Of a stretch of DNA of 64,000 bases, positions 1-64,000 are shown one piece after another. Below the pieces are notes generated by a model, which did no database searches, was not told the origin of the DNA, and saw nothing but the letters and a program-made list of their open reading frames with translations. This stretch comes from Eledone cirrhosa (lineage: Eukaryota). Numbering within the stretch: the first letter of the stretch is position 1; every line of letters begins with the position of its first letter. The stretch covers positions 150,660,001 to 150,724,000 of the forward strand of contig OZ024741.1 of assembly GCA_964016885.1 (NCBI GenBank). The letters run 5' to 3'. The translations under genes were made by a program, and so were the position numbers.

Positions 1-128
1 CATCTGATATATCTCTAAATTATATTTTGTACAATAATTACCATATGGATAATTAAATTGAAGCAAATTTCTTGTATTAATTGTTGTGTGCGAGTGGGTG
101 TGTCCTTTTTGGTAAAGTATTGTGTGAA

Positions 129-329
129 GAGTTCCAATCTTTTGGAGATTTATGGGTTAGACCTACATGTTAGCAGTGCTTCCTTTATTCACAAGTTACC
201 CACATTTCTCTCTCTGGCTCCAATATTGACTATTATGTTTTTGTTGGTGTTTTTACATTTGTCAATATGCTTTTTAATTGAGGATGTGTGTGTGTTAAGG
301 TATTCTTCATTGCAGGTGTGGTACGACTC
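129..329 (-). mobile_element. Decayed Penelope-like element remnant, C-terminal part of the GIY-YIG endonuclease region
   Basis: My minus-strand translation is ESYHTCNEEYLNTHTSSIKKHIDKCKNTNKNIIVNIGARERNVGNL*IKEALLTCRSNP*ISKRLEL. It follows the PLE endonuclease tail pattern (R..EH...SSI..H...C...I...E......IKEAL.I....P..N) and has two in-frame stops. Confidence 0.6.
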
Positions 330-534
330 CACCACCATACACACACATACATATATTTCACTGGATAATTAATTCATCAATCATTTGCATAATCAGCTAA
401 TTAATTAATTGCTAAAGTAATTTCGTCAGATGTGGGGAAAGAACTTTGACAATAAATACATTATTTCATTGATCAACTTTGACAATCAACTAAATGCTTT
501 TTTAATTGATTGATTAGTGGATTAATTATCTGAT

Positions 535-634
535 TAATAATTATTTCTAACATTAGCACAATGCCAGCAAATTGGGAGAAGGGGAACGTCAATTATAATG
601 ACCCCCAGTATTTAACTGGTACATATATTTTGAC
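535..634 (-). mobile_element. Degenerate 3' part of a tRNA-type SINE
   Basis: taataattatttctaacattagcacaatgccagcaa...cccagtatttaactggtac is homologous to the tail of the SINE copy at 1345-1410 (taataattgtttctacgttaggcacaaggccagcaa...cccagtgcattactggtac). Confidence 0.65.
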
Positions 635-749
635 TGGTAGCAAGACTCTCTAAAATTTCAATAATCGACAGTCGATCGACTTTCGTTAAATCGGACCGAG
701 GAAACAATGTTAGTCTTTCCAATTGCTAATACTATCTATCGGTCGCAAC

Positions 750-880
750 TCCAGATAGAAGGAGCAACGTGAAATAAAGTGTATTGCTCAAGGACATAAC
801 GCATCGCCCGATTCAGGAATCGAACTCACAACCTTACGATTACGAATCCAGTTCTCTTACCACTCAGCGACGCGCCTTCA
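750..880 (-). mobile_element. tRNA-derived SINE of a second family (head plus CORE-like region)
   Basis: Minus strand reads tgaaggcgcgtcgctgagtggtaagag (A-box-like), then gttcgattcc (B-box, 816-825), then gtccttgagcaatacactttatttcacgttgctcc, a CORE-SINE-like central segment. Confidence 0.7.
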
Positions 881-1245
881 ACAATATCCATGTCTAATAT
901 TATAAAACATATCGTGTGAAATGTACATTGTAGAATAAAGGCACCCATTTTAATTTCTTTAATTTTTATCAATATTTCTTTATTGCTTCTATGCTCACTC
1001 ATTGTCACGTCACGGATTATAGAATGCGCCTGCATGTGCGCTCGTATAATATACAATATGCTTGTTTGGATTTGTGTGTGTGTTACATATACGTCTAAGT
1101 ATTTTTTTATGAGGAAGTTCCAATGCTGCTTTCTTTTTCTCTATTTTTAACCAAACAAAAATAAAATGCTACACATGTTCGAAAACTAAGAAAAAAAAAA
1201 AAATTAATAGCTGCAAACGACATTCTGCTTTATTACGTAATATTT

Positions 1246-1269
1246 ATATATATATATATATATATATAT
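1246..1269. repeat. (TA)n microsatellite
   Basis: Direct observation. Confidence 0.95.
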
Positions 1270-1311
1270 TTGTTTTGCAAGGTTTTTATATGAAATCGTG
1301 TGTCGAAACAA

Positions 1312-1667
1312 ATATTGTTATACTTGGGGAGGGTCATATTGTTGTAATAATTGTTTCTACGTTAGGCACAAGGCCAGCAATTACCCAGTGCATTACTGGT
1401 ACTTTATTTTATCGACCCCGTAAGGATGAAAGGCACAGTTAACCTTGGCGCGATTTGAACTCAGAATGGCAAGAGCCGTAACTCTATAGTCAAAGCATGG
1501 CGTCCGACCCTCTACCAATACTGCCATGCGAGAAATAATAACAGAACACACTCACTGTTTGGTTGGTTTTCGCTTCTGTATCTTTTATATCTCCATAGTT
1601 AATTTATTTGGCAATCAATGTTTATCATTGACTGACCAACGGTTAAAAATACAGATATAAATATATA
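1312..1667 (+). repeat. Left arm of a long inverted repeat (partner 3317-3499), interrupted by a SINE
   Basis: 1312-1350 is the reverse complement of about 3461-3499. 1556-1667 is the reverse complement of about 3317-3428 with only 2 mismatches. Confidence 0.9.
1351..1530 (-). mobile_element. Short tRNA-type SINE (about 180 bp), same subfamily as 6577-6757
   Basis: Minus strand: tggcagtattggtagagggtcggacgcc (A-box-like), gagttcaaatc (B-box), gcctttcatccttacggggtcgataaaataaagtaccag (central domain resembling the Meta-SINE-type core, from memory), tail gtagaaacaattatta. Confidence 0.85.
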
Positions 1668-2057
1668 TGCACATGCAACGAAAGAACTTTGTTTGACTAT
1701 ATATATATATATCAAACCTAGTAACTAATAATAATAATAATAAAAATAAAATTAAAGACCTATGTCAGAGATAGCACTAGACCACCACCTTTTAATTTAT
1801 CCAACTAGACCTTCACGAATATAGGACTGCACCTTAATTAAAAGACCACACTGACCTACATACAGTCAATACATCCCTGTTTGATCTATTACATTATGCA
1901 ATGAAAAGATTTAAATGATATAGACACCCTAATAAATTCCCAATATACAACACCAACTAAATAGCAGACAACTGTGTATATAACTCCAATTACTCCAGTA
2001 TATATTATGCAACTCACTATCTTGTCATAAAAAACTTCAACTATCTCCACACAATCT

Positions 2058-2220
<163 letters not shown>

Positions 2221-3012
2221 TATACATTCTCACACATATGTATATACCTTATATTATATATACATATACTAACTATGTAAAAACTATCTAGTTATAATAA
2301 ACTAATTAAAAAATGTTTTTAACTCCCTCCAGACAAGTTTAAAAGATAACAATTATATAACCAATAATATTTTATATTTTATATACTATATAAAGATTAA
2401 TTTAAAACACTACCACAACATTAAAACAACCCTTAATTTATCAACAACCTTAATTACCTCCCTTTGTTATTAACCCCCTTTACAACTTCCTGTGTAAACT
2501 TATAAAATTAAACAACATAACGGGTCACCAACAGCTTAATAACGGTTAATACAAACCCTAGAAAAGATAATTTGTAGATAAAAAATGCATAAAATAATAT
2601 ACCTAAAATAACAACATGGCCAGTAATTCGACGGAATTTACATTTAACAAACAAACATCTATTGACTATAAACGACTTAAAATAATCCCATGGTTACTAG
2701 ATGTGAGTAACAAACAACATGCACACATACATACGAACTACAACACAAAAACACTTAAATGAAAATCACATACCCAACTCTATCACGTGCTTTGCATTAC
2801 ACCTTACATAACAAACACCTACATTATCACCATATGCCTCACTAACAAATTTCACATCTTAAACATTTAACAATAACATGCTTTAACGCCCCACACAAAA
2901 TATGTTTATTTCAACTGCATTATAACTCTTTCCTCATACATGCATTATTGACTGTATTGACTCCTGCATTGTACACCAATTTTCCTTGCTTATAACTTTT
3001 TTGCCTGTTTCT

Positions 3013-3060
3013 TTAGCTTGTGATTTTTTTAGCTTGTGATTTTTTTGCTTGTGATTTTTA
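3013..3060 (+). repeat. Three tandem copies of a ~17-bp unit (gcttgtgatttttt)
   Basis: tagcttgtgatttttt / tagcttgtgatttttt / tgcttgtgattttta. Confidence 0.85.
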
Positions 3061-3226
3061 CTTATACCTCTTACACTTCCAACCAGTGCTGCCTGTAATT
3101 GTGTTCTTTCATGCAGAACATCTTTTTAACTCCTGACTCTCCACATGATGCCTTTGACCCTAATAACAATTATGTACCCTAAATGTTCTAAATGACTGGG
3201 ATTTTAGTTAAATGTTGCGACATTCC

Positions 3227-3278
3227 TTATGCTCCGATGATTCCAGACTTCCCTCTGGAAGAAACAATTGTCAGCTAA
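3227..3278 (+). ncRNA. Minimal type-I hammerhead ribozyme motif of the PLE type, with a core variant
   Basis: gct-CCGATGA (3234-3240; consensus CUGAUGA), perfect 7-bp stem II ttccaga/tctggaa (3241-3260), GAAA, palindromic stem III acaattgt, GTC triplet (3270-3272), then agc closing stem I. Confidence 0.7.
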
Positions 3279-3316
3279 TAAATATTGTAAACTAAAATTT
3301 GATCATTTTAACACTT

Positions 3317-3499
3317 TATATATTTATATCTGTATTTTTAACCGTTGGTCAGTCAATGATATACATTGATTGCCAAACAAATTAACTATGGAGATATAAA
3401 AGATACAGAAGCGAAAACCAACCAAACATTGAATGTGTTATATTATTATTTCTGGCAATATTATTACAACAATATGACCCTCCCCAAGTATAACAATAT
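3317..3499 (-). repeat. Right arm of the long inverted repeat (partner 1312-1667)
   Basis: Reverse complement of the left arm without the SINE. Confidence 0.9.
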
Positions 3500-3531
3500 A
3501 TATATATACACACATATATATATATATATAT

Positions 3532-4066
3532 ATATGAATAACATTAGTCCTTCATCAGTGATCTTCCAACCTTCATTGGTATTTCATCGCTTTAAAAATC
3601 ATATACCTCTGGTTGGTGCGAGCAATAACTAAATAAAGTTATTGGGACAAGTAAAATAGGGTGAAGCGAGCGAGACATGTAAACAAACAAAGATGGTATT
3701 GCAACGGAAAGATAGGAAGAGACAAGTACATGATATCTATAAGCTTAAGCTTGGTGAAATCATGGACGAGAGATACAGACCATCCAACCTGGGTGAGATG
3801 TGAGCGAGAAAAGGATTTCACACAGGTCAAATGGGAGGAAGTGAGAGAGGGGGAGAAGCAGAGAGTGAGTGTAAGTGTGAGGAAGAGGCCAGCCGAGAGA
3901 GAGAGTATGACTGGCAGAGGGGGTAAAAAGAAGGTGAGAGATACAGAGAGAGGGGAAGCAGTAAGAAAGAAACAGACAGGTCGCAGCTGAGGAAAAAGTA
4001 TAAATATAAGAAAAATGAAGTGCTGCGTGGTTGCACATGGGTTACATATGAATAAAATTAGTCCTT
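3532..4066. repeat. Segment bounded by a 21-bp direct repeat with 1 mismatch
   Basis: atatgaataacattagtcctt (3532-3552) and atatgaataaaattagtcctt (4046-4066). Confidence 0.7.
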
Positions 4067-4762
4067 GCAGGAGGTTGAGACTGTGTTGATGAGTGTGGGG
4101 CTGAGAATGAATGAGACTAAAACAAAATATATGGTAGAGAATGTTGAGAAACCAGAGGGGATCACTAATGTAGGCGGGAAGCCGCTAGAATTGGTTGAGG
4201 ACTTCCTGTATTTGGGAGCAAAGATTGGGAATACGGAAGATGATTTGGTTGAGAGGAAGAGCAAAGCCTGGGCGGCGTGCCACAGCTTGAGATCGGTGTG
4301 GAAGTCGGACCTTCGTAAAGACCTGAAAATCCGCCTCTTCATTGCTTAGTGGAGTCTGTGCTGCTGTACGGGTCTGAGACTTGGACACTGACCAAGAAAC
4401 TCACTCAGATGGTGGATGTGTGCTACACGAGAATGCTGAGGATGGCTCTGAACATTAATCAGTATACACTGAGGATGAAAAACTCAGAACTGTATGGAAG
4501 CCTCCCAAAAGTCAGCCCAAAAGTGACACAGAGGAGACTGAGGTTAGCTGGACATGCTCACCGACATCCAGAGTTGATATTGCACTCAGTGCTCCTGTGG
4601 GAGCCCCTACATGGACACACTGGAAGACCAAGGTTAACGTATGTTGATTCCCTAAGGACAGACACTGGTCTGTTGGAGACGCAAGACATGGCAGCGATAA
4701 TAAGGGACAGAGACCGCTGGAGAGAATTGGTCCATGAATCTCGGGAATTTTACCCGCTCTAG
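4065..4762 (+). mobile_element. 5'-truncated RTE/RTEX-type LINE, C-terminal RT/thumb region, frameshifted near 4347
   Basis: Two consecutive ORFs give GLRMNETKTKYM...VEDFLYLG...KAWAA...LKIRLF / ESVLLYGSETWTLT...YTRMLR...RRLRLAGH...GRPRLTY, typical RTE-superfamily motifs. Confidence 0.88.
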
Positions 4763-4958
4763 AATATATGTAAATTGATAGACGAGATGAATAAATAAAC
4801 AGATATCCAGCGAGAAACAGAGAGATGGAAAATGAAATACATAAGTAGACAAATGGACATCCGGAAACAATGTTTTCCTCTCGTGCATACACTGTTTATC
4901 CAGATCTGTAGTCGATTTCAGTTCATTTCGCCTATCATTACGCATTCGTTACTGGAAG

Positions 4959-5036
4959 TCAAGACAGACGTAAATATCCGCGTATAGATCGTACTAACGG
5001 ATAGTACGATCTATACGCGGATATTTTACGTCTTGA
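4959..5036. repeat. Near-perfect palindrome: 25-bp perfect stem with a 5-nt loop
   Basis: aaatatccgcgtatagatcgtacta (4972-4996), loop acgga, tagtacgatctatacgcggatattt (5002-5026). It extends outward with small indels. Confidence 0.92.
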
Positions 5037-5562
5037 TGTAGTAGCTAAGTATATGTTATGTTTATACCTTTACTTATTTGCATAGGTAAGTATATATTAC
5101 CTGTATGTTTTGTGAAGGTACGTATATTTTCTCGTACGGTTATTTGATTGTATATGTTTGGCGTATATTTTATATATTCTGGTACATATGCTTTTGGTTA
5201 TGTGTATACGTGAGTTTTGCGTGTGTGTGAGTATGCGGGTTCGTACGTATGTAGGGTGTGTGTATATATGTACTTCGTGTTTTGGTTGACGTACGCCTCC
5301 GAACATATGTGTATTTACATGTAGGTATGTGTGTGCGCTTGTTATATACGTATTTATTTATTTATATACGTTTATCTAATTATTTGTATACACGCACACA
5401 CACACATTTATATGTGTGTGTATTTGTATACCTATGGCGAGTGTTTTCGCGTATGCTTGTGTATGTAAGTATATGGATGCGTGTATGTATTTATTTAATT
5501 TCAATTACCTCTGTATTTTATTTACTTTATTCTTAACTCTGAAGCCGAGAATCATTCGGTTT

Positions 5563-5845
5563 CCTAGTTAGAATTTTAGTCTACGACGTCAGTTATACCA
5601 TTTACGTGGTTTTGTCTTTGCGTGCAATTATTCTCTACGCTCCACATATGACGTATTATCTTCGTTTTTTCCGTTCATTGCCAGAGAACGTCTCCATGAA
5701 CCACCTAATAGAATATTAGTCTACGACCTCTTTTATACCATTAACGTGGTTTTGTCTTCGCGTACAATTGTTTTTCACCGCTCCAATAATGACGTATTAT
5801 ATTCGTTTTTTCCCGTTCTTTGCCAGGGAATGTTTCCACGAACCA
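5563..5845 (+). repeat. Diverged tandem duplication, two units of about 141 bp
   Basis: cctagttagaattttagtctacgac...gaacca (5563-5703) aligns with cctaatagaatattagtctacgac...gaacca (5704-5845). Confidence 0.88.
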
Positions 5846-5998
5846 AAGTATCGTCTTCCTGTCTTCCTCCGGTTGCAACGTTTTTTGAAATATTCACTTC
5901 TGCGTTCACAGATTGACTTTATTAGTTTCAGAAGATTCCGTTAAGGATGAAAGCAGCGATTCTTTGCTTAAACTTTAATCTGTTATTTTAATAAATAA

Positions 5999-6002
<4 letters not shown>

Positions 6003-6080
<78 letters not shown>

Positions 6081-6296
6081 CATACATATATACATATATA
6101 TATGTGTGTTTGTGTGTTTGTATATATACATATTATATGTATATTATATATATTATATATATTATATATATATACTACATACATATATATATATATGTCT
6201 GATGAAAACGTACTTAAACACCATTGTACCTTTGAAATATGTATAATAAAATATGTATTTTGATTATGAGAATATTTTTCATTTATTAATATTTTG

Positions 6297-6367
<71 letters not shown>
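6003..6367. repeat. Two (TA)n microsatellites (6003-6074, 6302-6367) flanking an AT-rich insert
   Basis: Direct observation. Confidence 0.93.
6196..6250 (+). ncRNA. Second hammerhead-like motif (degenerate)
   Basis: CTGATGA (6199-6205), stem II aaacgtac/gtaccttt (7 of 8 pairs), GAAA (6234-6237), tatgtata, aataaa. Stems I and III are weak. Confidence 0.45.
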
Positions 6368-6370
<3 letters not shown>

Positions 6371-6506
6371 AAACCACGAGTCCGGTGAGCTATTGATTCC
6401 AGTCGGGAGCGATTGATACTGATCGTACCTTGAGCTGATCGATTATGAAACTCGCGTCACAGGTGAATAAAGATAATGATGATATTTTGATAACTCGTTC
6501 CAATTC

Positions 6507-6576
6507 ATTAAAATAAAGTACCAATAATGTACTGGGTAATTGCTGGCCTTGTGTCTAAAGTAGAAACAATTATTAT
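6507..6576 (+). mobile_element. 3' fragment of the short SINE
   Basis: aaataaagtaccaataatgtactgggtaattgctggccttgtgtctaaagtagaaacaattatta matches the SINE tail. Confidence 0.8.
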
Positions 6577-6756
6577 ATTCGGTAGAGGGTCGGACGCCAT
6601 GCTTTGACGCAAAGAGTTACGGGCCTTTCCATTCTGAGTTCAAATCCCGCCGAGGAGGTTAACATTGCTTTCATCCTTACGGGGTCGATAATATAAAGTA
6701 CCAGTAATACACTGGTATAATTGCTAGCCTTGTGCCAAAAGTAGAAACAATTATTA

Positions 6757-6757
<1 letters not shown>
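6577..6757 (+). mobile_element. Short tRNA-type SINE, near full length
   Basis: ggtagagggtcggacgccatgctttgac...ttctgagttcaaatcccgccgagg...ctttcatccttacggggtcgata...gtagaaacaattattat; colinear with the copy at 1351-1530. Confidence 0.87.
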
Positions 6758-6799
<42 letters not shown>

Positions 6800-6811
6800 T
6801 TCTCTCTCTCT
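6758..6811. repeat. (TCTA)n-(TC)n microsatellite containing the left target-site duplication (6790-6811)
   Basis: atctatctatttctctctctct at 6790-6811 is identical to 12609-12630. Confidence 0.93.
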
Positions 6812-7042
6812 TAATCTAGCTGTCGTCTGTTCTACAGTGTGGATGTCATTCACTTCGCACAGAAGTTTTGTTCAAATTTATTGAGGAAATTTTGTGAGTT
6901 CAAACTTAATTTTGATACAATTGTGTAGCTTGACCCTCCGTCTGAACTGTCAGGCGGTGGGTCAGCTCATCTTTACCCCTCCTAGAGGTGAAAAACCTGT
7001 TTTAAAAAATTTTGTGTAAAAAATTTCAATCGTCTAACAGAA

Positions 7043-8923
7043 ATGTTAAACGCAGCGAACGAAAATAGTGGTGGGGGGACAGCGGTAAGAGTTGTAAGCT
7101 CGCACGCTTTAGTCCTCCCTTCCTTCCCAACTAACGTCATAGAGAAGGAAGGAAAAATGAAAATAAAAACGGACGAATCTGCGGAGGAAAAAAAATTAAA
7201 TGACGAAAACAACGAAAAAAAAAAATTTGAAAAATTGCATGACAATACTAATAACACAAACAAAGACACAACAAACAAAAAAATAACAGTTGAAAATAAC
7301 ATAATATCAGAAAACAAAGCAGACGACAAGATTTCTTTTGCACAGAAAACAAAGAAATCTTTGACTTATATAGCGGAAAACATTTCAGATGTGGTACGAA
7401 GGATCACGGACGCAAAACAATACATAAGTGAAGGTGAGAATGGTATTTTATTGGTAAAAATGCCTCAAGAATTCACGAAAGACATTGAAAGCCGAACGGT
7501 CAAGTTTCGGACCATCAACAACAGTACAAAAAAACCTGAACAGCCTTCTCAAGCAGATATCAAAACAGTACTCGCAGAAGTACTGAATGAAACAACTTTC
7601 ATAAGAAAAGACAGACTGTATGGAAGCCTAGCAATTATCATGAAGAACGAATCGGCGGCAAAAAAATGTGCTTTGTCACCGATTCGTTCGAAAAATTTCA
7701 CCTTTTATCCATCTTATATGGGGAAAAAAACTCAACGCATATGGCTGGATGCAATGATGCCAGATGTGGACTACTGCTGGCTCATAGCTGGCTTCATCGA
7801 TCCAGTGAATGACAACGTGATTTCCATTGGGAAAACCACAGGCAATGCGTTCAGTGGAACAGGTATAGAGCTGGTAGTACAAATGAAGCCTGAACGCATC
7901 GCCCAAATACCCGACAGAATCCTATTAGAGGACCACGGGTATATAAACATTAGCGTGGAGGGGAGAAGGCCGTCCTGCCATATCTGTGCAGGCAGAGGGC
8001 ACCTGAAGGCCGCTTGTCCCCAACTCAACAAAAAGAAAACCCTGCTACCAACACCAGCTCCACCACCACCACCACAACAGATAAACAAACAACAAAACTC
8101 AGTCCCACCCAACCCGTCCCTCAGTAACACCACAACACCACCACAACACAAACAGTCACAACACATTACCCCAAAACAAAATACAGGCCCACCCAACCTC
8201 TCACTCAATAAAACAACACAACCACCGCAGACACAACACACAACACAGTCTAACATAGTGACATCCATCTCCCCCACAAAGAAAACCAACACGGAAACAT
8301 TACCAGCAAACATACCTCTTCCCTCCAACACTGAAGATAACCCAACGAATTCGGAGGAAGAAACGGAGTCCTTCAGACAGATTAAAAGGAAAAAAAGAAA
8401 ACATGTGCAAAACACACAAGGACAAACAACCCCCACCCAAATCGCAACACAATCTAACAAAACAGAAAACACCCCTCCAGCAACAAACAAAACCAAACCT
8501 GCCCCTCCCCTCTTCGAAACACTCACACCATCGGAAAAAAAGACATTACACTATACTTACATCAACAGAAACAATAATAAATTAAATGAACTCATATACA
8601 ATAATCCTTCGGTACAAACCGAAGGTGTAAACTTTGTTTCATCAGAAAACCACCCACATTTAAAACTAATAAAAATCCCAATGAACCTCTACCAAAAACT
8701 AAAAAAGGATTTTAAGGAGGACGTAGGACCACCCTCTGTCAAACCCATAAACCGCGTCCTACTAAAAAGCTTTCCCCCTCCCCTTCCCCTCCCCAACACA
8801 ACTCCAAACACCCCAACCCCACCACACACCGACGACCCCACACCACCACAAGACACCCCTTCACCCAACACCCCCGACCCCATGGAAGTCGTGCAACCCG
8901 AACCCCGGGAAGCGGAAAGGTAG
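7043..8923 (+). CDS. Retrotransposon ORF1p (gag-like nucleic-acid-binding protein), 626 aa
   Basis: Uninterrupted ORF upstream of ORF2. It has CHICAGRGHLKAAC (CX2CX4HX4C), a probable RRM-like region before it, a P/T/Q-rich tail and a basic KRKKRK patch. Confidence 0.9.
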   Translation: MLNAANENSGGGTAVRVVSSHALVLPSFPTNVIEKEGKMKIKTDESAEEKKLNDENNEKKKFEKLHDNTNNTNKDTTNKKITVENNIISENKADDKISFAQKTKKSLTYIAENISDVVRRITDAKQYISEGENGILLVKMPQEFTKDIESRTVKFRTINNSTKKPEQPSQADIKTVLAEVLNETTFIRKDRLYGSLAIIMKNESAAKKCALSPIRSKNFTFYPSYMGKKTQRIWLDAMMPDVDYCWLIAGFIDPVNDNVISIGKTTGNAFSGTGIELVVQMKPERIAQIPDRILLEDHGYINISVEGRRPSCHICAGRGHLKAACPQLNKKKTLLPTPAPPPPPQQINKQQNSVPPNPSLSNTTTPPQHKQSQHITPKQNTGPPNLSLNKTTQPPQTQHTTQSNIVTSISPTKKTNTETLPANIPLPSNTEDNPTNSEEETESFRQIKRKKRKHVQNTQGQTTPTQIATQSNKTENTPPATNKTKPAPPLFETLTPSEKKTLHYTYINRNNNKLNELIYNNPSVQTEGVNFVSSENHPHLKLIKIPMNLYQKLKKDFKEDVGPPSVKPINRVLLKSFPPPLPLPNTTPNTPTPPHTDDPTPPQDTPSPNTPDPMEVVQPEPREAER

Positions 8924-8956
8924 GTCTCTACACTCTCCTTTGGCTCTGCCGCCCAC

Positions 8957-11900
8957 ATGGATGTGTTAAGAGTAGGATGTTTGAATGCACGTGGCCTGGG
9001 CTCAACTTGGAAGCAAGCAAAGCTTCTAAATGACCTCAGGTCATGTAGTATAAATGTAATGGTTATCTGTGAGACTCGAATCAGCGTCATGCGGCAGCTG
9101 GCCCCCACCTTCGATGACTTTGAGGTGCATGCATCTCTCTGTCAACCTGGAGGTGGGGGTGGGGTTGTCGTGCTGCTGCAAAAACACCTGGGTCTTGCCG
9201 TACAGGTTGTGCACTCGGACCCGGAGGGTCGTTTGTTGGTGCTAGACGTTGGCAGTAGTGAAAGTGCGGCCTTGAGACTGGTCGCCGTCTACTCCCCTTT
9301 CGGAGCTGAACGGCCCGACTTCTTCCAGCGTTTGGAGACTTTTCTGGGAACGTCGCGTTCCCTGCTTCTAGCGGGGGATTGGAATGACATCCTAGATGCA
9401 CGTTGGGACTATGCAGGAGCATGTCCTAATAGAGGGGGGTGTAACAGCCTCAAGGGGTTACTCGACCGTTTTAACTTGGTCGATAGATATCGACTAGATT
9501 TTCCAACTGTGCCTACCTGGACTTGGAGAAACCACAGTGGTCAATCTAGATCGTACTTAGATAGATTCTTAGTTAGAAGTAAGGATAGGGACATATTAAG
9601 CTGTCCAGAAATGCGCACGGTTGGCTACACGGATCACAAATTAGTGACCTGCGTGGTCAATCTCGAGAAAACACATAGACAGGGTCCCGGTTACTGGAAA
9701 CTTAATTTGTCTTTACCGGCAAAAGAGACTTACAGAAACCGGATTAGCAGATTAGTTAAGGAGAGGTTGACGGGTGCAATCGTCAACAACCGATGGTGGG
9801 CATCTCTCAAAAGAGAGATTAGAACAGAATCAATAAGCTATAGCAAGATGTTAGCTGCCAATAGGAATAGAAACGAGAAAGAATTAACAGGTAAATTAGA
9901 AGAGGCAATCAAGAGCGAAGATGTGGCCAGAGTGCTGGCATCGAGGACGGCCTTGAACCAGTTTTTCGATGCAAAGCATGAAGGCTGCGTCATTCGAAGT
10001 AAAATACGTGCTCTAGGTAATGAGGGGGCCAAAGCCGTTGGATGGGCCCGCGTGACAGAAGCTAAAAGTGGAAATCGATCCACCATCCGGTCGTTGCAAG
10101 ACGAAGATGGACGAGTGATCCGGGAGCCTAAGCAGATGTGCGAGGCCTTTCAAAAGCACTTTGCCCGATTGTTCGGGGGAGGCGAGGGTCCGGGCCGGGG
10201 CGTGAATTTCGGTCCATACCTCGACGGCCTGCCGCGTCTCTCGAACAAAGAGGCGGAGTCCTGCGAGGGACCAATCTCGGCTGATGAGATCGGAGATGCG
10301 CTGAGCCAATGCAGCAGACGCAAATCTCCAGGTCTCGATGGTATACCTTACGAACTTTATTTAGCAATGCCGGTCTTCTTCTCCGAACTCCTCGAAGCGG
10401 TCTACTGCAATTGGCAGCAGAACGGGAGAATTCCTTGTTCTGTAGCCAAGGGCGTAGTCACGCTGGTGAGGAAGGACGAGAACAAGGGGGATAGTATAAA
10501 TAATTTTCGGCCCATAACCCTGCTAAACACAGAGTTAAAGATTTTGGCCAAGGTGTTAGCAAAGAGGTTGGCGCTTGTCGTGGGTGGCCTGGTGGGAGAT
10601 GCGCAGACATGTGCTATCCCATCCAGGTCCATTCACGATAACCTCCACCTCATGCGATACATCATAGAGAGGGTTGGCAACAAACCCGGCTTCGGTGGGG
10701 CCCTGATCAACTTGGATCAGTCTAAGGCCTTCGATAGGGTCGACCATGGTTACCTGGATGCGGTGCTAGCGGCGGCTGGGTTCGGTCCTGTTTTCAGAGG
10801 CTGGATCACTGCCCTACATAGCAACCACATCTGTTCTAGGATCAAGGTGAACGGCTACCTTTCGAAGCCGTTCGAAATCACACGATCCATTCGACAGGGG
10901 TGCCCTCTCTCCTCCCTTCTGTACGTATTGACTCTCGAGCCTTTACTGAGGAAGTTGGAGTTGTTGCAGGGTATCCCCCTGGAACCAGGATTGAGCAAAG
11001 CGGTGTCGGCCTACGCCGATGACGTAACAGTAATGGTATCAACCGACTCGGAGATCGAGGCGATCGGTACCTTACTGGAGGAGTACGAAAGGTTGTCAGG
11101 AGCGAAACTGAACCGGGAAAAATCCATCGGGCTGCAACTCGGAACGTGGAGAGGCAGACCGATGCCTCCCGATGGTGTCGTCGGACACTGGACGGAGGGC
11201 CCGGTAAAGTTGCTTGGGGTCTGGTTTGGACCGGACCTCCAGGTGGAAAAGAACTGGAACGAGGTTACGAACAAGGTGTTTGCACTAACCCAGAAATGGG
11301 CCAAGTGTAAGCTGTCCCTAAAAGGCCGGGCGGAGGTGGCGAACATTTACATAGCGTCCGTCACTTACTACCGCCTGACTGTCGTGCCTTGCCCTAAGGA
11401 AACACTCACCACCATGGAACGCATGCTCTTCCAATTTCTTTGGAAGAAGCGTCCTCCTATGGTGAGAAGATCCATCTGCTGCCAACAACCTTCGAAAGGA
11501 GGGCTGGGGATGCCGTGGTTGATGATGCGTAGGCACGCATTAAGGCTACGGCACCTACAGGTATTCCTCACTGGTCAACCGGTGTGGGCTCCGTTCGTGA
11601 AACGAGCCTTTCCGAGACTCGTCTCACTCACCGAGCTACAGTCCTGGGTCAAGCAAAGATCCGGAAAACTGGGAGACTGGCACACTGAGTGTGCTCAGGC
11701 GCTCAGGGCTCTCTGGCAAGCGGGCCGGGCCATCGGTGGAGAATCCACCTCATCATTCTATAGAGGGCTGGTGGCTAGCAGGGGCGATGACACCCTTGGA
11801 GAGTCGCTGGACATGGAAGAAGACGAACTGGCCAGCCTGTTCGGTAGGACTTTCGGCCCAGGACCAATGGACAACTTCCAGAAGTCACTGGCCTGGCAGT

Positions 11901-12394
11901 GCTACCGAGGGGCTCTACCCGTTCGAGAGAGGCTCTACAGACACGGGCGCCCGGGCAGGGATCCCTCAAAAAAGATTTGCCCTAGATGCGTGCGTCACGA
12001 AGAAACCGTGGCGCACGCATTGGTGCAATGTCCGGGCGTGGCTGATCTGTGGGGCTACGCCGAACAACTGCTGTCGCGGGTGGCGCCGATTAAATTGACA
12101 GCCGAGTCCGTGATGACAATCAAACCGCCTCCCCTCTTCACAAAGGAAGCAAAGGCGGTTTTTCTGTGCGTAATAGCCATGTTGAAAGAGGTTGTTTGGT
12201 GGACACGATTGAAAGGTCTGAGGTCAGGCAACTTCCTCTCTGGCCATAGTCTGGTCTACTTCTTCCGATATCACTTCGGAAGAAGGATAAGAATGGAGAG
12301 AGAGGTGCTTGGCCACAGGCAGTTTTATGAAAGGTGGGTGATAGTGGCGAGAATGGCTCGTGTAAATGGGCCTTCTCTGTATACCATCCTGTAG
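8957..12394 (+). CDS. Retrotransposon ORF2p: APE endonuclease, reverse transcriptase and C-terminal zinc finger, 1145 aa
   Basis: APE motifs LNARGL, ICETR, AVYSP, AGDWN, TW, YLDRF, TDH. RT motifs KSPGLDG, FRPITLLN, DQSKAFDRVDH, RQGCPLS, YADD. C-terminal CPRC-X8-H-X4-C. GPGYWKLN and GGLG motifs are typical of L1/Tx1. Confidence 0.97.
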   Translation: MDVLRVGCLNARGLGSTWKQAKLLNDLRSCSINVMVICETRISVMRQLAPTFDDFEVHASLCQPGGGGGVVVLLQKHLGLAVQVVHSDPEGRLLVLDVGSSESAALRLVAVYSPFGAERPDFFQRLETFLGTSRSLLLAGDWNDILDARWDYAGACPNRGGCNSLKGLLDRFNLVDRYRLDFPTVPTWTWRNHSGQSRSYLDRFLVRSKDRDILSCPEMRTVGYTDHKLVTCVVNLEKTHRQGPGYWKLNLSLPAKETYRNRISRLVKERLTGAIVNNRWWASLKREIRTESISYSKMLAANRNRNEKELTGKLEEAIKSEDVARVLASRTALNQFFDAKHEGCVIRSKIRALGNEGAKAVGWARVTEAKSGNRSTIRSLQDEDGRVIREPKQMCEAFQKHFARLFGGGEGPGRGVNFGPYLDGLPRLSNKEAESCEGPISADEIGDALSQCSRRKSPGLDGIPYELYLAMPVFFSELLEAVYCNWQQNGRIPCSVAKGVVTLVRKDENKGDSINNFRPITLLNTELKILAKVLAKRLALVVGGLVGDAQTCAIPSRSIHDNLHLMRYIIERVGNKPGFGGALINLDQSKAFDRVDHGYLDAVLAAAGFGPVFRGWITALHSNHICSRIKVNGYLSKPFEITRSIRQGCPLSSLLYVLTLEPLLRKLELLQGIPLEPGLSKAVSAYADDVTVMVSTDSEIEAIGTLLEEYERLSGAKLNREKSIGLQLGTWRGRPMPPDGVVGHWTEGPVKLLGVWFGPDLQVEKNWNEVTNKVFALTQKWAKCKLSLKGRAEVANIYIASVTYYRLTVVPCPKETLTTMERMLFQFLWKKRPPMVRRSICCQQPSKGGLGMPWLMMRRHALRLRHLQVFLTGQPVWAPFVKRAFPRLVSLTELQSWVKQRSGKLGDWHTECAQALRALWQAGRAIGGESTSSFYRGLVASRGDDTLGESLDMEEDELASLFGRTFGPGPMDNFQKSLAWQCYRGALPVRERLYRHGRPGRDPSKKICPRCVRHEETVAHALVQCPGVADLWGYAEQLLSRVAPIKLTAESVMTIKPPPLFTKEAKAVFLCVIAMLKEVVWWTRLKGLRSGNFLSGHSLVYFFRYHFGRRIRMEREVLGHRQFYERWVIVARMARVNGPSLYTIL

Positions 12395-12412
12395 GTAAAG
12401 AAGTAAAGGAGA

Positions 12413-12477
12413 GGGGAGCACCTTCTCCATGTGCTCCCCGGGCAAAGGATTGCACACTTTTTCGGGGGTGTGTGCAA
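12413..12477 (+). other. Two tandem stem-loops in the retrotransposon 3' UTR
   Basis: ggggagcac/gtgctcccc (12413-12439, 9 bp) and ttgcacac/gtgtgcaa (12450-12477, 8 bp plus interior G-U pairs). Confidence 0.7.
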
Positions 12478-12608
12478 CCCCCATCACGTCCCCTCCCTTT
12501 TGAGGTTATTTTCGATTATTTTCATGTTACACCCTTTTTACTCGATTATATGTAAACTCCCCCTTTGTATTTGTCCCTTCTTTTTATGCCTTTATGGTAA
12601 ATAAAGAA

Positions 12609-12637
12609 ATCTATCTATTTCTCTCTCTCTCTCTCTC

Positions 12638-12709
<72 letters not shown>

Positions 12710-12740
12710 GAGAGAGAGAGATTATATATATATATATCTT
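12609..12740. repeat. Right TSD (12609-12630) running into a (TC)n-(TA)n-(GA)n microsatellite
   Basis: Direct observation. Confidence 0.93.
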
Positions 12741-13899
12741 TATCGAGCCGTCTTCGGATTTTAGTCTTCACATTTATTATTACTATATATATATATACAC
12801 ACAAGTATGAATGTAGGGAAAGTGTATATGTTTGTATGTATGCATATGTGTATATACGGATGGATATGCATGTTTGTATGTATTTATGTATGTGAGTGTG
12901 TATGTATTATGTGCGTACGTATGTATGTTTTTATGAATGTCTGTATTATGTATGTATATATGTATGTATACTAATTTGGTTCTTAAGGCGTATATAATTT
13001 TCATCAGTCCCTCTCCCTGTCGCTTCCCTCTCAGTCTCTATCTTTCTCCTCTTCTGTACATCTCTCTTCTTTCCTCTGTATATCTCTCTCTTCTGTATGT
13101 ATCTCCCCCTCCCCTCTCTCTCTTTCTATTATTCTTCCCTAGAAGTAGACCATTTTTTGGTTAAGCTAAAGGAATCAGGAGAATTAAAAGATAAGACGAT
13201 AGGAAATGTATTTATATGTTTCTAAGATAATTATGAAGTTTTATATTCCGTCTCATTACTCATGAGGATCCCACTCAATGATATCGTCTCGAGTGGAGGG
13301 AGCATCTTTCCTCTGATAACGATGTTTCATTCTAGAACTAGCTAAAAACCAATACAGTTAGATTTTCTATTCCGTCGAGAATCTTCTTCAATATCACAAA
13401 TATTTCATTAAACCTTTCATAAAAGCATACTTAGATATGCTTTATGAAATTTTGATAAAAAAAGAAAATGTTGTTGTTGATGGTAATAATCTATATTGTA
13501 ATATCTGTACAACATTTTTTTGTCCGTCTGTCAAAAACATTTAAAGCTTTTAAGTAAGAATTCATGGACCACAATTGACAAAAGACATTAACAAATTGGG
13601 GGGATGAAGGCTAATGTTCTAAACCGCTTTCATTCATGTAACATTCAGCGTTCTCTGCCAATAATGTTGTCTACCCCCTCTCTCCCCTCTCTCTCTTCCT
13701 CTCCCTCTTTCTCTTTCTCCCTCTCTCTCCCAATATATAAACATCTTTTATATTAGCTTCTTTTGCTCCAAAAGGAACATTGGGCGACTTTCGTTGTTTC
13801 TGGAGATAAGGTTCCTAACCTCGGGCTCCACTTCTCTACCTTTTCAATTTGAATATTAATATAATATAAGAAAACAATGAGGAAAAAACAAAGACACCT

Positions 13900-13905
<6 letters not shown>

Positions 13906-13986
<81 letters not shown>
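13906..13986. repeat. (CA)n microsatellite
   Basis: Direct observation. Confidence 0.97.
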
Positions 13987-13997
<11 letters not shown>

Positions 13998-14767
13998 GTG
14001 TGTGTGTCTATATGTATGCATGTGTGTGCGACGTGTGGTGTGTTGTGGGTGTGCATCGATATTTATATACATACACATTATGAATCCTTCAACGAAATTA
14101 CAATAATATAACGAAATTTCTCGTTAAGTTGGGGGTTTGGAACATAACTCAAGGAAAGTTTCGTAGAAAAATTATTCTGGAAGGTTTAAATTTAAACAAA
14201 CATTTTCATACAAATATTTTTTTCATCATAGAACCAGGGGCAGTTTCAGATGGGGGTTGGTATGAAAAGTGTTTGGCTATACGACTGTATGAAGCTGTAT
14301 GTAATATATATATGTCAGGTTGACATGTTAGTAATACAAATGTCTACGTGAATACCAATGTAGTACCATGATTCCAGTACCTCAAGGAATCTAGGATTCC
14401 ACTCAAACCATTAGAAACTTGTAAAAAACAACTTCAAAGAAAGATCTTTGATGGAATATTTGAAAACTTTCGCCACTTATTCTGATTATCTTCCAAGCCA
14501 TACTCTCTTGATAATCTCCATGTTTGCCATCATTAAAGAAACTTCCATTATAGAAAAAGGTCTTTGTCTTCTTTATTTTTCTATCTCTGCCCCTTGCTCT
14601 CTTTCTATTACTCTTTCCTTTTCTATCACTCCTTCTCGTTTCCTATCACTCTTTCTCTTTCTCTACTACGCATACTCTTACTACCACTCTTTCTCCCTCC
14701 ATCACTCTCTACTTTCTTTCTCTATTCCTTTTCTTTTTCATATTTTCAGCTCTTCTTTCTATCTTTT

Positions 14768-15481
<714 letters not shown>

Positions 15482-15762
15482 ACAATCACAACCTCATTGC
15501 ATATTGATTCAAAATCAATTTATATATTTATTTCTTCATTTATTTACCTATCTATTTCAATTTATTCTGTGAACTCTTCCATTCCAAACTAAATAGACTT
15601 GTCTATAGAAATCAGTTTCTACGTTTCACAGAGAGCTCTCTCTCTCTCAACAACATTCTCTTTACCACTTTCTCTATATTACTCTCTCTATATGAACCTC
15701 TCTATATCACTCTCTCTATATGAATCTATCTATAATAATAATTCTATATGACTATATTATTC

Positions 15763-18700
15763 TCTCTACACCACACTCTCTATACCTCCCTCTATACCAC
15801 TCTCTATACCTCCCTCTACACTACACTCTATACCTCCCTCTATACCACTCTCTATACTTCCCTCTACACCACTCTCTATACCTCCCTCTACACCACTCTA
15901 TCTATAGCTCCCTCTACACCACTCTCTATACCTCCCTCTACACCACTCTCTATACCTCGAACTACAGCACTCTCTCTATACCTCCCTCTACACCACTCTC
16001 TCTATACCTCCCTCTATACCACTCTCTATACCTCCCTCTACACCACTCTCTATACCTCCCTCTACACCATTCTCTCTATACCTCCCTCTATACCACTCTC
16101 TCTATACCTCCCTTAAACCACTCTCTCTATACCCCCCTCTATACCACTCTCTATACCTCCCTCTACACCACTCTCTCTATACCTCCCTCTACACCACTCT
16201 CTCTATACCACCCTCTATACCACTCTCTATACCTCCCCCTACACCACTCTCTACACCTCCCTCTACACCACTCCATACCTCCCTCTACACCACTCTCTAT
16301 ACCTACCTCTACACCACTCTCTCTATAGCACCCTCTATACAACTCTCTATACCTCCCTCTATACCACTCGCTATACCTCCCTTTACACCACACTCTATAC
16401 CACCCTCTCCACCACTCTCTCTATACCTCCCTGTACACCTCTCTCTCTATACCTCCCTCTACACCACTCTCTCTATACCTCCCTCTACACCACACTCTCT
16501 ATACGTCACTATACACCACTCTCTAAACCCCCCTCTACACCACTCTCTCTATACCTCCCTCTACACGACTCTCTATACCTCCCTCTACACCACTCTCTCT
16601 ATACCTCCCTCTACACCACTCTCTATACCTCCCTCTATACCACTCTCTCTATAGCTCCCTCTATACCACTCTCTATACCTCCCTCTACACCACTCTCTCT
16701 ATACCTCCCTCTACACCACTCTCTCTATACCACCCTCTACACAACTCTCTATACCTCACTCTACACCACTCTCTCTATACCACACTCTACACCACTCTCT
16801 ATACCTCCCTCTACACCACTCTATACCTCCCTCCACGCCACTCTCTCTATACCACCCTCTATACACCTCTCTCTATACCTCCCTCTATACCACTCTCTAT
16901 ACCTCCCTCTATACCACTCTCTATACCTCCCTCTACACCACTCTCTATATACCTCCCTTAAACCACTCTCTATACCTCCTTCTACACCACTCTTTATACC
17001 TCCCTCTACACCACTTTCTCTATGCCTCCCTCTACACCACTCTCTATACCTCCCTCTATACCACTCTCTATACCTCCCTCTACACCACTCTCTCTATACC
17101 TCCCTCTACACCACACTCTCTATACTTCCCTCTATACCACTCTCTATACCTCCCTCTACACCACTCTCTCTATACCACCCTCTACACTACTCTCTATACC
17201 TCCCTCTATACCACTCTCTATATCAGCCTCTATACCACTCTCTATACCTCCCTCTATACCACTCTCTATACCTCCCTCTATACCACTCTCTCTATACCTC
17301 CCTCTATACCACTCTCTATACCTCCCTCTGCACCACTCTCTCTATACCTCCCTCTACACCACGCTCTCTATACTTCCCTCTACACCACTCTCTCTATACC
17401 ACCCTCCATACCACTCTCTATACATCCCTCTACACCACTCTCTATACCACGCTCTATACCACTCTCTATACCTCCCTCTACACAATTCTCTATACCTCCC
17501 TCTATACCACTCTCTATACCTCCCTCTACACCACTCTCTCTATACCTCCCTCTGCACCACTCTCTCTATACCTCTCTCTACACCACTCTCTCTATACCTC
17601 CCTCTACACCACTCTCTCTATACCTCCCTCTACACCACTCTCTATACCTCCCTCTACACCACTCTCTTTATACCTCCCTCTACACCACTCTCTCTATACC
17701 TCCCTCTACACCACTCTCTATACCTCACTCTGCACCACTCTCTCTATACCACTCTCTATACACCTCTCTCTATACCTCCCTCTATACCACTCTCTACACC
17801 TCCTTCTACACCACTCTCTCTATACCTCCCTCTACACCACTCTCTCTATACCACCCTCTATACCACTCTCTATACCTCCCTCTACACCACTCTCTACACC
17901 TCCCTCTACACCACTTTATACCTCCCTCTACACCACTCTCTCTATACCTCCCTCTACACCAGTCTCTCTATACCACACTCTATACCACTCTCTATACCTC
18001 CCTCTATACCACTCGCTATACCTCCCTTTACACCACACTCTATACCACCCTCTCCACCACTCTCTCTATACCTCCCTGTACACCTCTCTCTCTATACCTC
18101 CCTCTACACCACTCTCTCTATACCTCCCTCTACACCACACTCTCTATACGTCCCTATACACCACTCTCTATAACCCCCTCTACACCACTCTCTCTATACC
18201 TCCCTCTACACGACTCTTTATACCTCCCTCTACACCACTCTCTATACATCCCTCTACACCACTCTCTATACCTCCCTCTATACCACTCTCTCTATACCTC
18301 CCTCTATACCACTCTCTATACCTCCCTCTACACCACTCTCTCTATACCTCACTCTACACCACTCTCTCTATACCTCCCTCTACACCATTCTCTATACCTC
18401 ACTCTACACCACTCTCTCTCTATACCACACTCTACACCACTCTCTATACCTCCCTCTACAGCACTCTATACCTCCCTTCACGCCACTCTCTCTATACCAC
18501 CCTCTATACACCTCTCTCTATACCTCCCTCTATACCACTCTCTATACCTCCCTCTATACCACTCTCTATACCTCCCTCTACACCACTCTCTATATACCTC
18601 CCTTAAACCACTCTCTATACCTACCTCTACACCACTCTCTCTATACCTCCCTCTATACCACTCTCTATACCTCCCTGTACACCACTGTCTATACCTCCCT

Positions 18701-21700
18701 CTACACCATTCTCTCTATACCTCCCTCTACACGACTCTCTCTATACCTCCCTCTACACCACTCTCTTTATACCCCCCTCTATACCTCCCTCTACACCACT
18801 CTCTATACCTCTCTCTACACTACTCTCTCTATACCTCCCTCTACACCACTCTCTATACCTCCCTCTCAACCACTCTCTCTATACCTCCCTTAAACCACTC
18901 TCTCTATACCCCTCTCTATACCACTCTCTATACCTCCCTCTACACCACTCTCTCTATACCTCCCTCTACACCACTCTCTCTCTATACCACCCTATATCCC
19001 ACTCTCTATACCTCCCTCTACACCACTCTCTACTCCTCCCTCTACACCACTCTATACCTCCCTCTACACCACTCTCTCTATACCTCCCTCTACACCACTC
19101 TCTCTATACCACCCTCTATACCACTCTCTATACCTCCCTCTATACCACTCGCTATACCTCCCTTTACACCACACTCTATAACACCCTCTCCACCACTCTC
19201 TCTATACCTCCCTGTACACCTCTCTCTCTATACCTCACTCTACATCACTCTCTCTATACCTCCCTCTACGCCACGCTCTCTATACCTCCCTCTACACCAC
19301 ACTCTCTATACGTCCCTATACACCACTCTCTATACCCCCCTCTACACCACTCCCTCTATACCTCCCTCTACACGACTCTCTATACCTCCCTAAAAAACCA
19401 CTCTCTCTATACCTCCCTCTACACCACTCTCTATACCTCCCTCTATACCACTCTCTCTATACCTCCCTCTATACCACTCTCTATACCTCCCTCTACACCA
19501 CTCTCTCTATACCTCCCTCTACACCACTCTCTCTATACCTCCCTCTACACCACTCTCTATACCTCACTCTACACCACTCTCTCTATACCACACTCTACAC
19601 CACTCTATACCTCCCTCCACGCCACTCTCTCTATACCTCCCTCTACACCACTCTCTATACCTCCCTCTATACCACTCTCTATACCTCCCTCTATACATCT
19701 CTATACCTCCCTCTACACCACTCTCTATATACCTCCCTTAAACCACTCTCTATACCTCCTTCTACACCACTCTCTATACCTCCCTCTATACCACTCTCTA
19801 TACCTCCCTCTACACCACTCTCTCTATACCTCCCTCTACACCACTCTCTCTATACCTCCCTCTACACCACACTCTCTATACCTCACTCTACAACACTCTC
19901 TCTATACCTCCCTCTACACCACTCTCTCTATACCTCCCTCTACACCACACTCTCTATACCTCACTCTACAACACTCTCTCTATACCTCCCTCTACACCAC
20001 TCTCTCTATACCTCCCTCTACACCACACTCTCTATACTTCCCTCTATACCACTCTCTATACCTCCCTCTACACCACTCTCTCTATACCACCCTCTACACT
20101 ACTCTCTATACCTCCCTCTATACCACTCTCTATATCAGCCTCTATACCACTCTCTATACCTCCCTCCATACCACTCTCTATACCTCCCTCTACACCACTC
20201 TCTCTATACCACCCTCTATACCACTCTCTATACCTCCCTCTATACCACTCTCTCTATACCTCCCTCTATACCTCGCTCTATACCTCCCTCTACACCACTC
20301 TCTCTATACCTCCCTCTACACCACTCTCTCTATACCACCCTCCATACCACTCTCTATACCACCCTCTATACCACTTTCTATACCTCCCTCTACACCACTC
20401 TCTATACCTCCCTCTATACCACTCTCTATACCTCCCTCTACACCACTCTCTCTAAACCTTCCTCTGCACCACTCTCTCTATACCACCCTCTACACTACTC
20501 TCTATACCTCCCTCTATACCACTCTCTATATCGGCCTCTATACCACTCTCTATACCTCCCTCTATAGCACTCTCTATATCTCCCTCTACACCACTCTCTC
20601 TATACCACCCTCTATACCACTCTCTATACCTCCCTCTACACCACTCTCTCTATACCTCCCTCTACACCACTCTCTCTCTATACCACCCTCACCACCACTC
20701 TCTCTATACCTCCCTGTACACCTCTCTCTCTATACCTCCCTCTAAACCACTCTCTATACCTCACTCTACACCACTCTCTGTATACCTCCCTCTATACCAC
20801 TCTCTATACCTCCCTCTACACCACTCTCTCTATACCTCCCTCTACACCACTCTCTCTATACCACCCTCCATACCACTCTCTATACCACCCTCTATACCAC
20901 TTTCTATACCTCCCTCTACACCACTCTCTATACCTCCCTCTATACCACTCTCTATACCTCCCTCTACACCACTCTCTCTAAACCTTCCTCTGCACCACTC
21001 TCTCTATACCTCCCTCTACACCACTCTCTTTATACCTCCCTTTACACCACTCTCTATACCACCCTCTACACCACTCTCTCTATACCTCCCTCTACACCAC
21101 TCTCTCTATACCTCGCTCTACACCACTCTCTATACCTCCCTCTACACCACTCTCTCTATACCTCCCTGTACACCACTCTCTCTATACCTCCCTCTACACC
21201 ACTCTCTCTATACCACACTCTACACCACTCTCTATACCTCCCTCTACACCACTCTATACCTCCCTCCACGCCACTCACTCTATACCACCCTCTATACACC
21301 TCTCTCTATACCTCCCTCTATACCACTCTCTATACCTCCCTCTATACCACTCTTTATACCTCCCTCTACACCACTCTCTCTATACCTCCCTTAAACCACT
21401 CCCTATACCTCCTTCTACACCACTCTTTATACCTCCCTCTACACCACTTTCTCTATACCTCCCTCTACACCACTCTCTATACCTCCCTCTATACCACTCT
21501 CTATACCTCCCTCTACACCACTCTCTCTATACCTCCCTCTACACCACACTCTCTATACCTCCCTCTACAACACTCTCTCTATACCTCCCTCTACACCACT
21601 CTCTATACCTCCCTCTACACCACTCTCTCTATACCTCCCTCTACACCACTCTCTATACCTCCCTCTACACCACTCTCTCTTTACTTCCCTCTACACCACA

Positions 21701-24700
21701 CTCTCTATACTTCCCTCTATACCATTCTCTATACCTCCCTATACACCACTCTCTCTATACCAACCTCTACACTACTCTCTATACCTCCCTCTATACCACT
21801 CTCTATACCACCCCCTATACCACTCTCTATACCTCCCTCTACACCACTCTCTCTATACCTCCCTCTGCACCACTCTCTCTATACCTCTCTCTACACCACT
21901 CTCTCTATACCTCCCTCTACATCACTCTCTCTATACCTCCCTCTACACCACTCTCTCTATACCACCCTCTATACCACCCTCTATACCTCCCTCTACACCA
22001 CTCTCTACACCCCCCTCTACACCACTCTATACCTCCCTCTACACCACTCTCTCTATACCTCCCTCTACACAACTCTCTCTATACCACCCTCTATACCACT
22101 CTCTATACCTCCCTCTATACCACTCGCTATACCTCCCTTTACACCACACTCTATACCACCCTCTCCACCACTCTCTCTATACCTCCCTGTACACCTCTCT
22201 CTCTATACCTCCCTCTACACCACTCTCTCCATACCTCCCTCTACACCACACTCTCTATACGTCCCTCTACACCACTCTCTATACCCCCCTCTACACCACT
22301 CTCTCTATACCTCCCTCTACACGACTCTCTATACCTCCCTCTACACCACTCTCTCTATACCTCCCTCTACACCACTCTCTATACCTCCCTCTATACCACT
22401 CTCTCTATACCTCCCTCTATACCACTCTCTATACCTGCCTCTACACCACTCTCTCTATACCTCCCTCTACACCACTCTCTCTATACCTCCCTCTACACCA
22501 CTCTCTATACCTCACGCTACACCACTCTCTCTATACCACACTCTACACCACTCTCTATACCTCCCTCTACACCACTCTATACCTCCCTTCACGCCACTCT
22601 CTCTATACCACCCTCTATACACCTCTCTCTATACCTCCCTCTATACCACTCTCTATACCTCCCTCTATACCACTCTATATACCTCCCTCTACACCACTCT
22701 CTATATACCTCCCTTAAACCACTCTCTATACCTCCTTCTACACCACTCTTTATACCTCCCTCTACACCACTTTCTCTATACCTCCCTCTACACCACTCTC
22801 TATACCTCCCTCTATACCACTCTCTATACCTCCCTCTACACCACTCTCTCTATACCTCCCTCTACACCACACTCTCTATACCTCCCTCTACAACACTCTC
22901 TCTATACCTCCCTCTACACCACTCTCTATACCTCCCTCTACACCACTCTCTCTATACCTCCCTCTACACCACACTCTATACTTCCCTCTATACCACTCTC
23001 TATACATCCCTCTACACCACTCTCTCTATACCACCCTCTATACCACTCTCTATACCTCCCTCTATACCACTCTCTCTATACCTCCCTCTATACCACTCTC
23101 TATACCTCTCTCTACACCACTCTCTCTATACCCCCCTCTACACCACGCTCTCTATACCTCCCTCTACACCACTCTCTCTATACCACCCTCCATACCACTC
23201 TCTATACATCCCTCTACACTACTCTCTATACCACCCTCTATTCCACTCTCTATACCTCCCTCTACACCACTCTCTATACCTCCCTCTATACCACTCTCTA
23301 TACCTCCCTCTACAACACTCTCTCTATACCTCCCTCTGCACCACTCTCTCTATACCTCTCTCTACACCACTCTCTCTATAACTCCCTCTACACCACTCTC
23401 TATACCACCCTCTACCCCACTCTCTCTATACCTCCCTCTACACCACTCTCTCTATACCTCCCTCTACACCACTCTCTCTATACCTCCCTCTACACCACTC
23501 TCTATACCTCCCTCTACACCACTCTCTCTATACCACCCTCCATACCACTCTCTATACATCCCTCTACACCACTCTCTATACCACCCTCTATACCACTCTC
23601 TATACCTCCCTCTACACCACTCTCTATACCTCCCTCTATACCACTCTCTATACCTCCCTCTGCACCACTCTCTCTATACCTCTCTCTACACCACTCTCTC
23701 TATACCTCCCTCTACACCACTCTCTCTATACCTCCCTCTACACCACTCTCTCTATACCTCCCTCTACACCACTCTCTATACCTCCCTCTACACCACTCTC
23801 TCTATACCACCCTCTACACTACTCTCTATACCTCCCTCTATACCACTCTCTATATCGGCCTCTATACCACTCTCTATACCTCCCTCTATAGCACTCTCTA
23901 TATCTCCCTCTACACCACTCTCTCTATACCACCCTCTATACCACTCTCTATACCTCCCTCTACACCACTCTCTCTATAACTCCCTCTACACCACTCTCTC
24001 TCTATACCACCCTATATACCACTCTCTATACCTCCCTCTACACCACTCTCTACACCTCCCTCTACACCACTCTATTCCTCCCTCTACACCACTCTCACTA
24101 TACCTCACTCTACACCACTCTCTCTATACCACCCTCTATACCTCCCTCTATACCACACGCTATACCTCCCTTTACACCACACTCTATACCACCCTCTCCA
24201 CCACTCTCTCTATACCTCCCTGTACACCTCTCTCTCTATACCTCCCTCTAAACCACTCTCTATACCTCACTCTACACCACTCTCTGTATACCTCCCTCTA
24301 TACCACTCTCTATACCTCCCTCTACACCACTCTCTCTATACCTCCCTCTACGCTACGCTCTCTATACCTCCCTCTACACCACACTCTCTATACGTCCCTA
24401 TACACCACTCTCTATACCCCCTCTACACCACTCTCTCTATACCTCCCTCTACACGACTCTCTATACCTCCCTCTACACCACTCTCTCTATACCTCCCTCT
24501 ACACCACTCTCTATACCTCCCTGTATACCACTCTCTCTATACCTCCCTCTATACCACTCTCTATACCTCCCTCTACACCACTCTCTCTATACCTCCCTCT
24601 ACACCACTCTCTCTATACCTCCCTCTACACCACTCTCTATACCTCATTCTACACCACTCTCTCTATACCACACTCTACACCACTCTCTATACCTCCCTCT

Positions 24701-27700
24701 ACACCACTCTATACCTCCCTCCACGCCACTCTCTCAATACCACCCTCTATACACCTCTCTCTATACCTCCCTCTATACCACTCTCTATACCTCCCTCTAT
24801 ACATCTCTATACCTCCCTCTACACCACTTTCTCTATACCTCACTCAACACCACTCTCTATACCTCCCTCTATACCACTCTCTATACCTCCCTCTACACCA
24901 CTCTCTCTATACCTCCCTCTACACCACACTCTCTATACCTCCCTCTACACCACTCTCTCTATACCTCCCTCTACACCACACTCTCTATACTTCCCTCTAT
25001 ACCACTCTCTATACCTCCCTCTACACCACTCTCTCTATACCGCCCTCTACACGACTCTCTATACCTCCCTCTATACCACTCTCTATATCAGCCTCTATAC
25101 CACTCTCTATACCTCCCTCTATACCACTCTCTATACCTCCCTCTACACCACTCTCTCTATACCACCCTCTATACCACTCTCTATACCTCCCTCTATACCA
25201 CTCTCTCTATACGTCCCTCTATACCACTCTCTATACCTCCCTCTACACCACTCTCTCTATACTCCCTCTACACACGCTCTCTACACCTCCCTATACACCA
25301 CTCTCTCTATACCACCCTCCATAACACTCTCTATACATCCCTCCACACCACTCTCTATACCACCCTCTATACCACTTTCTATACCTCCCTCTACACCACT
25401 CTCTATACCTCCCTCTATACCACTCTCTATACCACCCTCTACCCCACTTTCTCTATACCTCACTCTACACCACTCTCTATACCTCCCTCTATACCACTCT
25501 CTATACCTCCCTCTACACCACTCTCTCTATACCTCCCTCTACACCACACTCTCTATACCTCCCTCTACACCACTCTCTCTATACCTCCCTCTACACCACA
25601 CTCTCTATACTTCCCTCTATACCACTCTCTATACCTCCCTCTACACCACTCTCTCTATACCGCCCTCTACACGACTCTCTATACCTCCCTCTATACCACT
25701 CTCTATATCAGCCTCTATACCACTCTCTATACCTCCCTCTATACCACTCTCTATACCTCCCTCTACACCACTCTCTCTATACCACCCTCTATACCACTCT
25801 CTATACCTCCCTCTATACCACTCTCTCTATACGTCCCTCTATACCACTCTCTATACCTCCCTCTACACCACTCTCTCTATACCTCCCTCTACACACGCTC
25901 TCTATACCTCCCTATACACCACTCTCTCTATACCACCCTCCATAACACTCTCTATACATCCCTCCACACCACTTTCTATACCACCCTCTACCCCACTCGC
26001 TCTATACCTCCCTCTACACCACTCTCTCTATACCTCCCTCTACTCCACTCTCTCTATACCTCCCTCTACACCACTCTCTATACCTCCCTCTACACCACTC
26101 TCTCTATACCTCCCTCTACACCACTCTCTATACCTCACTCTACACCACTCTCTCTATACCACACTCTACACCACTCTCTATACCTCCCTCTACACCACTC
26201 TATACCTCCCTCCACGCCACTCTCACTATACCACCCTCTATACACCTCTCCCTATACCTCCCTCTATACCACTCTCTATACCTCCCTCTACACCACTCTC
26301 TACACCTCCCTCTACACCACTCTATTCCTCCCTCTACACCACTCTCACTATACCTCCCTCTACACCACTCTCTCTATACCACTCTCTATACCTCCCTCTA
26401 TACCACTCGCTATACCTCCCTTTACACCACACTCTATACCACCCTCTCCACCACTCTCTCTATACCTCCCTGTACACCTCTCTCTCTATACCTCCCTCTA
26501 CACCACTCTCTCCATACCTCCCTCTACACCACACTCTCTATACGTCCCTCTACACCACTCTCTATACCCCCCTCTACACCACTCTCTCTATACCTCCCTC
26601 TACACCACTCTATACCTCCCTTCACGCCACTCTCTCTATACCACCCTCTATACACCTCTCTCTATACCTCCCTCTATACCACTCTCTATACCTCCCTCTA
26701 TACCACTCTATATACCTCCCTCTACACCACTCTCTATATACCTCCCTTAAACCACTCTCTATACCTCCTTCTACACCACTCTTTATACCTCCCTCTACAC
26801 CACTTTCTCTATACCTCCCTCTACACCACTCTCTATACCTCCCTCTATACCACTCTCTATACCTCCCTCTACACCACTCTCTCTATACCTCCCTCTACAC
26901 CACACTCTCTATACCTCCCTCTACAACACTCTCTCTATACCTCCCTCTACACCACTCTCTATACCTCCCTCTACACCACTCTCTCTATACCTCCCTCTAC
27001 ACCACACTCTCTATACTTCCCTCTATACCACTCTCTATACCTCCCTCTACACCACTCTCTCTATACCACCTCTACACTACTCTCTATACCTCCCTCAATA
27101 CCACTCTCTATATCGGCCTCTATACCACTCTCTATACCTCCCTCTACAGCACTCTCAATACCTCCCTCTACACCACTCTCTCTATACCACCCTCTATACC
27201 ACTCTCTATACCTCCCTCTATACCACTCTCTCTATACCTCCCTCTATACCACTCTCTATACTTCCCTCTACACCACTCTCTCTATACCTCCCTCTACACC
27301 ACGCTCTCTATACCTCCCTCTACACCACTCTCTCTATACCACCCTCCATACCACTCTCTATACATCCCTCTACACCACTCTCTATACCACCCTCTATACC
27401 ACTCTCTATACCTCCCTCTACACCACTCTCTATACCTCCCTCTATACCACTCTCTATACCTCCCTCTACAACACTCTCTCTATACCTCCCTCTGCACCAC
27501 TCTCTCTATACCTCTCTCTACACCACTCTCTCTATACCTCCCTCTACACCACTCTCTATACCACCCTCTACCCCACTCTCTCTATATCTCCCTCTACACC
27601 ACTCTCTCTATACCTCCCTCTACACCACTCTCTATACCTCCCTCTATACCACTCTCTATACCTCCCTCTGCACCACTCTCTCTATACCTCTCTCTACACC

Positions 27701-30700
27701 ACTCTCTCTATACCTCCCTCTACACCACTCTCTCTATACCTCCCTCTACACCACTCTCTATACCTCCCTCTACACCACTCTCTCTATACCTCCCTCTACA
27801 CCACTCTCTCTATACCTCCCTCTACACCACTCTCTATACCTCCCTCTACACCACTCTCTCTATACCACCCTCTACACTACTCTCTATACCTCCCTCTATA
27901 CCACTCTCTATATCGGCCTCTATACCACTCTCTATACCTCCCTCTATAGCACTCTCTATATCTCCCTCTACACCACTCTCTCTATACCACCCTCTATACC
28001 ACTCTCTATACCTCCCTCTACACCACTCTCTCTATACCTCCCTCTACACCACTCTCTCTCTATACCACCCTCACCACCACTCTCTCTATACCTCCCTGTA
28101 CACCTCTCTCTCTATACCTCCCTCTAAACCACTCTCTATACCTCACTCTACACCACTCTCTGTATACCTCCCTCTATACCACTCTCTATACCTCCCTCTA
28201 CACCACTCTCTCTATACCTCCCTCTACGCTACGCTCTCTATACCTCCCTATACACCACACTCTCTATACGTCCCTATACACCACTCTCTATACCCCCTCT
28301 ACACCACTCTCTCTATACCTCCCTCTACACGACTCTCTATACCTCCCTCTACACCACTCTCTCTATACCTCCCTCTACACCACTCTCTATACCTCCCTGT
28401 ATAGCACTCTCTCTATACCTCCCTCTATACCACTCTCTATACCTCCCTCTACACCACTCTCTCTATACCTCCCTCTACACCACTCTCTCTATACCTCCCT
28501 CTACACCACTCTCTATACCTCACTCTACACCACTCTCTCTATACCACACTCTACACCACTCTCTATACCTCCCTATACACCACTCTCTCTATACCACCCT
28601 CCATAACACTCTCTATACATCCCTCCACACCACTCTCTATACCACCCTCTATACCACTTTCTATACCTCCCTCTACACCACTCTCTATACCTCCCTCTAT
28701 ACCACTCTCTATACCTCCCTCTACACCCCTCTCTCTATACCTCCCTCTGCACCACTCTCTCTATACCTCCCTCTACACCACTCTCTTTATACCTCCCTCT
28801 ACACCACTCTCTATACCACCCTCTACCCCACTCTCTCTATACCTCCCTCTACACCACTCTCTATACCTCACTCTACACCACTCCCTCTATACCTCCCTCT
28901 ACTCCACTCTCTCTATACCTCCCTCTACACCACTCTCTATACCTCCCTCTACACCACTCTCTCTATACCTCCCTCTACACCACTCTCTATACCTCACTCT
29001 ACACCACTCTCTCTATACCACACTCTACACCACTCTCTATACCTCCCTCTACACCACTCTATACCTCACTCCACGCCACTCTCTCTATACCACCCTCTAT
29101 ACACCTCTCCCTATACCTCCCTCTATACCACTCTCTATACCTCCCTCTACACCACTCTCTACACCTCCCTCTACACCACTCTATTCCTCCCTCTACACCA
29201 CTCTCACTATACCTCCCTCTACACCACTCTCTCTATACCACTCTCTATACCTCCCTCTATACCACTCGCTATACCTCCCTTTACACCACACTCTATACCA
29301 CCCTCTCCACCACTCTCTCTATACATCCCTGTACACCTCTCTCTCTATACCTCCCTCTAAACCACTCTCTATACCTCACTCTACACCACTCTCTGTATAC
29401 CTCCCTCTATACCACTCTCTATACCTCCCTCTACACCACTCTCTCTATACCTCCCTCTACGCTACGCTCTCTATACCTCCCCCTACACCACACTCTCTAT
29501 ACGTCCCTATACACCACTCTCTATACCCCCTCTACACCACTCTCTCTATACCTCCCTCTACACGACTCTCTATACCTCCCTCTACACCACTCTCTCTATA
29601 CCTCCCTCTACACCACTCTCTCTATACCTCCCTCTACACCACTCTCTCTATACCTCCCTCTACACCACTCTCTATACCTCACTCTACACCACTCTCTCTA
29701 TACCACACTCTACACCACTCTCTATACCTCCCTCTACACCACTCGATACCTCCCTCCACGCCACTCTTTCAATACCACCCTCTATACACCTCTCTCTATA
29801 CCTCCCTCTATACCACTGTCTATACCTCCCTCTATACATCTCTATACCTCCCTCTACACCACTTTCTCTATACCTCACTCTACACCACTCTCTATACATC
29901 CCTCTATACCACTCTCTATACCTCCCTCTACACCACTCTCTCTATACCTCCCTCTACACCACACTCTCTATACCTCCCTCTACACCACACTCTCTATACT
30001 TCCCTCTATACCACTCTCTATACCTCCCTCTACACCACTCTCTCTATACCGCCCTCTACACGACTCTCTATATCTCCCTCTATACCACTCTCTATATCAG
30101 CCTCTATACCACTCTCTATACCTCCCTCTATACCACTCTCTATACCTCCCTCTACACCACTCTCTCTATACCACCCTCTATACCACTCTCTATACCTCCC
30201 TCTATACCACTCTCTCTATACGTCCCTCTATACCACTCTCTATACCTCCCTCTACACCACTCTCTCTAAACCTCTCTCTACACACGCTCTCTATACCTCG
30301 CTATACACCACTCTCTCTATACCACCCTCCATAACACTCTCTATACATCCCTCCACACCACTCTCTATACCACCCTCTATACCACTTTCTATACCTCCCT
30401 CTACACCACTCTCTATACCTCCCTCTATACCACTCTCTATACCTCCCTCTACACCCCTCTCTCTATACCTCCCTCTGCACCACTCTCTCTATACCTCCCT
30501 CTACACCACTCTCTTTATACCTCCCTCTACACCACTCTCTATACCACCCTCTACCCCACTCTCTCTATACCTCCCTCTACACCACTCTCTCTATACCTCC
30601 CTCTACACCACTCTCTCTATACCTCCCTCTACACCACGCTCTATACCTCCCTCTACACCACTCTCTCTACACCTCCCTCTACACCACTCTCTATACCTCA

Positions 30701-33700
30701 CTCTACACCACTCTCTCTATACCACACTCTACACCACTCTCTATACCTCCCTCTACACCACTCTATACCTCCCTCTACGCCACTCTCTCTATACCACCCT
30801 CTATACACCTCTCCCTATACCTCCCTCTATACCACTCTCTATACCTCCCTCTATACCACTCTCTATACCTCCCTCTACACCACTCTCTCTATACCTCCCT
30901 TAAACCACTCCCTATACCTCCTTCTACACCACTCTTTATACCTCCCTCTACACCACTTTCTCTATACCTCCCTCTACACCACTGTCTATACCTCCCTCTA
31001 TACCACTCTCTATACCTCCCTCTACACCACTCTCTCTATACCTCCCTCTACACCACACTCTCTATACCTCCCTCTACAACACTCTCTCTATACCTCCCTC
31101 TACACCACTCTCTATACCTCCCTCTACACCACTCTCTCTATACCTCCCTCTACACCACTCTCTATACCTCCCTCTACACCACTCTCTCTACACCACCCTC
31201 TACACCACACTCTCTATACTTCCCTCTATACCATTCTCTATACCTCCCTATACACCACTCTCTCTATACCAACCTCTACACTACTCTCTATACCTCCCTC
31301 TATACCACTCTCTATACCACCCCCTATACCACTCTCTATACCTCCCTCTACACCACTCTCTATACCTCCCTATATACCACTCTCTATACCTCCCTCTACA
31401 CCACTCTCTCTATACCTCCCTCTGCACCACTCTCTCTATACCTCTCTCTACACCACTCTCTCTATACCTCTCTCTACACCACTCTCTATACCTCCCTCTA
31501 CATCACTCTCTCTATACCTCCCTCTACACCACTCTCTCTATACCACCCTCTATACCACACTCTATACCTCCCTCTACACCACTCTCTACACCTCCGTCTA
31601 CACCACTCTATACCTCCCTCTACACCACTCTCTCTATACCTCCCTCTACACAACTCTCTCTATACCACCCTCTATACCACTCTCTATATCTCCCTCTATA
31701 CCACTCGCTATACCTCCCTTTACACCACACTCTATACCACCCTCTCCACCACTCTCTCTATACCTCCCTCTACACAACTCTCTCTATACCACCCTCTACA
31801 CCACTCTCTATACCTCCCTATATACCACTCTCTATACCTCCCTCTACACCACTCTCTCTATACCTCCCTCTACACCACTCTCTCTATACCCCCCTCTACA
31901 CCACACTCTCTATACGTCCCTATACACCACTCTCTATACCCCCCTCTACACCACTCTCTCTATACCTCCCTCTACACGGCTCTCTATACCTCCCTCTACA
32001 CCACTCTCTCTATACCTCCCTCTACACCACTCTCTATACCTCCCTCTATACCACTCTCTCTATACCTCCCTCTATACCACTCTCTATACCTCCCTCTACA
32101 CCACTCTCTCTATACCTCCCTCTACACCACTCTCTCTATACCTGCCTCTACACCACTCTCTATACCTCACTCTAAACCACTCTCTCTATACCACACTATA
32201 CACCACTCTCTATACCTCCCTCTACACCACTCTATACCTCCCTTCACGCCACTCTCTCTATACCACCCTCATATACCTCTCTCTATACCTCCCTCTATAC
32301 CACTCTCTATACCTCCCTCTATACCACTCTAAATACCTCCCTCTACACCACTCTCTATATACCTCCCTTAAACCACTCTCTATACCTCCTTCTACACCAC
32401 TCTTTATACCTCCCTCTACACCACTTTCTCTATACCTCCCTCTACACCACTCTCTATACCTCCCTCTATACCACTCTCTATACCTCCCTCTACACCACTC
32501 TCTCTATACCTCCCTCTACACCACACTCTCTATACCTCCCTCTACAACACTCTCTCTATACCTCCCTCTACACCACTCTCTATACCTCCCTCTACACCAC
32601 TCTCTCTATACCTCCCTCTACACCACACTCTCTATACTTCCCTCTATACCACTCTCTATACCTCCCTCTACACCACTCTCTCTATACCACCCTCTACACT
32701 ACTCTCTATACCTCCCTCTATACCATTCTCTATATCGGCCTCTATACCACTCTCTATAACTCCCTCTATAGCACTCTCTATACCTCCCTCTACACCACTC
32801 TCTCTATACCACCCTCTATACCTCTCTCTATACCTCCCTCTATACCACTCTCTCTATACCTCCCTCTATACCACTCTCTATACCTCCCTCTACACCACTC
32901 TCTCTATACCTGCCTCTACACCACGCTCTCTATACCTCCCTCTACTACACTCTCTCTATACCACCCTCCATACCTCTCTCTATACATCTCTCTACACCAC
33001 TCTCTATACCACCCTCTATACCACTCTCTATACCTCCCTCTACACCACTCTCTATACCTCCCTCTATACCACTCTCTATACCTCCCTCTACACCACACTC
33101 TCTATACCTCCCTCTGCACCACTCTCTCTATACCTCTCTCTACACCACTCTCTCTATACCTCCCTCTACACCACTCTCTATACCACCCTCTACCCCACTC
33201 TCTCTATACCTCCCTCTACACCACTCTCTCTATACCTCCCTCTACACCACTCTCTCTATACCTCACTCTACACCACTCTCTATACCTCCCTCTACACCAC
33301 TCTCTCTATACCACCCTCCATACCACTCTCTATACATCCCTCTACACCACTCTCTATACCACCCTCTATACAACTCTCTATACCTCCCTCTACACCACTC
33401 TCTATACCTCCCTCTATACCACTCTCTATACCTCCCTCTGCACCACTCTCTCTATACCTCTCTCTACACCACTCTCTCTATACCTCCCTCTACACCACTC
33501 TCTCTATACCTCTCTCTACACCACTCTCTATACCTCCCTCTACACCACTCTCTCTATACCTCCCTCTACACCACTCTCTCTATACCTCCCTCTACACCAC
33601 TCTCTATACCTCCCTCTACACCACTCTTTTTATACCACCCTCTACACTACTCTCTATACCTCCCTCTATACCACTCTCTATATCGGCCTCTATACCACTC

Positions 33701-36700
33701 TCTATACCTCCCTCTATAGCACTCTCTATATCTCCCTCTACACCACTCTCTCTATACCACCCTCTATACCACTCTCTATACCTCCCTCTACACCACTCTC
33801 TCTATACCTCCCTCTACACCACTCTCTCTCTATACCTTCCTATATACCACTCTCTATACCTCCCCCTACACCACTCTCTACACCTCCCTCTACACCACTC
33901 TATACCTCCCTCTACACCACTCTCTCTATACCTCCCTCTACACCACTCTCTCTATACCACCCTCTATACCACTCTCTATACCTCCCTCTATACCACTCGC
34001 TATACCTCCCTTTACACCACACTCTATACCACCCTCTCCACCACTCTCTCTATACCTCCCTGTACACCTCTCTCTCTATACCTCCCTCTAAACCACTCTC
34101 TATACCTCACTCTACACCACTCTCTGTATACCTCCCTCTATACCACTCTCTATACCTCCCTGTACACCACTCTCTCTATGCCTCCCTCTACGCCACGCTC
34201 TCTATACCTCCCTCTACACCACACTCTCTATACGTCCCTATACACCACTCTCTATACCCCCTCTACACCACTCTCTCTATACCTCCCTCTACACGACTCT
34301 CTATACCTCCCTCTACACCACTCTCTCTATACCTCCCTCTACACCACTCTCTCTATACCTCCCTCTACACCACTCTCTATACCTCACTCTACACCACTCT
34401 CTCTATACCACACTCTACACCACTCTCTATACCGCCCTCTACACCACTCTATACCTCCCTCCACGCCACTCTCTCAATACCACCCTCTATACACCACACT
34501 CTCTATACCTCCCTCTATACCACTCTCTATACCTCCCTCTATACATCTCTATACCTCCCTCTACACCACTTTCTCTATACCTCCCTCTACACCACTCTCT
34601 ATACCTCGCTCTATAACACTCTCTATACCTCCCTCTACACCACTCTCTCTATACCTCCCTCTACACCACACTCTCTATACCTCCCTCTACACCACTCTCT
34701 CTATACCTCCCTCTACACCACACTCTCTATACTTCCCTCTATACCACTCTCTATACCTCCCTCTACACCACTCTCTCTATACCTTCCTCTGCACGACTCT
34801 CTATATCAGTCTCTATACCACTCTCTATACCTCCCTCTATACCACTCTCTATACCTCCCTCTACACCACTCTCTCTATACCACCCTCTATACCACTCTCT
34901 ATACCTCCCTCTATAACACTCTCTCTATACCTCCCTCTATACCACTCTCTATACCTCCCTCTACACCACTCTCTCTATACCTCCCTCTACACCACGCTCT
35001 CTATACCTCCCTATACACCACTCTCTCTATACCACCCTCCATACCACTCTCTATACATCCCTCCACACCACTCTCTATACCACCCTCTATACCACTTTCT
35101 ATACCTCCCTCTACACCACTCTCTATACCTCCCTCTATACCACTCTCTATACCTCACTCTACACCCCTCTCTCTATAACTCCCTCTGCACCACTCTCTCT
35201 ATACCTCCCTCGACACCACTCTCTTTATACCTCCCTCTACACCACTCTCTATACCACCCTCTACCCCACTCTCTCTATACCTCCCTCTACACCACTCTCT
35301 CTATACCTCCCTCTACACCACTTTCTCTATACCTCCCTCTACACCACTCTCTATACCTCCCTCTACACCACTCTCTCCATACCTCCCTCTACACCACTCT
35401 CTATACCTCCCTCTACACCACTCTATACCTCCCTCCACGCCACTCTCTCTATACCACCCTCTATACACCTCTCCCTATACCTCCCTCTATACCACTCTCT
35501 ATACCTCCCTCTATACCACTCTCTATACCTCCCTCTACACCACTCTCTCTATACCTCCCTTAAACCACTCCCTATACCTCCTTCTACACCACTCTTTATA
35601 CCTCCCTCTACACCACTTTCTCTATACCTCCCTCTACACCACTCTCTATACCTCCCTCTATACCACTCTCTATACCTCCCTCTACACCACTCTCTCTATA
35701 CCTCCCTCTACACCACACTCTCTATACCTCCCTCTACAACACTCTCTCTATACCTCCCTCTACACCACTCTCTATACCTCCCTCTACACCACTCTCTCTA
35801 TACCTCCCTCTACACCACACTCTCTATACTTCCCTCTATACCATTCTCTATACCTCCCTATACACCACTCTCTCTATACCAACCTCTACACTACTCTCTA
35901 TACCTCCCTCTATACCACTCTCTATACCACCCCCTATACCACTCTCTATACCTCCCTCTACACCACTCTCTATACCTCCCTCTATACCACTTTCTATACC
36001 TCCCTCTACAGCACTCTATACCTCCCTTCACGCCACTCTCTCTATACCACCCTCTATACACCTCTCTCTATACCTCCCTCTATACCACTCTCTATACCTC
36101 CCTCTATACCACTCTCTATACCTCCCTCTACACCACTCTCTATATACCTCCCTTAAACCACTCTCTATACCTCCTTCTACACCACTCTTTATACCTCCCT
36201 CTACACCACTTTCTCTATGCCTCCCTCTACACCACTCTCTATACCTCCCTCTATACCACTCTCTATACCTCCCTCTACACCACTCTCTCTATACCTCCCT
36301 CTACACCACACTCTCTATACTTCCCTCTATACCACTCTCTATACCTCCCTCTACACCACTCTCTCTATACCACCCTCTACACTACTCTCTATACCTCCCT
36401 CTATACCACTCTCTATATCAGCCTCTATACCACTCTCTATACCTCCCTCTATACCACTCTCTATACCTCCCTCTATACCACTCTCTCTATACCTCCCTCT
36501 ATACCACTCTCTATACCTCCCTCTGCACCACTCTCTCTATACCTCCATCTACACCACGCTCTCTATACTTCCCTCTACACCACTCTCTCTATACCACCCT
36601 CCATACCACTCTCTATACATCCCTCTACACCACTCTCTATACCACGCTCTATACCACTCTCTATACCTCCCTCTACACAATTCTCTATACCTCCCTCTAT

Positions 36701-39700
36701 ACCACTCTCTATACCTCCCTCTACACCACTCTCTCTATACCTCGCTCTGCACCACTCTCTCTATACCTCTCTCTACACCACTCTCTCTATACCTCCCTCT
36801 ACACCACTCTCTATACCACCCTCTACCCCACTCTCTCTATACCTCCCTCTACACCACTCTCTCTATACCTCCCTCTACACCACTCTCTCTATACCTCCCT
36901 CTACACCACTCTCTATACCTCCCTCTACACCACTCTCTTTATACCTCCCTCTACACCACTCTCTCTATACCTCCCTCTACACCACTCTCTATACCTCACT
37001 CTACACCACTCTCTCTATACCACTCTCTATACACCTCTCTCTATACCTCCCTCTATACCAATCTCTATACCTCCCTCTATACCACTCTCTATACCTCCCT
37101 CTACACCACTCTCTCTATACCTCCCTTAAACCACTCCCTATACCTCCTTCTACACCACTCTCTCTATACCTCCCTCTACACCACTCTCTCTATACCTCCC
37201 TCTACACCACTCTCTATACCTCACTCTACACCACTCTCTCTATACCACACTCTACACCACTCTCTATGCCTCCCTCTACACCACTCTCTATACCTCCCTC
37301 CACGCCACTCTCTCTATACCTCCCACTATACCACTCTCTATACCTCCCTCTATACCACTCTCTATACCTCCCTCTATACCACTCTCTATACCTCCCTCTA
37401 CACCACTCTCTCTATACCTCCCTCTACACCACTCTCTCTATACCACCCTCTATACCACTCTCTACACCTCCTTCTACACCACTCTCTCTATACCTCCCTC
37501 TACACCACTCTCTCTATACCACCCTCTATACCACTCTCTATACCTCCCTCTACACCACTCTCTACACCTCCCTCTACACCACTTTATACCTCCCTCTACA
37601 CCACTTTATACCTCCCTCTACACCACTCTCTCTATACCTCCCTCTACACCACTCTCTCTATACCACACTCTATACCACTCACTATACCTCCCTCTATTCC
37701 ATTCGCTATACCTCCCTTTACACCACTCTCTATACCACCCTCTACCCCACTCTCTCTATACCTCCCTCTACACCACTCTCTCTATACCTCCCTGTACACC
37801 TCTCTCTCTATACCTCCCTCTACACCACTCTCTCTATACCTCCCTCTACACCACACTCTCTATACGTCCCTATACACCACTCTCTATAACCCCCTCTACA
37901 CCACTCTCTCTATACCTCCCTCTACACGACTCTTTATACCTCCCTCTACACCACTCTCTATACCTCCCTCTACACCACTCTCTATACCTCCCTCTATAAC
38001 ACTCTCTCTATACCTCCCTCTATACCACTCTCTATACCTCCCTCTACACCACTCTCTCTATACCTCCCTCTACACCACTCTCTCTATACCTCCCTCTACA
38101 CCACTCTCTATACCTCACTCTACACCACTCTCTCTCTATACCACACTCTACACCACTCTCTATACCTCCCTCTACAGCACTCTATACCTCCCTTCACGCC
38201 ACTCTCTCTATACCACCCTCTATACACCTCTCTCTATACCTCCCTCTATACCACTCTCTATACCTCCCTCTATACCACTCTCTATACCTCCCTCTACACC
38301 ACTCTCTATATACCTCCCTTAAACCACACTCTATACCTACCTCTACACCACTCTCTCTATACCTCCCTCTATACCACTCTCTATACCTCCCTCTACACCA
38401 CTCTCTATACCTCCCTCTACACCATTCTCTCTATACCTCCCTCTACACCACTCTCTCTATACCCCCCTCTATACCTCCCTCTACACCACTCTCTATACCT
38501 CTCTCTACACTACTCTCTCTATATCTCCCTCTACACCACTCTCTATACCTCCCTCTCAACCACTCTCTCTATACCTCCCTTAAACCACTCTCTCTATACC
38601 GCTCTCTATACCACTCTCTATACCTCCATCTACACCACTCACTCTATACCTCCCTTTACACCACTCTCTCTCTATATCACCCTATATCCCACTCTCTATA
38701 CCTCCCTCTACACCACTCTCTACTCCTCCTCTACACCACTCTATACCTCCCTCTACACCACTCTCTCTATACCTCCCTCTACACCACTCTCTCTATACCA
38801 CCCTCTATACCACTCTCTATACCTCCCTCTATACCACTCGCTATACCTCCCTTTACACCACACTCTATAACACCCTCTCCACCACTCTCTCTATACCTCC
38901 CTGTACACCTCTCTCTCTATACCTCCCTCTACACCACTCTCTATACCTCACTCTACATCACTCTCTCTATACCTCCCTCTACGCCACGCTCTCTATACCT
39001 CCCTCTACACCACACTCTCTATACGTCCCTATACACCACTCTCTATACCCCCCTCTACACCACTCCATCTATACCTCCCTCTACACGACTCTCTATACCT
39101 CCCTAAAAAACCACTCTCTCTATACCTCCCTCTACACCACTCTCTATACCTCCCTCTATACCACTCTCTCTATACCTCCCTCTATACCACTCTCTATACC
39201 TCCCTCTACACCACTCTCTATACCTCCCTCTATACCACTCTCTCTATACCTCCCTCTATACCACTCTCTATACCTCCCTCTACACCACTCTCTCTATACC
39301 TCCCTCTACACCACTCTCTCTATACCTCCCTCTACACCAGTCTCTATACCTCACTCTACATCACTCTCTCTATACCTCCCTCTACACCACTCTCTATACC
39401 TCACTCTACACCACTCTCTCTATACCACACTCTACACCACTCTATACCTCCCTCCACGCCACTCTCTCAATACCACCCTCTATACACCTCTCTCTATACC
39501 TCCCTCTATACCACTCTCTATACCTCCCTCTATACATCTCTATACCTCCCTCTACACCACTCTCTATACCTCCTTCTACACCACTCTTTATACCTCCCTC
39601 TACACCACTCTCTATATACCTCCCTTAAACCACTCTTTATACCTCCCTCTACACCACTTTCTCTATACCTCCCTCTACACCACTCTCTATACCTCCCTCT

Positions 39701-42700
39701 ATACCACTCTCTATGCCTCCCTCTACACCACTCTCTCTATACCTCCCTCTTCACCACACTCTCTATACCTCCCTCTACAACACTCTCTCTATACCTCCCT
39801 CTACACCACTCTCTCTATACCTCCCTCTACACCACACTCTCTATACTTCCCTCTATACCACTCTCTATACCTCCCTCTACACCACTCTCTCTATACCACC
39901 CTCTACACTACTCTCTATACCTCCCTCTATACCACTCTCTATATCAGCCTCTATACCACTTTCTATACCTCCCTCTATACCACTCTCTATACCTCCCTCT
40001 ACACCACTCTCTCTATACCACTCTCTATACCACTCTCTATACCTCCCTCTATACCACTCTCTCTATACCTCCCTCTATACCTCGCTCTATACCTCCCTCT
40101 ACACCACTCTCTCTATACCTCCCTCTACACCACGCTCTCTATACCTCCCTCTACACCACTCTCTCTATACCACCCTCCATACCACTCTCTATACCACCCT
40201 CTATACCACTTTCTATACCTCCCTCTACACCACTCTCTATACCTCCCTCTATACCACTCTCTATACCTCCCTCTACACCACTCTCTCTAAACCTTCCTCT
40301 GCACCACTCTCTCTATACATCCCTCTACACCACTCTCTTTATACCTCCCTCTACACCACTCTCTATACCACCCTCTACCCCACTCTCTCTATACCTCCCT
40401 CTACACCACTCTCTCTATACCTCCCTCTACACCACTCTCTCTATACCTCCCTCTACACCACTCTCTATACTTCCCTCTACACCACTCTCTCTATACCTCC
40501 CTGTACACCACTCTCTCTATACCTCCCTCTACACCACTCTCTATACCTCACTCTACACCACACTCTCTATACCACACTCTACACCACTCTCTATACCTCC
40601 CTCTACACCACTCTATACCTCCCTCCACGCCACTCTCTCTATACCACCCTCTATACACCTCTCTCTATACCTCCCTCTATACCTCTCTCTATACCTCCCT
40701 CTATACCACTCTTTATACCTCCCTCTACACCACTCTCTCTATACATCCCTTAAACCACTCCCTATACCTCCTTCTACACCACTCTTTATACCTCCCTCTA
40801 CACCACTTTCTCTATACCTCCCTCTACACCACTCTCTATACCTCCCTCTATACCACTCTCTATACCTCCCTCTACACCACTCTCTCTATACCTCCCTCTA
40901 CACCACACTCTCTATACCTCCCTCTACAACACTCTCTCTATACCTCCCTCTACACCACTCTCTATACCTCCCTCTACACCACTCTCTCTATACCTCCCTC
41001 TACACCACTCTCTATACCTCCCTCTACACCACTCTCTCTATACCTCCCTCTACACCACACTCTCTATACTTCCCTCTATACCTCCCTATACACCACTCTC
41101 TCTATACAAACCTCTACACTACTCTCTATACCTCCCTCTATACCACTCTCAATACCACCCCCTATACCACTCTCTATACCTCCCTCTACACCACTCTCTA
41201 TACCTCCCTCTATACCACTCTCTATACCTCCCTCTACACCACTCTCTCTATACCTCCCTCTGCACCACTCTCTCTATACCTCTCTCTACACCACTCTCTC
41301 TATACCTGCCTCTACATCACTCTCTCTATACCTCCCTCTACACCACTCTCTCTATAACACCCTCTATACCACCCTCTATACCTCCCTCTACACCACTCTC
41401 TACACCTCCATCTACACCACTCTATACCTCCCTCTACACCACTCTCTCTATACCTCCCTCTACACAACTCTCTCTATACCACCCTCTATACCACTCGCTA
41501 TACGTCCCTTTACACCACACTCTATACCACCCTCTCCACCACTCTCTCTATACCTCCCTGTACACCTCTCTCTCTATACCTCCCTTTACACCACTCTCTC
41601 CATACCTCCCTCTACACCACACTCTCTATACGTCCCTCTACACCACTCTCTATACCCCCCTCTACACCACTCTCTCTATACCCCCCTCTACACGACTCTC
41701 TATACCTCCCTCTACACCACTCTCTCTATACCTCCCTCTACACCACTCTCTATACCTCCCTCTATACCACTCTCTCTATACCTCCCTCTATACCACTCTC
41801 TATACCTGCCTCTACACCACTCTCTCTATACCTCCCTCTACACCACTCTCTATACATCACGCTACACCACTCTCTCTCTGCCACACTCTACACCACTCTC
41901 TATACCTCCCTCTACACCACTCTATACCTCCCTTCACGCCACTCTCTCTATACCATCCTCTATACACCTCTCTCTATACCTCCCTCTATACCACTCTCTA
42001 TACCTCCCTCTATACCACTCTATATACCTCCCTCTACACCACTCTCTATATACCTCCCTTAAACCACTCTCTACACCTCCTTCTACACCACTCTTTATAC
42101 CTCCCTCTACACCACTTTCTCTATACCTCCCTCTACACCACTCTCTATACCTCCCTCTATACCACTCTCTATACCTCCCTCTACACCACTCTCTCTATAC
42201 CTCCCTCTACACCACACTCTCTATACCCCCCTCTACAACACTCTCTCTATACCTCCCTCTACACCACTCTCTATATCTCCCTCTACACCACTCTCTCTAT
42301 ACCTCCCTCTACACCACACTCTCTATACTTCCCTCTATACCACTCTCTATACCTCCCTCTACACCACTCTCTCTATACCACCCTCTACACTACTCTCTAT
42401 ACCTCCCTCAATACCACTCTCTATATCGGCCTCTATACCACTCTCTATACCTCCCTCTACAGCACTCTCAATACCTCCCTCTACACCACTCTCTCTATAC
42501 CACCCTCTATACCACTCTCTATACCTCCCTCTATACCACTCTCTCTATACCTCCCTCTATACCACTCTCTATACCTCTCTCTACACCACTCTCTCTATAC
42601 CCCCCTCTACACCACGCTCTCTATACCTCCCTCTACACCACTCTCTCTATACCACCCTCCATACCACTCTCTATACATCCCTCTACACCACTCTCTATAC

Positions 42701-45700
42701 CACCCTCTATACCACTCTCTATACCTCCCTCTACACCAATCTCTATACCTCCCTCTATACCACTCTCTATATCTCCCTCTACAACACTCTCTCTATACCT
42801 CCCTCTGCACCACTCTCTCTATACCTCTCTCTACACCACTCTCTCTATACCTCGCTCTACACCACTCTCTATACCACCCTCTACCCCACTCTCTCTATAC
42901 CTCCCTCTACACCACTCTCTCTATACCTCCCTCTACACCACTCTCTCTATACCTCCCTCTACACCACTCTCTATACCTCCCTCTACACCACTCTCTCTAT
43001 ACCTCCCTCTACACCACTCTCTCTATACCTCCCTCTACACCACTCTCTATACCTCCCTCTACACCACTCTCTCTATACCACCCTCCATACCACTCTCTAT
43101 ACATCCCTCTACACCACTCTCTATACCACCCTCTATACCACTCTCTATACCTCCCTCTACACCACTCTCTATACCTCCCTCTATACCACTCTCTATACCT
43201 CCCTCTCAACCACTCTCTCTATACCTCTCTCTACACCACTCTCTCTATACCTCCCTCTACACCACTCTCTATACCTCCCTCTACACCACTCTCTCTATAC
43301 CTCCCTCTACACCACTCTCTCTATACCTCCCTCTACACCACTCTCTATACCTCCCTCTACACCACTCTCTCTATACCACCCTCTACACTACTCTCTATAC
43401 CTCCCTCTATACCACTCTCTATATCGGCCTCTATACCACTCTCTATACCTCCCTCTATACCACTCTCTATACCTCCCTCTACACCACTCTCTCTATACCT
43501 CCCTCTACACCACTCTCTCTCTATACCACCCTATATACCACTCTCTATACCTCCCTCTACACCACTCTCTACACCTCCCTCTACACCACTCTATTCCTCC
43601 CTCTACACCACTCTCACTATACCTCACTCTACACCACTCTCTCTATACCACTCTCTATACCTCCCTCTATACCACTCGCTATACCTCCCTTTACACCACA
43701 CTCTATACCACCCTCTCCACCACTCTCTCTATACCTCCCTGTACACCTCTCTCTCTATACCTCCCTCTAAACCACTCTCTATACCTCCCTCTGCACCACT
43801 CTCTCTATACCTCTCTCTACACCACTCTCTCTATACCTCGCTCTACACCACTCTCTATACCACCCTCTACCCCACTCTCTCTATACCTCCCTCTACACCA
43901 CTCTCTCTATACCTCCCTCTACACCACTCTCTCTATACCTCCCTCTACACCACTCTCTATACCTCCCTCTACACCACTCTCTCTATACCTCCCTCTACAC
44001 CACTCTCTCTATACCTCCCTCTACACCACTCTCTATACCTCCCTCTACACCACTCTCTCTATACCACCCTCCATACCACTCTCTATACATCCCTCTACAC
44101 CACTCTCTATACCACCCTCTATACCACTCTCTATACCTCCCTCTACACCACTCTCTATACCTCCCTCTATACCACTCTCTATACCTCCCTCTCAACCACT
44201 CTCTCTATACCTCTCTCTACACCACTCTCTCTATACCTCCCTCTACACCACTCTCTATACCTCCCTCTACACCACTCTCTCTATACCTCCCTCTACACCA
44301 CTCTCTCTATACCTCCCTCTACACCACTCTCTATACCTCCCTCTACACCACTCTCTCTATACCACCCTCTACACTACTCTCTATACCTCCCTCTATACCA
44401 CTCTCTATATCGGCCTCTATACCACTCTCTATACCTCCCTCTATAGCACTCTCTATATCTCCCTCTACACCACTCTCTCTATACCACCCTCTATACCACT
44501 CTCTATACCTCCCTCTACAACACTCTCTCTATACCTCCCTCTACACCACTCTCTCTCTATACCACCCTATATACCACTCTCTATACCTCCCTCTACACCA
44601 CTCTCTACACCTCCCTCTACACCACTCTATTCCTCCCTCTACACCACTCTCACTATACCTCACTCTACACCACTCTCTCTATACCACTCTCTATACCTCC
44701 CTCTATACCACTCGCTATACCTCCCTTTACACCACACTCTATACCACCCTCTCCACCACTCTCTCTATACCTCCCTGTACACCTCTCTCTCTATACCTCC
44801 CTCTAAACCACTCTCTATACCTCACTCTACACCACTCTCTGTATACCTCCCTCTATACCACTCTCTATACCTCCCTCTACACCACTCTCTCTATACCTCC
44901 CTCTACGCTACGCTCTCTATACCTCCCTCTACACCACACTCTCTATACGTCCCTATACACCACTCTCTATACCCCCTCTACACCACTCTCTCTATACCTC
45001 CCTCTACACGACTCTCTATACCTCCCTCTACACCACTCTCTCTATACCTCCCTCTACACCACTCTCTATACCTCCCTGTATACCACTCTCTCTATACCTC
45101 CCTCTATACCACTCTCTATACCTCCCTCTACACCACTCTCTCTATACCTCCCTCTACACCACTCTCTCTATACCTCCCTCTACACCACTCTCTATACCTC
45201 ACTCTACACCACTCTCTCTATACCACACTCTACACCACTCTCTATACCTCCCTCTACACCACTCTATACCTCCCTCCACGCCACTCTCTCAATACCACCC
45301 TCTATACACCTCTCTCTATACCTCCCTCTATACCACTCTCTATACCTCCCTCTATACATCTCTATACCTCCCTCTATACCACTCTCTATACCTCCCTCTA
45401 CACCACTCTCTCTATACCACCCTCTATACCACTCTCTATACCTCCCTCTATACCACTCTCTCTATACCACCCTCCATAACACTCTCTATACATCCCTCCA
45501 CACCACTCTCTATACCACCCTCTATACCACTTTCTATACCTCCCTCTACACCACTCTCTATACCTCCCTCTATACCACTCTCTATACCTCCCTCTACACC
45601 CCTCTCTCTATACCTCCCTCTGCACCACTCTCTCTATACCTCCCTCTACACCACTCTCTTTATACCTCCCTCTACACCACTCTCTATACCACCCTCTACC

Positions 45701-48700
45701 CCACTCTCTCTATACCTCCCTCTACACCAATCTCTCTATACCTCCCTCTACTCCACTCTCTCTATACCTCCCTCTACACCACTCTCTATACCTCCCTCTA
45801 CACCACTCTCTCTATACCTCCCTTTAAAACCACTCTCTATACCTCACTCTACACCACTCTCTCTATACTACAATCTACACCACTCTCTATACCTCCCTCT
45901 ACACCACTCTATACCTCCCTCCACGCCACTCTCTCTATACCACCCTCTATACACCTCTCCCTATACCTCCCTCTATACCACTCTCTATACCTCCCTCTAC
46001 ACCACTCTCTCTATACCTCCCTCTACACCACTCTCTCTATACCTCCCTCTACACCACTCTCTCTATACCTCCCTCTACACCACTCTCTCTATACCTCCCT
46101 CTACACCACTCTCTCTATACCTCCCTCTACACCACTCTCTATACCTCACTCTACACCAATCTCTCTATACCACACTCTACACCACTCTCTATACCTCCCT
46201 CTACACCACTCTATACCTCCCTCCACGCCACTCTCTCAATACCACCCTCTATACACCTCTCTCTATACCTCCCTCTATACCACTCTCTATACCTCCCTCT
46301 ATACATCTCTATACCTCCCTCTACACCACTTTCTCTATACCTCACTCTACACCACTCTCTATACCTCCCTCTATACCACTCTCTATACCTCCCTCTACAC
46401 CACTCTCTCTATACCTCCCTCTACACCACACTCTCTATACCTCCCTCTACACCACTCTCTGTATACCTCCCTCTACACCACACTCTCTATATTCCCTCTA
46501 TACCACTCTCTATACCTCCCTCTACACCACTCTCTCTATACCGCCCTCTACACGACTCTCTATACCTCCCTCTATACCACTCTCTATATCAGCCTCTATA
46601 CCACTCTCTATACCTCCCTCTATACCACTCTCTATACCTCCCTCTACACCACTCTCTCTATACCACCCTCTATACCACTCTCTATACCTCCCTCTATACC
46701 ACTCTCTCTATACGTCCCTCTATACCACTCTCTATACCTCCCTCTACACCACTCTCTCTAAACCTCTCTCTACACACGCTCTCTATACCTCCCTATACAC
46801 CACTCTCTCTATACCACCCTCCATAACACTCTCTATACATCCCTCCACACCACTCTCTATACCACCCTCTATACCACTTTCTATACCTCCCTCTACACCA
46901 CTCTCTATACCTCCCTCTATACCACTCTCTATACCTCTCTCTACACCCCTCTCTCTATACCTCCCTCTGCACCACTCTCTCTATACCTCCCTCTACATCA
47001 CTCTCTTTATACCTCCCTCTACACCACTCTCTATACCACCCTCTACCCCACTCTCTCTATACCTCCCTCTACACCACTCTCTCTATACCTCCCTCTACAC
47101 CACTCTCTCTATACCTCCCTCTACACCACTCTCTATACCTCCCTCTACACCACTCTCTCTATACCTCCCTCTACACCACTCTCTATACCTCACTCTACAC
47201 CACTCTCTCTATACCACACTCTACACCACTCTCTATACCTCCCTCTACACCACTCTATACCTCCCTCCACGCCACTCTCTCTATACCACCCTCTATACAC
47301 CTCTCCCTATACCTCCCTCTATACCACTCTCTATACCTCCCTCTATACCACTCTCTATACCTCCCTCTACACCACTCTCTCTATACCTCCCTTAAACCAC
47401 TCCCTATACCTCCTTCTACACCACTCTTTATACCTCCCTCTACACCACTTTCTCTATACCTCCCTCTACACCACTCTCTATACCTCCCTCTATACCACTC
47501 TCTATACCTCCCTCTACACCACTCTCTCTATACCTTCCTCTACACCACACTCTCTATACGTCCCTCTACAACACTCTCTCTATACCTCCCTCTACACCAC
47601 TCTCTATACCTCCCTCTACACCACTCTCTCTATACCTCCCTCTACACCACTCTCTATACCTCCCTCTACACCACTCTCTCTACACCACCCTCTACACCAC
47701 ACTCTCTATACTTCCCTCTATACCATTCTCTATACCTCCCTATACACCACTCTCTCTATACCAACCTCTACACTACTCTCTATACCTCCCTCTATACCAC
47801 TCTCTATACCACCCCCTATACCACTCTCTATACCTCCCTCTACACCACTCTCTATACCTCCCTCTATACCACTCTCTATACCTCCCTCTACACCACTCTC
47901 TCTATACCTCCCTCTGCACCACTCTCTCTATACCTCTCTCTACACCACTCTCTCTATACCTCCCTCTACACCACTCACTATACCTCCCTCTACATCACTC
48001 TCTCTATACCTCCCTCTACACCACTCTCTCTATACCACCCTCTATACCACACTCTATACCTCCCTCTACACCACTCTCTACACCTCCGTCTACACCACTC
48101 TATACCTCCCTCTACACCACTCTCTCTATACCTCCCTCTACACAACTCTCTCTATACCACCCTCTATACCACTCTCTATATCTCCCTCTATACCACTCGC
48201 TATACCTCCCTTTACACCACACTCTATACCACCCTCTCCACCACTCTCTCTATACCTCCCTGTACACCTCTCTCTCTATACCTCCCTCTACACCACTCTC
48301 TCTATACCCCCCTCTACACCACACTCTCTATACGTCCCTATACACCACTCTCTATACCCCCCTCTACACCACTCTCTCTATACCTCCCTCTACACGGCTC
48401 TCTATACCTCCCTCTACACCACTCTCTCTATACCTCCCTCTACACCACTCTCTATACCTCCCTCTATACCACTCTCTCTATACCTCCCTCTATACCACTC
48501 TCTATACCTCCCTCTACACCACTCTCTCTATACCTCCCTCTACACCACTCTCTCTATACCTGCCTCTACACCACTCTCTATACCTCACTCTAAACCACTC
48601 TCTCTATACCACACTCTACACCACTTTCTATACCTCCCTCTACATCACTCTATACCTCCCTTCACGACACTCTCTCTATACCACCCTCATACACCTCTCT

Positions 48701-51700
48701 CTATACCTCCCTCTATACCACTCTCTATTCCTCCCTCTATACCACTCTAAATACCTCCCTCTACACCACTCTCTATATACCTCCCTTAAACCACTCTCTA
48801 TACCTCCTTCTACACCACTCTTTATACCTCCCTCTACACCACTTTCTCTATACCTCCCTCTACACCACTCTCTATACCTCCCTCTATACCACTCTCTATA
48901 CCTCCCTCTACACCACTCTCTCTATACCTCCCTCTACACCACACTCTCTATACCTCCCTCTACAACACTCTCTCTATACCTCCCTCTACACCACTCTCTA
49001 TACCTCCCTCTACACCACTCTCTCTATACCTCCCTCTACACCACACTCTCTATACTTCCCTCTATACCACTCTCTATACCTCCCTCTACACCACTCTCTC
49101 TATACCACCCTCTACACTACTCACTATACCTCCCTCTATACCACTCTCTCTATCGGCCTCTATACCACTCTCTATAACTCCCTCTATAGCACTCTCTATA
49201 CCTCCCTCTACACCACTCTCTCTATACCACCCTCTATACCACTCTCTATACCTCCCTCTATACCACTCTCTCTATACCTCCCTCTATACCACTCTCTATA
49301 CCTCCCTCTACACCACTTTCTCTATACCTCCCTCTACACCACGCTCTCTATACCTCCCTCTACACCACTCTCTCTATACCACCCTCCATACCTCTCTCTA
49401 TACATCTCTCTACACCACTCTCTATACCACCCTCTATACCACTCTCTATACCTCCCTCTACACCACTCTCTATACCTCCCTCTATACCACTCTCTATACC
49501 TCCCTCTACACCACTCTCTCTATACCTCCCTCTGCACCACTCTCTCTATACCTCTCTCTACACCACTCTCTCTATACCTCCCTCTACACCACTCTCTATA
49601 CCACCCTCTACCCCACTCTCTCTATACCTCCCTCTACACCACTCTCTATACCTCCCTCTATACCACTCTCTATACCTCCCTCTGCACCACTCTCTCTATA
49701 CCTCTCTCTACACCACTCTCTCTATACCTCCCTCTACACCACTCTCTCTATACCTCCCTCTACACCACTCTCTATACCTCCCTCTACACCACTCTCTCTA
49801 TACCTCCCTCTACACCACTCTCTCTATACCTCCCTCTACACCACTCTCTATACCTCCCTCTACACCACTCTCTCTATACCACCCTCTACACTACTCTCTA
49901 TACCTCCCTCTATACCACTCTCTATATCGGCCTCTATACCACTCTCTATACCTCCCTCTATAACACTCTCTATATCTCCCTCTACACCACTCTCTCTATA
50001 CCACCCTCTATACCACTCTCTATACCTCCCTCTACACCACTCTCTCTATACCTCCCTCTACACCACTCTCTCTCTATACCACCCTATATACCACTCTCTA
50101 TACCTCCCTCTACACCACTCTCTACACCTCCCTCTACACCACTCTATACTTCCCTCTACACCACTCTCTCTATACCTCCCTCTACACCATTCTCTCTATA
50201 CCACCCTCTATACCACTCTCTATACCTCCCTCTATACCACTCGCTATACCTCCCTTTACACCACACTCTATACCACCCTCTCCACCACTCTCTCTATACC
50301 TCCCTGTACACCTCTCTCTCTATACCTCCCTCTAAACCACTCTCTATACCTCACTCTACACCACTCTCTGTATACCTCCCTCTATACCACTCTCTATACC
50401 TCCCTCTACACCACTCTCTCTATACCTCCCTCTACGCCACGCTCTCTATACCTCCCTCTACACCACACTCTCTATACGTCCCTATACACCACTCTCTATA
50501 CCCCCTCTACACCACTCTCTCTATACCTCCCTCTACACGACTCTCTATACCTCCCTCTACACCACTCTCTCTATACCTCCCTCTACACCACTCTCTCTAT
50601 ACCTCCCTCTACACCACTCTCTATACCTCACTCTACACCACTCTCTCTATACCACACTCTACACCACTCTCTATACCGCCCTCTACACCACTCTATACCT
50701 CCCTCCACGCCACTCTCTCAATACCACCCTCTATACACCTCTCTCTATACCTCCCTCTACACCACTCTCTATACCTCCCTCTATACCACTCTCTATACCT
50801 CCCTCTACACCACTCTCTCTATATATCCCTCTACACCACACTCTCTATACCTCCCTCTACACCACTCTCTCTATACCTCCCTCTACACCACACTCTCTAT
50901 ACTTCCCTCTATACCACTCTCTATACCTCCCTCTACACCACTCTCTCTATACCTCCCTCTACACGACTCTCTATACCTCCCTCTATACCACTCTCTATAT
51001 CAGCCTCTATACCACTCTCTATACCTCCCTCTATACCACTCTCTATACCTCCCTCTACACCACTCTCTCTATACCACCCTCTATACCACTCTCTATACCT
51101 CCCTCTATACCACTCTCTCTATACCTCCCTCTATACCACTCTCTATACCTCCCTCTACACCACTCTCTCTATACCTCCCTCTACACCACGCTCTCTGTAC
51201 CTCCCTATACACCACTCTCTCTATACCACCCTCCATACCACTCTCTATACATCCCTCCACACCACTCTCTATACCACCCTCTATACCAATTTCTACACCT
51301 CCCTCTACACCACTCTCTATACCTCCCTCTATACCACTCTCTATACCTCACTCTACACCCCTCTCTCTATACCTCCCTCTGCACCACTCTCTCTATACCT
51401 CCCTCTACACCACTCTCTTTATACCTCCCTCTACACCACTCTCTATACCACCCTCTACCCCAGTCTCTCTATACCTACCTCTACACCACTCTCTCTATAC
51501 CTCCCTCTACACCACTCTCTCTATACCTCCCTCTACACCACTCTCTATACCTCCCTCTACACCACTCTCTCTATACCTCCCTCTACACCACTCTCTATAC
51601 CTCCCTCTACACCACTCTATACCTCCCTCCACGCCACTCTCTCTATACCACCCTCTATACACCTCTCCCTATACCTCCCTCTATACCACTCTCTATACCT

Positions 51701-54700
51701 CCCTCTATACCACTCTCTATACCTCCCTCTACACCACTCTCTCTATACCTCCCTTAAACCACTCCCTATACCTCCTTCTACACCACTCTTTATACCTCCC
51801 TCTACACCACTTTCTCTATACCTCCCTCTACACCACTCTCTATACCTCCCTCTATACCACTCTCTATACCTCCCTCTACACGACTCTCTCTATACCTCCC
51901 TCTACACCACTCTCTCTATACCTCCCTCTACACCACACTCTCTATACTTCCCTCAATACCATTCTCTATACCTCCCTATACACCACTCTCTCTATACCAA
52001 CCTCTACACTACTCTCTATACCTCCCTCTATACCACTCTCTATACCACCCCCTATACCACTCTCTATACCTCCCTCTACACCACTCTCTATACCTCCCTC
52101 TATACCACTCTCTATACCTCCCTCTACACCACTCTCTCTATACCTCCCTCTGCACCACTCTCTCTATACCTCTCTCTACACCACTCTCTCTATACCTCCC
52201 TCTACATCACTCTCTCTATACCTCCCTCTACACCACTCTCTCTATACCACCCTCTATACCACACTCTATACCTCCTTCTACACCACTCTCTACACCTCCC
52301 TCTACACCACACTATACCTCCCTCTACACCACTCTCTCTATACCTCCCTCTACACAACTCTCTCTATACCACCCTCTATACCACTCTCCATACCTCCCTC
52401 TATACCACTCGCTATACCTCCCTTTACACCACACTCTATACCACCCTCTCCACCACTCTCTCTATACCTCCCTGTACACCTCTCTCTCTATACCTCCCTC
52501 TACACCACTCTCTCTATACCCCCCTCTACACCACACTCTCTATACGTCCCTATACACCACTCTCTATACCCCCCTCTACACCACTCTCTCTATACCTCCC
52601 TCTACACGACTCTCTATACCTCCCTCTACACCACTCTCTCTATACCTCCCTCTACACCACTCTCTATACCTCCCTCTATACCACTCTCTCTATACCTCCC
52701 TCTATACCACTCTCTATACCTCCCTCTACACCACTCTCTCTATACCTCCCTCTACACCACTCTCTCTATACCTCCCTCTACACCACTCTCTATATCTCAC
52801 TCTAAACCACTCTCTCTATACCACACTCTACACCACTCTCTATACCTCCGTCTACACCACTCTATACCTCCCTTCACGCCACTCTCTCTATACCACCCTC
52901 TATACACCTCTCTCTATACCTCCCTCTATACCACTCTCTATACCTCCCTCTATACCACTCTATATACCTCCCTCTACACCACTCTCTATATACCTCCCTT
53001 AAACCACTCTCTATACCTCCTTCTACACCACTCTTTATACCTTCCTGTACACCACTCTCTGTATACCTCCCTCTATACCACTCTCTATACCTCCCTCTAC
53101 ACCACTCTCTCTATACCTCCCTCTACGCCACGCTCTCTATACCTCCCTCTACATCACACTCTCTATACGTCCCTATACACCACTCTCTATACCCCCTCTA
53201 CACCACTCTCTCTATACCTCCCTCTACACGACTCTCTATACCTCCCTCTACACCACTCTCTCTATACCTCCCTCTACACCACTCTCTCTATACCTCCCTC
53301 TACACCACTCTCTATACCTCACTCTACACCACTCTCTCTATACCACACTCTACACCACTCTCTATACCGCCCTCTACACCACTCTATACCTCCCTCCACG
53401 CCACTCTCTCAATACCACCCTCTATACACCTCTCTCTATACCTCCCTCTATACCACTTTCTCTATACCTCCCTCTACACCACTCTCTATACCTCCCTCTA
53501 TACATCTCTATACCTCCCTCTACACCACTTTCTCTATACCTCCCTCTACACCACTCTCTATACCTCCCTCTATACCACTCTCTATACCTCCCTCTACACC
53601 ACTCTCTCTATACCTCCCTCTACACCACACTCTCTATACCTCCCTCTACACCACTCTCTCTATACCTCCCTCTACACCACACTCTCTATACTTCCCTCTA
53701 TACCACCCTCTATACCTCCCTCTACACCACTCTCTCTATACCTCCCTCTACACGACTCTCTATACCTCCCTCTATACCACTCTCTATATCAGCCTCTATA
53801 CCACTCTCTATACCTCCCTCTATACCACTCTCTATACCTCCCTCTACACCACTCTCTCTATACCACCCTCTATACCACTCTCTATACCTCCCTCTATACC
53901 ACTCTCTTTATACCTCCCTCTATACCACTCTCTATACCTCCCTCTACACCACTCTCTCTATACCTCCCTCTACACCACGCTCTCTATACCTCCCTATACA
54001 CCACTCTCTCTATACCACCCTCCATACCACTCTCTATACATCCCTCCACACCACTCTCTATACCACCCTCTATACCACTTTCTATACCTCCCTCTATACC
54101 ACTCTCTATACCTCACTCTACACCCCTCTCTCTATACCTCCCTCTGCACCACTCTCTCTATACCTCCCTCTACACCACTCTCTTTATACCTCCCTCTACA
54201 CCACTCTCTATACCACCCTCTACCCCAGTCTCTCTATACCTCCCTCTACACCACTCTCTCTATACCTCCCTCTACACCACTCTCTCTATACCTCCCTCTA
54301 CACCACTCTCTATACCTCCCTCTACACCACTCTCTCTATACCTCCCTCTACACCACTCTCTATACCTCCCTCTACACCACTCTATACCTCCCTCCACGCC
54401 ACTCTCTCTATACCACCCTCTATACACCTCTCCCTATACCTCCCTCTATACCACTCTCTATACCTCCCTCTATACCACTCTCTATACCTCCCTCTACACC
54501 ACTCTCTCTATACCTCCCTTAAACCACTCCCTATACCTCCTTCTACACCACTCTTTATACCTCCCTCTACACCACTTTCTCTATACCTCCCTCTACACCA
54601 CTCTCTATACCTCCCTCTATACCACTCTCTATACCTCCCTCTACACGACTCTCTCTATACCTCCCTCTACACCACACTCTCTATACCTCCCTCTACAACA

Positions 54701-57700
54701 CTCTCTCTATACCTCCCTCTACACCACTCTCTATACCTCCCTCTACACCACTCTCTCTATACCTCCCTCTACACCACACTCTCTATACTTCCCTCTATAC
54801 CATTCTCTATACCTCCCTATACACCACTCTCTCTATACCAACCTCTACACTACTCTCTATACCTCCCTCTATACCACTCTCTATACCACCCCCTATACCA
54901 CTCTCTATACCTCCCTCTACACCACTCTCTATACCTCCCTCTATACCACTCTCTATACCTCCCTCTACACCACTCTCTCTATACCTCCCTCTGCACCACT
55001 CTCTCTATACCTCTCTCTACACCACTCTCTCTATACCTCCCTCTACATCACTCTCTCTATACCTCCCTCTACACCACTCTCTCTATACCACCCTCTATAC
55101 CACACTCTATACCTCCTTCTACACCACTCTCTACACCTCCCTCTACACCACACTATACCTCCCTCTACACCACTCTCTCTATACCTCCCTCTACACAACT
55201 CTCTCTATACCACCCTCTATACCACTCTCCATACCTCCCTCTATACCACTCGCTATACCTCCCTTTACACCACACTCTATACCACCCTCTCCACCACTCT
55301 CTCTATACCTCCCTGTACACCTCTCTCTCTATACCTCCCTCTACACCACTCTCTCTATACCCCCCTCTACACCACACTCTCTATACGTCCCTATACACCA
55401 CTCTCTATACCCCCCTCTACACCACTCTCTCTATACCTCCCTCTACACGACTCTCTATACCTCCCTCTACACCACTCTCTCTATACCTCCCTCTACACCA
55501 CTCTCTATACCTCCCTCTATACCACTCTCTCTATACCTCCCTCTATACCACTCTCTATACCTCCCTCTACACCACTCTCTCTATACCTCCCTCTACACCA
55601 CTCTCTCTATACCTCCCTCTACACCACTCTCTATATCTCACTCTAAACCACTCTCTCTATACCACACTCTACACCACTCTCTATACCCCCGTCTACACCA
55701 CTCTATACCTCCCTTCACGCCACTCTCTCTATACCACCCTCTATACACCTCTCTCTATACCTCCCTCTATACCACTCTCTATACCTCCCTCTATACCACT
55801 CTATATACCTCCCTCTACACCACTCTCTATATACCTCCCTTAAACCACTCTCTATACCTCCTTCTACACCACTCTTTATACCTTCCTGTACACCACTCTC
55901 TGTATACCTCCCTCTATACCACTCTCTATACCTCCCTCTACACCACTCTCTCTATACCTCCCTCTACGCCACGCTCTCTATACCTCCCTCTACATCACAC
56001 TCTCTATACGTCCCTATACACCACTCTCTATACCCCCTCTACACCACTCTCTCTATACCTCCCTCTACACGACTCTCTATACCTCCCTCTACACCACTCT
56101 CTCTATACCTCCCTCTACACCACTCTCTCTATACCTCCCTCTACACCACTCTCTATACCTCACTCTACACCACTCTCTCTATACCACACTCTACACCACT
56201 CTCTATACCGCCCTCTACACCACTCTATACCTCCCTCCACGCCACTCTCTCAATACCACCCTCTATACACCTCTCTCTATACCTCCCTCTATACCACTTT
56301 CTCTATACCTCCCTCTACACCACTCTCTATACCTCCCTCTATACATCTCTATACCTCCCTCTACACCACTTTCTCTATACCTCCCTCTACACCACTCTCT
56401 ATACCTCCCTCTATACCACTCTCTATACCTCCCTCTACACCACTCTCTCTATACCTCCCTCTACACCACACTCTCTATACCTCCCTCTACACCACTCTCT
56501 CTATACCTCCCTCTACACCACACTCTCTATACTTCCCTCTATACCACCCTCTATACCTCCCTCTACACCACTCTCTCTATACCTCCCTCTACACGACTCT
56601 CTATACCTCCCTCTATACCACTCTCTATATCAGCCTCTATACCACTCTCTATACCTCCCTCTATACCACTCTCTATACCTCCCTCTACACCACTCTCTCT
56701 ATACCACCCTCTATACCACTCTCTATACCTCCCTCTATACCACTCTCTTTATACCTCCCTCTATACCACTCTCTATACCTCCCTCTACACCACTCTCTCT
56801 ATACCTCCCTCTACACCACGCTCTCTATACCTCCCTATACACCACTCTCTCTATACCACCCTCCATACCACTCTCTATACATCCCTCCACACCACTCTCT
56901 ATACCACCCTCTATACCACTTTCTATACCTCCCTCTACACCACTCTCTATACCTCCCTCTATACCACTCTCTATACCTCCCTCTACACCCCTCTCTCTAT
57001 ACCTCCCTCTGCACCACTCTCTCTATACCTCCCTCTACACCACTCTCTTTATACCTCCCTCTACACCACTCTCTATACCACCCTCTACCCCACTCTCTCT
57101 ATACCTCCCTCTACACCACTCTCTCTATACCACCCTCTATACAACACTCTATACCTCCTTCTACACCACTCTCTACACCTCCCTCTACACCACACTATAC
57201 CTCCCTCTACACCACTCTCTCTATACCTCCCTCTACACAACTCTCTCTATACCACCCTCTATACAACTCTCCATACCTCCCTCTATACCACTCGCCGTAC
57301 CTCCCTTTACACCACACTCTATACCACCCTCTCCACCACTCTCTCTATACCTCCCTGTACACCTCTCTCTCTATACCTCCCTCTACACCACTCTCTATAC
57401 CTCCCTCTATACATCTCTATACCTCCCTCTACACCACTTTCTCTATACCTCCCTCTACACCACTCTCTATACCTCCCTCTATACCACTCTCTATACCTCC
57501 CTCTACACCACTCTCTCTATACCTCCCTCTACACCACACTCTCTATACCTCCCTCTACACCACTCTCTCTATACCTCCCTCTACACCACACTCTCTATAC
57601 TTCCCTCTATACCACTCTCTATACCTCCCTCTACACCACTCTCTCTATACCTCCCTCTACACGACTCTCTATACCTCCCTCTATACCACTCTCTATATCA

Positions 57701-60700
57701 GCCTCTATACCACTCTCTATACCTCCCTCTATACCACTCTCTATACCTCCCTCTATACCACTCTCTATACCTCCCTCTACACCACTCTCTCTATACCTCC
57801 CTCTACACCACGCTCTCTATACCTCTCTATACACCACTCTCTCTATACCACCCTCCATACCACTCTCTATACATCCCTCCACACCACTCTCTATACCACC
57901 CTCTATACCACTTTCTATACCTCCCTCTACACCACTCTCTATACCTCCCTCTATACCACTCTCTATACCTCCCTCTACACCCCTCTCTCTATACCTCCCT
58001 CTGCACCACTCTCTCTATACCTCCCTCTACACCACTCTCTTTATACCTCCCTCTACACGACTCTCTATACCACCCTCTACCCCACTCTCTCTATACCTCC
58101 CTCTACACCACTCTCTCTATACCTCCCTCTACACCACTCTCTCTATACCTCCCTCTACACCACTCTCTATACCTCCCTCTACACCACTCTCTATACCTCC
58201 CTCTACACCACTCTATACCTCCCTCCACGCCACTCTCTCTATACCACCCTCTATACACCTCTCCCTATACCTCCCTCTATACCACTCTCTATACCTCCCT
58301 CTATACCACTCTCTATACCTCCCTCTACACCACTCTCTCTATACCTCCCTTAAACCACTCCCTATACCTCCTTCTACACCACTCTTTATACCTACCTCTA
58401 CACCACTTTCTCTATACCTCCCTCTACACCACTCTCTATACCTCCCTCTATACCACTCTCTATACCTCCCTCTACACCACTCTCTCTATACCTCCCTCTA
58501 CACCACACTCTCTATACCTCCCTCTACAACACTCTCTCTATACCTCCCTCTACACCACTCTCTATACCTCCCTCTACACCACTCTCTCTATACCTCCCTC
58601 TACACCACACTCTCTATACTTCCCTCTATACCATTCTCTATACCTCCCTATACACCACTCTCTCTATACCAACCTCTACACTACTCTCTATACCTCCCTC
58701 TATACCACTCTCTATACCACCCCCTATACCACTCTCTATATCTCCCTCTACACCACTCTCTATACCTCCCTCTATACCACTCTCTATACCTCCCTCTACA
58801 CCACTCTCTCTATACTTCCCTCTGCACCACTCTCTCTATACCTCTCTCTACACCACTCTCTCTATACCTCCCTCTACATCACTCTCTCTATACCTCCCTC
58901 TACACCACTCTCTCTATACCACCCTCTATACCACACTCTATACCTCCCTCTACACCACTCTCTACACCTCCCTCTACACCACACTATACCTCCCTCTACA
59001 CAACTCTCTCTATACCACCCTCTATACCACTCTCCATACCTCCCTCTATACCACTCGCTATACCTCCCTTTACACCACACTCTATACCACCCTCTCCACC
59101 ACTCTCTCTATACCTCCCTGTACACCTCTCTCTCTATACCTCCCTCTACACCACTCTCTCTATACCCCCCTCTACACCACACTCTCTATACGTCCCTATA
59201 CACCACTCTCTATACCCCCCTCTACACCACTCTCTCTATACCTCCCTCTACACGACTCTCTATACCTCCCTCTACACCACTCTCTCTATACCTCCCTCTA
59301 CACCACTCTCTATACCCCCTCTATACCACTCTCTCTATACCTCCCTCTATACCACTCTCTATACCTCCCTTTACACCACTCTCTCTATACCTCCCTCTAC
59401 ACCACTCTCTCTATACCTCCCTCTACACCACTCTCTATACCTCACTCTAAACCACTCTCTCTATACCACACTCTACACCACTCTCTATACCTCCGTCTAC
59501 ACCACTCTATACCTCCCTTCACGCCACTCTCTCTATACCACCCTCTATACACCTCTCTCTATACCTCCCTCTATACCACTCTCTATACCTCCCTCTATAC
59601 CACTCTATATACCTCCCTCTACACCACTCTCTATATACCTCCCTTAAACCACTCTCTATACCTCCTTCTACACCACTCTTTATACCTTCCTGAACACCAC
59701 TTTCTCTATACCTCCCTTTACACCACTCTCTATACCTCCCTCTATACCACTCTCTATACCTCCCTCTACACCACTCTCTCTATACCTCCCTCTACACCAC
59801 ACTCTCTATACCTCCCTCTACAACACTCTCTCTATACCTCCCTCTACACCACTCTCTATACCTCCCTCTACACCACTCTCTCTATACCTCCCTCTACACC
59901 ACACTCTCTATACTTCCCTCTATACCACTCTCTATACCTCCCTCTAAACCACTCTCTCTATACCACCCTCTACACTACTCTCTATACCTCCCTCTATACC
60001 ACTCTCTATATCGGCCTCTATACCACTCTCTATAACTCCCTCTATAGCACTCTCTATACCTCCCTCTACACCACTCTCTCTATACCACCCTCTATACCAC
60101 TCTCTATACCTCCCTCTATACCACTCTCTCTATACCTCCCTCTATACCACTCTCTATACCTCCCTCTACACCACTCTCTCTATACCTCCCTCTACACCAC
60201 GCTCTCTATACCTCCCTCTACACCACTCTCTCTATACCACCCTCCATACCACTCTCTATACATCTCTCTACACCACTCTCTATACCACCCTCTATACCAC
60301 TCTCTATACCTCCCTCTACACCACTCTCTATACCTCCCTCTATACCACTCTCTATACCTCTCTCTACACCACTCTCTCTATACCTCCCTCTGCACCACTC
60401 TCTCTATACCTCTCTCTACACCACTCTCTCTATACCTCCATCTACACCACTCTCTATACCACCCTCTACCCCACTCTCTCTATACCTCCCTCTACACCAC
60501 TCTCTCTATACCTCCCTCTACACCACTCTCTCTATACCTCCCTCTACACCACTCTCTATACCTCCCTCTACACCACTCTCTCTATACCTCCCTCTACACC
60601 ACTCTCTATACCTCACTCTACACCACTCTCTCTATACCACACTCTACACCACTCTCTATACCCCCCTCTACACCACTCTATACCTCCCTCCACGCCACTC

Positions 60701-63700
60701 TCTCTATACCACCCTCTATACCACTCTCTATACCTCCCTCTATACCACTCTCTATACCTCCCTCTACACCACTCTCTCTATACCTCCCTTAAACCACTCC
60801 CTATGCCTCCTTCTACACCACTCTTTATACCTCCCTCTACACCACTTTCTCTATACCTCCCTCTACACCACTCTCTGTACCTCCCTCTATACCACTCTCT
60901 ATACCTCCCTCTACACCACTCTCTCTATAACTCCCTCTACACCACACTCTCTATACCTCCCTCTACAACACTCTCTCTATACCTCCCTCTACACCACTCT
61001 CTATACCTACCTCTACACCACTCTCTCTATACCTCCCTCTACACAACACTCTCTATACTTCCCTCTATACCACTCTCTATACCTCCCTATACACCACTCT
61101 CTCTATACCAACCTCTTCACTACTCTCTATACCTCCCTCTATCCCACTCTCTATATCAGCCTCTATACCACTCTCTATACCTCCCTCTATACCACTCTCT
61201 ATACCTCCCTCTACACCACTATCTCTATAGCACCCTCTATACCACACTCTATACCTCCCTCTACACCACTCTCTCTATACCTCCCTCTACACCACTCTCT
61301 ATACCTCATTCTACACCACTCTCTCTATACCACACTCTACACCACTCTCTATACCTCCCTCTACACCACTCTCTATACCTCCCTCCACGCCACTCTCTCT
61401 ATACCACCCACTATACCACTCTCTATACCTCCCTCTATACCACTCTCTATAGCTCCCTCTATACCACTCTCTATACCTCCCTCTACACCACTCTCTCTAT
61501 ACCTCCCTTAAACCACTCTCTCTATACCTCCCTCTACACCACTCTCTATACCACGCTCTACCCCACTTCTCTATACCTCCCTCTACACCACTCTCTCAAT
61601 ACTTCCCTCTACACCAATCTCTCTATACCTCCCTCTACACCACTCTCTATACCACCGTCTATACCACTCTCTATACCTCCCTCTACACCACTCTCTATAC
61701 CACCCTCTATACCACTCTCTACACCTCCCTCTACATAACTCTCTCTATACCACCCTCTATACCACTCTCTATACCTCCCTCTACACTACACTCTATACCT
61801 CCCTCTACACTACTCTCTATACCTCCCTCTACACCACTCTCTCTATACCACCCTCTATAACCTTCTCTATACCTCCCTCTACACCACTCTCTCTATACCA
61901 CCCTCTATACCACTCTCTATACATCCTTCTACACCACTCTCTATACCACCCTCTATACCACTCTCTATACCTCCCTCTACACCACTCTCTATACCTCCCT
62001 CTATACCACTCCTTATATCTCCCTCTACACCACTCTCTCTATACCTCCCTCTACAACACTCTCTCCATACCTCCCTCTACACCACTCTCTCTATACCTCC
62101 CTCTACACCACGCTCTATACCACCCTCTACCCCACTCTCTCTATACATCCCTCTACACCACTCTCTCTATACCTCCTTCTACACCACTGTCTCTATAACT
62201 CCCTCTACACCACTCTCTATACCACCCTCTATACCACTCTCTATACCTCCCTCTACACCACTCTCTATACCACCCTCTATACCACTCCCTATACCTCCCT
62301 CTATACCACTCTCTCTATACCCCCCTCTGTACCACTCTGTATACCTCCCTCTACATTACACTCTATACCTCCATCTATACCACTCTTTATACTTCCCTTT
62401 CCACCACTCTCTCTATAGCCCCCTCTATACCACTCTTTATACCTCCCTCTACACCACTCTCTATACCTCCCTCTACACTACTCTCTCTATACCTCCATCT
62501 ACACCACTCTCTATACCTCCCTCTATTCCACTCTCTCTATACCACCCTCTATACCACTCTCTGTACCTCCCTCTATACCACTATCTATACCTCGCTCTAC
62601 ACCACTCTCTCTATACCTCCCTCTACACCATTCGCTATACCTACCCCTACACCACTCTCTCTATACCTCCCTCTACACCACTCTCTATACCTGTCTCTAC
62701 ACCACTCTCTCTATACCTCCCTCAACACCACTCTCTATACCTCCCTCTATACCCCTCTCTCTATACCTCCCTTTATACCACTCTCTATACCTCCCTCTAC
62801 ACCATTCTCTATATCAGCCTCTATACAACTCTCTATACCACCCTCTACACCACTCTCTATACCTCCCTCTACACCACTCTCTATACCTCCCTCTACACCA
62901 CTCTCTCTATACCTCCCTCTACACAACACCCTCTATATTTCCCTCTATACCACTCTCTATACCTCCCTATACACCACTCTCTCTATACCAACCTCTACTC
63001 TACTCTCTATACCTCCCTCTATCCCACTCTCTATATCAGCCTCTATACCACTCTCTATACCTCCCTCTATACCACTCTCTATACCTCCCTCTACACCACT
63101 ATCTCTATAGCACCCTCTATACCACACTCTATACCTCCCTCTACACTACTCTCTCTATACCACCCTCTATACAACTCTCTATACCTCCCTCTATACCACT
63201 CATTCTATACCTCCCTCTATACCACTCTCTATACCTCCCTCTACACCACTCTCTCTATACCTCCCTCTACACCACGCTCTATACCACCCTCTACCCCACT
63301 CTCTCTATACATCCCTCTACACCACTCTCTCTATACCTCCTTCTACACCACTGTCATTATAACTCCCTCTACACCACTCTCTATACCACCCTCTATACCA
63401 CTCTCTATACCTCCCTCTACACCACTCTCTATACCACCCTCTATACCACTCCCTATACCTCCCTCTATACCACTCTCTCTATACCCCCCTCTGTACCACT
63501 CTGTATACCTCCCTCTACATTACACTCTATACCTCCATCTATACCACTCTTTATACTTCCCTTTCCACCACTCTCTCTATAGCCCCCTCTATACCACTCT
63601 TTATACCTCCCTCTACACCACTCTCTATACCTCCCTCTACACTACTCTCTCTATACCTCCATCTACACCACTCTCTATACCTCCCTCTATTCCACTCTCT

Positions 63701-64000
63701 CTATACCACCCTCTATACCACTCTCTGTACCTCCCTCTATACCACTATCTATACCTCGCTCTACACCACTCTCTCTATACCTCCCTCTACACCATTCGCT
63801 ATACCTACCCCTACACCACTCTCTCTATACCTCCCTCTACACCACTCTCTATACCTGTCTCTACACCACTCTCTCTATACCTCCCTCAACACCACTCTCT
63901 ATACCTCCCTCTATACCCCTCTCTCTATACCTCCCTTTATACCACTCTCTATACCTCCCTCTACACCATTCTCTATATCAGCCTCTATACAACTCTCTAT
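15763..64000. repeat. Satellite array, monomer CTCTCTATACCTCCCTCTACACCA (24 bp; 22/26/28-bp variants by CT number), running off the window end
   Basis: Continuous head-to-tail repeats in one orientation for about 48 kb with no interrupting element seen. Recurring diagnostic variants such as ccttaaacca, tatcagcc, tacgtccc and ccacgcca define higher-order structure. Confidence 0.98.

Follow-up and report, generated by a model that had tools for sequence, protein, structure and literature searches.

What decides where a LINE inserts when it lies between two different simple repeats? In the window (the whole stretch of 64,000 nucleotides analysed here), an intact 5.8-kb Tx1-type LINE with both ORF1 and ORF2 open occupies positions 6812–12611 of the plus strand, on which all features given below also lie. 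The window copy has repeats on both flanks, a host (TATC)10.8 tract at 6757–6799 that received the insertion and a host (TC)36 tract at 12620–12692 (both detected with Tandem Repeats Finder). A sequence-only reading of this stretch had proposed a young, microsatellite-specific Tx1-like family, targeting TCTA or TC repeats and inserted here at the point where these two meet. Two questions are raised by this arrangement. First, which sequence is the target, and how exactly is it hit? Second, what could give the element such a specificity?

The element begins with TAATCTAG, a start common to the full-length copies (608 exact 25-nt 5′ ends genome-wide), and has a 5′ UTR of 231 nt (6812–7042). ORF1 in the ORF list (7043–8923) encodes 626 amino acids, with a Pro/Thr-rich C-terminal half. 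A CCHC zinc knuckle in ORF1 is a feature of the Tx1 clade; in this ORF1 it is represented by a CX2CX4HX4C motif read directly at 7976–8017 (residues 312–325), the Pfam zf-CCHC match being below cut-off with an E-value of only 0.32. ORF2 (8957–12394; 1145 amino acids) consists of an APE endonuclease (residues 23–227), a reverse transcriptase (RT, residues 512–755) and a C-terminal zf-RVT/CCHC region; Exo_endo_phos and RVT_1 score above the Pfam cut-off and zf-RVT slightly below it. The catalytic residues Asn10, Glu39, Tyr112, Asp141, Asn143, Asp202 and His227 as well as the YADD motif were all found, so that the two open frames and the catalytic motifs noticed previously are confirmed. The motif SIRQGCPLSS in the RT had been suspected of being damage specific to this copy. 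This is refuted: 84 full-length copies were examined, the motif was readable in 74 of them, and 70 of these carry the same residues. The 3′ UTR (12395–12608) has no poly(A); its AATAAA (12600–12605), 6 nt upstream of the element end, is followed by a 3-nt tip, ATC in this copy (12609–12611 by copy comparison), and then by target DNA, which bears out the earlier remark on the near-absent poly(A). No tRNA genes were detected by ARAGORN in positions 1–16000 of the window.

The two-ORF layout, with an ORF2 composed of an APE endonuclease, an RT and a C-terminal zinc region, is that of the Tx1 clade. In phmmer comparisons at the same database size, ORF2 scores 465 and 407 bits against Keno-type ORF2s versus 174 bits against human L1 ORF2p, and L1 proper is therefore a more remote relative of it than the members of the Tx1 clade are. 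There are about 1,400 copy ends in the genome (1404 exact 28-nt 3′ ends), and the compared copies are only 0–0.4% apart. One copy on another contig (L113) shows zero differences from the window copy, which indicates a very young family. Among the 84 full-length copies, 27 have kept both ORFs open, and the pN/pS of ORF2 is 0.22 for shared variants versus 0.50 for singletons. Judged by sequence identity only, the family appears to be very young and to have spread recently.

When the ends of the copies were examined genome-wide for random flanks, the flanks proved clearly non-random. The 3′ ends continue with ATNTAT in 1371 of 1404 cases, against a background of 2.0%, and ATNTATCT follows at 1252 ends, a count made with a key one base shorter, so that the denominator of 1404 is approximate. 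The upstream flanks are informative on the target as well, because they cannot derive from an RNA tail: TCTAT is located 8–26 nt upstream in 271 of 291 minus-strand 5′ ends (93%; background 2.5%), read from the listing with one row per locus, the plus-strand count being left out since it counts loci more than once. All background rates come from 200 kb in total, taken at 20 arbitrary places. In this background TATAT is about 11-fold in excess of TATCT (8071 vs 703), and sites with TAT followed by another base receive at most ~119 ends, so the preference for TATCT is roughly 100-fold. AGAT repeats in the opposite orientation were found upstream of none of 75 copies. (TC)4 occurs within 30 nt in 4 of the first 75 copies upstream and in 3 of 75 downstream, and at most 33 of the 1404 3′ ends possibly run into TC, even though (TC)6+ tracts are commoner in the background than (ATCT)3+ tracts (30 vs 14 per 200 kb). 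The exceptions are few: upstream TCTAT is missing in 15 of 115 copies (6 of 84 full-length and 9 of 31 truncated ones), TC repeats follow L162 and L194, and some six copies with the tip ATA sit in TA-type sites. One target type thus accounts for ~89–98% of 3′ ends and 93% of 5′ ends, far more than the 20% of flanks above which Kojima (2015) calls a Tx1 family sequence-specific (PMC4494074). Within (TATC)n the copies share a single step of the repeat and the same orientation, and the target is TATC (GATA on the other strand) alone, neither TC nor a junction. Of the targets named before, the TATC repeats stand, while TC and the TCTA/TC junction fall, the (TC)n being incidental to the window copy; the near-identical copies and the flanks together strongly support a young microsatellite-specific Tx1-like family.

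The exact junction can be placed from the target site duplications (TSDs) and the tip. In 38 of 115 copies the TSD runs into unique DNA and is informative; 31 of these 38 are 16–20 bp long, most commonly 19 bp, and C immediately precedes the junction in 34. A TSD of at least 12 bp in the expected register is lacking in 29 of the 115. The tip is ATC in the window copy, ATA in an older subfamily and ATG in a minor side branch. Some copies were chosen for their identity and others for their tip; the first 3′-end sample had been selected with ATCT and thus lacked the ATA-tip subfamily, and 40 other ends from contig C1 were added. In 12 of 15 ATA-tip copies the target has C at the corresponding position, and among 23 copies whose tail disagrees with the target, 19 match from flank base 3 or 4 onwards. 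On a tree of 83 copies the tip state changes 3 times versus 19–26 times in 300 shuffles, and on a tree of the 3′ 1.5 kb only, 10 times versus 18–25. The base 12525C is found in 9 of 10 ATG-tip copies (on 7 contigs) versus 1 of 109 others. Hence the tip is heritable and replaces target bases, and from this the junction can be fixed at C|TATCT. In the window, the exact 22-nt repeat taken before as a perfect TSD (6790–6811 and 12609–12630) does exist, but the first three nucleotides of its right copy (ATC) belong to the element, and the true TSD is 19 bp, starting with TATCT (6793–6811, identical to 12612–12630).

How could such precision be achieved? We consider it quite likely that this intact, very young Tx1-type LINE family reaches its fixed step and orientation in (TATC)n by means of its APE endonuclease, which would nick opposite C|TATCT, on the AGAT strand, so that reverse transcription is primed at this nick. 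The APE domain is thus the putative source of the specificity, and priming would take place on read-through RNA. The endonuclease would cut the bottom strand at 5′-AGATA^GATA-3′. Cleavage of the transcript would come only after it has passed AATAAA and entered the TATC target downstream; its UAU(C) bases could then anneal to the 3′ end freed by the nick, with the 3-nt tip as the starting point of copying. Such a course would account for the precise junction as well as for the lack of poly(A). With a second cut 16–20 nt downstream, each TSD would recreate the target at both ends, and arrays might build up in this way.

It is also conceivable, if unlikely, that specificity is mainly a matter of RNA–DNA pairing, a lax endonuclease nicking AT-rich simple repeats and only those nicks that pair with the read-through UAUC being primed. 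Target positions +1 to +3, +5 and +7 are indeed invariant in all 38 informative sites (partly by construction), the AATAAA 6 nt before the element end would put normal cleavage inside the downstream repeat, and annealing-assisted initiation through short RNA–target pairing is proposed for SART1Bm and R1Bm (PMC7265360). However, conservation extends to bases upstream of the junction, for which pairing with the RNA is impossible, with C at −1 in 34 and TATC at −4 to −1 in 32–34 of the 38 sites, some of which the repeat tract gives free. Furthermore, at TATAT sites (7 of 38) the +4 base of the flank is that of the target, so that the RNA templates nothing beyond +3, and the TSD lengths show no regular gain of an extra unit. 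It is very improbable that the element carries a (TATC)n tail and creates microsatellites at random sites: 9 of 31 truncated copies do have TATC downstream and unrelated DNA upstream, but a deletion during or after insertion explains the latter more simply, TCTAT stands upstream of 93% of 5′ ends, and TSDs of one or two units reach unique DNA on both sides (L160, L180, L193, L198). A Kibi-like preference for (TC)n or for TCTA/TC junctions, or insertion at random followed by survival in repeats only, is hardly credible even though the window copy and L116, L117, L134, L162 and L194 adjoin TC tracts, since the 3′-end, 5′-end and ATNTATCT counts already refute it, TC-led ends are rare against the more numerous TC tracts, and survival bias cannot give a base-exact phase and a single orientation in copies so nearly identical.

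Waldo and Mino are elements of the R1 clade. Microsatellite-specific non-LTR elements comprise Waldo (ACAY), Mino (AC), Dong (TAA) and the NeSL-related Togen (TG), the units of which all differ from TATC (PMC3812793, PMC4640811). Kibi is described as targeting (TC)n, Koshi (TTC)n, and crocodilian Tx1 families (TTCC)n/(TTTC)n (PMC4494074, PMC3812793). Compared by these target descriptions, without a named Kibi or Koshi protein, they resemble the TATC family as two-ORF APE-type LINEs preferring one microsatellite unit; their units are pyrimidine-only on one strand, whereas TATC/GATA is mixed purine-pyrimidine, and the host of the TATC family is, unlike theirs, octopod-like. Insertion into (TC)n as in Kibi could apply to no more than 33 of 1404 ends, and the ATNTAT at 1371 ends is not the (TTC)n, (TTCC)n or (TTTC)n of Koshi and the crocodilian families. 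SART1Bm, TRAS1 and R1Bm share the fixed-phase insertion in a short repeat, and endonuclease swaps change the target in this group; they differ in belonging to the R1 clade and in inserting into telomeric repeats or rDNA, and a long poly(A) is required by SART1, whereas the TATC family shows none (PMC7265360). In an octopus, Octopus vulgaris, 13 recently active L1-Tx1 families with 421 insertions are described; the word 'target' does not occur in the main text of that report (PMC13282606). No TATC-targeting Tx1 element was found in the literature outside Repbase, the 2004 Kibi/Koshi paper and the supplements and Fig. 3 labels of PMC4494074.

Repeat-targeting Tx1 elements being already known for TC, TTC and TTCC/TTTC, TATC would be a new variant, one more entry among the few microsatellites into which sequence-specific LINEs insert. 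The statistics are unusually strong with ~1,400 ends, and the intact, identical copies suit an assay. Inside a repeat the position of a junction is normally ambiguous; here the heritable tip serves as a natural marker for it. For cephalopod genomics, this makes GATA microsatellites hot-spots at which a 5.8-kb element inserts, and such insertions can upset marker assays and inflate apparent GATA tracts.

The family does not stand alone. Sister families with ORF2s ~60–87% identical share the TATC target and stack head-to-tail; in one with an ATT tip (ORF2 ~85% identical), TATCT follows 523 of 532 ends, and the same junction is found under three other species labels. These many sister endonucleases with a shared target permit testing how APE reads DNA and what RNA pairing contributes. 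In a tree of 84 RTs, containing neither a named Tx1 reference (Tx1L, Kibi, Koshi, Dewa, Mutsu) nor an L1 outgroup, the lineage forms a single clade (1.0); adjacent to it are P0001 and a protein of Argonauta hians (0.999). More tentatively, Tx1 LINEs that lack poly(A) and use a previously undescribed target may have radiated throughout the octopods. Read-through into their own GATA target would guide priming, integration would owe its base-exactness to the endonuclease and RNA pairing acting jointly, and the lineage would duplicate and scatter GATA repeats and form multi-family head-to-tail arrays in cephalopod genomes. An alignment scan gave distant relatives only, mostly 21–33% identical, including two Keno-type anchors (L224 and L226), whose ORF2s gave the scores of 465 and 407 bits. 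These anchors differ from the TATC family in their A-rich tails and their U2 snRNA target: both run into U2 by Rfam, with the 3′ flank AGTATCTGTTCTT, whereas the 3′ flanks of the 115 copies read by eye consist of repeats or varied DNA and lack the U2 sequence. The TATCT close to the junction in this flank suggested a sister relation to Keno, which the RT tree does not support; the likeness may be due to chance, as the two anchors are not sister to the family there. A metagenome scan with P0012 gave no match, and a group of relatives in ENA is 52% identical.

The window carries a complete two-ORF LINE, flanked on both sides by an exact 22-nt repeat. ORF1 (7043-8923) encodes 626 aa and contains a CX2CX4HX4C motif, and ORF2 (8957-12394) encodes 1145 aa, in which the APE endonuclease and RT domains pass the Pfam cut-off and zf-RVT is slightly under it. 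The catalytic residues of ORF2 align with those of human L1 ORF2p and are near-invariant across 42 open ORF2 copies, and no poly(A) comes after the AATAAA at 12600-12605. The open frames, catalytic motifs and near-absent poly(A) of the sequence-only reading are therefore confirmed. Its suspicion that SIRQGCPLSS in the RT is copy-specific damage is ruled out, since RSIRQGCPLSS is present in 70 of the 74 full-length copies with a readable motif (10 of 84 being unreadable) and SIRQG and PLSS variants are also seen in homologues. Compared with two U2 snRNA-anchored Keno-type elements, ORF2 reaches 465 and 407 bits, but only 174 with human L1, which supports membership of the Tx1 clade as judged on a reference set of these three. 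The Keno-type elements in metagenome contigs L224 (4675-4885) and L226 (5815-5977) are inserted in U2 snRNA genes, and TATCT occurs near the junction in their U2 flank.

Exact pattern counts give 1404 3′ ends and 608 5′ ends in the 3.0 Gb host genome. We fetched 115 copies whole; with the window copy added, 84 full-length copies could be excised, 27 of them with both ORFs open. The proposal of a young family holds: a copy on a different contig (L113) has zero substitutions relative to the window copy, and 35 copies lie within 0.4% of it, these being best matches and not a random sample. The pN/pS value is 0.22 for ORF2 variants present in at least 3 of 40 copies (14 synonymous, 10 nonsynonymous) and 0.50 for singletons, as expected if functional copies propagate. 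Two mosaic copies (L063 and L073), with the first kb ~7.5% diverged and the last kb <1%, suggest recombination or template switching between subfamilies.

Among the 1404 3′ ends, 825 continue ATCTAT and 1371 continue ATNTAT, a pattern found at 2.0% of positions in a background of 20 arbitrary 10-kb stretches; with a search key one base shorter, 1252 ends continue ATNTATCT. The query of the initial copy sample contained ATCT, which biased that sample. The background holds 703 TATCT versus 8071 TATAT, and 14 (ATCT)3+, 30 (TC)6+ and 246 (AT)6+ tracts. Set against the TATCT and TATAT abundances, the end counts show that TATCT is favoured over TATAT about 100-fold. Random flanks at background frequency are thus excluded, and of the two targets first suggested, TCTA or TC repeats, the former stands as TATC while TC accounts for at most 33 ends. 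On the upstream side, TCTAT lies 8-26 nt from 271 of 291 minus-strand 5′ ends (2.5% by chance), the plus-strand count being excluded for multi-counts; such upstream flanks cannot derive from the RNA tail. The repeat was found upstream in opposite orientation in 0 of 75 copies. This is a real, young and strongly sequence-specific Tx1-type family. As exceptions, 29 of the 115 copies have no in-register TSD and 15 lack the upstream TCTAT, 9 of these 15 being among 31 truncated copies; both probably result from deletions that arose during or after insertion. Two copies (L162 and L194) continue directly into TC repeats, and a few are located in TA repeats.

Microsatellite targets already recorded in the parts of the sources covered are ACAY, AC, TC, TTC and TAA (PMC3812793), TTCC and TTTC (PMC4494074) and TG (PMC4640811), from all of which the TATC/GATA unit differs. 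Neither the TATC target of this family nor any other TATC/GATA-specific LINE was found in the literature searched, itself covered in part, with Repbase, the 2004 paper and the PMC4494074 supplements outside its scope. For O. vulgaris, the part of PMC13282606 covered reports 13 active L1-Tx1 families and lacks the word 'target', and that of PMC8869645 adds nothing further to the known-target comparison.

On contig C1, 38 of the 40 ends not continuing ATCTAT continue ATAT; all 40 belong to copies 92-99.7% identical to the window copy. At 12 of 15 informative sites among the ATAT-continuing copies, the upstream TSD copy has C where the tail carries A, as exemplified by L180, L193 and L198, whose TSDs extend into unique DNA. 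In an unanchored search, the match begins at flank base 3 or 4 in 19 of 23 cases with a tail differing from the target. The tip, the last three nucleotides of the element (ATC in the window copy, ATA or ATG in others), changes state 3 times on the tree of 83 copies (19-26 in shuffles) and 10 times on a tree of the 3′ 1.5 kb only (18-25). As a forward test all 10 ATG-tip ends were fetched, and 9 of them carry 12525C, versus 1 of 109 other ends. Taken together, the C/A mismatches, the match start, the tip phylogeny and 12525C indicate that the three bases following AATAAAGAA are copied from the donor and that the target starts at TATCT. The repeat first read as a perfect 22-bp TSD accordingly comprises a 19-bp TSD and the three-base tip. 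With a chance match of up to 3 nt into the element start tolerated, the TSD is at least 12 bp in 86 of 115 copies; 31 of the 38 informative ones measure 16-20 bp, most commonly 19. Since the flank in TATAT sites matches the target at +4, the RNA templates nothing past +3.

The data show the target with its phase and orientation, the size of the TSD, a tip that is heritable, stacking and the absence of poly(A). By the established scheme of target-primed reverse transcription, the bottom strand would be nicked at AGATA^GATA, with priming at the nicked site and a second cut 16-20 nt from the first. Because AATAAA is only 6 nt from the element end, transcripts would likely end within downstream TATC, and these repeat bases might anneal to the primer, by analogy with the RNA-target pairing proposed for SART1Bm and R1Bm in the part of PMC7265360 covered. 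Specificity may come from the enzyme, from pairing, or from a share of each.

The 3′ end of another element lies directly upstream in 37 of 115 copies. Twenty neighbouring stretches fetched to inspect these stacked ends all contain same-strand ORF2 relatives, ~60-87% identical, and 19 have TATC tracts at element ends. The relatives carry ATA, ACA, ATT, ATC, AGA, AGT or ATG tips, and in one sister family TATCT follows 523 of 532 ends. TATC-targeting elements are thus a lineage, not a single family. A tree of 84 RT sequences places them in one clade (support 1.0) adjoining the protein P0001 and an Argonauta hians protein. The latter, with 68% identity across the RT region, is the nearest homologue that has a name, which points to an octopod host. 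The endonuclease hairpin loop of the relatives is conserved as N-x-S-G-x-S-R, and L1 grafting experiments, in the part of PMC1950540 covered, show that this loop contributes to target choice. Contigs with relatives' 3′ ends followed by TATCTATC also come from sequencing runs labelled as three other species (B, C and F). Runs X5-X8, labelled as four other species, contain pieces ~99-100% identical to the window element (6812-12611), which may reflect close relatives, contamination or horizontal transfer.

Immediately before the TATC tract, two tandem SINE-like units (~6380-6759; 42-nt direct repeat) end in AGAAACAATTATTAT. At six other loci (L032, L054, L072, L090, L098 and L184) the tract is preceded by a shared sequence that does not look like a LINE and ends ATCATACAC...GTGTATA, so it seems that a different repeat family, itself containing a TATC tract, often serves as host for insertions. 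Inverted repeats of 141 nt (1527-1667 and 3317-3457; 95% complementary, 1649 nt between) may be the termini of a non-autonomous DNA transposon. A C-terminal piece of a different LINE ORF, broken and presumably RTE-like, lies at ~4060-4765, with an LYGSETW motif and a frame change. Three quarters of the window is occupied by a 24-bp satellite (15764-64000; ~1,937 copies, 84% matches) with strong strand skew, which continues past the window end.
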